Below are positions 1-64,000 of a stretch of DNA of 64,000 nucleotides, piece by piece. Positions within the stretch are counted from its first letter, which is position 1, and the number at the start of each line of letters is the position of its first letter. This DNA comes from an uncultured delta proteobacterium (GTDB lineage: Bacteria > Desulfobacterota > Desulfobulbia > Desulfobulbales > Desulfocapsaceae). The notes beneath the pieces were generated by a model. The model did no database searches and was not told where the DNA came from. It was given only the letters and a program-made list of their open reading frames with translations. A program made the translations under genes and the position numbers. The stretch spans positions 4,673 to 68,672 of the forward strand of contig CAVPXN010000005.1 in the NCBI GenBank assembly GCA_963709745.1, in the 5' to 3' direction.

Positions 1-74
1 ATGAAAAAATTTTCCCGGTCGCACCGTAGCCGAGAAGTAGCTGACGGAGTCACCCTACGGTAAAGAACACAAAG

Positions 75-250
75 TTTGGCCACCTCAGCAAAACTCAAGT
101 GCCCGATCACCACAATGACAATCAGCACGTAGATTATGATGAAGCACCCCACCTACGTAGGCAATCGGCAGTGACCGTTTGGGGTCGGCGATCTTTTCAG
201 AGGCGTTGGCGATAAGCTCAAAACCTTCATAGTTTAAAAAACTCGCGGAC
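75..250 (-). pseudogene. APC-family amino-acid permease remnant (internal fragment, frameshifted)
   Basis: FLNYEGFELIANASEKIADPKRSLPIAY continues in another frame as FIIIYVLIVIVVIGHLSFAEVAK, a typical APC permease internal segment; no start or full length present. Confidence 0.65.
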
Positions 251-283
251 TCCCCGCAGGCGATCGCGCCCGCGGGGATCGGT

Positions 284-1906
284 TTACCAGACCTGTCCGG
301 GGTTCCTCTCAAGCTGCTGCATCACCGCCTCGGTGGCCTTCTGCAGGCTCAGCGAGTCTGCTCGTTGGCGCGGCGGCCACTGCTGCAGGCTCTTCATGTG
401 CTCGGCGAGAATCCCTTGTGCCGGCACCAGGGTCCACATCTTCTGGGCTAAGAACTTGCGGCCGATATAGCCCCATTCGTGGGAAAGGGGGTCGAATCGC
501 TCCATGGGGTCCATGCGCAGGTTAAAGAGATAGGGCGCCGACGGATAAACGATCGGGTCCCACCATAGCCCGTTCTCCTTGACCCCAAACAGCATTTTCC
601 AATCGCCCACGCGCACACCAGTGAGCGTCGCCTCGTCGTAATAGAAGTAATCCTGACGGGCAGATTTGTCCGTTTTGCCGGTCCATAGATCGAGATTGTC
701 GTAGCCGTCCAGGTGTACCTTGTAGGTCATGCCGCCCATCTCCACGCCCTGGAGCAGCTTGTCCTTGAGGTCCGGCTCGCCCGCGGCCGCGGCCAGGGTA
801 ACGAACAGGTCTTCGTGGCTCTGGATACCGTTCGAGACGCTGCCCGCAGGAATCTGGCCGGGCCAGCGGACCAGCATCGGCACTCGCACGCCGCCTTCCC
901 AGGTCGTGCCCTTCTCGCCCCGGAAGGGCGAGTAGCCGCCATCCGGCCAAAACATCAGCTCGTAGCCGTTATCCGTCGAATAGACCACGATGGTGTTGTC
1001 AGCAACCCCGAGGTCGTCGAGCTTCTTCAGCATCGCGCCGATCTCCTCGTCGTGCTGGATCATGCCGGCGCGGTAAACATCGTTCTCGGGACGCCCCTCG
1101 TCGACGGCCTTCTGCATGTACTCCTTGGGTACGTGGGTCCAGATGTGCATCCGGGTGGGGTTGAACCAGACGAAGAAGGGTTTGTCTTCCTTGATGCTGC
1201 TCTCGATGAAGGTTTCTGCCGCCTGCAGGAACTCGCCGTCCACGGTCTTCATGCGCTCGCGGGTGAGCGCACCGGTGTCCTCGCAACGCTGCTTGCCCAT
1301 GGGGCCATACTTCGGGTCACCGGCGGGGTCGTCGGTGTCCGTCGCCCAGCAATGCAGGACGCCACGCGGGCCGAACTTCTCGGTGAATTTGGGATTCTTA
1401 ACTCCCGGGTAGTCGAGCTGCTCTGGCTCTTCCTCGGCGTTGAGGTGATAGAGGTTGCCGTAGAACTCGTCAAACCCGTGCACGGTCGGCAGAAACTCGT
1501 TGCGGTCGCCCAGGTGGTTCTTGCCGAACTGCCCGGTCGCATAGCCAAGCGGCTTCAGGACCTCGGCCAGTGTCGGGTCTTCCTTCTGCAGGCCCAGTTT
1601 CGAGCCGGGGATGCCGATGGTTGTCAGGCCGGTGCGTACCGGCAATTGCCCGGTGATGAACGCGGCCCTTCCGGCGGTACAGCTTGGGTGCGCGTAGTGG
1701 TCGGTAAACAGCATGCCCTCTTTGGCGATGCGGTCGATGTTCGGCGTGTGGCCCATCATGCCGTGGGTATAGGCGCCAACATTCCACATGCCGATGTCGT
1801 CACCAAAGATGACGAGGATGTTGGGCCTTTCGGCGGCCGCCATTGCGCCGGGCATCCAGGCAATCATCACAATCAACGGAACAAGTTTCAACAAAATCTT
1901 TTTCAT
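284..1906 (-). CDS. Exported arylsulfatase (sulfatase family)
   Basis: Signal peptide; PNILVIFGDDIG; SCTAGR formylglycine motif (CxAxR variant); GKNHLG; TDNG; GGVRVP. Confidence 0.95.
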   Translation of the reverse strand: MKKILLKLVPLIVMIAWMPGAMAAAERPNILVIFGDDIGMWNVGAYTHGMMGHTPNIDRIAKEGMLFTDHYAHPSCTAGRAAFITGQLPVRTGLTTIGIPGSKLGLQKEDPTLAEVLKPLGYATGQFGKNHLGDRNEFLPTVHGFDEFYGNLYHLNAEEEPEQLDYPGVKNPKFTEKFGPRGVLHCWATDTDDPAGDPKYGPMGKQRCEDTGALTRERMKTVDGEFLQAAETFIESSIKEDKPFFVWFNPTRMHIWTHVPKEYMQKAVDEGRPENDVYRAGMIQHDEEIGAMLKKLDDLGVADNTIVVYSTDNGYELMFWPDGGYSPFRGEKGTTWEGGVRVPMLVRWPGQIPAGSVSNGIQSHEDLFVTLAAAAGEPDLKDKLLQGVEMGGMTYKVHLDGYDNLDLWTGKTDKSARQDYFYYDEATLTGVRVGDWKMLFGVKENGLWWDPIVYPSAPYLFNLRMDPMERFDPLSHEWGYIGRKFLAQKMWTLVPAQGILAEHMKSLQQWPPRQRADSLSLQKATEAVMQQLERNPGQVW

Positions 1907-1967
1907 AATTCCTCCCAGTTAAACTTATACAGGCAGGTGTCTAACTATTACCTGCCCAGTTTTGATT

Positions 1968-2959
1968 TTATTCGAAGGCAAAAATCCGATTCCAGTCGGT
2001 CTTCATGCTGATAACGATCCAGCCCTGCTTCTGTGCTTCGTCATACAGCTCCTGGGTGAAGGTGCCGACATGGGTGTCCGGCAGCCCCTGCGCTGGTCCG
2101 TAGGCGTACTCACGCTTGGCGTCGTCGTGGAGGAGAACCATCGATAACCTCGCGCCGTCACCGGCCTTGGTGTATTCCAGCATCTGGCGGTTACCGGTCG
2201 AGTTTCCGAATGCCACGTAGGGCCGACGCCCGATCATCAGGTGGATGCCCTCGGCCTTGCCGACATTGTTGTTGTCCAGGAGTAGTTTCGGCTCCTTGGT
2301 GAGAAACGGCTTGCCGTCCTTATTATAGCCGTACTTGGTCTCTCCGGCGGGATCCCGTAAACAGACTCGGAATACACCCGAACGAAGTCCTGACCGCCGC
2401 CGGTGACGATGTACGTCTTATAACCTTTGGCGCGGAGGTACTCCAGGAGCTCCTGCATCGGCAGGTAGGTGAGATCGGTGAAGGGTCGATCCCAGCGCTT
2501 GTTCCTGGCGGTTGCGAGCCACTTCTCCGCCTCGGCCTTGAACTCGTCGACACTCATACCGGTAAGGGTGGCGGCGAGGATCTTCATAAGGTCGTCCATG
2601 GAGAGCTTGGCCATGGCCTCGCGGTCGCCTGACAGCACGGTTTTGAAAGGCTCCACCTTGGCCAGCTCAGGTTTCACCTTGACCACCGCCGGAACCCGCT
2701 CCAGGCAGTAGACGACCTGGCTGTACATGGGGTGCTCGACCCACAGCGTGCCGTCCTGGTCAAAGGTCGCGATGCGCTCTTCCGGCGAAACATAGTCCGC
2801 ACTGCTCTTATTTGTAGTTGCTTTTACAAATTCCAAAATCATCTGCTTGGCTGCCCCATCGTTCCACGAGGGCAACGGATCAGCTGCTCGCGCGGGCACC
2901 GGCAAAATCAGGAAAAGAAGGGCACACAGCGCGATTGCGTGGGTGAAATGAGCTTTCAT
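1968..2959 (-). pseudogene. Exported HAD-family phosphatase, split by a frameshift near 2342
   Basis: FDQDGT HAD motif I and TGGG in ORF 2237..2959; frame switches after YGIPPE to ETKYGYNKDGKPFLTKEPKLL...HLMIGRR, which is continuous with ORF 1968..2237 (AFGNSTG). Confidence 0.85.
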
Positions 2960-3066
2960 TATTCAAGTCCTCATATCGAAAAAAAATGAGATCGAAAAAA
3001 AGCGGGCGACCTTTTCAGGCCGCCGACTTTTTTACTTCAATATACTACAGCTTCTAGCACAATCCG

Positions 3067-4797
3067 CTACTCACCTGCGTGGCTGATATGTTTGGCAGAC
3101 TGCATCACCTCGATCACCTGATCCAGGTTGTAGCTCGCCGGCATCTGCAGCGACGGGAATTCCCGATACGTCTCGAGTTCCTTCAGCCACAGCAGCTGCC
3201 CAGTGGGCAGGAGGTTCCAGTCATAGATATAGGCCGTGCTTGGCGCGGCCAGTGCGCCGCCGTAGGCCAGGAGGGTACCATCAACCGACGCCACCGACCT
3301 TTCGAAGGGATCACGCTTGAGGTTGCTGACATAGGTCCAGTGATAGGTCTCTGGTGGGCCGAACGCATCCGTCGCAATGGAAGAAACCATCGTGTAGTAG
3401 AACTTCCAGTTCTTGTACCGCACCGCCGAAGGATCTTTACCGGTGTAGTAGAAGAACGTGTCGCGAGCGGAGTCGCCCTTACCTTCGAGATAGTCCCGCT
3501 GATCGACGCCGTCCAGCGTGGTCTTGACGATGCCGGGATACTTGCCGGCCTCAATCTGCTTCTTCAGGCCATCACCCGAAGGCCCGCCGGCGATATTGAC
3601 GAGGGTGGGCACCCAGTCCAGTGAGGAAAAGATCTGATCCGGATGCGTGCCAGCCTTGATGTGCCCCGGCCAGCGCACGAGCATCGGAGCCCGCATACCG
3701 CCTTCCCAGGTGGTAAGCTTGCCGCCCCGGAATGGCGTAATACCGCCGTCCGGGTAGGTGATCGTCTCAGCGCCGTTATCGGTGGTGAAGACGACGATGG
3801 TGTTGTCGAGCTCGCCCATGTCTTCCAGCTTTTTCAGCACATAGCCGATGTTGTCATCCATCTGCTTCATGCCGGCTTCGTTGATACCCCAGTCCTTTCC
3901 GCCCTTCTCACCCAGCATGTCCATGTACTTGTCCGGAAGCATGGTCGTGACGTGCATGCGCGCCGGGTTATACCAGACGAAAAACGGCTTGTTGGTCTTC
4001 TTGGGGTCGTTGCGGTCGAGGAAGTCGATGACCTGGGCGGAGATTTCCTCGTCCACAGTCTTGGAACGTTCCAGCGTCAGCGGCCCTTCGTCCTTGCAGC
4101 TCTGGTTCTCCTCAGTGCCATCCGCAGATGTACAATGAATAACCGGCCTCGGTGGCGTCATGCAGAGCCCGTCTCGCGGATCGATGGCACCGGGGACCTC
4201 TGCGAGCCCCTTGACCGGGGTGTTCTTACATGGCGGAACAATGCCCTGCTCGGTCGGCGACTTGTTTATGTCGGGGAAGCTCACCCCTTGCATGGCGTCG
4301 AGGTGATACAGGTAGCCCCAGAACTCCTGGAAGCCGTGTGCCGTTGGCAGCGACGCCGATTTATCGCCGAGGTGGTTCTTGCCAAACTCGCCGGTGTTGT
4401 AGCCGAGATCCAACAGAAATTTGGCGAGAGCCGGCGTGCCCGGCAACAGCGAGCTTGTGGCACCGGGAAGCTGCGGCATGACCATTCCAGCCCGTAACGG
4501 ATGCATGCCAGTGAAGAAGGCGGTGCGGCCAGCCGTGCAGCTCTGCTCGGCATAATAGGTCATAAACCTCGCGCCATCATTCCCGAGGCGGTCAATGTTG
4601 GGCGTCTCCCCAACCATGAGCCCTTGATGGTATGCACCTACATTCATGATGCCGATGTCATCGCCCATGATGAACAGGATGTTGGGTTTGCTGTCAGCGG
4701 CCTCTATAGGCGAGACCGTCCAGGCCAGCGCTGTGCAACAGGCAACAGCCCACAGCAAAAAAGTTCTTGTTGATGATATTCTCATTTTTTCCTCCAT
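3067..4797 (-). CDS. Exported arylsulfatase, second paralog
   Basis: Signal peptide; KPNILFIMGDDIG; EQSCTAGR; GKNHLG; TDNG; EGGMRAP. Confidence 0.95.
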   Translation of the reverse strand: MEEKMRISSTRTFLLWAVACCTALAWTVSPIEAADSKPNILFIMGDDIGIMNVGAYHQGLMVGETPNIDRLGNDGARFMTYYAEQSCTAGRTAFFTGMHPLRAGMVMPQLPGATSSLLPGTPALAKFLLDLGYNTGEFGKNHLGDKSASLPTAHGFQEFWGYLYHLDAMQGVSFPDINKSPTEQGIVPPCKNTPVKGLAEVPGAIDPRDGLCMTPPRPVIHCTSADGTEENQSCKDEGPLTLERSKTVDEEISAQVIDFLDRNDPKKTNKPFFVWYNPARMHVTTMLPDKYMDMLGEKGGKDWGINEAGMKQMDDNIGYVLKKLEDMGELDNTIVVFTTDNGAETITYPDGGITPFRGGKLTTWEGGMRAPMLVRWPGHIKAGTHPDQIFSSLDWVPTLVNIAGGPSGDGLKKQIEAGKYPGIVKTTLDGVDQRDYLEGKGDSARDTFFYYTGKDPSAVRYKNWKFYYTMVSSIATDAFGPPETYHWTYVSNLKRDPFERSVASVDGTLLAYGGALAAPSTAYIYDWNLLPTGQLLWLKELETYREFPSLQMPASYNLDQVIEVMQSAKHISHAGE

Positions 4798-4815
4798 TTG
4801 GTGATGTTCTTTGAT

Positions 4816-5118
4816 TTAGGTCTCAAATTCCGTCGACTGGTCAACCGCGTTAATGATAATTTCCGGCGGCTGACACATGAGCCCTCCGGCTCCCCTTAAA
4901 ACTGTAAAGAGATCTGAGTCCAGGTGGGCATCAGAGTCCTTTTGGGTCGACCACTCTTCTATAAGCAGAAGTTCATTGTCATCTTCAACATTCTGGAAAA
5001 CGACAGCCCTCCGGCAGCCGCTTTCATTTCGAACCTGTTTAACGATCGAGTTGAGAGTCAGCAGAAGCTCTCTACGTTTTACAGGCAACACTTTCATCTT
5101 GATTAGAATGGTAACCAA
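4816..5118 (-). CDS. ABM (antibiotic biosynthesis monooxygenase)-domain protein
   Basis: 100 aa with VRNESGC...LLIEEWST...AHLDS pattern of the dimeric alpha/beta-barrel ABM family. Confidence 0.8.
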   Translation of the reverse strand: MVTILIKMKVLPVKRRELLLTLNSIVKQVRNESGCRRAVVFQNVEDDNELLLIEEWSTQKDSDAHLDSDLFTVLRGAGGLMCQPPEIIINAVDQSTEFET

Positions 5119-5195
5119 TGGGATTCTCAGTCACTTGTTGATCTTTGAAAAGTTGAAACCAGAAATTTGGAGATATGAACTGTTATCTACAGTAT

Positions 5196-5211
5196 GGCAA
5201 TATTTATACCT
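5196..5211 (-). promoter_or_regulatory. sigma54 (-24/-12) promoter for the ABM-sulfatase operon
   Basis: AGGTATAAATATTGCC = GG-N10-GC, about 80 bp upstream of the ABM start; conserved in copy 2. Confidence 0.75.
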
Positions 5212-5215
5212 GGTC

Positions 5216-5228
5216 TAACTGTTTGATT
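5216..5228 (-). promoter_or_regulatory. IHF-binding site
   Basis: AATCAAACAGTTA is an exact WATCAANNNNTTR match, between the -24 element and the putative UAS. Confidence 0.65.
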
Positions 5229-5307
5229 AATTATTGTCGTTTGTTACCGAATTTGTTGAAGATAAATCGTAGGAATGAGCATTGGGATGCTTTGGGAGGC
5301 GATCCGT

Positions 5308-5347
5308 TTCCCCGCGAAATATCAATGATCTGTTAAATATCGCGGAA
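5308..5347. promoter_or_regulatory. Putative upstream activator sequence (copy 2 at 6829..6867)
   Basis: Imperfect inverted repeat CCGCGAAATAT...ATATCGCGG conserved in both promoter copies, about 100-140 bp upstream of -24. Confidence 0.55.
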
Positions 5348-5758
5348 TGGCACGTCTGAAATGATCGAACTCCGGGCGGGGCAAAAGCGGAATATTTGTT
5401 TTTCAGTAACCGTTCACCAGCGCACTCCATCTTCGTCCAATCAGTCCCCTCACTTAACTAGTGATAGCTCAGGAGGCCGTTTGAACCAATCTGGAGCACT
5501 GGCTTAACCGTTACACATCCGGGGTGGCCTGAACATTTCATTAGAAAACGAGAAAAACCATTTATATTTAAACAATATCAAATTCTTCCCACAAGAGGGT
5601 TCTCAGTAGAGTACCCCCTGAGGAGCACGGGTGATTTACGCAGATTATTTGTCTCGGCGTCTCTACCTGGCTTGCCGGTTTTCATGCATGAAGATAATCT
5701 CTGAATAACTGAATTTCTAGGGCACTGAAGCCTTTGCCATTGAAACGCTTATATTACG

Positions 5759-6391
5759 CTACTTTTGATTAAGGCCAATATCCTTAAGAAACTCCATTCC
5801 ACCCCAGTTAGCCTGGATGTCTATCCCCCCATCGTTGATTTGATAGAGACTAACCCCAGGGACCATGGTTATTGCTCCAGACTCGTCCAGATTAACGTCT
5901 CCAATTTTCATAGTTGCATTGGCAGATGCGGATGCATCCAGGCCAACATCTATGAATTGCTCATAGAGTAATTTCGATGTAAATACGAGAACTTGTCTAT
6001 AATTGTCATACCCGATGCCAGGCCCGGTACCTGCTCTCAGCATGATCATATAAACAGGCTTCTTATCGGAATTTTTAAAAGCAACACCCCGCCCTTTTCC
6101 GCCAACATATAAAATGAGGTTGTAACCGGTACTGGTGAACACTGCATAGCCATATGCATCTTCAATAACTTTTTGTGCTTTCGGATTGCTTTTATACAGT
6201 TGCGTCAACGTATCCTCTGCGGTTTTCAGGAGGTGCTTTCTTTCAGTATCCTTTTGCTGTGCAGTCAAATTGGCAGTATCTGATTGAACGTTTTTGTGTT
6301 TGCCGGCGCAAGAGACTAACAACATAGTGATCGAAACGATCAAGATTAAAAAAACTGTTTTAGGGATTTGCTGTAGGCATTTCATAAACAT
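5759..6391 (-). CDS. Lipoprotein with YSC84/SYLF-like domain
   Basis: Lipobox LLVSC; AYGYAVF...GGKGRGV...GPGIG...QVLVF pattern of YSC84-related proteins. Confidence 0.7.
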   Translation of the reverse strand: MFMKCLQQIPKTVFLILIVSITMLLVSCAGKHKNVQSDTANLTAQQKDTERKHLLKTAEDTLTQLYKSNPKAQKVIEDAYGYAVFTSTGYNLILYVGGKGRGVAFKNSDKKPVYMIMLRAGTGPGIGYDNYRQVLVFTSKLLYEQFIDVGLDASASANATMKIGDVNLDESGAITMVPGVSLYQINDGGIDIQANWGGMEFLKDIGLNQK

Positions 6392-6479
6392 AATTCCTCC
6401 GTGTTATTAGTATTATTTGTATAGAGAGTCCAACCATGGGTCCCTGTCGAAGAGCATCTTAGGCGCAATGGAACAACGT

Positions 6480-6645
6480 GTACCACTCACCCATTAAAAA
6501 AGTTCTGATTTACTGCCTTGTGGCAGGGCTTGAGAGCTGTTTAAGAAAACCATCAATTTCGAACCTGTTTTACCATTGAGCTGAGAGACTGCGGAAGCTC
6601 TTTATGTTTTACCGGCAAAGCTATCATTTTGATGAAAATGATAAT
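6480..6645 (-). pseudogene. Degenerate second copy of the ABM gene
   Basis: IIIFIKMIALPVKHKELPQSLSSMVKQVRN* aligns with MVTILIKMKVLPVKRRELLLTLNSIVKQVRNE of 4816..5118; weaker similarity continues to about 6480. Confidence 0.75.
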
Positions 6646-6660
6646 TAATTGAATCTCCGT

Positions 6661-6970
6661 TACTTGTTGATCTTTGAAAAAGTTGAAACCAGAAAAGTAG
6701 TGGATATGAACTATTATCTACAGTTTGGCAATATTCATACCTGATCTGACTGTTTGATTGATTATTGTCGTTTATAGCTGAATTTGTTGAAAATAAATAA
6801 AAAAATGAGCTTTGAAAGGCGACCAGTTTTCCCGCGAAATATAAAGGATCTGTCAAATATCGCGGAAGTGCAAACCTGAAATGATCGAACTCCGGGCGAG
6901 GCAAGAACCAGATGTTTGTTTTTCAGTAACCGTTCACCAGCACTCCATCTTCGTCCAATCAGGCCCCTCA
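6661..6970. repeat. Duplicated promoter module, copy 2
   Basis: Direct, diverged copy of 5132..5452. Confidence 0.9.
6727..6742 (-). promoter_or_regulatory. sigma54 promoter, copy 2
   Basis: AGGTATGAATATTGCC = GG-N10-GC. Confidence 0.72.
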
Positions 6971-7174
6971 CATAGGCGTAATATGCCTTCATCAAAAGCG
7001 ACGCGGGATTGCAGGCCGTATCGACTCGTGAACGTCAGGTTAGTTGCCTTTTAAGGTGTCCCGGTGAACGATTGTGTTTTCAGTGGAAGTTGTTGGACTT
7101 TATCAGTGCCAGGGAGAGAACTTATTTTGCCGCGAATGGGAATATGCTGTCAGGCGTTTAGCCTCTGCAGGATA

Positions 7175-10100
7175 CTAAGGTTTTTGGAGACCAAGCTTGC
7201 GAATACGGGAGCGAAGCGTAGAGGGATTCATGGCAAGAATCTGCGCTGCACCTTTCTCTCCTTCGATACGCCATTCGGTAAACTGGAGCACTTCCTGAAT
7301 ATGATCCTTCTCAACCTCCTGCAGGCTCTTTAAGGTTGGACTCATTTTTTTAGACGCTGGGCTGGATAAGTCATCAGCCAAGCGCAGTTTGGGCCCGGAA
7401 GTATCGATTACCGCGCGCTCGATCACGTTTTCCAGTTCCCGAATATTACCGGGCCAGGAGTAAGCCTGGAGCTTTTGTACGACACTCTTGGGTATTTCTT
7501 CAATAGATTTGCCCAATCGTTTGGCAGCATTGTCAGCAAAAAAATGGACCAGCAGAGGGATATCTTCGACGCGTTGCCGCAGTGGGGGGACCGTGATTGG
7601 AAAGACATTCAGACGAAAGTAGAGATCTTCCCTGAAACGTCCCTGGAGAACTTCCTCTTCCAGGTTCCGATTAGTGGCCGCAATCACCCGTACATCGACT
7701 TTGATGGTACGGGAACTGCCAAGGCGTTCAAATTCGTGATCCTGGAGTACTCCCAATAGCTTTGCTTGCATTTCAAGCGGTAATTCCCCTATTTCATCTA
7801 AGAAAATGGAGGTGCCGTGAGCGATCTCAAAGCGTCCCAGTTGTCGCTCCTGGGCCCCTGTAAAGGCACCCCGTTCATGGCCGAACAACGTGCTTTCAAT
7901 CAAATCAGACGGCAGAGATGCACAATTGACTTTTACCAGGGTGCGATCCCTGCGCGGGCTTTTGTTGTGGATCGCCCTGGCAATCAATTCCTTACCGGTC
8001 CCACTTTCACCAAGTACCAAAACGTTGCTCTCGGTAGAGGCGATCTGTTCCACTTTATACAGCACATACTTGAGCGCAGCACTGTTGCCGATAATGTTAT
8101 CGAAATTGTGTTCAAGTTTGATTTCTGACTGCAAATAAGCAGTCTCCGCCTCAAGCTGGTCTTTTAATTGCGTGATCTCCGTATAGGCGCTAAGGAGGTC
8201 GATTTCTGACTCCTTACGGAGAGTAATATCACGATTGCTTGCGCGAAAACCCTGCAATGAACCCTGGTGATCAATAACGGGTTGGCAATTGTGTTCAAGC
8301 CAGCAGATTTGGCCATCCCGCCGCTCTATCCGATATTGAATCTGGCAAGATTTCAATTCATGACGGGAATCATGATAATGACTGTCCCACACACCCTGAT
8401 CTTCCTGGACGATAATATCTCTAAAAAGGGCGGGGTTATCCAGGAATTCTCTGGGCGAGTAGCCGCTGATGCGCTCACAGGAGGGAGAGACATATTCAAG
8501 GGACCCGTCAGCATTGAACCAGTACTCCCAGTCATGGGTGAAATTAGCGACCACCTGATATTTAGCTTCGGCCATGTTCAATGTTTTTTCATGATGTTTG
8601 CGTACTATTGCATTGCTCAGAATTTCAGCGATCAAACGACATTGCCGTACAAGTTCGTGCGGCCATTCTTGACGGTGTCGCAACATAGTGAGAGACAGTA
8701 CGCCCATAATTTTCTCTTCTGTCGACAAGGGTATCGCGGCCAATGAGAGAACGCCCAGGCCGCTCAGGAAATTACGGTCGTCTTCGGCTTCTACAGGCAG
8801 GTCGGCAAGATTGGCAAGGGTAAATATCTCCCCCTGTATCAATTTTTGATTGATCCACGGGAGCTGGTCGAATCTATATTCAGAAGGCAGTGTGACAGTA
8901 TCGATATGATTGTGTGAATACACATGATAAAACAGTTTATTTTCTTCGGATATTTCATAAACACTCACTCGATCTACATTGAGGGCATTACCTATTGATT
9001 CCAGTACATGTTTTATTTCTGTATCTATACGATGAGACGGCAGGTTGACGAAGCGGGCCGAGAGGGTGGACAACATTTTTTCAAAATCCAAACGTTCAGC
9101 GAGTTGCCACTGGGCCCTGCGACGTTGCCTTCGCGCCATCATTAAATAAAAGATCAGTCCGCTTTGGGCTAAAAGTACAAAAAAGGTGGCAACGATATAC
9201 CAGCGGTAGCTCTCCCAGAAGGAGTAGGTCTTGAACTGAACGATGCTGTCGGGTGGGAGTCGATCCTCTCGGATTCCGAAGCGTTTAAACTGCCGCCAAT
9301 CGAACTTATTAATTGTCGTGCCCTTACTTGACATGGGAATATTTGAGGGCTTTTCGCCTCTTAATATGCGTAAAGCAATCTCGCCGGCCCTGACCCCGCT
9401 CATTTCCATACTGAACATCCTCCCGCCGACGATACCGTCGCCGAAATAGGAATCCAGAATGCCATACACCGGCGCATTGGCTTCTTTCGCCAGGATGGAA
9501 GCAGCCTCCCGGGGAACAAAGGCCTTGCCGCTACCATCCTGCCAGAGGAGGGAAAAGAGGATCACCGTCTGCTCAGGCAGATTTTTGACTTTTTCCTCAA
9601 TTTCAGCAAACGGCAAACGAGTCAGATAAATGAAGTCGAATTGCTTGGTATACGGCTCAAATGCCTGGCGGAAACCTTTCTCTAAAAACAGCTCCTCACC
9701 GGATGCACCATTGACAACCGCAACGTGGCGTGTCTCCGGATGGATCTCGAGTGCCGTATTCAACAGCCCGGCGTAGTCGATATCCGCAAAGACACCGGTA
9801 ATCTCAGGGGGTAAACGTAGACTCTCTATGTTTGTCTGCGTGATGCCGGAAAAGACAACGGGGATGTTTTGAAAAAGATCATCGCGGTGAACAATAACAA
9901 ACTCAAGTGAGGCCAGGTCGTAGGTGATTATCAGATCGATCTTGTTCTTGGAAAACTTGTGGTGGTATAAATCAGTCAATAACTGGTTATGCTTCTGATC
10001 GGGATTGCGGTAAGTATCCATATATTCGATAAAATACTCAATATCAAATTCCGTGCCTGCCTCTAACCCCTGCTTGATGCCTTGTTCTATCATGGAGTAT

Positions 10101-10318
10101 GCCGGCAGATCACTCTGTGAAGCGAAAATAACAAGAACGCGTTTCTTCTCTTTCAGGTCATTTGCGTAAGTATTTGGAAGGAAAACAAAAAAGAACAAAG
10201 ATACTAGCAGAAGCACATGTACCATGGAGAAAAGGCTCAAGCTTGCTGGAGACTGCTGCTGCGCTCGACTATTTTTCACAGCACAGCGGACAAAACATGT
10301 AACTCTTTGTCTTGGCAT
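7175..10318 (-). CDS. Membrane-anchored sigma54-dependent activator (periplasmic SBP-like sensor, GAF, PAS, AAA+, Fis HTH); true start may be near 10225
   Basis: Two hydrophobic segments flank a periplasmic domain; GESGTGKE Walker A; GAFTGA; FLDE; FREDLYFRL; C-terminal GAAQILAMNPSTLRSR HTH. Confidence 0.92.
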   Translation of the reverse strand: MPRQRVTCFVRCAVKNSRAQQQSPASLSLFSMVHVLLLVSLFFFVFLPNTYANDLKEKKRVLVIFASQSDLPAYSMIEQGIKQGLEAGTEFDIEYFIEYMDTYRNPDQKHNQLLTDLYHHKFSKNKIDLIITYDLASLEFVIVHRDDLFQNIPVVFSGITQTNIESLRLPPEITGVFADIDYAGLLNTALEIHPETRHVAVVNGASGEELFLEKGFRQAFEPYTKQFDFIYLTRLPFAEIEEKVKNLPEQTVILFSLLWQDGSGKAFVPREAASILAKEANAPVYGILDSYFGDGIVGGRMFSMEMSGVRAGEIALRILRGEKPSNIPMSSKGTTINKFDWRQFKRFGIREDRLPPDSIVQFKTYSFWESYRWYIVATFFVLLAQSGLIFYLMMARRQRRRAQWQLAERLDFEKMLSTLSARFVNLPSHRIDTEIKHVLESIGNALNVDRVSVYEISEENKLFYHVYSHNHIDTVTLPSEYRFDQLPWINQKLIQGEIFTLANLADLPVEAEDDRNFLSGLGVLSLAAIPLSTEEKIMGVLSLTMLRHRQEWPHELVRQCRLIAEILSNAIVRKHHEKTLNMAEAKYQVVANFTHDWEYWFNADGSLEYVSPSCERISGYSPREFLDNPALFRDIIVQEDQGVWDSHYHDSRHELKSCQIQYRIERRDGQICWLEHNCQPVIDHQGSLQGFRASNRDITLRKESEIDLLSAYTEITQLKDQLEAETAYLQSEIKLEHNFDNIIGNSAALKYVLYKVEQIASTESNVLVLGESGTGKELIARAIHNKSPRRDRTLVKVNCASLPSDLIESTLFGHERGAFTGAQERQLGRFEIAHGTSIFLDEIGELPLEMQAKLLGVLQDHEFERLGSSRTIKVDVRVIAATNRNLEEEVLQGRFREDLYFRLNVFPITVPPLRQRVEDIPLLVHFFADNAAKRLGKSIEEIPKSVVQKLQAYSWPGNIRELENVIERAVIDTSGPKLRLADDLSSPASKKMSPTLKSLQEVEKDHIQEVLQFTEWRIEGEKGAAQILAMNPSTLRSRIRKLGLQKP

Positions 10319-10824
10319 TGCACACGTATTGGTTGTTCAGACCCTGACCACTGCCGAGGTCTTTGCATATATTGTATTCAAACCGGTTAGATAATCGTCC
10401 TATCTGTTTCGATTTGTATTTGTTTGCAGATAGAAAGACAGGAGAACAATTATAGAACTTACAGAGAAAGTATCGTGAATGATAGGAAAATTTCACCAAT
10501 ATTTATTCTCCTGCCTGTTCAGCATGCTGATTAAAAAAAAGACGGCTATTTTTGTAAAAAGCTCAGACTCTTTTTGACAGTAATTTAAAAAACGATAAGT
10601 GGGTCATGGTGGCTAGGTTAAGCATTTAAGACAAAAAGCAAATTACAACTCTTCCTGAATCTTTTAAAAATCACCAATTTTCTCACAATCATATTTTAAG
10701 AATTATTGCCGTAATAAATGTCCACTGGCAATCTCAACGATTTAAGCAAAGCTGCAAGTTAACACTATTCCTAATAGAGTAGATTTGCCTACTCCCTTGA
10801 AATTGTTCAGAAATGGAGTAACTG

Positions 10825-10884
10825 ATCTCGCACCATAACCAAAGAACACCTCTCAAAAGGTTAACAGAACTCCGGCGAGAGATA
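10825..10884 (+). repeat. 60-bp direct repeat A, copy 1 (copy 2 at 26496..26555)
   Basis: ATCTCGCA(C/A)CATAACCAAAGAACACCTCTCAAAAG...CCGGCGAGAGATA; 5 mismatches counted by eye. Confidence 0.85.
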
Positions 10885-10902
10885 ACTTCTGTTAACCTTT
10901 TC
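10856..10902. terminator. Strong hairpin, possibly a bidirectional terminator
   Basis: AAAAGGTTAACAGAA ... TTCTGTTAACCTTTT, perfect 15-bp inverted repeat. Confidence 0.5.
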
Positions 10903-11229
10903 TTTATATGACTGTTAGCTACCAGATTAAATTTGAATATGGGCGTGGATTGTGCTAGATCTGCCTTCCGTTCCGATGAGTATTGTGTCGATGTGATTGT
11001 TGTTGACTAATTTTTTCAGGTCTGAACATTCGGGGGCAGTTCTTGTTTTGGGGGGTATTATTAGGGGTATCTTGCGGTTTTATGAAATATAAAACATATA
11101 AATAACAGTAATATGACTTGTATGTTCAATGGACTGCATCGCCACCAAAATAACGTAAGTCCTTGACTTAGCTCATATAAAGTCCGAATTGTTGCCCCCT
11201 GGTACATGATTTTGTACATCGGAGAGTAC

Positions 11230-11658
11230 ATGATTCGGACTTCTTTTTTTCTTCAACGGCACCCTCAGAGCGGTACAATCTACTTTCGCAGGGCCATTCC
11301 AAAGCGACACCGGCAATCCTTCAATGGCAAGGCCGAGATAAAGAAATCACTGCAAACTTACGATAAAAACATTGCCACGATTCGCGCCACAATGTTGAAT
11401 GCCAGGCTCGAGAGCAAATTTAATCAGCTTGAAGTCGATATGGGAGACAATCCTTTCTTAAGTAAAATCACCATTGACGAGCTTGATGTAAAATCCGGCA
11501 CGGTCAAGAGCCTTGATATTGATTACGGCGGCGATGTGGAGAAAGAACTACAGGCCCTCCATGAGGTCAATAAATTGCTCAGTCAATCGGTAAGATACAT
11601 CTCTCACTGCTGGACAACAGTCCTCCCGTTCATATTATTCAAAAATTATCTCGGATAG
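11230..11658 (+). pseudogene. Truncated DUF6538-type integrase N-terminus
   Basis: IYFRRAIPK...EIKKSLQTYD...A pattern of DUF6538; SD GGAGAG at 11221; no tyrosine-recombinase catalytic domain follows. Confidence 0.65.
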
Positions 11659-11794
11659 CATTATTATCGAAAGATGCATACATCTTAATCAACCGGTAGT
11701 ACTGACTTTTGGAAACGTATTTTTCGATTAAATGATCCGATTGGGAAAACCGCAAGACTGATGACTCGGTCGACTAACGGTAAAGGAGGTGCAC

Positions 11795-12238
11795 ATGGTC
11801 CCATATGTAACTGTTCGATCTGTCCCCGGGGAACGATTCACTCAAAAAATTGAATCTGGAAAACACCAACTTTTAGCAGATAAACAAATATCCTTTGGTG
11901 GATCAGATCAGGGGCCTGGACCATACGCATTCCTGTTAGCTGCTCTTGGATCTTGAATATCAATAACACTCCGTATGTATGCGGAGAGGAAAGGAATCGC
12001 ATTACAAAGTGTTGAAGTGCGCCTCAGCCACGAAAAAGTACAGTTTAAGGATTGTGAGGAATGTGTAACGAAAAATGTTATGCTCGATGAGATTCAGACT
12101 CAAATTCATGTAAAAGGAAATCTTAATACAGTTCAGCGGGATCGGCTTTTAGAAATAGCAATTCGCTGTCCAGTTCACCAAACCCTTTCTTCAACTCTTA
12201 AAATTAGGTCAAAGTTGGTTTATGATAACAATTCGTAG
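11795..12238 (+). CDS. OsmC/YhfA-like protein with in-frame TGA (11954..11956) at the conserved Cys: candidate selenoprotein, alternatively a pseudogene
   Basis: SD AAAGGAGGT; GPGPYAFLLAALGS-TGA-ISITLRMYA matches the family motif LGxCTSxTLRMYA; second Cys motif RCPVHQTL intact. Confidence 0.7.
11969..11986 (+). promoter_or_regulatory. Candidate bacterial SECIS hairpin
   Basis: CTCCGTA-TGTA-TGCGGAG: 7-bp stem with one G-U pair starting 12 nt after the UGA; G-containing 4-nt loop 19 nt after the UGA. Confidence 0.55.
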
Positions 12239-12442
12239 GAAAGGGTCTAAATAGCACCCCAGAGAATTCGACGTCAACTTCCGCTGGCATGTTGTTATTG
12301 AGAAACACAACCAAATGTTCAGGCATTAACTGAAATTTGAGATTCAAATGCAATTTATAATCTTTCCACAACCACAATGCCGCGCGTAACATTTTGATCA
12401 TCAGTGACAGGGGTTAAAGCATTAACATACTAAGATTGTAAA

Positions 12443-13900
12443 TTACACGTCTCCTAAGGGCGAAGAGGGTGTTGACTGGACACGACTTCCAACTGCGATC
12501 ACCATAGCACCAACGATCAAAACTGTTGCAAATGCGAACGTGACTCGCATACCGATGGCAACTGCCTCATGATGCGCTGTTGTTGTGTTGCTTATCGCCG
12601 ATGCAAACGCGAACAGAGTACCCATAAGGGAAGCACCCGTAATGCGCCCTATATTGCGCGACAGGTTGAGCATACCTGAAATTACTCCTCGCTGGTCCGG
12701 GCTGACATCTGTCATGACGGCTGTGTTGTTGGCCGTCTGGAACAGCGAATAACCGCCAGTGATTATAGCGATTGGGACGATGTAGCCGAACATTCCAAGC
12801 CTTGCCGGTATTATGGAAAGAATGGAGGAACCGACTGCCATTCCGATAAGTCCGATGATGGTCATATGGTGGGCACCGAAACGGTCAGAAAAATACCCGG
12901 CTGGCACAGCAGTCAAGGCGGCGACAAGTGGTCCGACAGATAAGATAAACCCAACCATAACTGCATCAAGGCCAAGTGCAAGTGAGAGATAGAACGGGCC
13001 AACTACCAACGTTGTTGTTACCACCGTAGCGACGAGCGAGCTCATTGCGAGGCTCGCACTCAACAATTGATCTCGAAACACAGCCAATCGAATCAAAGGA
13101 ACTTTCACTCTCGACTCGGCAAGCACGAAAAGACCTACTCCGAAGGCAGCAGTCAACAGTAGAACTATATTGAGTAAACCGAAACTGCCGCGACCAATCG
13201 TCACAGCAAGTGCATAAGCCGCAAGAGTCAGAGCAAGCAGTACAGTGCCCACATTGTCGAATCCCGCCTGATCAAACTTCGGCGCACGGCGATCAACAGG
13301 CAGGTAGCGATACGCGAGAAGAAAAGTAAGTATTCCCAATGGTACGTTGACGAGGAATATTGCCCGCCAACCGATTCCTGCGATTAGTACGCCGCCGAGC
13401 GATGGACCAAGAGCGGTGCCTATAGCAGACATCGTTCCGAGGAGCCCCATGGCAGTGCCTGTCTTTACCTTCGGAACTGTCTCACCGACTATTGCCATGG
13501 TGAGGGCCATCATTATGGCCCCTCCCAGACCCTGCACCGCTCTGGCAGCAATCAGCAGCCAAAGTGTGGGAGCGACGCCGCACAATACTGAAGCAAACGT
13601 GAACAAGAAGATTCCAACTATTAGCAGCCTGCGGCGGCCAATGATATCACCTAACCGTCCGACGCTGACAATCAAGGTAGTGATGACGAGGAGATAAGCG
13701 ATCACAACCCACTGGACTTCCTGGAAGGAGGCGGCGAACGCCTGTGTCAATGTTGGCAGGGCAACATTGGCGATGCTGGTGTCGAGTGAAGACAATAACA
13801 TGGCTAATGAAAGACTGACGAGTGCCCACCGAGCAGAAACTTTCAGCTCGGCATATCCAGATGCTGCCACATCTTGTTGTGCAATAATTGTTTTCATCAT
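12443..13900 (-). CDS. MFS drug:H+ antiporter (DHA2, EmrB/QacA-like)
   Basis: LDTSIANVALP, GRLGDIIGRRR, GPSLGG motifs; many TM segments; start at MMK with SD GGAG. Confidence 0.92.
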   Translation of the reverse strand: MMKTIIAQQDVAASGYAELKVSARWALVSLSLAMLLSSLDTSIANVALPTLTQAFAASFQEVQWVVIAYLLVITTLIVSVGRLGDIIGRRRLLIVGIFLFTFASVLCGVAPTLWLLIAARAVQGLGGAIMMALTMAIVGETVPKVKTGTAMGLLGTMSAIGTALGPSLGGVLIAGIGWRAIFLVNVPLGILTFLLAYRYLPVDRRAPKFDQAGFDNVGTVLLALTLAAYALAVTIGRGSFGLLNIVLLLTAAFGVGLFVLAESRVKVPLIRLAVFRDQLLSASLAMSSLVATVVTTTLVVGPFYLSLALGLDAVMVGFILSVGPLVAALTAVPAGYFSDRFGAHHMTIIGLIGMAVGSSILSIIPARLGMFGYIVPIAIITGGYSLFQTANNTAVMTDVSPDQRGVISGMLNLSRNIGRITGASLMGTLFAFASAISNTTTAHHEAVAIGMRVTFAFATVLIVGAMVIAVGSRVQSTPSSPLGDV

Positions 13901-14055
13901 AAACTCCATTTTCTGTTGAACTCTATTTTTTACGACGCTCAAACCGAGCTGTCTGAAACAGAGTATAGTCTCTTGTGTGACACGGCGGAATACGCATCTT
14001 TTGCACTTTATTCGTGCATTTGACGCCATCTGTCGGATTGTGCTATAGTTAATGC

Positions 14056-14946
14056 ATGTCAACACCTGATCTCAACTTGCTAATTACCCTTGATGTACTG
14101 CTTGCGGAAAGCAGTGTTGCACGCGCAGCAAAACGATTGCAGCTAAGCCCTTCTGCTATGAGCAGGGCACTGGCACGATTGCGCGAGACGACTGGCGATC
14201 CGATTTTGGTTAGGGCTGGACGCGGTCTTGTCCCCACACCCCGAGCGCTTGAACTCCGCAACCGAGTAAGTCAGCTCGTTCAGGGCGCAAAAGAGGTTCT
14301 ACGTCCTGCCGAGAAGCTTAATCTTAAACAGCTCGTCCGAACATTCACGCTACGGACCAGTGAAGGTTTTGTGGAGAACTTTGGAGCGGCTCTTATTGTT
14401 CGCATTAGCAAGGAAGCTCCCGGCGTGCGGCTGCGCTTCGTGCAGAAGCCGAACAAAGACAGCACACCACTTCGCGACGGGACCGTTGATCTCGAAACTG
14501 GCGTTGTGGAGGAGACGACGAGTCCGGAGGTGCGTGCGCGGACTTTGTTCCGAGACAGATACATTGGCGTTGTGCGGATAGGGCACCCGCTGACTCGGAG
14601 TGAAATTACTCCTGCCCGTTATGCGACCGGCAGACATATCAGCGTCTCAAGGCACAGTCTAGATAAGGAACCGATAGATGAAGCCTTGGAGCCGTTTGGG
14701 GTGGAACGGGAAATCGTCGTCACTATTGTCGGTGGCTTCTCGACCGCGGTGGCGCTTTCTCGAAAATCCGATCTGATAGCCAGCGTTCCCGAGCGCCACA
14801 CGGGGAACCTGCGCATCGGAATGCATAGCTTCACCCTTCCATTCTCCGTACCGGAGTTCACGGTTTCAATGCTTTGGCACCCAAGGCTGGATGCTGACCT
14901 GGCGCATCGTTGGCTGCGCGAGTGCGTTCGGGACGCATGCGCCTGA
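14056..14946 (+). CDS. LysR-family regulator, divergent from the MFS gene
   Basis: DLNLL...SVARAAKRLQLSPSAMSRALARLR HTH plus substrate-binding domain. Confidence 0.95.
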   Translation: MSTPDLNLLITLDVLLAESSVARAAKRLQLSPSAMSRALARLRETTGDPILVRAGRGLVPTPRALELRNRVSQLVQGAKEVLRPAEKLNLKQLVRTFTLRTSEGFVENFGAALIVRISKEAPGVRLRFVQKPNKDSTPLRDGTVDLETGVVEETTSPEVRARTLFRDRYIGVVRIGHPLTRSEITPARYATGRHISVSRHSLDKEPIDEALEPFGVEREIVVTIVGGFSTAVALSRKSDLIASVPERHTGNLRIGMHSFTLPFSVPEFTVSMLWHPRLDADLAHRWLRECVRDACA

Positions 14947-15167
14947 AACTCATCAAAAAATTAGACAAACAGAAGATCTGACTGTCACCACCGAAAGAAA
15001 ACGGACCCATGAACATTTCGGCCGAACGAGTGGCGCTCAAATAAAAAGAACTTTGGCAGGTAGAACAAGTATTTCGGGACGTCAAGTCAGTACTGGACAC
15101 CAGACCTGTTTTTCATAAGCGGGATGAAACAATTCGAGGCCATGTGCTTTTCAGCTTCAGACTAATA

Positions 15168-15369
15168 ATGAAAGCCATTCGATGGACATCTAGGTGAGTA
15201 GCCAGAATTGCAACTTATAATGAACCCACTCCCACGCCAGGCAACCACGAAGTGGTCATCCGCGTACATGCCGCCTCCTTGTAATTTCGCGACCAAGCCA
15301 TCCTGGATGGACAATATCGTGACGCAGTTCAATCGAATGGCATCCCGCTTTCGGATGGCGCGGGCGAAA
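15168..15369 (+). pseudogene. MDR-family (zinc-type ADH-like) oxidoreductase N-terminal remnant
   Basis: EPTPTPGNHEVVIRVHAASL*FRDQAILDGQY...IPLSDGAGE, with two in-frame stops; truncated. Confidence 0.7.
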
Positions 15370-15554
15370 GGGCGGCTCCCACAGAACTCCACATTAACAT
15401 TGCCGTTTCGAAGGTAAGATACCTTCGTCAATTATCAGAGTTGATAGATCTACTGTGCAGGTCCTGAAGAAGTTGTCCTATCAACATAAATTGGCCGTTT
15501 TTGCCATTCAAAAACCAATATAACCCTGGCAACAAAAAACAAAATTTGAATCCC

Positions 15555-15625
15555 AGATCTTTCCAGATAATCCACCGAGACATTTGCTCCATTTCTGACC
15601 ACCGTCGGCGTTGATACTACTTTCC
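15555..15625 (+). repeat. 71-bp direct repeat B, copy 1 (copy 2 at 26620..26690)
   Basis: AGATCTTTCCAGA...GAGACATTTGCTCCATTTCTGACCA(C/T)CGTCGGCGTTGATACTACTTTCC; 3 mismatches counted by eye. Confidence 0.9.
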
Positions 15626-16098
15626 AATTTTTCGTCTAACGACTCCGAACAAGTCTCAGTTACTGTCAACCACGTTGCCTAACGCTTCTGTCGAAGTGAC
15701 CAACAAATACTTTTTGGAACAATCTGGGACCGGCGACAAGTTAAAAAGTGATAGGCATTTGACCTTTTGCAAACCAGAAATTCACAGTAGTTGTCTCAAC
15801 TCAACTTGAAGCGTTGATAGAATATTAAGACCTTCGAGGTGGCAATATTAACCGCACAACTTGAATCGGATTATGAACATATACCTTGTATTTGTTCTCT
15901 GAGGTGCTTTTTTACCAAAAAAGGTCAGGAAAAAATTGTGATAAGACAGCGAATCACCCATATCTAATCGAAATACCCACCCATATGAACCCAACAATTA
16001 TCGTTCTACGATGCCGTTTAGGAAAACGGAGTTCAAAAGAAATTGATCAAGAAGACTCACCTGATTGAACCTCGAACAGTTAATTTTATGTAATTTTA

Positions 16099-16127
16099 TT
16101 GACATTATATTTTATATTAATTATTTT
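16099..16127 (+). promoter_or_regulatory. Putative sigma70 promoter of the Lrp-epimerase operon
   Basis: TTGACA-N17-TATTTT within a very AT-rich leader. Confidence 0.45.
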
Positions 16128-16169
16128 TTTACTATTTTAATCTAATATAATAAAATTTCTTGAAAGAAT

Positions 16170-16667
16170 ATGGACCTTAAAGAGATTGATAATATCGACA
16201 GGCAAATGATCAAACTGCTTTCTGAAGATGGTCGTATGCCCGCTAAAGACATAGCAACCAAACTAAACGTTTCGGCCCCAACCATTCACTCCAGGTTAAA
16301 TTCTCTAATCAGGAGAGGGATACTCAAGGTAGCAGGATTGGTCGATACCTTTACGGTAAAGAATACGATGGTCGCCATCATTGCCATCAATGTGCACGAA
16401 AATGGCAAAATGGGACAGGTGATTGATCAGCTGATGGAATTTGATAATGTCCATTGGGCCGTTGCTGTGACGGGCCGCTACGACATTTTTGTTGAAGTTA
16501 TCGTGACCGAAGGAATTGAGTGGATGTTTAAGTTTTTTGAAGAGCAGATGAGTAAAATTGAAGGTATCAGTCATTCTGAATCCTTCATGGTGACGAATGT
16601 GCGTAGGAAATGGACGCTCCTTCCACCAAATATCAAAGGGTGGATACCTGAAAAGGAAAAAACATGA
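16170..16667 (+). CDS. Lrp/AsnC-family regulator
   Basis: IDRQMIKLLSEDGRMP...IATKLNVSAPTIHSRL HTH; VTGRYDIF ligand domain. Confidence 0.95.
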   Translation: MDLKEIDNIDRQMIKLLSEDGRMPAKDIATKLNVSAPTIHSRLNSLIRRGILKVAGLVDTFTVKNTMVAIIAINVHENGKMGQVIDQLMEFDNVHWAVAVTGRYDIFVEVIVTEGIEWMFKFFEEQMSKIEGISHSESFMVTNVRRKWTLLPPNIKGWIPEKEKT

Positions 16668-17728
16668 AATTAACAAACATGACCGTATGGAAAGAAGATT
16701 TAGAGCTCACGCGTCCCTATACAATTGCCTATGAAACAGTAAGTTCTGTTGAAAACTTGTTTGTTCTACTTGAAACAGATAACGGTATTACCGGGATTGG
16801 AGCAGGTTCACCGGCTGAAGATGTCACCGGCGAAACCATTTGGGCAGGTGAGAAAGCCTTGGCCGACAATCTGGACACGGTTCTTCAGGGCAGAGATGTC
16901 AGATATTACCGATCAATGCTCCAGGAATTGGACAAAGTCCTGGCAAAGACACCTGCAGCTCTGGCGGCTGTAGATATAGCACTTCATGACCTCGTTGCCA
17001 AAGCAATAGGCCTGCCTCTGGTAGATCTTCTTGGTCGAGTCCATAAATCCCTGCCGACTTCTATTACCATTGGAATCAAGCCTGTTCAAGAGACCCTGGA
17101 GGAAGCTCGCGAATACCTGGCCAGGGGATTTTCTATCCTGAAAATTAAAACAGGACTTGATGTGGAGCAGGATATAGAACGGATCCTTCGTCTCCGTGAA
17201 ACATTTAAGTCTGGCGTACGTATGAGGGTAGATGCCAACCAGGGTTATGGCGTCAAAGAATTTCAGAAGTTTTTTGAAAAAACTTCAGGTCTGATTGAGT
17301 TCGTAGAACAACCACTCAAGGCTATGGACCATGAGGGAATGAGATCCCTCCCGGACGCAGTTCGCAGGTTTTCGGCTGCAGATGAAAGTCTGCTTCACCC
17401 TGGAACAATAATCGATCTTCTCAGTCATCCTCAGCCTTTTGGTATTTTTAATATCAAGCTGATGAAATGTGGTGGTATTGCACCGGGGCTTGAGATCGCC
17501 GCTATGGCAGCCCATGCCGGTATTGACCTGATGTGGGGATGTATGGATGAGAGCATAATCAGCATCGCCGGAGCGCTCCATGCCGCCCTGGCGTCGAGAG
17601 CCACAAAATACTTAGACCTTGATGGAAGCCTGGACCTGGCACGTGATATTGTAAATGGTGGATTCATCCTGGAAGATGGATGGCTCAGAACGATAGATGA
17701 ACCTGGATTGGGAGTAAAAAGAATTTGA
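16664..17728 (+). CDS. Dipeptide epimerase / N-acyl-amino-acid racemase (enolase superfamily, L-Ala-D/L-Glu epimerase or DgcA-like)
   Basis: KIK catalytic motif, DANQG, EQP, DES, NIKLMKCGG, DLDG. Confidence 0.92.
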   Translation: MKLTNMTVWKEDLELTRPYTIAYETVSSVENLFVLLETDNGITGIGAGSPAEDVTGETIWAGEKALADNLDTVLQGRDVRYYRSMLQELDKVLAKTPAALAAVDIALHDLVAKAIGLPLVDLLGRVHKSLPTSITIGIKPVQETLEEAREYLARGFSILKIKTGLDVEQDIERILRLRETFKSGVRMRVDANQGYGVKEFQKFFEKTSGLIEFVEQPLKAMDHEGMRSLPDAVRRFSAADESLLHPGTIIDLLSHPQPFGIFNIKLMKCGGIAPGLEIAAMAAHAGIDLMWGCMDESIISIAGALHAALASRATKYLDLDGSLDLARDIVNGGFILEDGWLRTIDEPGLGVKRI

Positions 17729-18909
17729 TGAAAGCTAACAATACGAATTCCGAAATTGAACCGGACCCGGATAACAGCAAATGTTTAGCCCTTGGATCGG
17801 CTGTGGTCCTGACCAATGGTAGTCTTACTCATGTCGATGCGAAAACAGCTCATGGTCTGATCCGCGGAACCGAACGATTTGATATCAGAGGTATTATCGA
17901 CCATAACAGTGCAGGTCAGGATGCCGGTCAGATCCTGGATGGGATTCATCGCTCAATTCCGGTCTATGCAGACATTGACGCGTATATTGCCATCACAGGC
18001 AAAAAGCCCAATTATGCCATAATCGGTGTTGCCCTGTGCGGCGGTCGGCTGAATGAACAATGGCAGGCTCTGGTATTGAGCATCCTTGTTCAGGGGATAT
18101 CTATTGTTAATGGGATGCATATGTTGCTGGGTGATATTCCGACTTTTAATGATTCCGCTCGGCAAAATAATGCCACCATCATTGATATTCGCAGGCCTAA
18201 GCCTTTCGATCAGCTTCATTTCTGGTCAGGTAAAATCTTTGAGATGAAAATTCCGCGCCTGGCCGTTCTCGGAACCGATTGCGCACTGGGAAAACGAACC
18301 ACGGCTCGAATGATTGTAGAGACCTGCAAAAAGCTGGGAATGAGTACGGAAATGATTTATACCGGTCAGACCGGCTGGCTCCAAGGCAATCGTTATGGAT
18401 TTATTCTGGACACCACGGTCAATGATTTTGTGAGTGGTGAGGTGGAGGACGCCATTGTCAGGTGCGAACAGGAAGCCAGACCGGACCTTATTGTCGTAGA
18501 AGGCCAGTCCGGGATGAGAAATCCCCAAGGGCCCTGCGGTCCCGAGATCATAGTTTCGGGAAATATCAAGGGCGTGGTTCTCCAACACACGCCGTTTAGA
18601 GAATTCTATGACGCAACGGAAGCATCGGGTTGTTATCTGCCGGATATCGAGAGTGAAATAAAACTAATCGAAATGTACGGGACATCTGTTATTGCAGTGA
18701 CCCTTAACGGTACGGGCGGCAGCAAAGAAGAACTGTTGTCTTACAGTAGGGCCCTCGAGAAAAGAATAGGTATCCCTGTTATCTGTCCCATTGAGGAAAC
18801 CATGAACAAAATAATGCCGGTACTTGAGAGATTTATCTTGGATCATGACCGTTTGCCCGATACCACAGCAAGGTCACCGAGAAAAGATAAAGAGGTCTGC
18901 CATGACTGA
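17725..18909 (+). CDS. DUF1611-domain protein (DgcN-like putative D-amino-acid N-acetyltransferase)
   Basis: KTAHGLIR, GTDCALGKRTT, TGQTGWLQG, VEGQSG motifs of DUF1611. Confidence 0.88.
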   Translation: MMKANNTNSEIEPDPDNSKCLALGSAVVLTNGSLTHVDAKTAHGLIRGTERFDIRGIIDHNSAGQDAGQILDGIHRSIPVYADIDAYIAITGKKPNYAIIGVALCGGRLNEQWQALVLSILVQGISIVNGMHMLLGDIPTFNDSARQNNATIIDIRRPKPFDQLHFWSGKIFEMKIPRLAVLGTDCALGKRTTARMIVETCKKLGMSTEMIYTGQTGWLQGNRYGFILDTTVNDFVSGEVEDAIVRCEQEARPDLIVVEGQSGMRNPQGPCGPEIIVSGNIKGVVLQHTPFREFYDATEASGCYLPDIESEIKLIEMYGTSVIAVTLNGTGGSKEELLSYSRALEKRIGIPVICPIEETMNKIMPVLERFILDHDRLPDTTARSPRKDKEVCHD

Positions 18910-20530
18910 TCTGCTTATTAAAAACGCTCGGGTGATCGATGGAAGTGGGGCACCGTCTTTTGCAGCAGACATCGCTGTCTCGGACGGAATAATTACCCAT
19001 GTGGCTCCTGCAATCGATATGCCCTGCCTGGAAACCATTGATGCAGCCGGACTGGTTGTCAGTCCTGGCTTTATAGACATGCACACCCATTCCGATTTTT
19101 CCCTCCTTCTGGAGCCTACTGCTGGAAGCCGGGTCATGCAGGGAATAACTACAGAGGTTACCGGTAACTGCGGAGGTTCTCCTGGCCCGATCCTCGACTC
19201 TGGCAGCGAACCATTCATGGAGTATATGTCAGACTTGGGCGTGCTTTATAAGCGAAAGTTATCGCCGGAAGACTGGAACTGGAAAACCCTGGATGATTAT
19301 TATGCTCGACTGGCCATCAACGGCACGGCTGTAAATCTGGTGCCTCTGGTTGGTCATTCGACACTGCGTGCCAACGTCATGGGATACCAGAACAGAGTAC
19401 CCAATCACCAAGAGATGGAACAGATGAAGCGCCTGTTGACAATAGAACTTGAAAAAGGAGCCTTTGGGTTGTCATCGGGTCTTATCTATCATCCAGGGGC
19501 CTTTGCTACACAAGATGAATTGGCTGGACTTGCTGCAGTAGTCAAAGATTTTGACGGTATTTATTCAACACATATGCGTAGTGAAGGCAAATTCCTCTTC
19601 GAAGCCTTGGATGAGACTTTGGCCGTTGCTCGGAAATCCGGTGTGTCTGTTCAGATTTCCCACTTAAAATGTGAGACCCCGGCCATGTGGGGAAAAGGTC
19701 GGTTGCTTCTTGAAAAAATTCATCAGGCCAGAAAAGAAGGGATACGAGTCCATTTTGACCAATACCCCTATATTGCTTATCACACTGGTTTGTTGGAAAT
19801 TTTCCCCATCTGGGCCAAGGAGGGTGGCTCTAAGAGGATGATCGAAATTCTCAGCAACGCCGAAACCCAACAGAAAGTAATGGCTGAGATGAAATCACCA
19901 CCTGATGACTGGGACAATCCAATGGAGGATCTGGGCTGGGACCGAATACAGATTATGGGGTATACCCAACCGGACAATCTGTCACTGAATGGTCTCACGG
20001 TTGCAACCCTGGCTGAAATCAGAGGAATTGAACCTCTGAAGGCTGTTGTCCAGGTCTTCTGTGAAGAAAGTGGTAGCCTGTCAATGATTGTGTTCGCCAT
20101 GAACGAACAGGATGTAGTGACGATCATGCAGGATCCCAATGGAATGATTGGTTCTGACGGACGTTCGGTAACACCCGGCGGCCCCGCGAGTGGGTCTCCT
20201 GTCCACCCACGATTTTACGGAACGTTTGCCAGGGTTCTGGGAAACTATGTCCGGGAGAAAAAGGTTATCTCCCTGGAGCAGGCCGTTCATAAAATGACCA
20301 GCCTGCCTGCAGAAAAACTCGGGTTAAAAGACCGAGGTCTGATCAAGAAAGGTATGGCGGCGGATCTGGTCCTTTTTGACCCGGATACGGTCCAGGACGT
20401 GGCCACTTTTGATGATTCACATCGATATGCCGAGGGGATTTCCTATGTGTTTGTCAATGGAAAGGCGGTTGTCCTTGACGGCAAACACACAGGAAATCTT
20501 CCTGGGAAACGGCTTTTTAGGCATGCCTGA
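18902..20530 (+). CDS. N-acyl-D-amino-acid deacylase (D-aminoacylase family amidohydrolase)
   Basis: PGFIDMHTHSD, TTEVTGNCG, THMRSE, ISHLK, GSDG, HPRFYGTF; start MTDLLIK couples to the upstream stop. Confidence 0.92.
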   Translation: MTDLLIKNARVIDGSGAPSFAADIAVSDGIITHVAPAIDMPCLETIDAAGLVVSPGFIDMHTHSDFSLLLEPTAGSRVMQGITTEVTGNCGGSPGPILDSGSEPFMEYMSDLGVLYKRKLSPEDWNWKTLDDYYARLAINGTAVNLVPLVGHSTLRANVMGYQNRVPNHQEMEQMKRLLTIELEKGAFGLSSGLIYHPGAFATQDELAGLAAVVKDFDGIYSTHMRSEGKFLFEALDETLAVARKSGVSVQISHLKCETPAMWGKGRLLLEKIHQARKEGIRVHFDQYPYIAYHTGLLEIFPIWAKEGGSKRMIEILSNAETQQKVMAEMKSPPDDWDNPMEDLGWDRIQIMGYTQPDNLSLNGLTVATLAEIRGIEPLKAVVQVFCEESGSLSMIVFAMNEQDVVTIMQDPNGMIGSDGRSVTPGGPASGSPVHPRFYGTFARVLGNYVREKKVISLEQAVHKMTSLPAEKLGLKDRGLIKKGMAADLVLFDPDTVQDVATFDDSHRYAEGISYVFVNGKAVVLDGKHTGNLPGKRLFRHA

Positions 20531-20587
20531 CCGGATAGGGAAGGCAGTGTTTTTATTAATCTGGTGATGAATATTAAGGAGAAGAAG

Positions 20588-22159
20588 ATGAAAAAGCGTC
20601 TGGGTAGTTTTTTGCTGATGCTGGCAATTCTGTTTACAATGACATCGATACAGGCCAAGGCCGAAAAAGTATTGAACATTGCAGGCAACCCCAATGAACT
20701 GGGGGTCACAACTTTCAACCCTATTAAGGTTGAACTGAATCACGATGCCATGACACTGATCTATGATAAATTTATGGAATGGGGCGCTGATGGAAAATTT
20801 TATCCGGCCTTGGCCGAATCCTGGACCATCAGTGACGATGGCCTTACCTGGAAAATGGTTTTAAAACAGGGTGTTAAGTTTCATGATGGCTCTGCATTTA
20901 ATTCAGAGGTAGCCAAATGGTTTCTGGAAGAGATGAAGACCGGGCCGTCTGCCTATATGGTAGGCGCTATTGATAATGTCGAAATCACCGGACCCTATAC
21001 GATTACTCTGCACCTGAAGAATCCTGAACCCAATATGTTTTTTAATATGGCTCAGGATTTCATGTGTATTCCCAGCATGGTCGCCTATAAAAAATATGGT
21101 GAGGAGTTTGGTATTAAGCATGTTGTGGGGTCCGGGCCATATAAGTTTGAATCCTGGTCTCCGGGAAATGAACTGGTACTGGTGAAAAATCCAGACTATA
21201 CTTGGGGGCCCTCTATCGTCAGCAATAAAGGGCCTGCTCGTATTGATAAAATTGTCTACAAGGATACCAAGGAAGAATCGACAAGGTTTTTGGAACTCAA
21301 GACTGGCAAGGTCGACGTTGTTTATGCCGTGCCTACCATGTTCATCAGCAAGATTGAAGAGGACAAATCCCTTCGGATCATCAGAATGCCTGGCGATGAA
21401 CTGTATCATATGGTCATGAACACCCAGTCCCCGCCGTTAGATAACGAGCTGGTCAGAAAGGGAATTGCCCTTGCTGTGGATCAGGAGAGTATCACGAAAA
21501 ATGTGTTTGCCAATGCCGGAAAACCTGCTTTTACCTATTTGATCGATTCTCTTGCGGAAAGTAAGATAGACCCGAAAGATGAGATCCATTTTGATCTTGA
21601 AGGGTCCAAAGCAGCACTTGAAGAAGCCGGATGGAAGATGGGTAAGGATGGGATACGGGAGGACAAAGATGGTAATAAGCTGACCTTGAAAATGGTGGCT
21701 AAAAACGAATCCTCATACCGGCGTGCAGCTGAGGTGATCCAGGCACAACTGGCAAAAGTCGGCGTTGAAGCGAAAATAACGTTAATGGATCCGAGCTCCA
21801 TCCGGGCCTATTATAAAAAAGGCGAGCACCAGCTGGCAATTCGTTCCTATAACTGGGAAAATGCCGATATTCTGGAGTGGTTTCTGAACTCAAAACGACT
21901 GGGCTACCCCAATGCGGCTATGTGGCATGATAATGAGTCAGATTATCTGATGCAAAAAGCGATGACCCGATCTCGGTCACAGGAAGATCGGGAAGCGAAT
22001 TTCAAGGAATACCACACGTATGTCCTCAATAAGTATGTCTGGGCTCCCTTTTACCTCCCGGCCAAGGTTTTTGCAGTTGGCAGTCGTGTGATTTTGCCAA
22101 AAAACAGTCGTGCCAGGAAGTTCATGAAAATCGAGATACTGGACTGGGATTTGAAATAA
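20588..22159 (+). CDS. Peptide ABC transporter solute-binding protein (family 5, DppA/OppA-like)
   Basis: Signal peptide; LAESWTISDDG, VKFHDG, VGSGPYKF. Confidence 0.92.
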   Translation: MKKRLGSFLLMLAILFTMTSIQAKAEKVLNIAGNPNELGVTTFNPIKVELNHDAMTLIYDKFMEWGADGKFYPALAESWTISDDGLTWKMVLKQGVKFHDGSAFNSEVAKWFLEEMKTGPSAYMVGAIDNVEITGPYTITLHLKNPEPNMFFNMAQDFMCIPSMVAYKKYGEEFGIKHVVGSGPYKFESWSPGNELVLVKNPDYTWGPSIVSNKGPARIDKIVYKDTKEESTRFLELKTGKVDVVYAVPTMFISKIEEDKSLRIIRMPGDELYHMVMNTQSPPLDNELVRKGIALAVDQESITKNVFANAGKPAFTYLIDSLAESKIDPKDEIHFDLEGSKAALEEAGWKMGKDGIREDKDGNKLTLKMVAKNESSYRRAAEVIQAQLAKVGVEAKITLMDPSSIRAYYKKGEHQLAIRSYNWENADILEWFLNSKRLGYPNAAMWHDNESDYLMQKAMTRSRSQEDREANFKEYHTYVLNKYVWAPFYLPAKVFAVGSRVILPKNSRARKFMKIEILDWDLK

Positions 22160-22175
22160 TTTGATTTTTTCTGCT

Positions 22176-22219
22176 CCTTTCTGATCTCTCAAAAACTTTT
22201 TTCAAAGAGATCAGAAAGG
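22176..22219 (+). other. Intercistronic stem-loop after the binding-protein gene
   Basis: CCTTTCTGATCTCT...AGAGATCAGAAAGG, perfect 14-bp arms; usual position for an mRNA-stabilising or attenuating hairpin in ABC operons. Confidence 0.55.
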
Positions 22220-22233
22220 AAAGAAAAACATAA

Positions 22234-23180
22234 GTGATCCGGAGCGGAAGACCCATGTGGCAATTTTTTTTACGCCGTTTACTGTTAATGATACCGATAT
22301 TCTTCGTGTTGTCGGTTATCATTTTCTCCCTGATTCACATCGTTCCGGGAAATCCTCTGGATAATCTCATGGGGCCAGGGATGACCAAAGCCTATGAACA
22401 GGAAATGGTGAAGAAATACAACCTGGACAAACCGCTTCCTGTGCAATATCTCAAATGGCTGAACAACATGCTTCATGGTGATCTGGGGAGCTCAATTATA
22501 GAGAAGCGGCTTGTAACGGAGTTACTTTTGCACCATCTGCCCTACAGCCTTTCGCTGGGACTCACGGCCATTGCCCTTTCCTTTGTGCTTGGGGTGTCCA
22601 TGGGTATTATTTCCGCGGCAGCCAAAAACACCATCTTTGATCACCTGGCCATGCTGGTTGCATTATTCGGGGTCACCATCCCCGCCTTTTGGCTGGGGCT
22701 GATTTTCATCCTGATTTTTGCGGTGTGGCTGAACTGGCTTCCGGTTTCAGGTTCAGGCACACTGTCCTCGCTGATTCTTCCCGCAGTCACCGTAGCACTG
22801 GGCGGTGCGGGTCTCATCGCGAGGGTCACACGGGTGGCCATGCTGGAGGTAGCCTCCAAGGATTTTATTGTCATGCTCCATGCCAAGGGGCTTGGGAAAA
22901 AAGCCATCCTGCTGAAACATGTCTTAAGGAACGCATTGATACCGGTTATCACTATCCTCGGGTTGCGTATTGGATGGGTGTTGGGCGGGGCAGTAACGTG
23001 GAAATCGTTTTTTCTCGACCAGGGCTTGGACAGTTATTAATTTCCGCTTTGTTCAGGAGGGATTATTCGGTCATTCAGGGCGCTATGCTTCTTCTGGCCA
23101 TGGGTATCATACTAGGGACATTCCTGGCCGACATGCTGTATGCTTTTGCAGATCTCAGGGTAAGGGATCAAAACCATTGA
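22234..23180 (+). pseudogene. DppB-like permease, frameshift near 22997
   Basis: GAVT continues in another frame as VEIVFSRPGLGQLL...RRDYSVIQG. Confidence 0.85.
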
Positions 23181-23208
23181 GACGAGCGGTCAATTTTTGC
23201 AATCAATA

Positions 23209-24091
23209 ATGGAAAACACTACGAACCAAAACCAGATAATACCTCCCGCTAATCGGTGGGTCAGGCGTTTGAAAAAATTAAAAGACAACAAGGCCGGGCT
23301 CTTAGGTCTCATTATCATTGCCGGGCTTATCATTATTGCGCTGTTTGCAGATTTCATCGCGCTCTATTCCTATAAGGCCCAAGACTGAATATCATGAACA
23401 TCCCGCCTTCAATGGATCATATCATGGGCACGGATGAGTTCGGAAGGGATGTGTTCAGCCGCATTATTTTGGGTTCACGAATTTCAGTTTATGTGGGTGT
23501 TGTTTCAGTTGGATTGTCCGTATTGATCGGCTCTCTGTTGGGTGCTCTTGCTGGATACTACGAGGGATGGCTGGATAGAGTTCTTTCTACTGTTACAGAC
23601 TTGACCTGGTCTCTGCCGGAAATTCTAGTGGCCCTTCTCCTTGTTGCCGTGGTGGGTGCTGGGGTTGAGTGTGTCATTATCGCCATTGCTCTGACCTATT
23701 GGGCCTAATATGCCCGGCTGATCAGGGGACAGATACTGATGCTCAAAAATGAGATTTATGTAGAGGCTACTAGTTCGTTAGGAGCGACAGATTTTACGAT
23801 TTTGTTCAAACATCTTTTCCCCAATGCAATCGCACTGGTGATCGTAGCCGCGACTATCGGGATCGGACAGGCTATCGTACTGGAGGCAACACTTGGTTTT
23901 CTGGGAATGGGAGCGCAGAAGCCACTCCACAGCTGGGGTGCCATGATGAGTAACGGTACCGCATATCTGTTTATCTCACGTGGGTGATTATATTTCCGGG
24001 CCTCGCCATGATGATCACAGTTTTTGGATTCAATCTGTTCGGGGACGTGCTGGTGGATATCATGGATATCCGAGAGGATACCATCAAATGA
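23209..24091 (+). pseudogene. DppC-like permease, frameshifts near 23385 and 23979 and a nonsense codon at 23706
   Basis: [22 protein letters not shown] and HLFPNA segments are spread over four ORFs. Confidence 0.85.
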
Positions 24092-25060
24092 GCCTCATGG
24101 TGGTTGATAATGTATCCGTGGAATTCAAAACTAGTGATGGGGTTGTAGAACCTCTGAGTGGTATCAGTTTTAAGATAGATGCCGGTGAGATTCTAGGGCT
24201 GGTGGGGGAGACTGGCTCTGGCAAATCCGTTACAGCTCAGGCGATCATGGGGCTGCTGCCTTTTCTTAACGGCAGAGTTTCCTCTGGCCGGATCTGTTTT
24301 AGGGATCAGGATTTGCTTGCCATATCTGAAGACCAGTATCAAAAAATAAGGGGAAACCATATTTCTCTGATATCTCAGAACCCCATGACCTCGCTCGACC
24401 CGGTTATAAAGTGGGAGATCAGATCGTGGAAGGGTTGAGCAAGCATGTAACTATTTCCAAGGATGATGCTGTAAAAAGAGCCATTAATGTAATGACCTCA
24501 TTAGGCATTCCCAATTCAGCAAAGGTGTTTTTACAATATCCACATCAACTCTCGGGGGGACTAAAGCAGAGAATTGTCATTGCTATGGGTTTATGTGCTG
24601 ACTCCTATCTGTTGATCGCTGACGAACCCACAACAGCTCTGGATGTTACTGTTCAGGCGCAGATAGTTGAACTGTTTAGAAAAACGGTGGTGCAGAGAAA
24701 TATTGGCCTGATCATGATTACCCACGATTTGGGCGTGATTTCAAACCTTTGTGACACAGTGGTTGTCATGTATGCGGGACATATCGTTGAAAAAGGGAGA
24801 GTGAAAGCGGTGTTTGCTAACTCTTTGCATCCGTATACCCGGGCGTTGCTCAAGTGCATCCCTAAATTCGGTATGCCGGAGAGATCGCTTAAGGCCATTC
24901 AAGGCAATGTTCCCAGCGTAAGCACTTTTCCAAGTGGATGCCGGTACCATCTCGCTGTCCTGACATGAAGCCGATTTGTATGACAGAAGCCCCAAAAATC
25001 TTGCAGGCAGGAAACGGCATAGAAGTTAAATGCTACCAGTTCGGCCCCAACTGGAGATAA
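24088..25060 (+). pseudogene. DppD-like ATPase, frameshifts near 24409 and 24951
   Basis: GETGSGKS, QLSGGLKQR, ADEPTTALD; C-terminal GCRYH(P)RCP restored only by a frame change. Confidence 0.85.
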
Positions 25061-25065
25061 TAGCT

Positions 25066-26061
25066 ATGAATTCGTTAGTTGAGGTCCGGCATCTGTCCAA
25101 ATTTTTTCCAGTAACTGGTGGGTTGATGCAACGGAGGATCGGTGAGGTCAAAGCAGTCAACGATATCTCGTTTGACATTTATAAAGGAGAATCTTTGGGG
25201 GTCGTTGGCGAGTCTGGATGTGGAAAATCAACCTTTGCCAGGCTGATTCTAAATCTGATCAGGCACACCTCCGGGCACATTCTCTATGATGGTCGGGATG
25301 TCAACCGTATCAGTAAAACCCAACTCCGTGAACTGAGGCGAAAAATGCAGATGGTGTTTCAGGATCCCCATTCCTCCCTGGATCCCCGTATTTCGATATA
25401 CCGAAGTCTAGATGAGGTGTTTACGATTCAAAAAGAGAAGATCTCCAGACAAAAGATAAATGAACGGATCCTGGAACTTCTTGGCATGGTTGGCCTTAAA
25501 CCGGAGCATTGCCGATCCTACCCCCACCAGCTATCGGGAGGACAGAAGCAGCGAGCCGTCATCGCTCGGGCTCTGGCCATGATCCCCGAATTCATCATAC
25601 TTGACGAACCCACCGCAGCACTGGACGTGTCGGTCCAGGCTCAGATTATTCTCCTGCTCCAGCAATTGGGTGATCAGTTTGGCATTACTTACCTTTTTAT
25701 TTCCCATGACCTTGCTCTGGTGGATTATTTCTGTCAGCGAATAATTGTCATGTACCTGGGCAGAATAGTGGAGATCACGCCCGCCGATCTCTCCCGGCAG
25801 AAGCCAATGCATCCATACACAAAGGTGTTGATGGAAAGTGTGTTCGTGGCAGATCCTCTGGCAGAACCCAAAGAACCCAGGATTGAGGGTGATGTGCCAA
25901 GTCCCTTTAACCTCCCCGAGGGATGCGTATTTGAGAGTCGTTGTGAATATGCCCAAAAGATCTGTAAAGAAGATTCTCCGGAACTACGAGAATCCATATC
26001 GGGTAGATTTGTGGCCTGTCATTTTCCATTAATCTGTTCGATTAATGATACCCCGGTTTGA
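25066..26061 (+). CDS. DppF-like peptide ABC ATPase (intact)
   Basis: GESGCGKS, QLSGGQKQR, LDEPTAALD, GCVFESRC, ACHF. Confidence 0.93.
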   Translation: MNSLVEVRHLSKFFPVTGGLMQRRIGEVKAVNDISFDIYKGESLGVVGESGCGKSTFARLILNLIRHTSGHILYDGRDVNRISKTQLRELRRKMQMVFQDPHSSLDPRISIYRSLDEVFTIQKEKISRQKINERILELLGMVGLKPEHCRSYPHQLSGGQKQRAVIARALAMIPEFIILDEPTAALDVSVQAQIILLLQQLGDQFGITYLFISHDLALVDYFCQRIIVMYLGRIVEITPADLSRQKPMHPYTKVLMESVFVADPLAEPKEPRIEGDVPSPFNLPEGCVFESRCEYAQKICKEDSPELRESISGRFVACHFPLICSINDTPV

Positions 26062-26495
26062 GTGGCCCCGTTTTTGTGGAGAGTAAAGATTTTTTCTGGC
26101 AATCTTCAATTTAATACCATACCCGTCAGGTGAACCTTCCTGATAGTGTCGACCTACTTGTTTCAATTGAATTGTCCAAAAATGGAGCAACTGTAAAGTA
26201 GAGCTTACCAAAGTTATGTTGCGAGTTGAACTATCTGCCTGAAATTATTTCGCTTTTCAAGCTATTTACGGAATGTATTTTTTGTTAATTATTTCAATGT
26301 TTTATGTTGTTAATGGTAATGATTCCTCTTCTCCAAGCAACATAACTTTTGAGCTATTTCTTACCTCCCCGTCAGCCTCTTGCGAGGAAGGAAAAGAAGG
26401 ACATCCAAAGAAAAAGTAGGAAGAAGAGATAAATACCTACAACTACAAAAGGAGGGAGGAAAAGCAAACAGAGAAGAAAAGACACAGCAAAACTA

Positions 26496-26555
26496 ATCTC
26501 GCAACATAACCAAAGAACACCTCTCAAAAGTGCAACAGAACCCCGGCGAGAGATA
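26496..26555 (+). repeat. Direct repeat A, copy 2
   Basis: See 10825..10884. Confidence 0.85.
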
Positions 26556-26619
26556 TCTACTGAAGTTCTGGTTCTCATGAGCCCAAATACCTATCAACTT
26601 TTATTGTGCCGCCCATCCG

Positions 26620-26690
26620 AGATCTTTCCAGAAAATCAACCGAGACATTTGCTCCATTTCTGACCATCGTCGGCGTTGATACTACTTTCC
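26620..26690 (+). repeat. Direct repeat B, copy 2
   Basis: See 15555..15625. Confidence 0.9.
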
Positions 26691-26699
26691 TATCAACCG

Positions 26700-26978
26700 T
26701 TACTTGATCTTTTTCAGCAATCTCGAAATTGAAGTGGCATGCCATTCCCCTCCCCTGCGTGTCTGGTATCCGTGGTTGTTCATGTACTCGGTTATTTCTC
26801 GCAATGATATGCAACCTGTTGCCTTGGCCTCTTCAATATATTCAGTCATGTCCTTGGCGAACTTAGCCGCTTCATTCAATCGTACGGCATTGGCGTTAGT
26901 GGTATTCCCGCCGCCTGGTAGACGTTGCCCTTTCTGCAAGCATGGATTGCCCAACTGGATGCCATTACGTGGGGCCAT
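26700..26978 (-). pseudogene. Serine recombinase/resolvase C-terminal remnant
   Basis: GIQLGNP...SLREITEYMNNHGYQTRRGGEWHATSISRLL, the C-terminal DNA-binding tail of recombinase-family proteins; catalytic domain absent. Confidence 0.7.
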
Positions 26979-26987
26979 AGTTCGTTA

Positions 26988-27445
26988 ACAGTAAGTGCAA
27001 TAATTGGTGGTGTCGAAGAGTAGGCAATCGGCAGCTGGCGACTCAGCCTGCCAGATGCGCTCAAAGAACAAGCGGGCAATTGCTTGCATATCGGTTTCGC
27101 TGACACGCTCCATTTCTCCCAATAGCGTTTGCTGGTGAGTTCGTCCAGGTCAGTTGGCCGGATATGCTGGATGGCGGTTCTCCGATACCAGTCGGCCAGC
27201 TCGTTTTTACTGACGGCCTGCACCATCCGGTTAAGCACGCAATAAACAAAGTACTTACCCACCGAAGGTCCGGTTTCCCTCTTGGCTCTGGGAATAATAC
27301 CGTCGATGATGCTGCAAAGATCAATATCTCGATCAATCTGATGCGCCAACCAGAGAGCTCCGAATTCTTCAACCTTCAAGCTCAGAGTCTCAGCCTCTTT
27401 GCCACCAAGCAAATTGGCGACCTTCTCCGGAGACCCGATGTAGAT
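26988..27445 (-). mobile_element. IS1634-family transposase fragment (frameshifted, both ends missing)
   Basis: IYIGSPEK...EEFGALW...SVGKYF...NRM...LADWYRRT; after a 1-bp shift WERVSE...LLFDTTNY (first catalytic Asp). Confidence 0.8.
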
Positions 27446-27447
27446 TT

Positions 27448-27806
27448 CCAAGCGGGTCGACTGATGTTGGAGGAGATATTCAAACACGCAAAGCGGGGTG
27501 TGAGTTTTGCCTTTGACACAACATTGAGCGGTCGAGGGTATGCCAGGCTTATTCCCGACTGGCAGAGAGATGGTTATACCATCAAGTTATTCTCTCAGTC
27601 TTGGTTTTCAGGAGCTGGGCAATGCGCGAGTCAGTCAAAGAGTTCGAGAAGGAGATCGCGATGTCTCTTCGCCAATCATTCGCCGCCGTTTTATGGCAGG
27701 ACTGAGTAATTTTGAAATCTTATATAAACCTATCGTCGGCGAATGGGCTCTTTACGACAATTCCGGAAGCGAACCTGTCCTTGTTGAAGAAGGAGTGAAA
27801 TTATGA
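27448..27806 (+). pseudogene. Zeta-toxin/AAA-type (COG4185-like) ATPase, N-terminally truncated and frameshifted
   Basis: QAGRLMLEEI...SFAFDTTLSGRGY...RVSQRVREG...IRRRF...LYDNSG. Confidence 0.75.
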
Positions 27807-27973
27807 GCAATCAGTCTATTGATTCCGCCCAAAAAGGCAAAAAGCGCGATCCTGATTTGGCTGCTACCGAAGTGGCTATGAAGCGGGCCGCACAAAAAGC
27901 CCGTGAACGAGCCAGGCACGTGGGCTCAGGAATTGTTGTCCTGAGAGACGGGAAAATCGTTGAAGAACGATAA
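27803..27973 (+). CDS. 56-aa basic protein of the type paired with zeta-toxin-like ATPases
   Basis: MSNQ...AMKRAAQKARERARHVGSGIVVLRDGKIVEER; ATGA overlap with the upstream gene; too short to appear in the ORF track. Confidence 0.65.
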   Translation: MSNQSIDSAQKGKKRDPDLAATEVAMKRAAQKARERARHVGSGIVVLRDGKIVEER

Positions 27974-28186
27974 GATTCATAAACGTAAACCAAAGGTTTT
28001 TAATAGATATAGCAGCCCGAAATGATGATACGGACTCAGAAAAACCGATAATAAGTCTCACCGCTGCCTATCCCAATGTTAGACAAGAAAGCACAACCTT
28101 GCATCACATGGCGGCAAATGGAGCAACTCCTTAAATCTCGTAAGCTCTGCGCACCATGGGGGGTTGCTTTTTTCAGGGGGTGACGA

Positions 28187-28322
28187 ATGCGTTTTAACAA
28201 GCCCCCGAAAATCTTTGCCGAGCAGGTGGGACTTCTCATCTCGCCCGGGATGGAGATTCAAGATCCAGTACGTGCCGAGCGCTACCTCTCCCACCTGAAC
28301 TATTATCGCCTGGCCGCCTATA
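28187..28322 (+). pseudogene. Abi (AbiD/F-like) protein N-terminal remnant
   Basis: [45 protein letters not shown]. Confidence 0.7.
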
Positions 28323-28500
28323 CCAGCGGCCCGTTATCAGTGTAAGGGAGGCAAGAGAATTGCTGCGGGTCCAGCCGAATACTGCAAACTCGTTAATTCA
28401 AGAATTTGTAGCGCACGGTGTACTAAAAGAGATAATAGGTCATAAAAGGAACAGATTGTTTCTTATTCAAAATATTTTAAAATTTTTGAGTAAAGAGGGT
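28323..28500 (+). pseudogene. Fic-family protein C-terminal HTH remnant
   Basis: [45 protein letters not shown]. Confidence 0.6.
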
Positions 28501-28530
28501 GACAAGACAGATGGAGGCACTGTTTACTGG

Positions 28531-29238
28531 TTACTCTATAAAATCGAGAATCCAGTCAACAAAAAGTGCCTTATCCGGTTTGGTAGCAAGACTAGCAAGG
28601 CCCTGTTCTATCGTCTCGGCTGCGATAATTGCCCGTCTTTCGTTCATTAATGCCCTGGAGTATTCTCTTTGCCATTCCGGGTGCCCCTGGATGCTTAAGA
28701 AATGATCGTTCCACTGGACGACAAAATATGGGCAGAAATTACTGCCGGCGATTATGAGAGCATCTTCTGAAAGCCTCGTCACCTGGTCCTGATGGCTGGT
28801 CAGGATGTTGATCTCGGCTCGCTTGTCCGCCATCCATGCAGGGTGATTGATGATATGGTTGGTGGCAATACCGACACTCCATCCTTTTGCTGATTTTTCG
28901 ACCAGGCCGCCACAGGCCATAGCGATAAGCTGGTGGCCAAAACAGATACCCACCAGCTTTTTTCCCGCACGATCCAGGATGCGTATAAATTCTATCAAGC
29001 GGGAGATCCATGCCTTATTGTCGTAGGCGCTGGCCTTGCTGCCGGTGGTTGTATAGAGATCAAAGCTATTAATGTCTTCTGGGTACTGCTCTTTTCGGCA
29101 GTCAAAAACCGTAAAGTTAAAGGAACCATTTCCGGCCCCTTTAAACATGTTGCGTATCATGTCAGGGTAACAACCAAACCGACTCTGCAGTTTTTCCATC
29201 ACCTCATCGCACTGCAAAATGGCAACCCTGCAGGTCAT
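28531..29238 (-). CDS. Type 1 glutamine amidotransferase (putative gamma-glutamyl amide hydrolase)
   Basis: GICFGHQ nucleophile elbow; SHQDQV; QGHPE. Confidence 0.9.
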   Translation of the reverse strand: MTCRVAILQCDEVMEKLQSRFGCYPDMIRNMFKGAGNGSFNFTVFDCRKEQYPEDINSFDLYTTTGSKASAYDNKAWISRLIEFIRILDRAGKKLVGICFGHQLIAMACGGLVEKSAKGWSVGIATNHIINHPAWMADKRAEINILTSHQDQVTRLSEDALIIAGSNFCPYFVVQWNDHFLSIQGHPEWQREYSRALMNERRAIIAAETIEQGLASLATKPDKALFVDWILDFIE

Positions 29239-30398
29239 TCCAGCTCTCCTGTAACTGCGGCGGCAAATATCTTACTGTACTGTTCTTTGGAAAAAGTGAT
29301 TGGGTTACCGCCGGCGGAAGGGTCTTCAGTTGCCATTTGGCCGATGGCATCTTTGTTACTTGCATCGATCCCTATTTCGGCCAGAGAGTGGGGGATAACC
29401 AGTTGCTTTCGCGTCTGGAGGACCCAACTTAAAAAACCTTCAAAACCTGTGTCTTCAAGATTCATATAGCGCGTGAGGCGAGTAATTCGCTCCTCGATGG
29501 CAGGACGGTTGGCGACAAGTACATAGGGCATTAAAATGGCGTTCAAAGTCCCGTGATGCGCATCATAGAGAGCACCGAGCGGATGAGCGAGTGCATGCAT
29601 GGCGCCGAGTCCCTTCTGGAAAGCCGTTGCTCCCATACTCGAACATACCAGCATCTGCGTCCTTGCCTCGATATCTGTGCCATCGGCTACCGCTCTTGGC
29701 AGATATTCCTGGACCAGGCGAATGCCCTCCACCGCGATCCCTTCGGCCAGAGGATGGTAAAAAGGTGAACACAGCGCCTCAAGACTATGTGACAAGGCGT
29801 CCATGCCCGTTGCCGCAGTTACAGTTTTGGGCAGGCCTATGGTCAGCTCCGGATCAAGAATTACCTGAGTCGGCAGCATGCGTGGATGAAAGATGATTTT
29901 TTTTAAGTGCAGTTTCTGGTCGGTAATAACCGAGGCACGACCAACTTCAGAGCCCGTGCCGGCAGTGGTCGGTACGGCAATGACAGGTGCCATTGTCTCG
30001 GTATTTACCCGTGTCCAGTTATCTCCAACATCTTCAAAGTCCCAGATTGGACGATCCTGGCCAACCATAAGGGCCACAGCTTTGGCCGCATCAAGAGCTG
30101 AACCACCGCCAAAGGCGATAACTCCATCATGCTGGTGCTCTTTAAAGTAGGCAACTCCGGCGTCGACATTTTCGCCGGTCGGGTTGGCCTTGATGGCCGA
30201 AAACAGACCGCACCGCAGCCCCTGTGCCTGCACATCATCTATGACCTCGGGCAAAAAGCCAAGTGCGGCAATACCGGGATCAGTGATAAGCAGTGGGGCC
30301 TTCATGCCAAGCGCAACGCAGAGTCCGCCAAGTTCTTTTATCCGCCCCGCGCCGACTTTTATATTTGTTGGATAATTCCAGTTCGCTGAATATGACAA
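29235..30398 (-). CDS. Iron-containing alcohol dehydrogenase
   Basis: GGGSALD, VPTTAGTGSE, DALSH, HALAH, HHG. Confidence 0.95.
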   Translation of the reverse strand: MSYSANWNYPTNIKVGAGRIKELGGLCVALGMKAPLLITDPGIAALGFLPEVIDDVQAQGLRCGLFSAIKANPTGENVDAGVAYFKEHQHDGVIAFGGGSALDAAKAVALMVGQDRPIWDFEDVGDNWTRVNTETMAPVIAVPTTAGTGSEVGRASVITDQKLHLKKIIFHPRMLPTQVILDPELTIGLPKTVTAATGMDALSHSLEALCSPFYHPLAEGIAVEGIRLVQEYLPRAVADGTDIEARTQMLVCSSMGATAFQKGLGAMHALAHPLGALYDAHHGTLNAILMPYVLVANRPAIEERITRLTRYMNLEDTGFEGFLSWVLQTRKQLVIPHSLAEIGIDASNKDAIGQMATEDPSAGGNPITFSKEQYSKIFAAAVTGELE

Positions 30399-30409
30399 AA
30401 CGGTACCCT

Positions 30410-31801
30410 CTAGAGCTTAGTTTTAATATGAAACGACTTGGGCCTGGTCAACGACTCATAGCCGACAACTGACAGCGTGCAACCACGTCCGGAATTTTTA
30501 ATTCCAGTCCAGGCCAGTTCAGGGTCAAGATAATCACAGCGATTAATGAAAAATGTCCCGGTTTCAATTTGCTGACCAAGGGCTATGCCGCGTTCGATAT
30601 CCCGAGTGAAAAGAGCTGCAGTGAGGCCAAACTCGCTGTCGTTCATAAGTTTAATCGCCTCATCATCGGAGTCAACTTTCTGGATGCCGATCACCGGGCC
30701 AAAGCTCTCTTCCCTCATTACTCGCATGCTGTGGTCAACACCGGTAAGTATCTGCGGCGCAAGATACGGTGTACCGGGTTTATCAAGCGGAAAATCTGCA
30801 GCATCAATATGGGCAACTGCTCCCTGCAGGATTGCCTCACGTGTCTGTGCGCGCACAAAATCGGCAGCGCCGGCATGTACCAGCGGACCAAGAGTGGTGG
30901 TCGGATCGTCTGAACGGCCAAGCTTCAGTGCCTTAACCCAGGAAACAGCCCGCGCGACAAAATCATCATAGACTTCTGCATGCACATACACCCGCTCGAT
31001 GCCGCAGCAGGACTGGCCGGAATTGAAAAAGGCCCCGTCCATCACCGTGTCCACGGCATGGGCCAGATCGGCATCGGCACGCACATAAGCGGGATCCTTG
31101 CCGCCAAGCTCAAGACCAACACCAATAAATCGGCCGGAGGCAACCCTTTCAATCATCTTCCCGCCGGCAACCGATCCGGTAAAAGCCACATGACCAATGC
31201 GTTTATCACCGATGACCGCTTCGGTGTCGCTGTGGGTTAAATGCAGATACTGCAAGACACCTTCAGGGAGACCTGCTGCTTTAAAAGCCTCATAGAGCCT
31301 TTCAGCGCAGAGCGGGGTCTGGGCGGAATGCTTAAGGACCACTGAGTTGCCTGCAAGAAGGGCGGGCAGCACAGCATTTATCGCAGTTAGGTAGGGGTAA
31401 TTCCATGGCGCAATAACAAAAACCACCCCGATCGGTTCTCGCTGAATCCAACGCTTAAATCCCTCTTTTTCCGGAAGTTTCACCGGGGCAAGCCCATCGT
31501 CCGCCAGCCTTATCATGGCAAAACCACGTTCGGCAAGCCCTCGTACCTCGCCTGCTGCGGAACCAATGGGTCTTCCCATCTGCCAGCAGATCTCTTTTGC
31601 TATTTCATCGGTTTTGGCGACCAAAGCCTCAACCGCCTTGGTACACAGAACCTTTCTTGTGGCAAGATCTACTTTTTTCCATTTTTTTTGCGCGGCAACC
31701 GCATTTCCTAGCCGCATTGCAATATCGGCGCTGGTCGCAAAGGGACGTTGGACATAGATAGAGCCGTCAATAGGGCTCACGGTGGTCAACATTTCGGTCA
31801 T
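30410..31801 (-). CDS. Aldehyde dehydrogenase
   Basis: PWNYP, FTGS, LELGGKD, SGQSCC, EESFGP. Confidence 0.95.
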   Translation of the reverse strand: MTEMLTTVSPIDGSIYVQRPFATSADIAMRLGNAVAAQKKWKKVDLATRKVLCTKAVEALVAKTDEIAKEICWQMGRPIGSAAGEVRGLAERGFAMIRLADDGLAPVKLPEKEGFKRWIQREPIGVVFVIAPWNYPYLTAINAVLPALLAGNSVVLKHSAQTPLCAERLYEAFKAAGLPEGVLQYLHLTHSDTEAVIGDKRIGHVAFTGSVAGGKMIERVASGRFIGVGLELGGKDPAYVRADADLAHAVDTVMDGAFFNSGQSCCGIERVYVHAEVYDDFVARAVSWVKALKLGRSDDPTTTLGPLVHAGAADFVRAQTREAILQGAVAHIDAADFPLDKPGTPYLAPQILTGVDHSMRVMREESFGPVIGIQKVDSDDEAIKLMNDSEFGLTAALFTRDIERGIALGQQIETGTFFINRCDYLDPELAWTGIKNSGRGCTLSVVGYESLTRPKSFHIKTKL

Positions 31802-31823
31802 CTCTCTCTCTTCATGTGGTTAT

Positions 31824-33194
31824 TCAAATTATTTCAAAATATCTTTCCAACTCCCAGTTGCTTATATGGCGCCGATATTCACGCTCTTCCCACTCGCGGG
31901 TGGCAGCAAAATGATCGACAAAATTATCACCAAAAAGCGTGCGTGCCGGCTGTGAACCTTTAAGAGCCTGCGCAGCATCCCAGAGGGTTTTGGGCAGCGC
32001 CAGCTCTTTTGCATGGGGCTGATCGTAGGCGCTGCCAACAATCTCGGCTTCGGGTTGCCAGCCATGCTCAATGCCATAAAGACCTGCGCCAAGGGCTGCT
32101 GCAATCGCAAGGTACGGGTTGGCATCTGCCGCACCGACGCGGTACTCGACCCGTTGTGAGGCATCGCTGCCGGGAATAACTCGCAGTGCAGTCGTCCTGT
32201 TCTCAACCCCCCAGGTTGCATCAGTTGGGGCCCAGAACCCAGGGATGAGGCGGGTATAGCTGTTAATCGTCGGTGCAATCATACTGAGCAGCTCAGGCAT
32301 AAGGCGCTGCTGACCTGCTACGAAGTGGCGCTGAATATCACTCATGCAGTGCTCTTTATCAGCTGCAAAAAATGCCGATTGTCCGCCGTCCCTGTCACGA
32401 AGCGACAGGTGGATATGGCCGCTCTGGCCAGGATAGTCGGCTGACCATTTAGCCATAAACGTCGCCATGAGACCGCGACGCTGGGCCAGCACCTTGATAA
32501 ATGTTTTGAAAAGAGCCCCTTTATCTGCAGCATGTAAAGCACCATCCACCGTTATTGCCGCTTCCAGCACGCCTGGACCGGTCTCGGTATGTATGCCTTC
32601 GAGTGGAAAGTCCATCTTCTCGCTCAGAGACATGATCTCGTGATAGAGCTCGGCATGGGTTGAATTTCTGATCATCGAGTAACCAAACCAACCTGGTGTG
32701 AACGGCTTAAGATCGGTAAATTTTTTAGCACGGATACTCTCGGGTGACTCATCAAAGAGGAAGAACTCATACTCGAGCGCGCCAAACGGTTCAAACCCCA
32801 TGGTGTGTGCTTTTTCTATCACCCGGCGCAAAGTTGTCCGTGGGCAGATCTTTTCGGCATTCCCTGAAAATTCAGCAAGAAAGAGCAGCATGCCGTCTTC
32901 AAACGGGATGTCACGGCAGCTTGCCGGTAAAATCCTAACCGGCGCGTCAGGGTAACCGGTATGCCAGCCGGTATAACTGACATTATCATACAGCTGATCT
33001 TTACTGTCCCAGCCGAGCACCACATCACAAAAGGCAAATCCTTTAATGAGTGATGAAAAGAATTTTTCACGGGCCATGTACTTGCCGCGCATGACGCCAT
33101 CAGTATCAAATAGGCCAACTTTCACATGGCTGAGATCACGCTCTTGCACAATTTGCTTTGCATCTTCTATTGTCTTTACTTGCCTTGGTTCCAT
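31824..33194 (-). CDS. Glutamine-synthetase-like gamma-glutamyl-amine ligase (PuuA/GlnA4-like)
   Basis: D.DGVMRGK, EYEF, HTETGPG, GHIHLSL, ENRTTALR, EYR, NPYL; D-x-x-G-x-x-R-G-K start typical of non-GSI paralogs. Confidence 0.88.
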   Translation of the reverse strand: MEPRQVKTIEDAKQIVQERDLSHVKVGLFDTDGVMRGKYMAREKFFSSLIKGFAFCDVVLGWDSKDQLYDNVSYTGWHTGYPDAPVRILPASCRDIPFEDGMLLFLAEFSGNAEKICPRTTLRRVIEKAHTMGFEPFGALEYEFFLFDESPESIRAKKFTDLKPFTPGWFGYSMIRNSTHAELYHEIMSLSEKMDFPLEGIHTETGPGVLEAAITVDGALHAADKGALFKTFIKVLAQRRGLMATFMAKWSADYPGQSGHIHLSLRDRDGGQSAFFAADKEHCMSDIQRHFVAGQQRLMPELLSMIAPTINSYTRLIPGFWAPTDATWGVENRTTALRVIPGSDASQRVEYRVGAADANPYLAIAAALGAGLYGIEHGWQPEAEIVGSAYDQPHAKELALPKTLWDAAQALKGSQPARTLFGDNFVDHFAATREWEEREYRRHISNWELERYFEII

Positions 33195-33334
33195 GAGTTT
33201 CGTCCCATGCTTGTTAGATAGATCCGGCTACCCGTCAGCCGATAATTTATTTTTTAAATGACCATAATGTATTCATGCTTTGATGAGTTTTTGTCAATGT
33301 CGATCTTGTGTCTATCACGTATAATTGGACATTA

Positions 33335-33490
33335 TTATTTTGCATAATAGGTATCAGCAAACCACAAGACGATGCCTGGAAACATCATGATAAGGCTGAG
33401 TCTGACCAGCATAATGCCCAAAAGCGGTACAATTGATGGGAGTTTTCGTCTGCACCACTTTCCGATACTTTTTTCTATAGACAGTTGATC
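33335..33490 (-). pseudogene. Possible TRAP large-permease (DctM) C-terminal remnant
   Basis: LPSIVPLLGIMLV...LIMMFPGIVLWFAD resembles DctM C-termini. Confidence 0.4.
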
Positions 33491-33639
33491 CATCTCAACC
33501 CAAAGATTCGTCTCAATCACGAATGTTGCTATTTGAAAATGTCAATTTTCGATATATCTGTGCCAACACGCATTAATTTTATTTAATGAGAGGTATTTTT
33601 CATCAGTAATTTCAGAATGATGTTGTTTTGTTAGGGAGG

Positions 33640-33655
33640 TGGCATGAATTTCGCT
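33640..33655 (+). promoter_or_regulatory. sigma54 promoter for the CHASE2 operon
   Basis: TGGCATGAATTTCGCT = TGGCA.-N-GC with GG-N10-GC spacing, about 100 bp before the GTG start. Confidence 0.65.
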
Positions 33656-33757
33656 TAATTGTACTGATGCGTGCGGGTGAAATACCGATAATTCATCCCC
33701 CGGACTCGTGGAAAACAATGTATCTAATCAGAAGATCAATTATTCAGGGATAAAGAG

Positions 33758-35287
33758 GTGGTTGCTTCGATAAGAGATCGGTCTCGATGGATAAAATGTT
33801 TGTTCTATACAACCTTGATTAGCAGCCTGTTCTGGGGTGGAATTGCGCAGTTCGATCCTCTTGGTATTAAAACCGCAGCATCCATTCAATCAGAATCCCT
33901 CTTTATGCGGATGGTCGGTGGTCCCTGGTATCAATCCGCCGCGCAAGATAAAATCACCGTTGTCTTGATAGACGATAATTATATCAATCAGATAGAAGAG
34001 TCCTGGCCATTATCTTACATCATGCAAGAAATGCTTCTCAGCAATATTTTGTCTTTCAAACCAAAGGCTGTATTTCTAGATCTTCTTTATAGTCACAATC
34101 ATGAAACATTGAATGACTCTATTCAACAACTGGTCGATACCATTTCTCAGAAAGAAAGTAGTGCCGACTCAGCTGTTCCGATCTTTATTCCACTTCTCAT
34201 AAAAGACGTCCAGAATGTCGATTCTTGTTCTTCTGCACGCCCCGTCGCTGCCGTTCCAGAAGAAACTAGTGCAAAAAGAGCCGATTCAGATATTGGTATT
34301 GATCTTGAAATTCCGGTCATCAAAGAAATAACAGGGTCAAGGGCAACCAAAACCTACGTGGGTTGGGCAGGGTGCGGAGATGCTTACCCAAGTTTCGTTT
34401 TTCAAGATACGGAATTTATGACCCCGTCGTTTGCCCTTTATGACCAATTTTGCCGCTCGAAGGATACACCTTCCAAAGTGGAATGTTCCGCTATACTGGC
34501 AGACGAATATAAATCATTTAAAAAACCGATGATGGTTCGATGGGGCACTGGCGTAAGTAAGGAGCATAAGGCCGCGCTGGAGGCGGGCGGTATCTCTTGT
34601 GCAGGCATAGATAAAAAGGAATTTTGGAGTAAAACCGGCTATTCGGCTAAGCAATTCGGTACTGCTTTCCTTCAGTCTTTTTCCTCAACAGCCGATCGAG
34701 GCAGAGATGAGCCGTGCACCTACACCGACACGGTTCATGCCACCTGGTTTCTTGGCGACATCTCAGGTGGGACTCGTGACTACCTGAAAGACATGATTGA
34801 AAATCGTATTGTCCTTATTGGCACGCAGGTTGCCGGGGTGCACGACAACATCATCAGCCCCATTAATGGACAGCTTCCTGGTGTCTACTTATTTGCCATG
34901 GCGCTCGATAATTATCTTACCTACGGAGCCAATTACTTCACACTTTTAAGTGACATGGATGCCGCTGTAATCGAGATATGCGTTCTTTTTACGATTGCCT
35001 TCAGTATGGGGATGCTTGGCCATTTAACTTTCATACGTCTCAGTAAAATGGACCAATCAACAAATATCCTGCAGAGGCTTGGTCTGAGTATCCTTTTCTT
35101 TTTATTTCTAAAAATAATTATTCCGCTGTGCATCAGTCTGCTGTTTGTCCTGATAATGTGGCAATGTAGAATCGCTCCGATGGATTGGCTGGGAGTTTCA
35201 TTCCTGTCGTTTTTTGCAAATCCGATAAAGTTTGCGGATTGCTTTGTAAATTGTAAGGAGCTGATCAAGCCTTTCGCTTTTTCTTGA
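33758..35287 (+). CDS. Stand-alone CHASE2-domain membrane protein with no output domain
   Basis: DKITVVLIDD, PKAVFLDLLY, NRIVLIG, D...SPINGQLPGVYLFAMALDN, followed by 3 TM helices and then the stop. Confidence 0.85.
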   Translation: MVASIRDRSRWIKCLFYTTLISSLFWGGIAQFDPLGIKTAASIQSESLFMRMVGGPWYQSAAQDKITVVLIDDNYINQIEESWPLSYIMQEMLLSNILSFKPKAVFLDLLYSHNHETLNDSIQQLVDTISQKESSADSAVPIFIPLLIKDVQNVDSCSSARPVAAVPEETSAKRADSDIGIDLEIPVIKEITGSRATKTYVGWAGCGDAYPSFVFQDTEFMTPSFALYDQFCRSKDTPSKVECSAILADEYKSFKKPMMVRWGTGVSKEHKAALEAGGISCAGIDKKEFWSKTGYSAKQFGTAFLQSFSSTADRGRDEPCTYTDTVHATWFLGDISGGTRDYLKDMIENRIVLIGTQVAGVHDNIISPINGQLPGVYLFAMALDNYLTYGANYFTLLSDMDAAVIEICVLFTIAFSMGMLGHLTFIRLSKMDQSTNILQRLGLSILFFLFLKIIIPLCISLLFVLIMWQCRIAPMDWLGVSFLSFFANPIKFADCFVNCKELIKPFAFS

Positions 35288-35309
35288 AAATGTACAATTG
35301 AGGAGAGAA

Positions 35310-35675
35310 ATGAACGTTAAGATTTTGTTTTTGCTGGTTTCGTATACGCTTTCTATCGGGTGTTCGATGGCAATCGCTGACCAAAGAATGATAGTAGGTG
35401 TACATAACAAAGACCTGATAGAATACTCGGCAGAAGGGAAAAAACTCGGGGTGTTGCAAAACGTCACGGATGATGAAATCAACGGAACCGTTGTTTTAGC
35501 CAAATCTCCGAGGTCACTGCTGCAGGTGCAATTCAGAGGCAAGCTGATATGGCTGAGAGCCTCTCAGTTAAAACTCAATAATCCCATCCTCGCTAAATGT
35601 CCTGAAGCACCACCGGGAAAATCGGTCGACAGCAAAAAGCCGCTTGCGGTTGGGTTTGGAGGAAAATGTGAGTAA
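35310..35675 (+). CDS. Small secreted protein, two Cys in the C-terminal part
   Basis: SD AGGAG; signal peptide; beta-rich core; ends GFGGKCE; overlaps the next gene. Confidence 0.75.
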   Translation: MNVKILFLLVSYTLSIGCSMAIADQRMIVGVHNKDLIEYSAEGKKLGVLQNVTDDEINGTVVLAKSPRSLLQVQFRGKLIWLRASQLKLNNPILAKCPEAPPGKSVDSKKPLAVGFGGKCE

Positions 35676-37380
35676 CAATAGCTACCTGCTTGTAACAACA
35701 CTGAAAGCGATAGCCGTAGTCGGATTAATAACCCTCGGTGGATGTACGGCTACAGCAGTGACAAACCTGACATTCTCAGACAAGGCAATACTGCTGGATC
35801 AGGTAAATCATAAAGCTAAATCCGATCCATCCTGGTTTGACAAGCCACTTGAAGAAAAAAAGAATCTGGAAGCCAAATACTCAGGCGAACTTAGCCCGGA
35901 TATTGCAATTTATCTGGAGAACGATATTTATATATATAACGACCAGGATGTTGAGCGTTACATTGCGACTATTGTCGACCGGCTGCTCAATGGATGGGAA
36001 GGGAAAAAACCGCAACTTAAAGTAGTTATCGAGACCGGGGAAACTCTGAATGCATATGTTGACGAATTGAACCTCCTGCATGTTACGACAGGTCTGTTGC
36101 GCAACGTTGACAACGAAGATCAGCTCGCCTCAATTTTGGCACATGAATTGTCGCACCTCCTGCTTCGCCACATCACTGAGAGAAGTCTCTCTAAAAGAAT
36201 CGAATCAGCAATCGATCTTAGCGGCTTGATTATGGTGGCAGGCGGAGAATATGCCGACCGGATTACCAAGGAGAGCAAATATCAGAAAAAGGGACTCGAT
36301 GGACAACTTGGTTTTGAGTCTCTTGGTCTGGTTTGGGCTGATATGCTCACTCCACAATGGTCAAGAGACAATGAAATAGAGGCTGATAAAATGGGTCTGG
36401 ATCTGCTCATTCGGGCAAATTATAATTATGAGGAGTTTCCTGAGGTTATAGAACGGATGATTGATACAAACGGTTCCCGTTCAAAACGAATTGAAATGTT
36501 GAGAGCATTTACCTATGATGTCATAAAGAAACAGCAAAAAAAGATAACTACCTCCGCCGGTTCACAGGTCAACGCAAAACTGGAACTGTTACGATCAGTC
36601 ACTGAAAATTATGTGGTCGAAAACAGCACAGATGTTTTGGCCTCAATGAATAAGAGCCATGATGGCAGCGTTGAAAGAATCGATTCGCTCAAAACATATC
36701 TTCGGCAGGCATATGCAGGCGGAGATTTACCACCGGAAATCAGCACTGACAAGTTTTCGGCAATTGTCCAGAGTTCATTGTCTAGGGCCCTGCTCAGCCA
36801 GGACATGGCTGCAATTGAGACTCTTAATGCATTGAGCGCCAACAATATAAAACTTGCGAGTGACACCTCAAAAAGGATTAGTGTCAACTCACGATCTATT
36901 CCTACATCAGGCGCAATTGCCAAATCAGCAAGTGATATTTCGCTCAGAAAAAATAAAGATGCTGCCCAAAATCTTACCCAGTTGCTTGGTGACAGACAAT
37001 CTCCCGCAGAAGCCTATATCAAACTGGCGAAACTGTATGTTGCAGATCGTAAGTACCCACAGGCGGAGAATGTGATTCATTTGGGTATTAAAAGGATAGG
37101 CCGGGACTATGTCTTCCTACCAACATTGGTGTATGTCAACAAGGTCTCAGGAAATATTACCGAGGCGGAAAACAACACCATCAGATGCAAAGGGTATGAT
37201 GATCAACAGTTTTCCTTCAGCAAAATCGTGTTTGGGGATAACAAAGACAATAGCAGTTATTACCAGCAATGTGTGAATGCTCTGGGCTATGACGTCGCCG
37301 CTCAGCGTCAATTAAAAACGGAGTCTATCCTACCATCCAGCGTCGGTGATTACCAAAAACTTATGAAAATCTTCCAATAA
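35668..37380 (+). CDS. M48-family zinc metalloprotease lipoprotein with TPR-like C-terminus
   Basis: GTG start with SD GGAGG; lipobox LGGC; LNAY; LAHELSH (HExxH); EIEADKMG. Confidence 0.88.
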   Translation: MSNNSYLLVTTLKAIAVVGLITLGGCTATAVTNLTFSDKAILLDQVNHKAKSDPSWFDKPLEEKKNLEAKYSGELSPDIAIYLENDIYIYNDQDVERYIATIVDRLLNGWEGKKPQLKVVIETGETLNAYVDELNLLHVTTGLLRNVDNEDQLASILAHELSHLLLRHITERSLSKRIESAIDLSGLIMVAGGEYADRITKESKYQKKGLDGQLGFESLGLVWADMLTPQWSRDNEIEADKMGLDLLIRANYNYEEFPEVIERMIDTNGSRSKRIEMLRAFTYDVIKKQQKKITTSAGSQVNAKLELLRSVTENYVVENSTDVLASMNKSHDGSVERIDSLKTYLRQAYAGGDLPPEISTDKFSAIVQSSLSRALLSQDMAAIETLNALSANNIKLASDTSKRISVNSRSIPTSGAIAKSASDISLRKNKDAAQNLTQLLGDRQSPAEAYIKLAKLYVADRKYPQAENVIHLGIKRIGRDYVFLPTLVYVNKVSGNITEAENNTIRCKGYDDQQFSFSKIVFGDNKDNSSYYQQCVNALGYDVAAQRQLKTESILPSSVGDYQKLMKIFQ

Positions 37381-37825
37381 GATTCATAGTTCCTATTTTA
37401 GAATGATATCGATAAGATTGATTTGCTCTGCTACTTCCTGCTGGTAAATCTGCCTGTAGCTTGGCACCTACACTCCTTGCAGGCCGTAGACCACCCGAGT
37501 ATTGTGTCATTTCGGCATTTGCTTCAATACTATTTTCACCGGAATCCAAGCTTTTTACTTTGTTAAGATACAGCCGCAGTTTTGCTGGCTTGTGAGCTTT
37601 TTCCAAAATATCTTCGTCGCCTTCAAAAACATCTCCCTTTGTCAAAATAATAATCGTTGCCGCATCTATAGCATCATTGCCAGAAGCTTGTAGTCGTGAG
37701 GCGGTGGTTGCATCTTTTTTGTCTCGTTGATGATCCGCCGGAACTGTTTCAACGGCTGATCCGCTCCTCATACTTGCAGTGATCTGGATGGCTGCAAGTA
37801 AGCAGAAAAATGATAATTTCTTCAT
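37361..37825 (-). CDS. Secreted hypothetical protein
   Basis: MKKLSFFCLLAAIQ signal peptide; the upstream ATG at 37873 lies beyond the predicted TSS. Confidence 0.6.
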   Translation of the reverse strand: MKKLSFFCLLAAIQITASMRSGSAVETVPADHQRDKKDATTASRLQASGNDAIDAATIIILTKGDVFEGDEDILEKAHKPAKLRLYLNKVKSLDSGENSIEANAEMTQYSGGLRPARSVGAKLQADLPAGSSRANQSYRYHSKIGTMNLIGRFS

Positions 37826-37876
37826 CTCAAGTGTTCCGGTTGAGTGTAGGTCGGTGCGCGTGGTTGATCGCATAAA

Positions 37877-37892
37877 GGCATAATGTATGCCA
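37877..37892. promoter_or_regulatory. Palindromic sigma54-type element
   Basis: GGCATAATGTATGCC gives GG-N10-GC on both strands; minus strand reads TGGCATACATTATGCC. Confidence 0.6.
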
Positions 37893-38098
37893 TAATTGCA
37901 GCTTCGCTACTACTCCATGTAACAGTCTGCAATGACGAGAAAAATGATTGTATTCAAAAATTATTTGATGGTACAGGAGAGAATTTGATATCGAAAGAAC
38001 GAATTTTTTAGTATCGATATCCGAGATAAATTGGTGGTGCTAGAAGCGTTAGGTTTGCCACGTTTAGATTTAATCTTATTAGGACATGGCCCAATTGG

Positions 38099-39784
38099 AT
38101 GAAGACTTCACAACCAAAACTCAATATTCTCGTCGACTCTAGAGAGCCATCGGTATCGTTTGCGAGAAATTACTACAACGAATCTGGAATCCATTCTCTT
38201 GGGGTTGTGGAGCATATAAGAGTGCTCAAATTTGCTGAACGACTTGAGGATCTTTTATTGCAGTGCTCTGCGCAAGATGAAATTTTTGTTTCAGTGCATC
38301 ATCTTTCGGAAGAGCAGTTAGAGCGTGCGACAATGCTTTTGCAAGGCGGTAAATACGTCGAATGGAAAATTACTCTCGCTTCATACGATTGTTTTGCCCA
38401 TATGAGAGACTGGTGTTTGGCGAACGGATGCAGGTTTTTGGCAAATCCGTATAAGAGACGAACTTATCCCAAAGATATTATTCAACATAAAAGAGCAAAA
38501 AACGAACATCATCACATCGGTAGGATTTGGAGTCAATATCGATTGATGCTGGCGATTATTTCGCGGGCTTCCAGGTTGAGTGATGTTTGCCGTCAACTTA
38601 TTCAGGGTCGCGCTGCTGCAGGAGACTCTCTTGACAATGAGTATAATCGAGCCCTGCGGTATTTTGCGCTCGGCGAGCCGGATATGGCCGGTGGCAGCTA
38701 CTCTTGTGAGGACTCCGAGAAGTATAATCCGATTGATGAGTTGCGTTTTCGATTGAACAAAATTGCCGCTACGGACTTCAATATTCTCATTAAAGGTGAG
38801 TCGGGAAGCGGCAAAGAGACTATTGCCTGGTCCATTCATGAGCTGAGTTCGCGACGGGATAAACCTTTTATCGTCATCAACTGTGCCGGTTTGCCCGACG
38901 AGCTTCTAGAAAGTGAGATGTTTGGCTACCGGAAAGGTTCTCACAACCAAGCGTACGACGATGCTCCGGGTCTTTTAGATTCAGCCGATGGAGGAACGCT
39001 TTTTTTAGATGAATTGCCGGATATGAGCCCGAGAATTCAGGCAAAGCTCCTGAGATTTATTGAAAGCGGCGAATACCGGCCGTTAGGGAGTACTGAAAAT
39101 CGATATTCGAATATTCGAATTCTTGCCGCTGGTCAATCTACGCGGTTGGATCAGGCTGGCATGGTTCGACCGGACTTAAAAAGCCGAATCTGTCAACTTG
39201 ATGTAGAACTCCTTCCGCTGCGGGAAGTTGAAAAATGTGGACCGGGGACTTTATATAAGATCGCCTATATTTTATTGGAACGTTATACGTGGACGACGAT
39301 ATTTCATGAAAATCACCAACGCGAATTAACTCCACTCGAGATAAAGGAGTTCCAGGAAAAGCTTGTACTGCCGCAGAATCAAGAGCTGTTGCGCCGTCAA
39401 GAGTGGCAAGAATCGAATATCCGGGAGTTGAACAACTTTCTGCGTAAATGGATTGTTTTTGGCGACGATGAGTTCAAACTGCTGAGGCAACGAATGGCTC
39501 TTGGTGAAAAGTTGGGCCATGGGGTGAATTTTCCGGTGATCCAGGATGAGGTGTTGCAAGATTTGCTGGCAATCCCGACTAACCGCGAAGATCTAAAAGG
39601 TTTGTTTTGTAAAAAACCGTTGCAGAGCTTGAAGAGCGCATATATCAGACACATTTTTGCACTATACAGCAAAATTATTGAGCAGGAAAATCTGACATCC
39701 GATATGCCGCAAAAGGCCACCCAAAAGGAATTGGCAAAGCTTATGGGCGTTACTGAGAACACTATCAGCAGGCTTCTCAATTAA
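38099..39784 (+). CDS. sigma54-interaction (AAA+) regulator with degenerate GAFTGA loop
   Basis: GESGSGKE, INCAGL, ESEMFGYRK-GSHNQA, LFLDE, NIRELNN; C-terminal HTH QKELAKLMGVTENTISR. Confidence 0.88.
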   Translation: MKTSQPKLNILVDSREPSVSFARNYYNESGIHSLGVVEHIRVLKFAERLEDLLLQCSAQDEIFVSVHHLSEEQLERATMLLQGGKYVEWKITLASYDCFAHMRDWCLANGCRFLANPYKRRTYPKDIIQHKRAKNEHHHIGRIWSQYRLMLAIISRASRLSDVCRQLIQGRAAAGDSLDNEYNRALRYFALGEPDMAGGSYSCEDSEKYNPIDELRFRLNKIAATDFNILIKGESGSGKETIAWSIHELSSRRDKPFIVINCAGLPDELLESEMFGYRKGSHNQAYDDAPGLLDSADGGTLFLDELPDMSPRIQAKLLRFIESGEYRPLGSTENRYSNIRILAAGQSTRLDQAGMVRPDLKSRICQLDVELLPLREVEKCGPGTLYKIAYILLERYTWTTIFHENHQRELTPLEIKEFQEKLVLPQNQELLRRQEWQESNIRELNNFLRKWIVFGDDEFKLLRQRMALGEKLGHGVNFPVIQDEVLQDLLAIPTNREDLKGLFCKKPLQSLKSAYIRHIFALYSKIIEQENLTSDMPQKATQKELAKLMGVTENTISRLLN

Positions 39785-39802
39785 TGGTGTATCGAATGGC
39801 TC

Positions 39803-41578
39803 ATGATTAAGCTATCAAATACGGATTATGTGGTAATCGCAATATATCTGATCGTAATTGTCGTTCTATCGGTTCTCTTTCGGGCGCAACACTTTAAGCA
39901 GATGTTCGGTGAGGATAAGAAACCGAGCTGGATCCTTCTCGCGGCATCGCTCCTTATGATCGAGTGGAGCCCTATGACCGATATGATGAGCATGGGGCTC
40001 ATTCTGGAAGACGGATATTCTAGTATATGGCTCCTGAAAAGCCGATTCTGGCTTGCCGGTGTGCCTGCGATCCTCTATGCAACCATGTGGTCGAGGCTGC
40101 AGTTTCAGACTGACAATGAACTCATTCGGCTACGTTTCTCCGGTCGGTCCGGTATTTCCCTGCATATTTTTCGAGCCGTTTTTCTGTCACTATTCGTGAT
40201 TCCATTATTTGGCTCTTTCATTATTCTCGCTTTACGCAAGCTACTGGCAATACTCTCTCTAAATACGCAGGTAAACCCTGAAATCGTCCTCATCATCGGT
40301 GTTTTCCTCTTGGTTTTCAAGAACTCTTTTCATCAGAAAATTCGGACGGACTTCTTGAATGCAATCATTTGCTTATCAGCTCCGATTTGCATCTGTCTCT
40401 TTCTGGTTCAAGCAAATGGTGGTGTAGATCATATTTATTCGACTCTCAAGGCGACCGCTAATGACCAGATCAATCTGATACCGAGGCTGGGTGATACTGG
40501 AGGCAGGAGTTCCTTCGCCGATTTTTTTGTCTTCATTTTCATTCAATGGTGGTCGGTGTACATCGTTGATAACTCCGATCCTAACGCACAAAGACATCTT
40601 CAGGCCGAAAGCCAGTTTGCCGCATTCAAGGCCTTGTTCGTACCGATATTGATAACAAGCTTGATGTTTTTATTTGTCAGTACCATCTGGGACTGCGGAT
40701 TGCTTGAATACCGGCTGAACGATTATGGAGATATTGATAAGGAAGCTTTCTATCTGCAAGTGGCGCTGAAATATCTCCCGGACGGTTTTAAGGCAGTGGT
40801 ATTAATTGCGATTCTCTTTAGTTTTATTACCACTCTCGAGAGTATTATCAACTGGGGCGGTGGCCTGCTGACCATCGATGTGGTGAAGACGTACCTCCTC
40901 AAGACCGAGACGGACGCACAATACAGGCATTTATCGCTTGTTGCGATGCTTCTGGTCGCATCGGTGTCTCTCGTTTTTGCCTATGAGAGTGATAAGATCA
41001 TAAATTTACAAAAATTCATTTTCTCGATCAGTGCCGGTGTCGCCCCGGTATTTTTATTGCGCTGGTTTTGGTGGCGAATCAATGCGTGGACGCAGATTTC
41101 CGCAATGCTGAGTTCTCTCGTGTTCACATTACTCTACGATTATCTCTATCAAAACGGATCAATTTTAAGAATCTACGCAGATGCTATTTGCGCTGAAACT
41201 GCGCTTTCGCCGTATGCGCTTAAGATCATCGTATTGACAGCGTTGGTTGTCTGTACGTGGCTAACGGTAATGTATTGCACTCCGCCGGATGACGAAAAAC
41301 ATCTGCGGAAGTTCGTGCTGCAGACCGAAACCGGAGGGCATTGGCCGGAAAATTTTCCTCGGACGAAATATCGATTGGCCAAACGACTTGCGTTGTGTCT
41401 TATCTTTGCCATTACCTCTATTCTGCCGTTTTTCTTTATCTGGCAGTTTAAGTTTGGTGATTTCGGCGTGGGAGTGGGGTTGCTTTTAGTCTTTATCATT
41501 TCTGCAGTTTTTATATATAAATCTATGCAGTTGTTACTGGGAAATGGCGTCGAGCTGCAACAATCTCATCACCAATAG
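39803..41578 (+). CDS. Sodium:solute symporter (SSS)-family protein
   Basis: About 14 TM segments; NELIRLRFSG, QRHLQA, YLPDGFKAVV...FITTLESIINWG, LRWFWWRINAW. Confidence 0.85.
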   Translation: MIKLSNTDYVVIAIYLIVIVVLSVLFRAQHFKQMFGEDKKPSWILLAASLLMIEWSPMTDMMSMGLILEDGYSSIWLLKSRFWLAGVPAILYATMWSRLQFQTDNELIRLRFSGRSGISLHIFRAVFLSLFVIPLFGSFIILALRKLLAILSLNTQVNPEIVLIIGVFLLVFKNSFHQKIRTDFLNAIICLSAPICICLFLVQANGGVDHIYSTLKATANDQINLIPRLGDTGGRSSFADFFVFIFIQWWSVYIVDNSDPNAQRHLQAESQFAAFKALFVPILITSLMFLFVSTIWDCGLLEYRLNDYGDIDKEAFYLQVALKYLPDGFKAVVLIAILFSFITTLESIINWGGGLLTIDVVKTYLLKTETDAQYRHLSLVAMLLVASVSLVFAYESDKIINLQKFIFSISAGVAPVFLLRWFWWRINAWTQISAMLSSLVFTLLYDYLYQNGSILRIYADAICAETALSPYALKIIVLTALVVCTWLTVMYCTPPDDEKHLRKFVLQTETGGHWPENFPRTKYRLAKRLALCLIFAITSILPFFFIWQFKFGDFGVGVGLLLVFIISAVFIYKSMQLLLGNGVELQQSHHQ

Positions 41579-41638
41579 CCAACCACGAAGGCTGTGCATG
41601 TACTGCGCCTTTGTGGTTGGCTATGACTTTTTACTCTA

Positions 41639-44600
41639 TCATCTTCGAGGTTTGTTAAAACTCAGATTGCTCATCAATTCGTTGAAGAGAGAAATCAGCG
41701 ATGACAGGGATTCAAACCGTCGGGAAGTTACCTGAGGTTCGTCAATCGGTTTCTCCGTTGGCGCAGTCACCTGTGGTGGCTCGGTTGGCCCCTCAGGTTC
41801 CTGCACTTCTTCGACTGGAGCAGGCTCTTCGTTTACCGGAGCCTTATAATTTTCCGTCACAATATAGCTTATCCTCTTAGCTTCCTGGTTGTCGCCGAGA
41901 GCATTATTTGCCTGCATCTGGATATCGCAGCCATTCGCCGTGATATTGCTGATCAGGATATTGTCCTGTGTGGGAGTGCCGGCATGAGCAATATCGGCGA
42001 TGATCACCGGTTCAACGTATTGATTTTTAAATTGTATCGCAACCAAGCTGGTGCCAACGCTTAGTTCCCCAAGTTCAAAAGTAAATGGGGGCACTGATTG
42101 TAGATCGGTCGGATTAAAACCCGTGAAGATTTCAATGCCATCAGGAACGCCATCATTATCGGAGTCATTGTCCAGCAGGTTGGCTTTTCCATCGTTATCA
42201 CTATCAAGCTCCGGATTCATTCCTAGAGTGATCCAATGATCGTATTCATTGCCGTCGCTTATCGCATCCTGATCAGTATCCCAGAGTCCTGGGTGGGTGT
42301 GAATGGTACGTTCTTCTTCGTTGGTGAGGCCATCCTGGTCGCTATCTTCTTCCGGATTATAGGGAGTAACGGCAATGTAGCCGCCAATTTCAGCGGTATG
42401 GTTCATTTCGCTATCTAATGATTGTTCTTCCAGAATGGTCATTCCCGTATTGATGATTGAGAGATCCTTCATACCTACTATCGCCGTATCCGTGCCATTG
42501 GTGCTCTGCATATCGGCTAAAACGAAGGGGACGGTGGGGAATTGCTGTTTAAAAGAAATAGTCGATTGTTTTTCGGTGAGGATCTCTTCGGTTGATCCTA
42601 CCTCGATCATAAGGCCATCGACTACGCCGGACCATTTTTCCATAGCGATATAGCATACTGTTTCCGGGACATGGTATCCATCGTTATTTTCCTGCTCCTG
42701 CATGGTGATGGAAAGGCCCTGATGAGTTAATCCTTTCATCCTGAGGATTGCCGCATTGGTCTCGTTTGCGGTCACAATCGATGAGAGCACGATCGGTTGA
42801 CTGGCAAAAGAATTGATGAAGTTTATCGATTGGAAAGTATTAAGACCCGATAAATCGGTACATTCGGCATCGGCAAAAACCTGATCGGCTATCTGGTGGT
42901 GACCCCGTTCCATTACCATAAATGAGACTATTTCCTGTCGGTCGCCGCCGATAGCGTTGCCAAGTTCGCGTATCCGAATGTCACATCCCCGGCTGGTAAG
43001 GTTGCGGATGGAAACGGCACCTGCCGCAGGATTATTCATGGTGTTTGCTTTGGCAATTATCGAGGGCGATGTGTATGTATTGCTGAAGGCGACAGCTTTC
43101 CAGGTTGAGCTTGCCATGACCTCGCCTAGTTCAAAGGCGAGTTCGGGCTGCACTGTGTTTATAAGAATCGTAGCGGTACCAATGTTGGAAGTAAGCTCTC
43201 CATCGGTTACCAGAAAGGTAAATTGATCCGTCCCGGCAGCATCATCTTTTGGGGTATAGGTGAAGGAACCATTGTCGGCAACATCAAGAATGCCTTCTTG
43301 GGGAGCAGCCGCTACGTAAAATTGCAATATGTCTCCATCCTCATCCGTGGCAGCAAGTCTGCCCATGTATGGTGCATCTTTGTCGGCGGAAAAGATTATG
43401 TTTTCGGCCACTGGCGCTTGATTGACATGGTTTATGGTAATATTTACCGTAGCGATATTTGAAGTACTGTTGCCGTCATTGACTTTGAAGGAAAAAGAGT
43501 CAGAGCCGGAAAAGTCTTTATTCGGGGTGTACGTGAAATGTCCGTCTGCAGAAATATTGACAATACCATTGCCGGCTTGAGTGGCTCGAGAGTAGTTGAG
43601 GTTGCTGCTGTCGACATCTGTCGCGGTGAGCTGCCCGGAATAGGTAATGGCTTCATCTGTGGAAATGTTTGCCGCGTTTGCAACAGGGCTGTCGTTAACC
43701 GGCTTTATGGTAATACTCACCGTAGCTGTGTTTGAATTAATGCTGCCGTCATTGACTTTGAAGGAAAAAGAGTCGGAGCCGGAAAAGTCTTTATTCGGGG
43801 TGTACGTGAAATGTCCGTCTGCAGAAATATTGACAATACCATTGCCGGCTTGAGCGATTCGAGAGTAGTTGAGACTGCTGCTGTCGACATCTGTCGCGGT
43901 GAGCTGCCCGGAATAGGTAATGTCTTCATCTGTGGAAATGTTTGCCGCGTTTGCAACAGGGCTGTCGTTAACCGGCTTTATGGTAATACTCACCGTAGCT
44001 GTGTTTGAATTAATGCTGCCGTCATTGACCTTGAAGGAAAAAGAGTCAGAGCCGGAAAAGTCTTTATTCGGGGTGTACGTGAAATGTCCGTCTGCAGAAA
44101 TATTGACAATACCATTGCCGGCTTGAGTGGCTCGAGAGAAGTTGAGGTTGCTGCTGTCGACATCTGTCGCGGTGAGCTGCCCGGAATAGGTAATGTCTTC
44201 ATCTGTGGAAATGTTTGCCGCGTTTGCAACAGGGCTGTCGTTAACCGGCTTTATGGTAATACTCACCGTAGCTGTGTTTGAATTAATGCTGCCGTCATTG
44301 ACTTTGAAGGAAAAAGAGTCAGAGCCGGAAAAGTCTTTATTCGGGGTGTACGTGAAATGTCCGTCTGCAGAAATATTGACAGTACCATTGCCGGCTTGAG
44401 TGGCTCGAGAGTAGTTGAGGTTGCTGCTGTCGATATCTGTCGCGGTGAGCTGCCCGGAATAGGCAATGTCTTCATCTGTAGAAATGTTTGCCGCGTTTGC
44501 AAACGGGGAATCGTTAACCGAACTTAAATGGATGGTTACGTTTGCACTCTCTGAGGTTCCGCCACTATTGGTGGCGGTGTAGGAAAACATGTCGTCGCCC

Positions 44601-45124
44601 CAGTAGTTGGCAACAGGAGTATAAGAAAATGAACCAGTATTGTCTTGTATTGTTACCGTACCATGGGCTGGTTGGCCAACAATTGCGAACGTTAAAGAGT
44701 CACTTGAGGAGCCTTGGATGCTTAGTCGCCCGGATAGAGGTACATCTTCGCTGCTCTGCAATGAAATATCGTTGGCCGTCGGGGGCTGAATGGTTGCCGT
44801 GACAGGCACAGTGTAAACGACTTCACCGGAGTAGTCACTTTTTTCATTCCCTAAGAATGCAGTTGCTGCAAAATAATAGGTAGTGCCTTCTTCCAGCCCT
44901 GAAACGGTGGCGACCATGTTGCCGTTGACTGGCGTCGGTAGACCAACTTCAATTACATTTCGGTAATCGCGAGTGCTCGTACCGTAATGGATTCTGTAAC
45001 CGGAAACTGTTTCAGTGTTTGGTGTCCAGCTAAAAGTTGCATCAGCAGCATGGGCTGCAACAGTCGTTACGAAAAGTAGAGAAGTGGCAAAAATAACGGT
45101 GCGAGTCTTCTTGAATACTGTCAT
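41639..45124 (-). CDS. Large secreted adhesin-like protein (FnIII + cadherin/Ig-like repeats + lectin-like beta repeats + DxDxDG Ca-binding repeats)
   Basis: Signal peptide; SWTPNT...SGYRIHYG; repeated NDSPVANA...DED...GQL...D.D...FTYTPN.DFSGSDSF; DSDQDG/DSDNDG; Pro/Glu-rich tail. Confidence 0.9.
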   Translation of the reverse strand: MTVFKKTRTVIFATSLLFVTTVAAHAADATFSWTPNTETVSGYRIHYGTSTRDYRNVIEVGLPTPVNGNMVATVSGLEEGTTYYFAATAFLGNEKSDYSGEVVYTVPVTATIQPPTANDISLQSSEDVPLSGRLSIQGSSSDSLTFAIVGQPAHGTVTIQDNTGSFSYTPVANYWGDDMFSYTATNSGGTSESANVTIHLSSVNDSPFANAANISTDEDIAYSGQLTATDIDSSNLNYSRATQAGNGTVNISADGHFTYTPNKDFSGSDSFSFKVNDGSINSNTATVSITIKPVNDSPVANAANISTDEDITYSGQLTATDVDSSNLNFSRATQAGNGIVNISADGHFTYTPNKDFSGSDSFSFKVNDGSINSNTATVSITIKPVNDSPVANAANISTDEDITYSGQLTATDVDSSSLNYSRIAQAGNGIVNISADGHFTYTPNKDFSGSDSFSFKVNDGSINSNTATVSITIKPVNDSPVANAANISTDEAITYSGQLTATDVDSSNLNYSRATQAGNGIVNISADGHFTYTPNKDFSGSDSFSFKVNDGNSTSNIATVNITINHVNQAPVAENIIFSADKDAPYMGRLAATDEDGDILQFYVAAAPQEGILDVADNGSFTYTPKDDAAGTDQFTFLVTDGELTSNIGTATILINTVQPELAFELGEVMASSTWKAVAFSNTYTSPSIIAKANTMNNPAAGAVSIRNLTSRGCDIRIRELGNAIGGDRQEIVSFMVMERGHHQIADQVFADAECTDLSGLNTFQSINFINSFASQPIVLSSIVTANETNAAILRMKGLTHQGLSITMQEQENNDGYHVPETVCYIAMEKWSGVVDGLMIEVGSTEEILTEKQSTISFKQQFPTVPFVLADMQSTNGTDTAIVGMKDLSIINTGMTILEEQSLDSEMNHTAEIGGYIAVTPYNPEEDSDQDGLTNEEERTIHTHPGLWDTDQDAISDGNEYDHWITLGMNPELDSDNDGKANLLDNDSDNDGVPDGIEIFTGFNPTDLQSVPPFTFELGELSVGTSLVAIQFKNQYVEPVIIADIAHAGTPTQDNILISNITANGCDIQMQANNALGDNQEAKRISYIVTENYKAPVNEEPAPVEEVQEPEGPTEPPQVTAPTEKPIDEPQVTSRRFESLSSLISLFNELMSNLSFNKPRR
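43430..44520 (-). repeat. Four near-identical 273-bp (91-aa) tandem repeats inside the adhesin
   Basis: Shadow ORFs recur at exact 273-bp spacing (43444, 43717, 43990, 44263); near-identical DNA. Confidence 0.95.
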
Positions 45125-45133
45125 GGGTGACCT

Positions 45134-45233
45134 CTTTCGGTGACCCCGCTACCTTATTTCTCGTCGAAGAAACGTAGGCCGGTGGTTTTGCGTCACGCCC
45201 TTTCGGAAAGCGTTTTGCCGTTGTCGGGAAATT
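45134..45233 (-). ncRNA. c-di-GMP-I (GEMM-I) riboswitch in the adhesin 5' UTR
   Basis: GACAACGGCAAAACGC..GAAA..GCGTGACGCAAAACCACCGGCCTAC...AGGTAGCGGGGTCACCGAAA matches the Vc2-type consensus; G at the G20-equivalent position. Confidence 0.93.
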
Positions 45234-45284
45234 TCCCAGGAGGAAAATTCTTGTTAAAAATTGAACATAACGTATGTCCTCTCA

Positions 45285-45300
45285 AGCAATTTTAATGCCA
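45285..45300 (-). promoter_or_regulatory. sigma54 promoter upstream of the riboswitch and adhesin
   Basis: TGGCATTAAAATTGCT, near-consensus TGGCAC-N5-TTGCW. Confidence 0.8.
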
Positions 45301-45398
45301 TAATATTTTGATGATTTTTTCGATAAAGCTGGACGAAGCCATCCTCATTGCTTATTTATTTAGGGTACCCAAACAATAATTTAAAAGCGGAGCAGATT

Positions 45399-45482
45399 AT
45401 GGCGAAAAAGAGCAAAAAGAAATGTTGTGGTAAGGGCAAAAAGGATGAGGGTAAACGTTGCAGTAAGTGTCCTAAAGGATAA
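45399..45482 (+). CDS. 27-aa Lys/Cys-rich microprotein
   Basis: MAKKSKKKCCGKGKKDEGKRCSKCPKG*; SD GGAG upstream. Confidence 0.55.
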   Translation: MAKKSKKKCCGKGKKDEGKRCSKCPKG

Positions 45483-45483
45483 T

Positions 45484-45609
45484 TGTTGGACTCGTAAAAA
45501 GCCCGACCTTCTTCGTTGTAGTGTCTAATATGGCGATTTGCTGAACTACATGTACGACCAAAACGACGTATCAGACACTAAGCCCAGTATATCGAACTTT
45601 TTCCAGAGT
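45484..45609 (+). repeat. About 125-bp palindromic dispersed repeat (REP/MITE-like), copy 1
   Basis: Matches the reverse complement of 56210..56334: GGACT.GTAAAAAGCCCGA...GGCGATTTGCTG.ACTACATGTAC.ACCAAA...GTATATCGAACTTTTTCCAGAGT. Confidence 0.85.
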
Positions 45610-45666
45610 CTATGTGGAAGGCTGAGATTATTCTTGTCACAAGAAAACGTATTCGCAAGGTGATTT

Positions 45667-47298
45667 CTATTCCGTCGTGTCGACGTGGAACTTCCAGGCG
45701 GCTATCTCTTCGGCAGGCAGAGGTCTGCTGATAAAAAATCCCTGCTGCAGATCACAGCCCATTGCCTTTAAGGCATTGAACGTTTGGTGATTTTCTACAC
45801 CTTCAGCAACCACCTTTAAGCCCAGGTTATGACCCAGTTGAATGGTGGCATTGACGATGGTGGCGTCGCTGTCATTGGTCAGCATATCGGTGACAAATGA
45901 TTTATCGATCTTTATTTCGCTTACCGGCAGCTTTTTTAAATACGCCAGCGAAGAATAGCCGGTGCCGAAATCGTCGATGGAAAGGTTAACGCCTTTTTGA
46001 TGGATGCGGTCAAGTATCGCCAGCGAACGTTCTGGTTCGACCATAATTGAGGTTTCGGTAATTTCCATAAAAAATAACCGGGCTGGAAAATTATAAACGG
46101 CCAGTAAACTGGTCAGCATCGCTGAAAATTCAGGATTCAGCAGGCTGAGAGTGGAGACATTGACAGCGATGCCGATGTCTCTTTGTTGTTGATGCCAGGC
46201 TGCTCCCTGGCGGAGCGCACTTTTTAATACCCATAGGGTGAGTTCTTCAATTAAACCGGTACGTTCGGCCAATGGGATGAATTCACCGGGGGGCATGATG
46301 CCATGGCTCGGGTGATTCCACCTGACCAGTGCTTCCACCGCATGATTGTGCCCCGTCTTGCTGATGATTTTAGGTTGATAGTGCAGAATAAGCTCGTCGC
46401 TGTGAATGGCCTGGCGCAACTCCCCCATAAGCGTCAGCCGGTGCGGGCTGTGCTGATCAAAATTCTTGGCGTACAGCGCATAGCCCGTCTTGTTTTGCTT
46501 AGCGACATACATTGCCACATCCGCTCTCTGGATCAGCGTATCGGCGTCTTTCCCATGCTCGGGAAAGAGCGTGGCGCCGATGCTCGCCTGAACTTCAAAG
46601 GATAAATCTTCCAGGGCAAATGTTCCTCCCAGAGATTTCTTGATCTTTTTCGCGACTTTTTCAACGTCGGTACTTTCCTGCAGCCTTGGCAGTATAAAGC
46701 CAAACTCGTCTCCACCTATGCGGGCCAGCGTGTCGGATTCCCTGATAACCGCCGACAGGCGCAGGCCGACCTGTTTCAACAATCGGTCACCGTTATAATG
46801 GCCGAGCGTGTCATTGACATCCTTAAAACGGTCCATGTCCAGAATCAGCACGGCGAGCTGGGTGGAGTCTCTTTTCGCGGCGATGGTTGCCTGCTGCAGG
46901 CGGTCGATAAAAAGAGTCCGATTAGGCAGGCCGGTGAGAGAATCGTGGGTGGCCTCGTAAGCCGCTTTCTGCTCGAGCAGAGCGGAGTGTTTTCTGAGGT
47001 CCCTGGTCTGGTTGAATATCATCTCTCCGGCTTCTGTCGATACCAGCGAGCTGACATATTGACCCCAGATGGCAAAGACAAAAGGCATTACATCAAGAAT
47101 CCACAGGACCATGTTTGTCTTCTGGGCCTTAAAAACTGATTGGAAACTGATCTCACTGCTGGTCACATAAGCCGATAATAAGGTAGCGATGACAATTGCC
47201 GCAAAGGCGATAGAGACGCCGGTAATGGAATGCCGGGATGCCTTTTGTCGCAGCAGCGAGATGTTATTGCCAAGAGATTGCTGGAAACTATGATCCAT
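45667..47298 (-). CDS. Membrane-bound GGDEF-EAL protein
   Basis: 2 TM segments; DMDRFKDVNDTLGH..GD; RESD I-site; GGDEF; EAL; DDFGTGYSS; EGVE. Confidence 0.95.
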   Translation of the reverse strand: MDHSFQQSLGNNISLLRQKASRHSITGVSIAFAAIVIATLLSAYVTSSEISFQSVFKAQKTNMVLWILDVMPFVFAIWGQYVSSLVSTEAGEMIFNQTRDLRKHSALLEQKAAYEATHDSLTGLPNRTLFIDRLQQATIAAKRDSTQLAVLILDMDRFKDVNDTLGHYNGDRLLKQVGLRLSAVIRESDTLARIGGDEFGFILPRLQESTDVEKVAKKIKKSLGGTFALEDLSFEVQASIGATLFPEHGKDADTLIQRADVAMYVAKQNKTGYALYAKNFDQHSPHRLTLMGELRQAIHSDELILHYQPKIISKTGHNHAVEALVRWNHPSHGIMPPGEFIPLAERTGLIEELTLWVLKSALRQGAAWHQQQRDIGIAVNVSTLSLLNPEFSAMLTSLLAVYNFPARLFFMEITETSIMVEPERSLAILDRIHQKGVNLSIDDFGTGYSSLAYLKKLPVSEIKIDKSFVTDMLTNDSDATIVNATIQLGHNLGLKVVAEGVENHQTFNALKAMGCDLQQGFFISRPLPAEEIAAWKFHVDTTE

Positions 47299-47604
47299 GA
47301 TATCTCAGGTTAAGGTTGATCCTGCCGCATGACGTTTCATTACGACTTCGTTGGTTGTCTTGTCGACCGCCTGCTCAACAAAGTATAGAGTATTTTCCAG
47401 TCGTTTTACAAAAAATAATCTGCAGCTCGTTGCGGAGCAGCACTTGTGAGCCGGAGGAATGTGGCGCGTGAGGGCAAGAGTTGCAGGCACGACATAAACC
47501 TTGTGATTGGCAAGAGAATACGAAAATGGTACGGTGACAGAGTGAATAATGCAATACGGATACCCCCTGAAAGAAGCGCTCTTTTGAGCCCAAAGGACTC
47601 CCTT

Positions 47605-48837
47605 ATGGAAGAAAAATTTACCATACGTTATGCCGAGCGGATGAATCAGCTCCCGCCTTATCTATTCGGCATGATCAATAAAATGAAGATGGAAAAGCGC
47701 TGGAAGGGTGACGATGTGATCGATTTGGGTATGGGTAACCCCATGGACCCGACGCCCGGGCCGGTGACTGATAAACTGTGTGAAGTTGCCATCGACCCGA
47801 AAACCCATCGCTATCCGGTGGCCGGCGGCATGAAGAATCTCAAGCGGGAGATCGCCCTCTATTATAAACGCAATTATGGGGTAGAGCTGACCGGGGAAGA
47901 CGATGTTATCTGCACTATCGGCTCAAAAGAAGGTATCTCCCACCTCTGCCTGGCGCTGCTCGGGCCCGGTGATACGGTGTTGACCCCGGCACCGGCTTTT
48001 CCGATTCATGTCTATGCCGCGGTGATTGCCGGAGCCAATGTTCTGCGTATCCAGCTTAGTTCGGAAGATGCCATGCTGGCACAGATTGTGACGATGTGCA
48101 AGTCTCTCTATCCCGGCCCCAAACTGCTGATGCTCAACTATCCGCATAACCCCACCGGAACCCTTGCCTCGCGGGAGTTTTTTGTCGAGGTGGTGAAGCT
48201 TGCCAAAAAATATAATTTTATGGTAATCAACGATTTCGCCTATGCCAAGATCACCTTTGACGGAGTGGTTGCATCGAGCTTGCTCGAGGTGCCGGGAGCG
48301 ATGGATGTCGGGGTGGAGTTCGGTTCCTTCTCCAAGTCCTATAATATGGCGGGCTGGCGACTTGGCTACTGCGTCGGCAACACCGAGATGATTGGCGGGC
48401 TGGCGAAGATTAAAGGCTATTATGACTATGGTATTTTTTCGGCTATCCAGGTTGCGGGCATTGTTGCCATGCGGGACTGCGATGACCAGATTACCGAGCA
48501 GGTGGCGGTTTATCAGAAGCGTCGTGATTTTCTTTGCGACGGTCTGAAAAAAATGGGTTGGGTAGTCGAAACCCCGAAGGCGGGCATGTTTCTCTGGGTG
48601 AAAATCCCTGAGCCATATACCCGCATGGGCTCCATAAAATTCTCCATTGAGATGATGAATAGAGCAAATGTTGCGCTTGCGCCCGGTGCCGGTTTCGGCA
48701 TAGAAGGGGATGAATATCTGCGTCTGGCGCTGGTGGAAAACGAGAATCGGGTCAGCCAGGCCTTAAAGCAGATGCGGCGGGCGCTCAAAGAGATTGACGA
48801 TGAGGTTGCCGCGGGCACCTTGCAACTCACTAAATAA
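47605..48837 (+). CDS. PLP-dependent aminotransferase class I/II (AlaC/DapL-like)
   Basis: DLGMGNP, NYPHNPT, DFAY, SFSKSYNMAGWRLG. Confidence 0.92.
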   Translation: MEEKFTIRYAERMNQLPPYLFGMINKMKMEKRWKGDDVIDLGMGNPMDPTPGPVTDKLCEVAIDPKTHRYPVAGGMKNLKREIALYYKRNYGVELTGEDDVICTIGSKEGISHLCLALLGPGDTVLTPAPAFPIHVYAAVIAGANVLRIQLSSEDAMLAQIVTMCKSLYPGPKLLMLNYPHNPTGTLASREFFVEVVKLAKKYNFMVINDFAYAKITFDGVVASSLLEVPGAMDVGVEFGSFSKSYNMAGWRLGYCVGNTEMIGGLAKIKGYYDYGIFSAIQVAGIVAMRDCDDQITEQVAVYQKRRDFLCDGLKKMGWVVETPKAGMFLWVKIPEPYTRMGSIKFSIEMMNRANVALAPGAGFGIEGDEYLRLALVENENRVSQALKQMRRALKEIDDEVAAGTLQLTK

Positions 48838-48909
48838 GATAACTATCGCAAGCAGTAAGTTTTTACGACACTATCAAATTAACATTTCAATAACCTAAAG
48901 GAGAGACAT

Positions 48910-49410
48910 ATGGCGACTACAACTGAAAATTTAAAGGATGCATTTGCCGGCGAGAGCCAGGCGAACCAGAAATACAAAGCCTTCGCCAAAAAGGCCGAGA
49001 AAGAAGGTTTTAAAAACATTGCCAAGTTGTTCCGGACCACCGCCGAGGCCGAGCGCATCCATGCCGAAGGCCATTTGAAGGCCCTGGAGATGATCGCTTC
49101 TACCGCCGAAAACCTGCAGGCGGCAATCGATGGTGAGACCTATGAGTTTACCGAGATGTATCCGCCGATGGTTGAGCTGGCCCAGTCCGACGGCCATAAG
49201 GCCAAAACCATGTTCAAGTTTGCCGTCGATGCCGAGGAAGTCCACGCCCAGATCTACCAAAAAGCGCTGGAGGCGGTCAAAGCCGGCAAGGATATGGATG
49301 TGACCGATTTTTATCTCTGTACCGTGTGCGGCTATATCGAGTTGGGCAGCGCCCCGGAAAAATGTCCGGTCTGCGGCGCCTTGAAAAAGATTTTTGTGCT
49401 GATTGATTGA
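48910..49410 (+). CDS. rbr: Rubrerythrin
   Basis: AFAGESQA, EAERIHA, EEVHA di-iron ligands; CTVCG...CPVCG rubredoxin-like domain. Confidence 0.95.
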   Translation: MATTTENLKDAFAGESQANQKYKAFAKKAEKEGFKNIAKLFRTTAEAERIHAEGHLKALEMIASTAENLQAAIDGETYEFTEMYPPMVELAQSDGHKAKTMFKFAVDAEEVHAQIYQKALEAVKAGKDMDVTDFYLCTVCGYIELGSAPEKCPVCGALKKIFVLID

Positions 49411-49418
49411 TCCTGTTT

Positions 49419-49451
49419 TAGGGGGCGGGTATGGAATCAATCCGCCCCCTA
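49419..49451. terminator. GC-rich hairpin between convergent genes
   Basis: TAGGGGGCGG...CCGCCCCCTA, perfect 10-bp arms. Confidence 0.55.
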
Positions 49452-50537
49452 TAGCCTGCCTGTGCGCTTTTTGAGGTGATTTTGCGCAAGATGGGCGAGC
49501 TGAGCGGTCATCGTCAATACTTTTTCGGCCAGTTCAGGGGAAAGCGATCCGGTGCCGCAGGACGGGGCGATAAAAGTCTGCGTCATCAATTGCTTTTCGG
49601 TAAAACCAAAGCCTGCCAGGAGCGCCAGTTGTTCGAGCCATTTGGCAAAGAGAGAAGCAACCGTCTCTTCAGCCAAAACCAGGGGATCTCCGGTCGGAAC
49701 AATGCCCCAGGCCAGGATGCCGCCACGCTGGAGAAAATTGATCAGCTGCTCTTTATAGAGAATAAAGTTGGCAAAATAGAAGTAGGCGTCAAAGCTGATA
49801 ATATCGGTATCGGAAGAGAGCGCCGGACCCCAGTCGCCATTGGCGCAGATGTGCACGCCGGCAAGTCCGCCAGCCATCTTTATCGCCGAAATTACCTCGG
49901 CGACTGCATCGGTGACCATTTCCCGGGAAATTCCGCCAAAGCCGCTTGAACCGAAGCTGACTAGGCCGGGCTCGTCGATAAAGACCATCGGTGGTATTTT
50001 GCCGGTATATTTCTGCAGTTCGGCAACCTGCCAGCGCCCCTTCAGCGCCAGCAGTTTAATAAGTATGTCGCGCAGATTGTCATCATAGAATATCGAGTTG
50101 CCATGCCGGTCCTTGAGGCCAATGCCGGTTGTCACCGGACCGGTGACCTGGCCCTTGGCGTTCAGATAGCTGGATTTTTTTTCGGCTAGAAAATCCATCA
50201 GGATAAAAAAGCCCGGCGCCGAATCGAGCCCCAGTCCAAAGCGGGAATTGGCCAGCTCGCCGGGTTTTTCTTCCACCTGAATATACTCTTCGTAAAAAGC
50301 TGCCATCTCCTGTTCGAAATCCTGGCCCTCGGTGTCGATCCAGCAGCGGTTGCCGTCGTCGACCAGGCCGGGGAAACCGGTGATGAACTGGCGGACCATG
50401 CCTTCCCTGGGGTTTTTCGGCAGCTGCGGCCAGAGGGGAATCTCGGGGGTATGTTTGTGGATGAGCTGCATTGCCTGCCGGTGGTCGGTGAGGGGGAGGC
50501 TGCCGATGAGGATCGGCAGGCAGTTGGCTTGGAACAT
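49449..50537 (-). CDS. Methionine-synthase/UROD-like TIM-barrel protein
   Basis: IGSLP, WPQLP, KGQVTGPVT, FIDEP, GVHIC, WGIVPT, PSCGTG. Confidence 0.7.
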   Translation of the reverse strand: MFQANCLPILIGSLPLTDHRQAMQLIHKHTPEIPLWPQLPKNPREGMVRQFITGFPGLVDDGNRCWIDTEGQDFEQEMAAFYEEYIQVEEKPGELANSRFGLGLDSAPGFFILMDFLAEKKSSYLNAKGQVTGPVTTGIGLKDRHGNSIFYDDNLRDILIKLLALKGRWQVAELQKYTGKIPPMVFIDEPGLVSFGSSGFGGISREMVTDAVAEVISAIKMAGGLAGVHICANGDWGPALSSDTDIISFDAYFYFANFILYKEQLINFLQRGGILAWGIVPTGDPLVLAEETVASLFAKWLEQLALLAGFGFTEKQLMTQTFIAPSCGTGSLSPELAEKVLTMTAQLAHLAQNHLKKRTGRL

Positions 50538-50544
50538 GGATTTT

Positions 50545-53430
50545 TTACTCCTTATTGTTGGTCCAGGGGGTGAGAGCGTCAAGCAGCTTGAAAGGCGCCT
50601 TGATGGTTCGTTTGGCCAGATTGAAGACGCCGGAGCTGACCGCTGACGGCGACAGGATACTGACCTTCGGGTCGGTTGCCGGGCCGCTGATGCTGACAGG
50701 GATGCTGATCAGGCTGCCGCCGAGCAGGTAGTTGATGCCGGGAATGTGCCTGACGATGGAGTCGATGGTCTGCAGCGGCGCGGCCACCAGCTGCATGTCA
50801 AGTGTCCGCTCCACCAGATTGATCGTGCCTTGCCCGACCAGATCGAGCGTTTCCCCATTGAGGTGATATTTGTCGACGGTCAGCAGGCCTTCACGAAACT
50901 GGCCTTCGATGGTCATGGTGTTGTAGCGGAGACCTTTGGTGGTTAGATCCGGCAGCCTGCCCTTGATGATTTCCGTGACATTGAGTACTTCGAGAACCCG
51001 GGCGAGAATTTTACTCTGCTGGATCACGCCGTTGCTGAAGGTCATCTGCAGAGGACCCTGCATGCGCTTAACCAGTCTGTCCATTTTCCCTTTGGCGGTG
51101 ACCTGGCTGGAAAAATCGAGCGTGCCGGTCATCCTCACCGCGCCGCTGGTCAGGCAGCTGTAGCTGTCGGCGACATTGAGATTGTTTCCGGAGAGGGACA
51201 TATTGAAGGAATAGGTCGTGCCGTTGGTGGAGATCGACCCTGGGGAATCGATGCCGCATAAGCCGGCCTCGATAATTTTTATCTCTACCCTGTCCTTATC
51301 AAAGAACACCTTCGCCTTCACCGGTGACCAGGTCAGTTTTTCCCAGGTGAGGCTGGCAATGTCAACGGTGATGTCCGTGCCGTCCCCCTGCAGCTTGACC
51401 TGCCCAAGCTGCACCTGGTCGGCCGACGGCAGGACAAGCGGCAGGTTGTCCCCCTTCAGCTGCCCCTTGACCGTCACCGCACCCTGGCCGGTCGAGTCGA
51501 TGGCGACCGATATATCGCCATCCAGCCGGCCGCTGTTGAAGGCGCTGTCGACAAAGATATCCTGCAGGGTCTGATGCTGCAGACGGCCACTGAAGGTGCC
51601 TTTGCGCTTTTTGCCGGCCAGGTCGAGGACCATCGACGCATCGGAATACTGGTCCTTGACGGTGAGCTGGTGGATCTGCAGCCGGTCCCTGGCGTAGTCG
51701 ACATTACCGTTGAGCGTCGGGCCCTTGTCGATTTTCACCTGCCCGGCAAAGGAAGTGGTTGCGTCCGGCTGCCAGGAGACCTTGCCGTCGCTGACGGTAA
51801 AGGGCGTCTGTATGGTATAGGCATCCGGCAGCTTCAGCTGGGAGGCGAGCCAGGTATATGCCTCTTTGCCGATGCTGCCGTCAAGGCTGAGGTCCAGGCG
51901 CTTGAGCTGCTGCGGCAATCCCTTGATGCTGCCGGACACGGTAAGCTGCGCGTCCATGCCGGCGGCTTTGATCTTTTTCAATTCGAGCTGCCCGGGGTCC
52001 ATGGTATACTGACCGCCGGCAATGTCTATGGCTGCCGGAAAGAGTTCGGTTTTTACTGCGGCATGTCGCACAGTTCCGGTAGAATGTATTGTCCAGGCAG
52101 CGGGTTTATCGAGTGGGCCCTGCAGTTTCAGAGAGGATATGTCGACCCGCCCGCGAACCTCGGAAATTTTTTGCAGCGGGCCCTGCAGTCCATCGAGAGA
52201 GGACAACCAGGAATACATTTCCGCCAGCTCGGCATCGACAGCCAAATCCACCAGAAATAGATTGCTGTCTTTGGTCAGGCCAAGCTGCAGGGATCCATCA
52301 CTTGCGGTTGAGTTCTTCAGGCGGGCCGACAGTTGGTTTGCCTGGAGAATGCCTTTGTCGATCACTACGTCGCCGGTGACATCGCTCACCTTTAGCTTGA
52401 TCTCCGGGACGGCGATTTTGCCCTCCTGCAATCGCCCTTTGATGAGGATACTGGTAAATTCGCCGAGGCCGGACGGCTGGTCAGCCTGCGAGGTTACATT
52501 AATTTTCGTTACCTGCCCGCCGCGCAGGTATTTGCCGATCTGCTTGATGGGCGTCGTGTCGCCGGCCAGCTTCAGGGCTGTGGTGCGGGTGGCAGCGACA
52601 TCGATATCCTCGCCGGTGATCTGCAGGGTGCAGTTGGGTTGGGCCTGGGCGCAGGCAAAATCGCCGTTCAGGGTCAGGCGCGGCTCGTCCAATGCGAGCT
52701 TGGTGAGGCTTGCCTGCAGGGTATCGGCAGTCATCCGGGCGCTGCCGCGCATGCTGATCTTCTTGAGAGTCTGCTGCTGGTCATGGCGAAAGATGATCAA
52801 TTCGGCAAGAGATGCGGTGAGCTGCACCTCGGCTGTGTTGGCATCGGCTGCGCTGATGGTGCCAGTCAGGTCCACTCCGGCCATGGTGGCCAGCTTGTTC
52901 TTGTCCCGGCTGAGGGTGATCTGTCCGTTGTTTATTTCTGCGTCGACACCGGACAGCAGCGGCCCGAGCGCCTTGCCCGCATGACGTATTTTTTCCTGCA
53001 GGACGGCCACGGTTACCGGTTGCTCGGCCGGCATATCCGCGTTTGCGGCAGGAAGAACCAGGCTGAGCTGGGGCGAATCGAGCTCGAGTGCCGACAGCCG
53101 CATATTACCCTGCAGCAGAGGCAGCAGCTCCGGGCTCATGCGCAGAGAGACGATTGTTCCCTGTGCCTGGCCGGGAAAAGCCAGGCGTACCTCTTGCAGT
53201 TCGATGCCCGGTCTTGGCAGGTAGCTGAGGTCAATTGTCTGAAAGTCGAGCTCGCCGCCGGTTTTCTGACTCACCACCGTCTGAATTTTCTGTTTGATCG
53301 CGGGAGATGAAAGCAGGCGCGGCGCCAGCAGCACCACCGCTGCGATCAAGAGCAGCAAGGCGACCAGACCGCCCAGCAGCCAGGTTAGGCGGGGATGGCT
53401 GGTAAAAAAGGTGGGCTTGAAGGTGCGCAT
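50545..53430 (-). CDS. AsmA-family protein
   Basis: N-terminal TM anchor, long beta-rich body, C-terminal G.G.INL...LDMQL...P.SISG...DPKV. Confidence 0.75.
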   Translation of the reverse strand: MRTFKPTFFTSHPRLTWLLGGLVALLLLIAAVVLLAPRLLSSPAIKQKIQTVVSQKTGGELDFQTIDLSYLPRPGIELQEVRLAFPGQAQGTIVSLRMSPELLPLLQGNMRLSALELDSPQLSLVLPAANADMPAEQPVTVAVLQEKIRHAGKALGPLLSGVDAEINNGQITLSRDKNKLATMAGVDLTGTISAADANTAEVQLTASLAELIIFRHDQQQTLKKISMRGSARMTADTLQASLTKLALDEPRLTLNGDFACAQAQPNCTLQITGEDIDVAATRTTALKLAGDTTPIKQIGKYLRGGQVTKINVTSQADQPSGLGEFTSILIKGRLQEGKIAVPEIKLKVSDVTGDVVIDKGILQANQLSARLKNSTASDGSLQLGLTKDSNLFLVDLAVDAELAEMYSWLSSLDGLQGPLQKISEVRGRVDISSLKLQGPLDKPAAWTIHSTGTVRHAAVKTELFPAAIDIAGGQYTMDPGQLELKKIKAAGMDAQLTVSGSIKGLPQQLKRLDLSLDGSIGKEAYTWLASQLKLPDAYTIQTPFTVSDGKVSWQPDATTSFAGQVKIDKGPTLNGNVDYARDRLQIHQLTVKDQYSDASMVLDLAGKKRKGTFSGRLQHQTLQDIFVDSAFNSGRLDGDISVAIDSTGQGAVTVKGQLKGDNLPLVLPSADQVQLGQVKLQGDGTDITVDIASLTWEKLTWSPVKAKVFFDKDRVEIKIIEAGLCGIDSPGSISTNGTTYSFNMSLSGNNLNVADSYSCLTSGAVRMTGTLDFSSQVTAKGKMDRLVKRMQGPLQMTFSNGVIQQSKILARVLEVLNVTEIIKGRLPDLTTKGLRYNTMTIEGQFREGLLTVDKYHLNGETLDLVGQGTINLVERTLDMQLVAAPLQTIDSIVRHIPGINYLLGGSLISIPVSISGPATDPKVSILSPSAVSSGVFNLAKRTIKAPFKLLDALTPWTNNKE

Positions 53431-53533
53431 AAGGTTATTAAGAGATTGTCATTTTTAATGTATTTTATTTTATAAAACGAGTAAGGCAGAGAGCTGGAAA
53501 AAACAAGAGAGAGAAAGATACCCAGGCACCCCC

Positions 53534-54340
53534 ATGCAACCAATTACCCTTTTTCCCCGGCGGCAGGCAGCGGCAATCAGGTATGTCCTGACCGATATTG
53601 ACGACACCTTGACCAATGACGGCCGGATGGCCGCCTGTGCCTGCCAGGCTTTGGAGAATCTGCAGAAAGCGGGCATGCAGGTCATCCCCATTACCGGCCG
53701 GCCGGCCGGCTGGTGTGACCTGATCGCCAGAATGTGGCCGGTCGCCGGGGTGGTCGGCGAGAACGGCGCCTTCTACTTTGCCTACGATGCCGCGCAGAAG
53801 AAAATGATCCGCCGCTATGTCAAGAATCAACAGCAGCGAGTGGAAGACCGGACCAGGCTTGCCGCGATACAAACAGAAGTCCTGCAGGCTGTCCCCGGTT
53901 GCGCCGTATCGGCGGATCAGCGGTACCGGGAGGCCGATCTGGCCATCGATTTTTGTGAAGATGTGCCGCCTTTAGCCAGGGAGGCCATTGATGCGATCGT
54001 GGCCATTTTTCACCGGCATGGGGCGTCGGCCAAGATCAGCTCGATCCACGTCAACGGCTGGTTCGGCAGCTACGATAAACTGTCGATGACCAAGATTCTT
54101 TTTGCCGAACACTTTGGCCTTGCCCTGGACGACATCAGGGAGAGGGTGGTTTTTGCCGGCGACTCGCCCAATGACGAGCCGATGTTTGCCTACTTCCCCC
54201 ATTCTGTCGGCGTCGCCAACGTCCTGCAGTTTGCCGAAAAACTTGTCCATAAACCGACCTGGATCACCGCTGCCTCCGGTGGCTATGGTTTCGCCCAGCT
54301 GGCCGACCACCTGGTGGCGGCTATTTCTCCCGCTCGATAA
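53534..54340 (-). CDS. HAD-IIB family hydrolase
   Basis: TDIDDTLT, ITGRPAGW, GDSPND. Confidence 0.9.
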
Positions 54341-55241
54341 GGCCCTTGACGAACCAGCGCTGCATCGACAGTACAACCAGGACCGGCGGCAGCATGACCA
54401 TCAGCGCGCCGCCGAGAGCGACGTTCCACTCGGGTAGATCGTCGGCCTGGGGGATCAGGTCTTTCAGGCCAATGACTGCGGTGGTCATGTCCGGGTTGGT
54501 AGTGATCAGCAGAGGCCAGAGATACTGGTTATACCCATACACAAATTCAATAACAATCAGTGCCGCGATGTTGGTCTTTGACAGAGGCAGGAGGATCTTC
54601 AGGAAAAAGGTCATTGGACTGGCACCATCCATCTTCGCCGCCTCACACAGCTCTTCCGGGACGGTTAAAAAGAATTGTCGAAATAAAAAGGTACAGGTCG
54701 CCGAGGCGATAAGCGGCAGAATCAGCCCGGTGTAGCTGTCAAGCAACGACCAGTTGAGCTGCAAGGCAAAGTCATTGCCGGTAAACCAGGAAACCAGGCT
54801 GTTCAGATGCAGAAAATCCCAGGTCGCCTGGGCCGGCCCCAGAACATTGGCGGCAACTTCATAGGTGGGCATGATCCGCACTTCAACCGGCAGCATCAAG
54901 GTGCAGAAAACTGAGGCAAAGGCCACGACCCGTAAACGGTAATCAAAGTAAACGATCGAGAAAGCACCGATAATCGACACAGCTATTTTGCCAAACGTTA
55001 TCCCGGTCGCCATAATAAACGAGTTGAAAATCTGGTTGCCGAGATTGCCTCTGGTCCAGGCCTCGGTCATATTGACCATAAACTGGTCGCCGGGGATAAG
55101 CGGCATGGGCACCTGGGAAACGTCGGCGAGGGGAAGCGTTGCTGCTATCAGACTGTAGAGTATCGGAAAGCCGACAATAAGGATGCCGATAATCAAAAAA
55201 ATGTAAGTGAATGTATCGAGGAGGGGAGTTTTTTCAACCAT
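54321..55241 (-). CDS. ugpE: sn-glycerol-3-phosphate ABC permease UgpE
   Basis: LMLPVEVRIMPT, LIASATCTFLFRQFF, EAAKMDGA. Confidence 0.9.
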   Translation of the reverse strand: MVEKTPLLDTFTYIFLIIGILIVGFPILYSLIAATLPLADVSQVPMPLIPGDQFMVNMTEAWTRGNLGNQIFNSFIMATGITFGKIAVSIIGAFSIVYFDYRLRVVAFASVFCTLMLPVEVRIMPTYEVAANVLGPAQATWDFLHLNSLVSWFTGNDFALQLNWSLLDSYTGLILPLIASATCTFLFRQFFLTVPEELCEAAKMDGASPMTFFLKILLPLSKTNIAALIVIEFVYGYNQYLWPLLITTNPDMTTAVIGLKDLIPQADDLPEWNVALGGALMVMLPPVLVVLSMQRWFVKGLIEREK

Positions 55242-55246
55242 GGCGC

Positions 55247-56137
55247 CTATCCGGTATATTGGACTTTCTTTTCCACGTAGCGAAACTGGAGAAACGTTAT
55301 AATGACTATCAGGGTCATAAGGACCACCGACTGAGCCGAAGAAGAGCCGAGATTCAGGCCGACAAATCCATCCTGATACACTTTGTAAACCAGGATATTG
55401 GTTGACCCGCCGGGGCCGCCCTGGGTCACGGTGTGGATAACGCCGAAGGTCTCGAAAAAAGAATAAATTATATTCATCACCGACAGGAAAAAGAAGGTCG
55501 GGGAGAGCAGGGGAAAGGTAATTGTCCAGAACCTGGTGAAGGGACTGGCGCCATCGATTGCCGCTGCTTCGATCAGCGATTTGGGGATGGCCTGCAGGCC
55601 GGCCATGAAAAAGACAAAATTATAGCTGATCTGTTTCCAGGCACTCGCCATGGTGATCATGACCATGGCATCGGTGCCATCCAGCACTGGATTCCAGTTG
55701 AGCCCCAGCCAGGCGTTGATGGCAAGAGCGACGATGCCGTAGGACGGATGGAGCAGAAAAAGCCACAAGATTCCGGAAATGGCCGGGGCGACCGCATAGG
55801 GCCAGATCAGCAGGGTTCGCACCAGTGCCGTGGCTCTTAAGGCCCGGTTGGCCATGGTGGCGATAAACAGGCCAAGGGTGATCGACACCGAGGCCACGGC
55901 GATACTGAAGGTAAAGGTGGTCAGTATCGACCGCAGGTAGAGCTGGTCGGTAAACAGTTCTTTATAATTATAAAACCAGACGAATTTACTGCTCTGGCCA
56001 AAAGGGTCGCTGAGCAGAAAGGATTGAATCAATCCCTGGACCGCCGGCCAGTAAAAAAAAGTGACTGTCACCAGCACCTGCGGCAGGATCAGCAGATACG
56101 GCAGGTAAGATGATTTAAAAGTCGATCGTTTTATCAT
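55247..56137 (-). CDS. ugpA: sn-glycerol-3-phosphate ABC permease UgpA
   Basis: LLIWPYAVAPA, WKQISYNF, EAAAIDGA. Confidence 0.9.
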   Translation of the reverse strand: MIKRSTFKSSYLPYLLILPQVLVTVTFFYWPAVQGLIQSFLLSDPFGQSSKFVWFYNYKELFTDQLYLRSILTTFTFSIAVASVSITLGLFIATMANRALRATALVRTLLIWPYAVAPAISGILWLFLLHPSYGIVALAINAWLGLNWNPVLDGTDAMVMITMASAWKQISYNFVFFMAGLQAIPKSLIEAAAIDGASPFTRFWTITFPLLSPTFFFLSVMNIIYSFFETFGVIHTVTQGGPGGSTNILVYKVYQDGFVGLNLGSSSAQSVVLMTLIVIITFLQFRYVEKKVQYTG

Positions 56138-56209
56138 GGCGCAAAACGAAGGTATTAAACGAATTTATTCATGCTGGTGTCGAAAAAATCATATGAGCTG
56201 TCAGGATCA

Positions 56210-56334
56210 ACTCTGGAAAAAGTTCGATATACAATGCGCAGCGTCTGATACGGAGATTTGGTAGTACATGTAGTACAGCAAATCGCCGTATCAGATCTGC
56301 AACGAAGGAGATCGGGCTTTTTACCAGTCCATCA
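56210..56334 (-). repeat. Palindromic dispersed repeat, copy 2, between ugpB and ugpA
   Basis: Internal hairpin TCTGATACGG...CCGTATCAGA; homologous to 45484..45609. Confidence 0.85.
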
Positions 56335-57660
56335 TTTGTAAGTCTTGGCAAAGGTCTGTAACTGAATATTACCCCTTTCTACCGCGCTGTCCAATGCCTG
56401 TTTGGGTGTCTTGGTGCCGTTCCAGACCAGCTCGAGCTCTTCATTGATGATATTTCTGATCTGCACAAAGTACCCTAAACGCAGTCCCCTGGAAATTTTT
56501 GTAGGAATTGCTCTGTTGAGCTGGTCAATGCCAACTGTTTGCAGTGGATTTTCTTTATAGTACCCTTCTTTTTTCAATTCATCATAAGCATTTAAAGTAA
56601 TGGGAAAGTAACCTGTTTCCTTGTGCCAGTACATTTGCATTTCGTTGCCGGCAAGAAATTTCAAAAATGCCGCAACACCTTCGTACTCTTTCTTGCTGTG
56701 TCCTTTCAGTACCCAAAGAGAGGCTCCACCGATAATGCTGTTCTGGGGCTTTTTCATCCAAGCCTCAACAGGCAATGGAGCCGCATCCCATTTGAAATCT
56801 TGAATAGCTTCTTTGAGTTTGGCTATGCCGCTGACGGAATCCATGTAAATTGCTGCATTCTGGGCGATAAATTCGGATTTCGGACCCTGATATTTCTGGC
56901 CGCCGTACATGAACCGTTTGTCGGCACCCCATTGTTTAAGCATTTCGATGTGGCTGATAACCTTGGGATTGTTGATCAGCAATTTACAATCAAGCCCGGC
57001 ATATCCATTGTCTTTACTGGCAAAAGGAATATTATGGATAGCACTGTAGTTTTCAATCTGGATCCATGACTGCCAGGCGCTGACCATACCGGCAGGAGCA
57101 ATACCACTCTCGACCAGTTTTTTGGTGATTTCTCCCAGTTCGTCCCAGGTGATGGGTTCGGTCTTGGAAAGTGGCGGAATTCCGGCTTTTTCAAACATGG
57201 TGACGTTGTAATACATGATCGGCGTCGAGGAATTAAAGGGCATCGACATCAAATTGCCGTCGGCATCCATATAGTACGAGAGAACTGCCTGCAGGTAATT
57301 TGACCAGTCGATATCGTAGCCGGCATCGGCCATAAGTTTATGGACCGGATAAATTGCCCCGGATTGCATCATGGTCTGGGTGCCGACTTCAAAGACCTGG
57401 AGAATATGCGGCTGCTTCTTGGCCCTGAACGCGGCTACTCCGGCATTCATGACCTCGTCATAATCGCCTTTATTGGTGCCGACCACGACGTATTCCGACT
57501 GCGATGCATTGAATTTTTCAATCATTGTGTCAACGACCTTCCCTCTCGCGCTGCGCATCGCATGCCACCAGTTGATGGTGATAGGCTTAGCCCACACTGC
57601 GGCGGGGAAGGCAAGGCAGATGCCCAGCGCGGAGATTAGGGCCAATCGGTTCAATTTCAT
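56332..57660 (-). CDS. ugpB: sn-glycerol-3-phosphate ABC binding protein UgpB
   Basis: WWHAM, FNASQ, PHILQVFEVGT, MPFNSSTP, SIIGGASLW. Confidence 0.9.
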   Translation of the reverse strand: MKLNRLALISALGICLAFPAAVWAKPITINWWHAMRSARGKVVDTMIEKFNASQSEYVVVGTNKGDYDEVMNAGVAAFRAKKQPHILQVFEVGTQTMMQSGAIYPVHKLMADAGYDIDWSNYLQAVLSYYMDADGNLMSMPFNSSTPIMYYNVTMFEKAGIPPLSKTEPITWDELGEITKKLVESGIAPAGMVSAWQSWIQIENYSAIHNIPFASKDNGYAGLDCKLLINNPKVISHIEMLKQWGADKRFMYGGQKYQGPKSEFIAQNAAIYMDSVSGIAKLKEAIQDFKWDAAPLPVEAWMKKPQNSIIGGASLWVLKGHSKKEYEGVAAFLKFLAGNEMQMYWHKETGYFPITLNAYDELKKEGYYKENPLQTVGIDQLNRAIPTKISRGLRLGYFVQIRNIINEELELVWNGTKTPKQALDSAVERGNIQLQTFAKTYK

Positions 57661-57889
57661 GGTATTTCCTCCTTGAGAGTAATAAATGATATTCGCCCCT
57701 GCCGGTCAGGGCCGTCCTCGCATACTTTACAGTATTTTTCCCTCACTGGAAATAGTAGGTAATGAATACGGAGTCAAGGCAAAACCGCGAGAGAGAAGAA
57801 TTCAATTTGGTCCTTGGGGCAAAAAATATTAATGAATCGAACTGCTCTTAATGGTACAACAGTTACCTCCGATTCTATGATTTAGGCAA

Positions 57890-59011
57890 ATGGTGACGGT
57901 AAAAATGACGGAACTTCGATTTAACAATGTAATTAAGAGATATGGCAAGGTTGAAGTTGTTCATGGTATCAATCTTGACGTTCTCGATAAAGAATTTCTG
58001 GTCCTGGTTGGTCCATCCGGCTGCGGAAAATCGACGCTGCTGCGGATGATTGCCGGCCTTGAAGAAATTTCCGAAGGCACCATCTCGATTGGCAACCGGA
58101 TTGTCAACGATGTCGCCCCAAAGGATCGCGGCCTGGCTATGGTTTTTCAGAACTACGCTCTCTATCCGCATATGAATGTCTACGAAAATATGGCCTTTGG
58201 TCTGAAACAACGTAAAACACCCAGGCCAGAGATTCAGCAACGGGTCGAAAGCGTTGCGCAAATTCTGGGTTTAGAGAACCTGCTGCAGCGAAAACCCCAC
58301 GAGCTTTCCGGCGGCCAACGGCAGCGCGTGGCCATGGGTCGGGCGATGGTGCGTAAACCCTCAGTTTTTCTCTTTGACGAACCTCTGTCGAATCTTGACG
58401 CTAAACTGCGTATCCAGATGCGGGCGGAAATTAAAATGCTCCACCAGCGGGTCAATTCGACTATGGTCTATGTCACCCACGACCAGATCGAGGCGATGAC
58501 CCTGGCTGATAGGATTGTCGTCCTTAAAGATGGTTATATTGAACAGGTTGGAACGCCGCTTGAGTTGTTTCTAAAGCCATCGAATATTTTTGTGGCCGGG
58601 TTTATCGGTACACCGCCTATGAATCTTCTCCACTGTGAGATAGCTGAGGAGTCGGGTGGGACGTGGCTGGTTTTTCCCGATGGCCTGCGCCTTCCGGTGC
58701 CACCTAGACAGGATACTGCACTGAGCGCCGGACAGGAGGTAGTAATGGGCATCCGCACCGAAGAAATCACCCTTGCCGGTGAGAATGGTCCTTCGCCTGC
58801 GGAATGGGTCTATCCTGCTGTGGTGAAAGTTGTCGAACCTCTCGGCAATGAGAACCATCTGCACGTTGAGATCCAGGGAGAATCATTTGTCGCCCGCTGC
58901 GAAGGGCGCCGAATCGTCAAAGCCGGGGAACACCTCAATGTGGCCTTTAATCTCGATCAACTGCATCTCTTTGACGCAAAGACTTCCCAGGTAGTGTACC
59001 AGGGAAAATAA
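57890..59011 (+). CDS. ugpC: Sugar/G3P ABC ATPase UgpC, divergent from ugpBAE
   Basis: GPSGCGKS, LSGGQRQR, FDEPLSNLDAKLR, TOBE-like C-terminus. Confidence 0.88.
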   Translation: MVTVKMTELRFNNVIKRYGKVEVVHGINLDVLDKEFLVLVGPSGCGKSTLLRMIAGLEEISEGTISIGNRIVNDVAPKDRGLAMVFQNYALYPHMNVYENMAFGLKQRKTPRPEIQQRVESVAQILGLENLLQRKPHELSGGQRQRVAMGRAMVRKPSVFLFDEPLSNLDAKLRIQMRAEIKMLHQRVNSTMVYVTHDQIEAMTLADRIVVLKDGYIEQVGTPLELFLKPSNIFVAGFIGTPPMNLLHCEIAEESGGTWLVFPDGLRLPVPPRQDTALSAGQEVVMGIRTEEITLAGENGPSPAEWVYPAVVKVVEPLGNENHLHVEIQGESFVARCEGRRIVKAGEHLNVAFNLDQLHLFDAKTSQVVYQGK

Positions 59012-59030
59012 AATATATCGGTAAGGTTTT

Positions 59031-61169
59031 TTGCCGGAGCGTACCGCTTTTATGGCCATATTATCGTCTCTTTTTATTGCTACCCCTTGTCTGATTCCGG
59101 CCATTTGGCGACTAGCGAATCATGGGTTTACTCAGCCGGCCGGATTGCTGTCGGATCTGGGCCTTGCCCTGATTCTCTTTGCTCTGCTGTGGTGCAGCCC
59201 ACGCCTTGTCAAGGCAATAATGCTGTTGTTGTGGGCAGCTGCCCAGGTCATGGCGCAGGAGCTGATGGCTGCCATGCAGCGTCTGCCTTCCTGGCAGGAT
59301 TTGCAATATCTGATCGATCCGACCTTTGTTAAAAATACCACCGCCGGTTTACATTTTGCCCATCCGGGCTTTGCGCTAATCTTGTTACTGGTGACCATTG
59401 CTGCAATAGCGGTGCCGCGTACTCGTCCCGGCTGGGGCAAGGTGATGTGCTGTCTGCTCGCCGGTATTCTGCTCCTTGGTCTGCACTATCCGCTCAGTAA
59501 AAGGCTTGGCAGCCAGAGCGTGGCCGCACGCTATAATGCTCTGCACTGGTTTGTTACCGATGCAACCGCTAGAATTTTCCCATCCGAGTTGCCGGGCTTA
59601 AGCCTTGCCGATCTGCCACCTGGTCTCAAGACTCTCGATTTGCAGGGTACAAGACTGGTGCCGAAAGGCCGGGCAAAAAATGTTCTTATCGTCATCCTCG
59701 AAGGTGTCCCCGGTATCTCTCTTGGTGAAAACCGTCGCGAGATGCAAGTTAATGACAAGCCCTATCAGATGGATCGTCTCGAGAAAAGCACTGCGGGTGC
59801 CATGCTCGTGCCGGATTTTGTCGATCATAGCCATCAGACTATCCGTGGGCTGTATGCCATACATTGTGGTGATTTCAGTAAATTATCCTATGAGATGCCC
59901 AAGGCAATGGAATTGCAGAACAACCCTCAGAGGGCCGGAGAATGTCTGCCGGCCCAGATGGCCAGGCAGGGGTGGCAAAGCCATTTTTTGCAAGGGGCCG
60001 CTCTGCAGTTTATGAACAAGGAACGGGCGATGCCGACCATGGGTTTTCAACATGTCCATGGGGTTGAGTGGTTTACCGAGCGGACCGAGACTGATTTTAT
60101 CTGGGGCACGACCGATGCCGACTTTTTTAACGGAGCAAAAAAATACATCGGCGAGTTGCAGGCCGCGGGACAGCCTTGGCTGTTGTCGCTGCTGACTGTG
60201 GCCACCCACCAGCCATTTGCCGTAACCGATAGCCAGGCAAAGGCCTACGGTTCGCGGCTCAATGCGACGATGGCGCTGCTCGATGAGGCGGTTGCCGCCT
60301 TTGTCGATGGCTTACGCCAAGATGGCGTTCTGCAGGACACCCTTGTGATTATTACCTCCGATGAATCGCATGGGGCGGAAGGTGCCGACTGGTACGGCAG
60401 TTGGGGGCTTGGCATTGTCCTCAGCCCGGAGCAGGAACTGCTGCCGCGAATCAAGAAGGGAACCTACGGGCTGGTCGATATCGAGACCTCGGTGCTTGAT
60501 TATTTTGGCCTGCCGATGCCGCCGTCGATTATCGGCAGAAGCATGTTCCGAGATTATGCCGACTCGCGGGATATGGTGTCCTATACCAGTAGCAAATTGC
60601 GTTGGCAGACGGCAGAGAATGTCCTGTATGAATGCGGTAGAGACGATGCCTGCCGAAAAATGACCAACCAGAAACTTATCGGACCCAGGCCTGAGATTTA
60701 TGCAACCGACAGCGAAAACAGTGCCGGGCGTCTTTTTGGTCTGGCGGCGGTTCTCGATCATAAACTTCTTGGGCGCAATCAAAAGCAGGTGTTGCAGTTT
60801 GCCGCCGGAGAGATCAGGCAGCTGCCGGAAAAGATTAATAATGAATGGACGGACAATCTAACCGGCGCGCAATATCTTGATTTTCCGGCGCAGTCGACCA
60901 TCCATGTCGACATCCGGGTCAAAGCAGTGACGGCCCCGGCTCAGGGGATTCAATTGAAACTGGTCCTTCGTCAGTTTGAGCACGAAGTGGGCGGTATCGA
61001 ATATCCCCAGTTTGCTCTGCTGCATAGAGGAGAAGAAGGTCGGCTGCAGTTTGAATTTAAAAATCCAAAGGCCAGGCAGGCATTTTCTTTTCACCTGGTC
61101 GGTGAGGGGCACAACGCCTCCATCCAGCTGCAGAAATTTACCGTTACCATTGACCGGGAAAAAGGTTGA
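59031..61169 (+). CDS. LtaS/OpgB-like membrane-anchored alkaline-phosphatase-superfamily enzyme
   Basis: 5 N-terminal TM segments; NVLIVILEG; SHQT (Thr nucleophile position); TVATHQPF; TSDESHG. Confidence 0.75.
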   Translation: MPERTAFMAILSSLFIATPCLIPAIWRLANHGFTQPAGLLSDLGLALILFALLWCSPRLVKAIMLLLWAAAQVMAQELMAAMQRLPSWQDLQYLIDPTFVKNTTAGLHFAHPGFALILLLVTIAAIAVPRTRPGWGKVMCCLLAGILLLGLHYPLSKRLGSQSVAARYNALHWFVTDATARIFPSELPGLSLADLPPGLKTLDLQGTRLVPKGRAKNVLIVILEGVPGISLGENRREMQVNDKPYQMDRLEKSTAGAMLVPDFVDHSHQTIRGLYAIHCGDFSKLSYEMPKAMELQNNPQRAGECLPAQMARQGWQSHFLQGAALQFMNKERAMPTMGFQHVHGVEWFTERTETDFIWGTTDADFFNGAKKYIGELQAAGQPWLLSLLTVATHQPFAVTDSQAKAYGSRLNATMALLDEAVAAFVDGLRQDGVLQDTLVIITSDESHGAEGADWYGSWGLGIVLSPEQELLPRIKKGTYGLVDIETSVLDYFGLPMPPSIIGRSMFRDYADSRDMVSYTSSKLRWQTAENVLYECGRDDACRKMTNQKLIGPRPEIYATDSENSAGRLFGLAAVLDHKLLGRNQKQVLQFAAGEIRQLPEKINNEWTDNLTGAQYLDFPAQSTIHVDIRVKAVTAPAQGIQLKLVLRQFEHEVGGIEYPQFALLHRGEEGRLQFEFKNPKARQAFSFHLVGEGHNASIQLQKFTVTIDREKG

Positions 61170-61880
61170 ATGGATCAGAATAATAATTTACCGGAAGTAA
61201 AGATCCTGCACCCGGCAGATCTCTTTGCCGGCCTCAGCGGCGATGAGATGGCGGATCTTCTGGGCCAGGGGCGAAGCATAAAACTCTTACCCAAAGATGT
61301 CCTTTTCACGCAGGGTGATCCGGCGACAAGCTGTTTTCTGGTGCAGCATGGCCGCCTGAGGTTAACCAAATTCAACGAGCTGGGCAAGGAGATCCTGTTG
61401 CGCTATATCGATGAAGGCGAGTTGACCGCGGCGATGGCCGTATTCAAGACCTGCACTTATCCGGTTACTGCCGAAGCAATTGCGCCAACCATCGCCATCG
61501 GCTGGGATAAAGTGACTATGCTGCAGTTGATGCGGCGGTATCCGGATATTGCCATAAATTTATTGGGCATCGTGATTGAACGACTGGACGATATCCAACA
61601 CCGCTACCTGGAGCTCTGCTCGGAGCCGGTAGATCAGCGTATTGCCAGGTCTTTGATACGGCTTATGCGAAAAATCGGGACCAAAATCCAGCATGGAATA
61701 TCCATCGACCTTGCGCTTAGCCGGCAAAATATTGCCGACTATTCAGGAACCACTATATATACAGTCAGCCGGACACTTAGTGCCTGGGAGAAAAAAGGCT
61801 GGATTGTATCAAAACGGGAGCGGATCATTATTAAAGCGCCGCACGCCCTGGTCCACTTTGCTGAAAGCGGCGGAGCATAG
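61170..61880 (+). CDS. Crp/Fnr-family regulator (HcpR/Dnr-like, no Fnr Cys cluster)
   Basis: cNMP-binding beta-barrel; LSRQNIADYSGTTIYTVSRTLS HTH. Confidence 0.93.
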   Translation: MDQNNNLPEVKILHPADLFAGLSGDEMADLLGQGRSIKLLPKDVLFTQGDPATSCFLVQHGRLRLTKFNELGKEILLRYIDEGELTAAMAVFKTCTYPVTAEAIAPTIAIGWDKVTMLQLMRRYPDIAINLLGIVIERLDDIQHRYLELCSEPVDQRIARSLIRLMRKIGTKIQHGISIDLALSRQNIADYSGTTIYTVSRTLSAWEKKGWIVSKRERIIIKAPHALVHFAESGGA

Positions 61881-61910
61881 GGCTGACCGGCGGTATAATA
61901 TTCTTAAAAA

Positions 61911-61944
61911 GATGTTGTCTTTGCGCCAGCGCAAAGACAACATC
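61911..61944. promoter_or_regulatory. Perfect 16-bp-arm palindrome between the Crp/Fnr gene and the cytochrome operon
   Basis: GATGTTGTCTTTGCGC-CA-GCGCAAAGACAACATC. Confidence 0.5.
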
Positions 61945-62104
61945 GGCAACTCAGACTATTTTGTTGTGCCTGGGTCAAATGTGTGCCCGTTGCGGCGCTT
62001 TTATACTCGGTCTGATAGAGAAGATATAGGTAGAAGTTATACGCTTAATCTTACATGCTTATTGTGCTATCCATTCCCCACTCCATTGATTTCCAGGGAG
62101 ATCC

Positions 62105-62614
62105 ATGAAGAAGATTTTTTTTCTGTTATCTGGTGGGATTATTTTGGGTCTGGTCCTGTCCTTGGCGACTGCTGAAATGATCGAACACACCTCCGGGCCG
62201 CAATTCTGTTCTTCCTGTCATTCCATGAAGGGCGTTGCTCGTTCCCATGCTCTGGATGTGCATGGCGGAGTGAATAAGCAGGGGTTCATTGCCAAATGTG
62301 CCGATTGCCATCTCCCTCATGACAGTGTTCTTCATTATGTGACGGCAAAGGCTTATACCGGCGCAAAAGATGTGCTGGGGGAGATTTTCTGGGCCGATTC
62401 CTTTGACTGGATTGGTAATCTGGAGCATAGAAAAGATTTTACCTACACCTCCGGCTGCGTCAAATGCCACGACCTGCGGGTCGTCCGCTACGAAATTCCC
62501 AAAGCCTATCTTGCCCATAAGGATTTTCTTTCAGGTAAAGAGCCTTCGTGCGTCAAGTGCCATGAGCATGTCGGCCATAAAAATATAAAAGATTTTCTGG
62601 TTAAACAAATCTAG
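62105..62614 (+). CDS. NapC/NirT-family tetraheme quinol dehydrogenase
   Basis: N-terminal TM segment; four CxxCH motifs (CSSCH, CADCH, CVKCH, CVKCH). Confidence 0.92.
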   Translation: MKKIFFLLSGGIILGLVLSLATAEMIEHTSGPQFCSSCHSMKGVARSHALDVHGGVNKQGFIAKCADCHLPHDSVLHYVTAKAYTGAKDVLGEIFWADSFDWIGNLEHRKDFTYTSGCVKCHDLRVVRYEIPKAYLAHKDFLSGKEPSCVKCHEHVGHKNIKDFLVKQI

Positions 62615-62625
62615 GGAGACGACGA

Positions 62626-63942
62626 ATGAAACGATTACTGCTGCTGGTGGTGGCCCTTACTGTCGGGTCCATTTCATCTGCTTTTGCACTCGACAGTGCG
62701 GTAAGGACCCTTAAGGTGGAACGCGGCTTAACGCCTGAAGGGAAAAAATGCATCGAGTGTCACGCCGAAAAACAGCCGGGCATAGTTGCCGACTGGAAAG
62801 AGAGTCGTCACGGCCATGTCAATGTGTCCTGCATCGATTGCCATGGCGTCGATAAAGGATATGAAATGGCCACCCAGAACTGTCCCGGCGTCCAGGGAAC
62901 CGATACCTATATATCGGTTGTCGTTACTCCTAAGACCTGCGGCAGATGTCATTCGGCCGAGGTCGATCAGTTCGGCAAAAGCGGGCATGCCCGGGCCAGT
63001 ATTCAGTTCCATTCCCCCGACGGCAAAAACTTCAAAGGCATGACGGCGCTGATTGCCAAGCATGAGGGCCAGGGCATTGAAAAATTTAAAGACGCCTCGG
63101 ACATGGCCGGCTGTATGCAGTGTCATGGCTCGGATGTTAAACTTGGACCGGACGGCAGACCAACCAAAGAAACCTGGCCGGCCGCCGGTGTCGGCACTAC
63201 CTACCCGGACGGCTCGGTAGGCAACTGTGTGGTTTGCCATACCAGGCATCGTTTTAACATCGCCGAGGCCAGAAAACCGGCTGCCTGTGCTTCCTGTCAT
63301 CTGGGACCGGACCATCCGGATATCGAGATCTTCAATAACAGCAAACACGGTCATATTTATAACGCAGAAGCGAGCGAATGGAATTTTAACAGTGCACCGG
63401 ATGCCTGGGAGCCCGGCGACTATCGTACTCCTACCTGTGCGGTCTGCCATATGAGCGGTATCGGCGCTCTGCAGACCACGCATAATATCTCCGAACGGTT
63501 GCATTGGAACCTCTGGGCGCCTGAATCCCTCATTCGCAATTCACCCGATCCTCTTAGTCCGCTGACCGGAGAAGGGGTTGCAGGCAGAGAAAAAATGAAG
63601 ATGGTCTGCAGCAATTGCCATAGTCCTTTACATACCAATAACTTCTTTGCGGCGGTGGATCTGAATATTGAGCTGTACAATGAAGCCTACTGGAAACCGG
63701 CTGTGGCCCTGCAGAAAGAACTGGCTGAGAAGAAGCTGCTCAAAGAAAACCCCTGGGATGATGAATTTCAGAAGGTTATCTACCATCTCTGGCATCATGA
63801 GGGAAGAAGAATGCGCCAGGGTGCGGCAATGGGTGGACCTGATTATGCCCATTGGCATGGGGTATTTGAACTGCAGCAGGATCTGTATAAATTAAAGAGT
63901 ATTGCCGATAACCGCATCAAAAACGGCAAGATAGAAGAGTAA
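62626..63942 (+). CDS. Octaheme cytochrome c of the hydroxylamine oxidoreductase family (epsilon-Hao-like)
   Basis: Signal peptide; eight CxxCH motifs; CHLGPDHP, HWNLW, RMRQGAAMGGPDYAHWHG. Confidence 0.9.
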   Translation: MKRLLLLVVALTVGSISSAFALDSAVRTLKVERGLTPEGKKCIECHAEKQPGIVADWKESRHGHVNVSCIDCHGVDKGYEMATQNCPGVQGTDTYISVVVTPKTCGRCHSAEVDQFGKSGHARASIQFHSPDGKNFKGMTALIAKHEGQGIEKFKDASDMAGCMQCHGSDVKLGPDGRPTKETWPAAGVGTTYPDGSVGNCVVCHTRHRFNIAEARKPAACASCHLGPDHPDIEIFNNSKHGHIYNAEASEWNFNSAPDAWEPGDYRTPTCAVCHMSGIGALQTTHNISERLHWNLWAPESLIRNSPDPLSPLTGEGVAGREKMKMVCSNCHSPLHTNNFFAAVDLNIELYNEAYWKPAVALQKELAEKKLLKENPWDDEFQKVIYHLWHHEGRRMRQGAAMGGPDYAHWHGVFELQQDLYKLKSIADNRIKNGKIEE

Positions 63943-64000
63943 CACTAAATCTCTGGGAGCCTCTCCTGTCAAGGGATGGGACCGGTGCCGCAGGGTACCG

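Follow-up and report, generated by a model that had tools for sequence, protein, structure and literature searches.

Within a 64,000-nucleotide stretch of DNA from an uncultured delta proteobacterium (here termed the window, meaning that stretch at its full length), the region 11795-12238 is interpreted from sequence, with a probability of roughly 0.9, as one real gene for a selenoprotein of 147 residues belonging to the OsmC superfamily. Selenocysteine (Sec) would occupy residue 54 (U54), the position of the first conserved Cys of the superfamily. This reading, put forward as a candidate in an earlier note on the same DNA, is supported by the conservation of the in-frame TGA, purifying selection on both halves of the gene, a hairpin of the bacterial SECIS type and the Sec machinery of the host. 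The analysis shows the reading frame, a conserved TGA with conservation on either side of it, the hairpin, the predicted fold and the Sec machinery of the host. Selenoproteins of the OsmC superfamily that have Sec in place of the first Cys are already known, and the protein is of this kind, but it belongs to a separate clade which is missed by the curated family model and by gene callers.

Reading frame, predicted fold and SECIS-type hairpin

The frame opened by the ATG at 11795 comprises 147 codons, contains the TGA of codon 54 as its sole in-frame stop and terminates with TAG at 12236-12238 (Table 1). Codon 54 is embedded in LGS-U-ISITLRMYAERK, and the second conserved Cys, C125, is part of RCPVH. 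The Shine-Dalgarno (SD) sequence and ATG, the 147-codon frame with its lone TGA and the intact partner Cys had all been described in the earlier note and were confirmed by direct reading and translation, as was, by folding, the 7-bp hairpin with UGUA loop located 12 nt 3' of the UGA. Mechanical ORF listing indeed misses the full gene, splitting it into 11789-11956 (55 aa) and 11975-12238 (87 aa) and reporting nothing longer; no separate SD accompanies the 87-aa ORF at 11975. According to the alignments, all clade-invariant residues are present in the window copy. Promoter-like sites 5' of the gene (11611-11667) constitute weak evidence.

Table 1. Coordinates of the OsmC-family gene, its elements and adjoining features in the window
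Feature	Position	Strand	Basis or remark
Shine-Dalgarno AAGGAGG	11783..11789	+	Read off the sequence; 5 nt 5' of ATG
Probable complete OsmC-family selenoprotein CDS, U54	11795..12238	+	Translation: 147 codons, then TAG
UGA = codon 54, candidate Sec, first conserved Cys of the OsmC superfamily	11954..11956	+	Aligned homologues
SECIS-type hairpin	11969..11986	+	Stems 11969-11975 / 11980-11986, loop UGUA 11976-11979; UGA-to-loop spacing 19 nt
C87-E-E-C90, within D-C-x-x-C motif	12053..12064	+	Alignments of the clade
C125 codon (RCPVH), second conserved Cys, presumed resolving Cys	12167..12169	+	Invariant in three alignments
87-aa ORF, called by gene callers in place of the full gene	11975..12238	+	ORF list
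150-aa ORF, DUF6538 N-terminal domain only	11206..11658	+	PF20172, E=3.6e-14
Stretch common with closest congener G001, 84.7% DNA identity	11658..12314	+	blastn of 9500-14500 vs L176

With Cys in place of U54, the product matches the OsmC domain (PF02566; E=2.4e-17, 63.6 bits vs a gathering cut-off of 27.5), residues 36-138 spanning model positions 1-98 of 100. The AlphaFold model of the read-through product (pLDDT 91.1, pTM 0.81) retrieved OsmC/Ohr proteins only among the top 50 PDB fold matches of Foldseek (50 out of 50). In this predicted model, U54 resides within a long central helix (residues 43-66) and C125 just ahead of the last helix, and the 87-aa product alone would miss three strands of the domain and the greater part of its active-site helix. 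A first PDB profile search, the alignment rows of which were mostly fragments, was uninformative and was repeated with a full-length alignment. The resulting profile alignment places U54 and C125 upon the Cys pair of 9wo1 and 2pn2, and U54 also upon the first conserved Cys of 1vla and 3cje. The D-C-x-x-C motif (C87 and C90; window 12050-12064) is nearly invariant and specific to the clade; C87 and C90 might, together with H79, C125 and H128, form a metal site or a second redox site.

Insertion of Sec, catalytic cycle and substrate are inferred as follows. As in the well-established scheme of bacterial Sec decoding, the ribosome would encounter UGA54 with the hairpin 12 nt downstream serving as SECIS, which would recruit SelB-GTP carrying Sec-tRNA(Sec); upon insertion of Sec, the ribosome would proceed as far as the TAG (12236). 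U54, placed where the OsmC/Ohr fold has its first conserved Cys, would hold the peroxidatic position. Its oxidation would give a selenenic acid, which C125 would resolve to a selenenylsulfide, and a thiol or lipoyl donor would then reduce U54 again. By homology, the U54 protein is most likely a selenol-based hydroperoxide or thiol-redox enzyme. A peroxidase activity is extrapolated from the two-Cys Ohr/OsmC peroxidases, whose mechanism of hydroperoxide reduction is summarised in PMC5157978.

The hairpin (CUCCGUA-UGUA-UGCGGAG) is formed by 7 pairs, including one U-G, and has a dG of -9.3 kcal/mol. The bacterial SECIS model (consensus criteria quoted in PMC13188914) comprises a loop of 3-9 nt, an upper stem of 4-16 bp, a G within the first two loop positions, a UGA-to-loop distance of 16-37 nt and an MFE of -7.5 or lower. 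The window hairpin agrees with this model on every count (4-nt loop UGUA, 7-bp stem, 19-nt spacing, MFE -9.3), the G at loop position 2 being followed by U at position 3. In a shuffle test of the window hairpin alone, stability was not significant (z = -1.2; 26 of 200 shuffles fold equally well), and the weight of the hairpin stems from comparison with homologues rather than from the window sequence by itself. An Rfam scan of 11600-12400 yielded one chance miRNA match only (E=0.98).

In all TGA forms, a hairpin of 6-7 bp occurs at an identical offset, and the approximately 140 Cys forms are devoid of it with the sole exception of L197, which is nested in the Sec clade. Mean dG of the respective 18-mer is about -8.4 kcal/mol for the first 14 TGA forms vs -2.3 for 139 Cys forms, and within the subset sharing the identical peptide LRMYAE -8.1 (Sec) vs -2.9 kcal/mol (Cys; p=2.6e-5), these statistics ignoring kinship among homologues and thereby overstating independence. 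The contrast holds for genes with GC contents between 0.40 and 0.67. LRMYAE can be encoded in 576 synonymous ways, only 6% of which reach -5.9 or better. This rarity and the LRMYAE-matched contrast argue that the hairpin did not arise as a side effect of the encoded peptide, a possibility that the earlier note had considered damaging to its proposal and that is contradicted by Cys homologues outside the clade, which have the same peptide and lack the hairpin. Strict column-wise covariation analysis of an 18-sequence hairpin alignment revealed 0 double-sided compensatory pairs, with 25 of 500 shuffles pairing equally well; the stem in the main clade is mostly conserved in sequence and displays one-sided G-U wobble changes only. 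In the three Gemmatimonadales-type forms, a hairpin occurs at the same place with another stem (UCGCGC-UGUAC-GCGCGA), a 5-nt loop and a register shifted by one.

TGA and Cys homologues and the Sec machinery of the host

Overall, 22 homologues from at least 3 phyla (57-88% identity) contain TGA at the position aligned with codon 54, and approximately 140 others contain TGC or TGT. The TGA forms were collected by scanning contigs of genomes and metagenomes, then congeners and then four contigs bearing fragments. Genome contigs contributed L015 and L016 (Desulfobacterales), L017 and L018 (Acidobacteriota) and L081 (Gemmatimonadales), and metagenome contigs 9 more; L081 forms a trio with two metagenome relatives. 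Among the congeners, the TGA form was detected in G001, G012 and G019 (two copies), and four further TGA loci were found behind truncated database proteins. All 19 TGA forms checked have an ATG 52-57 codons 5' of the TGA, most of them preceded by an SD of the GGAG/GGAGG type. Among close homologues, TGA rather than Cys thus prevails, as the selenoprotein proposal had implied: the 22 TGA forms face one nested Cys form (L197). Between the window gene and that of G001 (86% identical), dN/dS amounts to 0.10 on the N-terminal and 0.16 on the C-terminal side of the TGA; for distant pairs, pN ranges from 0.12 to 0.25 with pS being saturated. The low dN/dS on each side indicates that both halves are translated in one frame.

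Phylogenetic analysis grouped 16 Sec rows and 1 Cys row (L197) into one clade (SH-aLRT 97). The window gene belongs to this monophyletic Sec clade, which is distinct from the published family NF041052. The Gemmatimonadales-type forms (L081, L149 and L152) constitute a second Sec cluster apart from the main Sec clade, which together with their deviating hairpin suggests an independent or long-diverged Sec form. L197, located within the Sec clade, has the Cys codon TGT (L197:760-762) and keeps the hairpin CUUCGCA-UGUA-UGCGGAG (-7.3 kcal/mol); to judge from its sequence, Sec seems to have been exchanged for Cys recently, the SECIS persisting as a fossil. As a separate observation, genes for alpha/beta-hydrolases adjoin Sec-form OsmC genes in L193:1050-1844 (-) as well as in L195 and L196:3093-4037 (-). 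A functional link of hydrolase and OsmC is possible in view of these neighbours and of 9wo1, the sole close solved structure, in which the OsmC clade is C-terminal.

A search of 5.8 billion proteins retrieved 162 relatives. When the best 120 of these 162 were classified, 62 proved to be C-terminal fragments of 82-97 aa which start 1-7 codons past the position of codon 54 and share 61-86% identity with the window protein, and 58 were full-length Cys relatives with 44-65% identity. At TGA loci, gene callers predict an ORF of 53 aa (or 68 aa) and a separate one of 82-88 aa. JGI record P0003, representing the same gene as L177, displays W at the Sec codon and was presumably called under a code with TGA as Trp. 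The best NCBIfam match of the window protein is NF041052 ('OsmC-related (seleno)protein') with 58.1 bits vs a cut-off of 95; ten Sec-form relatives score 53.8-75.9 bits and the Sargasso sequence of the published family 157.4 bits. These scores of the window protein and its relatives, remaining below the cut-off, explain why 62 of the best 120 matches are fragments. For members of the clade, protein databases consequently lose the N-terminal catalytic half including the putative Sec residue. A clade-specific model with Sec would repair dozens of records which NF041052 does not reach. The main value of the finding is in annotation, and knowledge of the mechanism of Sec insertion is unchanged by it.

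The host genome (4.65 Mb, 99% complete) encodes selB, two copies of selA and two copies of Sec-type selD, all scoring above curated cut-offs, and tRNA-Sec with anticodon UCA is located at 90632-90729 of host contig C4. All components of the Sec machinery on which the earlier proposal depends (selA, selB, selD and tRNA-Sec) are accordingly present. Each selD copy has an in-frame TGA of its own, i.e., both are selenoproteins themselves, and their hairpins (13-14 nt past the UGA, 7-8-bp stems, G-first loops) resemble that of the OsmC gene in geometry. The selA genes reside on contigs C2/C18 and the selD genes on C11/C12, the second selA being situated at a contig end. TGA is an ordinary stop in the host, where it terminates 531 of the 1330 long open frames. 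Of 9 genomes with the TGA form, 8 possess selB, vs 6 of 17 with the Cys form (Fisher p=0.012).

Genomic context and alternative readings

Beyond the module in common with the closest congener (Table 1), both flanks of the gene are unrelated to G001. Inverted or direct repeats bounding this 0.66-kb module were searched for, yielding only short matches at chance level. Upstream, the 150-aa ORF with the DUF6538 domain ends at 11658, exactly where homology to the congener OsmC module starts. No catalytic domain was detected in this ORF by Pfam. DUF6538 is a domain linked to integrases, and the ORF is probably an integrase relic. The GC content of the OsmC gene is 0.40 vs 0.50 for the genome, and the flanking genes for a sigma-54 activator, an MFS transporter and a LysR regulator range from 0.48 to 0.56; the low-GC patch around the gene extends from 10319 to 12400. 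In a genus sample of 25 genomes (host and 24 congeners), the TGA form was found in the host and three others only, and in these three (G001, G012 and G019) MFS and OsmC genes are on different contigs, i.e., synteny with the adjacent MFS gene is not conserved. Two repeat pairs were detected (10820-10891 / 26491-26562, 89% identical; 15550-15628 / 26615-26693, 94% identical), the right-hand members of which are adjacent to each other, and the left-hand members of which are separated by 4.7 kb containing the integrase relic and the OsmC, MFS and LysR genes.

Low GC content, integrase relic, patchy occurrence, differing context and flanking repeats suggest that the gene is accessory and was acquired horizontally; it appears to move as a single-gene module. 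The assignment of the gene to mobile cargo in the earlier note is partly sustained by these same features, and no active mobile element could be defined. The case illustrates how a selenoprotein gene can act as horizontally moving DNA that is functional only in recipients already having Sec machinery.

The same surroundings bear on the question whether the window copy is silent or decaying cargo of a real selenoprotein family, unexpressed or being lost like its neighbours. The integrase relic directly 5', the low GC content of 0.40 within its low-GC patch and the lack of the gene in most genomes of the genus agree with such a fate, as does congener G019, the second copy of which (L180, contig 27) has clearly decayed, beginning near residue 43 and ending just past RCP while retaining TGA and hairpin. 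In the window copy, however, SD, ATG, TGA, hairpin, C125 and stop are all intact, every clade-invariant residue is kept, dN/dS vs G001 is as low as 0.10-0.16 and, as a weaker indication, promoter-like sites are present. Decay or silence is, therefore, considered improbable, even though present activity of a copy located among relics in low-GC DNA is not guaranteed.

Less probable still is a pseudogene in which a single TGY-to-TGA nonsense mutation has struck the catalytic Cys and the hairpin results by chance from the codons for LRMYAE. Only one base change would be required, the hairpin on its own is unremarkable and the nested Cys form L197 has the same hairpin; but the same TGA recurs in 22 homologues representing three or more phyla, the two halves are conserved and under purifying selection, same-peptide Cys forms outside the clade are without hairpin, and the nesting of L197 fits a Sec-to-Cys switch that retained the old hairpin. 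Equally slight weight is given to decoding of the UGA without the Sec pathway, be it by a reassigned code or by near-cognate read-through with Trp or Cys, and to the production of two small proteins of 53 and 87 aa. The W in JGI record P0003 would accord with the former and the two ORFs reported by gene callers with the latter, whereas TGA is a normal stop of the host and also ends several of the homologous genes, the Sec machinery of the host is complete, and the 87-aa product, the ORF of which has no SD, would according to the predicted model fall short of the complete domain, as described above. A single, Sec-containing OsmC-family protein remains the preferred reading of 11795-12238.

Relation to known OsmC-like proteins

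The protein would enlarge the selenoproteome of the Desulfobacterales-like host by a further redox enzyme of the peroxidase type. The nested Cys revertant still equipped with its hairpin also makes the clade a compact case for Cys/Sec exchange. By a narrow margin of confidence, the clade is considered a second Sec lineage of the OsmC superfamily (G-x-U-x-S-x-T ... D-C-x-x-C ... R-C-P-V-H) which is not yet listed separately and apparently arose independently of the UxxT family. In such a lineage, well-supported branches would force at least 2 Cys/Sec switches, among them one probable Sec-to-Cys reversal keeping the SECIS, and the single gene would have spread over Desulfobacterota, Acidobacteriota and Gemmatimonadota, while being systematically split by annotation pipelines.

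OsmC-like selenoproteins with the motif UxxT were described from the Sargasso Sea in 2005 (Zhang, Fomenko and Gladyshev, PMC1088965) and in the GOS survey of 2008 (PMC2398784), and just one OsmC-like form appears in the list of a 2026 review. The statement in the earlier note that Sec-containing OsmC-like proteins had been reported is correct (PMC1088965), but pertains to another clade, NF041052. Membership of the window protein in NF041052 was rejected on account of its score (58.1 bits < 95) and differing motifs; none of 201 genomes of the class searched with this model reached the cut-off. Three 'OsmC-like' selenoproteins were recorded in a study of Olavius symbionts, and earlier surveys such as this one may have counted members of the window clade under that name.

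The published family and the window protein both belong to the PF02566 superfamily, have a second Cys near the C-terminus and share the column of Sec, U54 aligning with U40 of AACY01145085 (BLASTP). The Sargasso SECIS likewise extends over the x-R-x-Y-A codons, approximately 15 nt past the UGA, but its stem differs (GAAGCG-GUA-CGCUUC). Identity of the window protein with the published Sargasso sequence is approximately 25% across 61 residues only. The motifs of the published family are UxxT, G-F-U-L-L-T and G-C-F-A-E, those of the window clade G-[AST]-U-x-S-x-T (UxxxT; U-I-S-I-T in the window), D-C-x-x-C and R-C-P-V-H. Cys members of the same OsmC clade are considerably closer (44-65% identity; common motifs LRMYA, DCxxC and CPVH) and differ in having TGC or TGT for TGA and in the absence of the hairpin. 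In PDB entry 9wo1 ('Osmotically inducible protein C', 400 aa; profile match E=3e-52), the OsmC of this clade forms the C-terminal domain, preceded by approximately 260 N-terminal residues that the window protein does not have. The Ohr/OsmC thiol peroxidases (E. coli OsmC, Pseudomonas and Xylella Ohr), finally, have the same fold (Foldseek probability 1.00, TM 0.57-0.75) and the same two conserved Cys positions at an identity of 13-23%, with the candidate Sec of the window protein replacing their peroxidatic Cys.

Follow-up and report, generated by a model that had tools for sequence, protein, structure and literature searches.

The operon described here raises the question of which D-amino acid compound it is built to use. 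It lies in a 64,000-nucleotide window of DNA from an uncultured delta proteobacterium and encodes an Lrp regulator, an enolase-type epimerase, a DUF1611 protein, a D-aminoacylase-family hydrolase, and a Dpp-type ABC importer (Table 1). A sequence-only reading had proposed a variant of the DgcN/DgcA acetylation–racemisation route for D-glutamate, with the hydrolase acting on the L-product, or alternatively an operon for a different substrate. The general theme of a catabolic operon for D-amino acids or D-peptides, akin to DgcN/DgcA in its logic, holds; of the two proposals, the evidence favours the alternative of a different substrate.

Layout, coupling, and modules of the operon

All of the genes and families named in the sequence-only reading were recovered at their positions by Pfam and NCBIfam searches. 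The translational coupling of the Lrp, epimerase, DUF1611, and hydrolase genes, also claimed there, is seen at three junctions: the first is ATGA, with an overlap of 4 nt; the second is TGATG, with an overlap of 1 nt; and at the third, the DUF1611 and hydrolase genes share 8 nt. The importer set consists of an SBP_bac_5 binding protein, two permeases, and two ATPases.

Table 1. Features of the operon and its flanks, with positions counted from the first nucleotide of the window.
Feature	Position	Strand	Details
Upstream copy of 79-nt direct repeat bracketing the operon	15550..15628	.	partner 26615-26693, 94% identical
Sigma-70-like promoter candidate, TTGACA-17-TATTTT	16099..16127	+	~43 bp 5' of Lrp start; consensus match only
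Lrp/AsnC-family regulator, first gene of the operon	16170..16667	+	HTH_AsnC-type, AsnC_trans_reg
Dipeptide epimerase, predicted cationic (L-Lys-D/L-Arg) type, enolase superfamily	16664..17728	+	MR_MLE_N, MR_MLE_C
DUF1611 protein, Rossmann-like N domain and SIMIBI P-loop domain	17728..18909	+	Pfam DUF1611, DUF1611_N
D-aminoacylase-family zinc amidohydrolase, 542 aa, cytoplasmic, enlarged lid insert	18902..20530	+	Amidohydro_3
Family-5 solute-binding protein, signal peptide, intact	20564..22159	+	SBP_bac_5; alternative ATG start 20588
Permease B (DppB/OppB type), disrupted	22234..23180	+	BPD_transp_1; 1-bp deletion ~22997
Permease C, disrupted	23209..24092	+	1-bp deletions ~23385, ~23979; CAA-to-TAA stop 23706-23708
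ABC ATPase D, disrupted	24088..25060	+	1-bp deletions ~24405, ~24953
ABC ATPase F (oligo_HPY C-terminal region), intact	25030..26061	+	ABC_tran, oligo_HPY
Downstream repeat copy and relic serine-recombinase fragment	26615..26978	-	ORF 26700-26978; Recombinase PF07508, 1.1e-05

The regulator is a member of the Lrp/AsnC family that possesses both the AsnC-type HTH (PF13404, 1.7e-12) and the RAM ligand-binding domain (AsnC_trans_reg, PF01037, 3.2e-08); it shares 92% identity with the copy in a relative locus (L001) and reached no NCBIfam equivalog cut-off in the profile search. The promoter candidate falls within a short 5' stretch, from 16079 onwards, over which homology to the relatives' operons persists, and the count of sigma-70-like consensus sites in the region, this candidate included, is not above chance. 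On the downstream side, homology with the relatives' operons stops at 26034. The 79-nt repeat is regarded as dispersed repeat DNA and not as a specific element end because more than 15 copies of it occur genome-wide.

The full gene order recurs in at least seven other loci (L001, L002, L004, L006, L007, L009, and L031), which come from several genera of Desulfobacterales and from one metagenome contig and in which hydrolase identity falls as low as 58–62%; the arrangement is not a product of chance. Within the host's own order, the operon is rare, being found in 2 of 151 genomes, and its flanks are non-syntenic. The Lrp–epimerase–DUF1611 unit also occurs without the hydrolase in HRM2 (L028), Desulfobacter, and Bacteroidota loci; the hydrolase always adjoins an SBP5 importer, even where DUF1611 and the epimerase are lacking (L030, L032), and this hydrolase–importer module is elsewhere accompanied by an M20 peptidase and a 2-hydroxyacid dehydrogenase. 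The operon is composed of these two modules, which also occur apart. The gene-neighbourhood survey called for by the sequence-only reading showed that the linkage to the deacylase is conserved, within one clade only. The hydrolase as an obligate third step of the DUF1611–epimerase pair was considered and rejected, as it travels with the importer and the pair also exists without it.

In other loci, the genes beside the pair encode enzymes that act on free D-amino acids or on basic amino acids, by releasing or consuming them. For instance, an exported beta-lactamase::D-aminoacylase fusion, an M15 D-Ala-D-Ala dipeptidase, an M14 carboxypeptidase, a D-Ser-dehydratase-like enzyme, an arginase, a class-III aminotransferase, and an SBP3 amino-acid transporter (L010) were found beside it, and a D-amino-acid transaminase is its neighbour in the true dgc loci (L026 and L027).

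The epimerase, the hydrolase, and the importer

The epimerase shares 75% identity with C0QM06 of Desulforapulum autotrophicum HRM2, named 'L-Lys-D/L-Arg epimerase', and 55% with 3RIT (E 3.9e-113), and it falls in one clade with C0QM06 in the tree (support 97/93). Lukk et al. (2012, PNAS 109:4122) reportedly found this specificity for C0QM06 in vitro. The hallmarks of a dipeptide epimerase are all present, including two catalytic lysines, K162 and K265, equivalent to K162 and K266 of 3RIT (PMC3965090), three metal ligands (D190, E215, and D240), and the DxD motif D318-L-D320, the ligands and the motif being invariant in the alignment; these catalytic and metal residues are identical in C0QM06 and in 3RIT/3RO6 of Methylococcus capsulatus. 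The DxD motif is also present in DgcA and does not discriminate between dipeptide epimerases and DgcA. The specificity determinants of 3RIT are R24, E51, and D296 (PMC3965090). The corresponding positions E24, A51-E52-D53, and D295 of the epimerase are identical to those of C0QM06, as are the motifs YTIAYET, GSPAEDVTGE, and GCMDESI, whereas 3RIT departs from both at positions 24 (Arg) and 51.

By these sequence comparisons, the epimerase is an orthologue-level relative of a characterised cationic dipeptide epimerase, and epimerisation of L-Lys-L-Arg-type dipeptides is predicted from the database name of C0QM06. Its acidic specificity pocket (E24 and D295) points to a basic D-residue, namely, D-Arg, D-Lys, or D-Orn, as the target. 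The sequence-only reading had named a plain Ala-Glu epimerase as part of a result that would count against it; the enzyme is of the dipeptide-epimerase type. In HRM2, the C0QM06 gene likewise sits in an Lrp–epimerase–DUF1611 unit, although without the downstream hydrolase and importer that are present here. To our knowledge, the cationic epimerases (C0QM06 and 3RIT) have no assigned physiological role, and their DUF1611 partner has not been studied.

The hydrolase (Amidohydro_3, 5.1e-32) has the N-acyl-D-Glu deacylase 3GIP (E 2.7e-80) and the D-aminoacylase 1M7J (3.2e-73) as its best solved relatives, with which it shares the amidohydrolase subtype and the Cys-bridged metal site. Its residues H61, H63, C90, H224, H254, K256, Y288/Y290, D419, and R437 align with those of both enzymes, and all features of subtype V are kept, namely, the HxH motif, the bridging Cys, two His, the catalytic Asp, and the alpha-carboxylate Lys/Tyr/Arg. 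The roles of these residues have been described in D-aminoacylases, where the metal-bridging Cys is the family hallmark (PMC12149444). Judged by these residues, the catalytic apparatus is intact; D-stereospecific hydrolysis is predicted, and action on an L-product is unlikely. Unlike the known D-aminoacylases of 480–496 aa, the hydrolase has an alpha/beta lid approximately 50 residues longer and is embedded in a peptide-importer operon; the specificity-setting lid (residues 297–393) is not alignable with the solved enzymes, and NCBIfam PRK09061 is matched at 204.6, short of its cut-off of 340. The sequence of the hydrolase shows no signal peptide. Members of the D-aminoacylase family also reportedly cleave L-Xaa-D-Yaa dipeptides (Cummings et al., 2009).

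The binding protein (SBP_bac_5, 6.5e-84) and ATPase F (ABC_tran, 8.7e-37; oligo_HPY, 5.1e-16) are 97% and 91% identical, respectively, to those of L001; the former has no close characterised or informative relative, its best solved structure matching at E 5e-39. The downstream peptide ABC transporter of the sequence-only reading is there with its five genes, but damage to permease B, permease C, and ATPase D had been missed. Compared with Desulfopila sp. IMCC35006, the assembled sequence has five 1-bp deletions and one nonsense codon spread over these three genes (Table 1). The deletion in permease B changes AACCG to AACG, and the L001 protein aligns to the gene by tblastn in two pieces, in frames 1 and 3. 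The importer is probably dead in this genome, with the enzymes and the binding protein intact; because it is broken, the pathway may not operate in this genome at all.

Proposed salvage of basic D-residues and a possible route on dipeptides

The reading that we favour, with a probability of about one half, is a salvage route for peptides or N-acyl compounds with a basic D-residue at their end, where the hydrolase works for the importer and D is inverted to L by the DUF1611–epimerase pair. It supposes an Lrp-controlled operon built from two modules and gained horizontally by a Desulfocapsaceae-type sulfate reducer. In the first, a Dpp/Opp-type ABC importer would bring small peptides or N-acyl amino acids with a C-terminal D-amino acid into the cell, and the cytoplasmic zinc hydrolase would cleave the bond preceding that residue. 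In the second, the cationic dipeptide epimerase and the DgcN-like DUF1611 protein would convert the D-residue to L, either directly on L-Xaa-D-Yaa dipeptides or, by analogy with DgcN/DgcA, through re-acylation of the free D-amino acid by DUF1611, after which the epimerase would flip the alpha-carbon. Beside a D-amino-acid acylase, a D-specific deacylase would create a futile cycle unless the two enzymes differed in the acyl groups that they prefer, and the hydrolase presumably avoids this by preferring peptidyl over acetyl substrates. For this route, we infer the substrates, the DUF1611 chemistry, the order of steps, and the avoidance of the cycle. The logic is like that of murein-peptide recycling in E. 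coli, where a peptide with a D-residue is imported and trimmed, the L-D dipeptide is epimerised, and ordinary peptidases finish the process; mpaA-ycjG is the carboxypeptidase–epimerase arrangement of this pathway. The epimerase of mpaA-ycjG, which works with an Mpp/Opp importer, is specific for L-Ala-D/L-Glu and not cationic, and we know of neither a DUF1611 protein nor a D-aminoacylase in that system, both of which are present in the operon.

The DUF1611 protein (Pfam DUF1611, 4.4e-53; DUF1611_N, 7.4e-21) has the two-domain fold of DgcN and P-loop-like motifs. Its AF2 model (pLDDT 85.6) matches 2OBN, 2G0T, and 7XRJ (DgcN; TM 0.62–0.72), followed by dethiobiotin synthetase. Because the nearest neighbours of this P-loop NTPase fold outside its own family use ATP, ATP-dependent ligation is, from the model, as possible as acyl-CoA transfer. 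This bears on a rather unlikely alternative, a pure dipeptide route without re-acylation, in which L-Xaa-D-Yaa would be epimerised to L-L and left to housekeeping peptidases, or the hydrolase would be an L-D dipeptidase, and DUF1611 would have another role, such as that of an ATP-dependent ligase joining L-Xaa to a free D-residue for the epimerase, or a kinase or regulatory one. Consistent with it are the kinship of the SIMIBI fold with an ATP-using synthetase, an epimerase clade characterised on true dipeptides (by protein name), the peptide-type importer, and the Cytophagales loci, where the pair comes after the M14 carboxypeptidase in a manner resembling mpaA-ycjG. However, DgcN, the only characterised DUF1611 member, is named an N-acetyltransferase (NF041892; 7XRJ title); the pair of some relatives stands with the SBP3 free-amino-acid transporter, the arginase, or the aminotransferase and not with peptide genes; and the hydrolase would also undo the L-Xaa-D-Yaa product of a ligase.

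Relation to the D-glutamate route and less likely readings

DgcN and DgcA are a D-glutamate catabolic pair (Yu et al., 2023, ISME J 17:537), and as in the operon, a DUF1611-fold enzyme adjoins an enolase-superfamily racemase/epimerase. An Lrp-type regulator is also found near dgcN in Ruegeria, and DgcA shares the DxD motif; the gene order is reversed. The DUF1611 protein is a distant relative of DgcN, with 24–27% identity to the Ruegeria and Vibrio proteins and the motifs G182xDCxxGK189..T192, T212GQTG, D233F, and E258GQ invariant between them. The shared architecture, regulator type, and DxD motif favour the main proposal of the sequence-only reading, a D-glutamate variant in which the amidohydrolase deacylates the L-product, but it is very unlikely. 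The scores are far under the NCBIfam cut-offs for DgcN (NF041892, equivalog; 109.5 bits vs. 480) and for DgcA (NF042940, N-acetyl-D-Glu racemase; 143.5 bits vs. 400). The epimerase has 29% identity to DgcA, which is a far outgroup on the longest branch of the tree, more distant than YkfB. A pocket residue of the operon epimerase is acidic and not basic: a Glu aligns with R24 of YkfB, which we take to be the Arg binding the glutamate side chain, and in DgcA this loop has an Arg at the preceding position. The D-amino-acid transaminase of the true dgc loci is missing from the operon, which has a D-aminoacylase and a peptide importer instead, and the hydrolase retains all D-aminoacylase residues and is genetically tied to the importer rather than to the pair. 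Asp at DUF1611 residue 295, where DgcN has Arg, speaks weakly against an acidic substrate. This residue is Lys or His in the clade with a K24 epimerase, a charge covariation that is taken to favour the basic-residue salvage reading but spans three clades only and is confounded by phylogeny.

In an anabolic direction, which is improbable as well, the operon would be nature's counterpart of the industrial racemase/D-acylase process. An L-basic amino acid would be N-acylated, or an L-L dipeptide imported, then epimerised, and the D-specific hydrolase would free a D-basic amino acid that could serve, for example, in signalling, as a toxin, or in the cell wall. Were DUF1611 L-specific, the three coupled enzymes would make up a full path from L to D without a futile cycle, and in vitro, a racemase combined with a D-acylase does drive amino acids to the D-form (PMC12149444). 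However, an importer and an amino-acid-type regulator are typical of catabolism, and the hydrolase–importer module is accompanied elsewhere by the peptidase and dehydrogenase described above. The core pair, moreover, lacks any D-acylase in many genomes, and DgcN works on the D-isomer. Least credible is a non-peptide ligand (nickel, an opine-type metallophore, or another N-acyl compound) processed by the operon enzymes, since the NikA, CntA, and Opp5A/NikA types that are the binding protein's best NCBIfam matches lie far below their cut-offs (181 vs. 393; 146 vs. 800), and the hydrolase, although carbohydrate de-N-acetylases (9KB1/9KB3) are among its family relatives in a structure search, keeps the residues holding the amino-acid alpha-carboxylate and is partnered by an epimerase of a characterised dipeptide clade.

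The operon is thus an uncharacterised relative of the established D-glutamate route: its DUF1611 protein shares motifs and fold with DgcN, and the theme of D-amino-acid utilisation is common to both, but its substrate is probably a basic residue, whereas that of DgcN–DgcA is D-Glu.

Gene order and conservation of the operon

The operon is a tightly packed row of genes on one strand, all assigned by Pfam and NCBIfam, in which a regulator, an epimerase, a DUF1611 protein and a hydrolase are followed by a five-gene importer. The first four genes overlap successively by ATGA, TGATG and 8 nt. These assignments and overlaps therefore bear out the gene row and the coupling described in the sequence-only reading, whose interpretation as a variant acetylation-racemisation pathway for D-amino acids is supported in part: the D-amino-acid theme stood, while its D-glutamate form did not. 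With Rfam at gathering thresholds, no riboswitch or other RNA element was found in or before the operon. The region of approximately 1.2 kb from the LysR gene to the Lrp gene (14946-16170) is without an ORF of at least 150 aa and without an Rfam match, and its conservation with the operons of relatives is limited to the last ~90 bp.

Features of the operon, its flanks and the neighbours of the DUF1611-epimerase pair at comparison loci (positions are those of the window; L numbers denote loci from other genomes or contigs)
Feature	Position or locus	Strand	Basis or setting
Candidate sigma-70-like site TTGACA-17-TATTTT	16099-16127		consensus match
Lrp/AsnC regulator	16170-16667	+	Pfam/NCBIfam
MR_MLE enolase-superfamily enzyme (epimerase)	16664-17728	+	Pfam/NCBIfam
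Epimerase residue 24 codon	~16733-16735
DUF1611_N + DUF1611_C protein	17728-18909	+	Pfam/NCBIfam
Amidohydro_3 hydrolase	18902-20530	+	Pfam/NCBIfam
Family-5 solute-binding protein	20564-22159	+	Pfam/NCBIfam
Two Dpp/Opp-type permeases and two ATPases with oligo_HPY tail	up to 26061	+	Pfam/NCBIfam
DUF6538 ORF	11206-11658		operon flank
Relic serine-recombinase fragment	26700-26978		operon flank
Exported beta-lactamase-family::D-aminoacylase fusion	L017, L019		neighbour
M15 D-Ala-D-Ala dipeptidase	L022		neighbour
M14 carboxypeptidase	L021, L023		neighbour
D-Ser-dehydratase-like enzyme and FMN dehydrogenase	L016, L020		neighbour
Arginase	L005		neighbour
Class-III aminotransferase	L014		neighbour
SBP3 amino-acid ABC transporter	L010		neighbour
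D-amino-acid transaminase	L026, L027		neighbour, true dgc loci

A scan of representative genomes gave 25 loci with a DUF1611 relative, and the epimerase adjoins it in 22 of them, including those of Bacteroidota, where the order is reversed. The full order from Lrp to the importer is present at L001 (Desulfopila sp. IMCC35006), L002, L004, L006, L007 and L009, and also on the metagenome contig L031, with a hydrolase of 58% identity. Strain HRM2 (L028), the source of the characterised epimerase, has Lrp-epimerase-DUF1611 only, and this core without the hydrolase module was also found in Desulfobacter, Desulfobacula and Bacteroidota loci. At L030 and L032, where DUF1611 and epimerase genes are missing, hydrolase homologues (55-56% identity) lie directly 5' of this five-gene importer, with an M20 peptidase and a 2-hydroxyacid dehydrogenase encoded before them. 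The modules are thus also found apart, so that the operon is a fusion of two modules with the hydrolase tied to the importer. As a crude lower bound on co-occurrence, at least 20 of 56 epimerase-bearing contigs of at least 10 kb are equal in length to a contig among the hydrolase matches. The stand-alone module (L030:5339-15422; L032:112-10230) consists of the M20 peptidase, a dehydrogenase of the D-isomer type, a 543-aa D-aminoacylase-type hydrolase and the Dpp importer, and one of its source records is named Alkalispirochaeta odontotermitis.

What the neighbours of the pair have in common is that they release or use free D-amino acids, and those of the Desulfobacterales clade hint at arginine or ornithine metabolism. 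In Chitinophagales, proteins of ~830 aa with a signal peptide, encoded beside DUF1611-epimerase at L017:820-3330 and L019:5266-7755 (- strand), join a beta-lactamase-family domain (PF00144) to a D-aminoacylase-type Amidohydro_3 domain; this domain make-up suggests an exported D-peptide hydrolase with two heads. In both true dgc loci, L026:6812-9755 (Ruegeria megaplasmid) and L027:6809-9656 (Vibrio plasmid), dgcN-dgcA is followed by a D-amino-acid transaminase gene.

A proposed peptide-salvage route and its enzymes

The favoured mechanism, to which a probability of about 0.5 is given, is peptide salvage in which the hydrolase feeds a D-to-L inversion by the DUF1611-epimerase pair. The importer would bring in N-acyl amino acids or small peptides whose C-terminal residue is in the D form and probably basic, the hydrolase would then release this residue, and the pair would turn it into the L form. 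For the inversion, the DUF1611 protein may re-acylate the free D-residue and so enable the epimerase, as in DgcN/DgcA, the known D-glutamate pair of a DUF1611-family enzyme and an enolase-superfamily racemase, or the epimerase may work directly on L-Xaa-D-Yaa.

The DUF1611 protein has a strong Pfam DUF1611 match, scores only 109.5 bits where the NCBIfam DgcN cut-off is 480, and is 24-27% identical to DgcN, with which it shares the invariant motifs G182xDCxxGK..T192, T212GQTG, D233F, E258GQ and R291. Its AlphaFold model (pLDDT 85.6) matches 2OBN, 2G0T (TM0796) and 7XRJ, the last of which is titled 'N-acetyltransferase DgcN', followed by dethiobiotin synthetase, cyclic-DPG synthetase, MeaB and MinD, and thus combines a Rossmann-like domain with a SIMIBI P-loop domain. 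The model fits acyl-CoA and ATP chemistry alike: it is plausible that the protein shares the chemistry class of DgcN, and possible that it uses ATP-dependent carboxylate activation instead. The second option corresponds to a pure dipeptide route with the DUF1611 protein as an ATP-dependent ligase, which is considered unlikely as an alternative to peptide salvage.

By sequence comparison, the nearest kin of the epimerase are the cationic dipeptide epimerases. It is 75% identical to C0QM06 of Desulforapulum autotrophicum HRM2, named 'L-Lys-D/L-Arg epimerase' in UniRef, and the clade holding both is supported at 97/93 in a maximum-likelihood tree. Among solved structures, the dipeptide epimerase 3RIT/3RO6 of Methylococcus capsulatus comes nearest (E 3.9e-113, 55% identity); in 3RIT, the catalytic residues are K162 and K266 and the specificity residues are R24, E51 and D296 (PMC3965090). 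The epimerase has K162 and K265, the metal ligands D190, E215 and D240, and D318xD320, and its specificity sites E24, A51-E52-D53 and D295 are the same as those of C0QM06. In YkfB of B. subtilis, the glutamate side chain is bound by an Arg at position 24; Glu at this position together with Asp295 is consistent with a basic side chain. The DxD motif was dropped as a discriminator between dipeptide epimerases and N-acetyl-amino-acid racemases, as DgcA also keeps DLDG.

The D-Glu variant put forward in the sequence-only reading, with a DgcA-type racemase, is considered improbable. A DgcA identity was ruled out by an NCBIfam score of 143 bits against a cut-off of 400; identity to two proteins that PGAP names DgcA, encoded in the true dgcN-dgcA loci of Ruegeria sp. 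TM1040 and Vibrio tritonius, is 29%, and DgcA forms the most distant outgroup of the tree, beyond YkfB. Residue 295 of the DUF1611 protein (codon ~18610-18612) is Asp in the clade with epimerase E24 or D24 and Lys or His in the Bacteroidota clade, where the epimerase has K24, and DgcN has Arg at 295 with Arg23 in DgcA. DUF1611 position 295 and epimerase position 24 could form a shared side-chain specificity determinant, in a comparison that covers three clades only and is confounded by phylogeny.

The best-matching solved relatives of the hydrolase are the N-acyl-D-glutamate deacylase 3GIP (E 2.7e-80), a Klebsiella-type D-acylase and the A. faecalis D-aminoacylase 1M7J. Its H61, H63, C90, H224, H254, K256, Y288/Y290, D419 and R437 align with their key residues, namely, the metal ligands including the bridging Cys, the catalytic Asp and the alpha-carboxylate holders. 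The bridging Cys marks this amidohydrolase subtype, and the central lid region is reported to govern specificity (PMC12149444). The lid of the hydrolase (residues 297-393) has ~50 additional residues and fails to align with the solved enzymes. With its key residues kept, the hydrolase likely acts on a D-amino acid that bears an N-acyl or aminoacyl group, a prediction that does not extend to the side chain or the kind of acyl group. No signal peptide was found in the hydrolase, so its substrate would be imported material. The earlier worry that a D-specific deacylase would create a futile cycle stands; the cycle would be avoided only if peptidyl substrates are preferred to acetyl ones by the hydrolase, a preference that its enlarged lid might confer. 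An anabolic L-to-D route, like the industrial process with a racemase and a D-acylase, is given very little weight beside salvage of imported peptides. Even less credence is given to a non-peptide ligand of the importer. The search for the ligand of the binding protein among its solved relatives returned generic family-5 proteins only (E 5e-39 or weaker).

History of the operon in the host genome

Homology to the operons of relatives is limited to 16079-26034, and the flanks are non-syntenic. The operon is single-copy, and the host genome was found to have no second DUF1611 gene and no second epimerase or hydrolase of these types. Of 151 genomes sampled from the host's order, just 2 contain any DUF1611 relative, and a genome of the same genus has none. 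Two direct repeats bracket the operon, one of 79 nt (94% identical; 15550-15628 and 26615-26693) and one of 72 nt (89% identical; 10820-10891 and 26491-26562). The 79-nt repeat was rejected as the ends of a mobile element: with more than 15 copies scattered over several contigs, it counts as repeat DNA and does not demonstrate a discrete element. Relative to L001, dS is 0.68-0.81 for Lrp, epimerase, DUF1611 and hydrolase and 0.21-0.42 for the five transporter genes; the two halves therefore differ in history, which suggests a recombination inside the operon with a break near the junction of the hydrolase and binding-protein genes.

The importer also carries lesions that were absent from the sequence-only reading, which described a peptide ABC transporter. 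Compared with the orthologous operon of L001 (88-91% nucleotide identity), five single-base deletions occur at approximately 22997, 23385, 23979, 24405 and 24953 across the permease genes permB and permC and the ATPase D gene; four of the five change CC to C, and two share the context ACCGTGG. In addition, permC has a nonsense codon (CAA to TAA at 23706-23708). The lesions are confined to these three genes, and the binding protein, ATPase F and the four upstream genes are intact. The dN/dS against L001 is 0.05-0.13 in every operon gene and 0.06-0.11 in the broken ones, and such low values even in broken genes therefore indicate either recent pseudogenisation or a local assembly error. Sequencing error as the source of the frameshifts is possible but disfavoured, as the remainder of the 64-kb window keeps long intact frames and the lesions include a base substitution. 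This copy of the operon is taken to be a recent acquisition whose transporter appears to be decaying, and the simplest account is a horizontal gain of the operon followed by decay of the importer.

Implications for D-amino-acid use in sediment anaerobes

In marine sediments, D-amino acids from bacterial walls and secreted products constitute a large and slowly degraded nitrogen pool. To our knowledge, the known routes of their use are mostly oxidative or specific to D-Ala or D-Glu, and cationic dipeptide epimerases have been characterised in vitro only. A tentative and rather doubtful proposal is that the core is a basic-amino-acid counterpart of DgcN/DgcA, in which the DUF1611 protein would N-acylate free D-Arg, D-Lys or D-Orn and the 'L-Lys-D/L-Arg epimerase' would physiologically be an N-acyl-D/L-basic-amino-acid racemase. 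If true, this would be the first physiological role for cationic dipeptide epimerases and an oxygen-independent route of D-Arg/D-Lys assimilation in sediment anaerobes, with the D-aminoacylase-importer module as a bolt-on feeder that frees D-Arg/D-Lys from peptides. The matched charge switches (epimerase 24 and 295, DUF1611 295) would then be a specificity code readable across the DUF1611 family.

The finding owes its value to a two-module operon that is conserved and makes a testable prediction of the substrate, rather than to this probably decaying copy. A conserved sulfate-reducer operon that imports D-terminated peptides and, without oxygen, inverts their basic D-residue would extend D-amino-acid use by a new branch and would give physiological roles to two orphan groups, the cationic dipeptide epimerases and the non-Dgc DUF1611 proteins.
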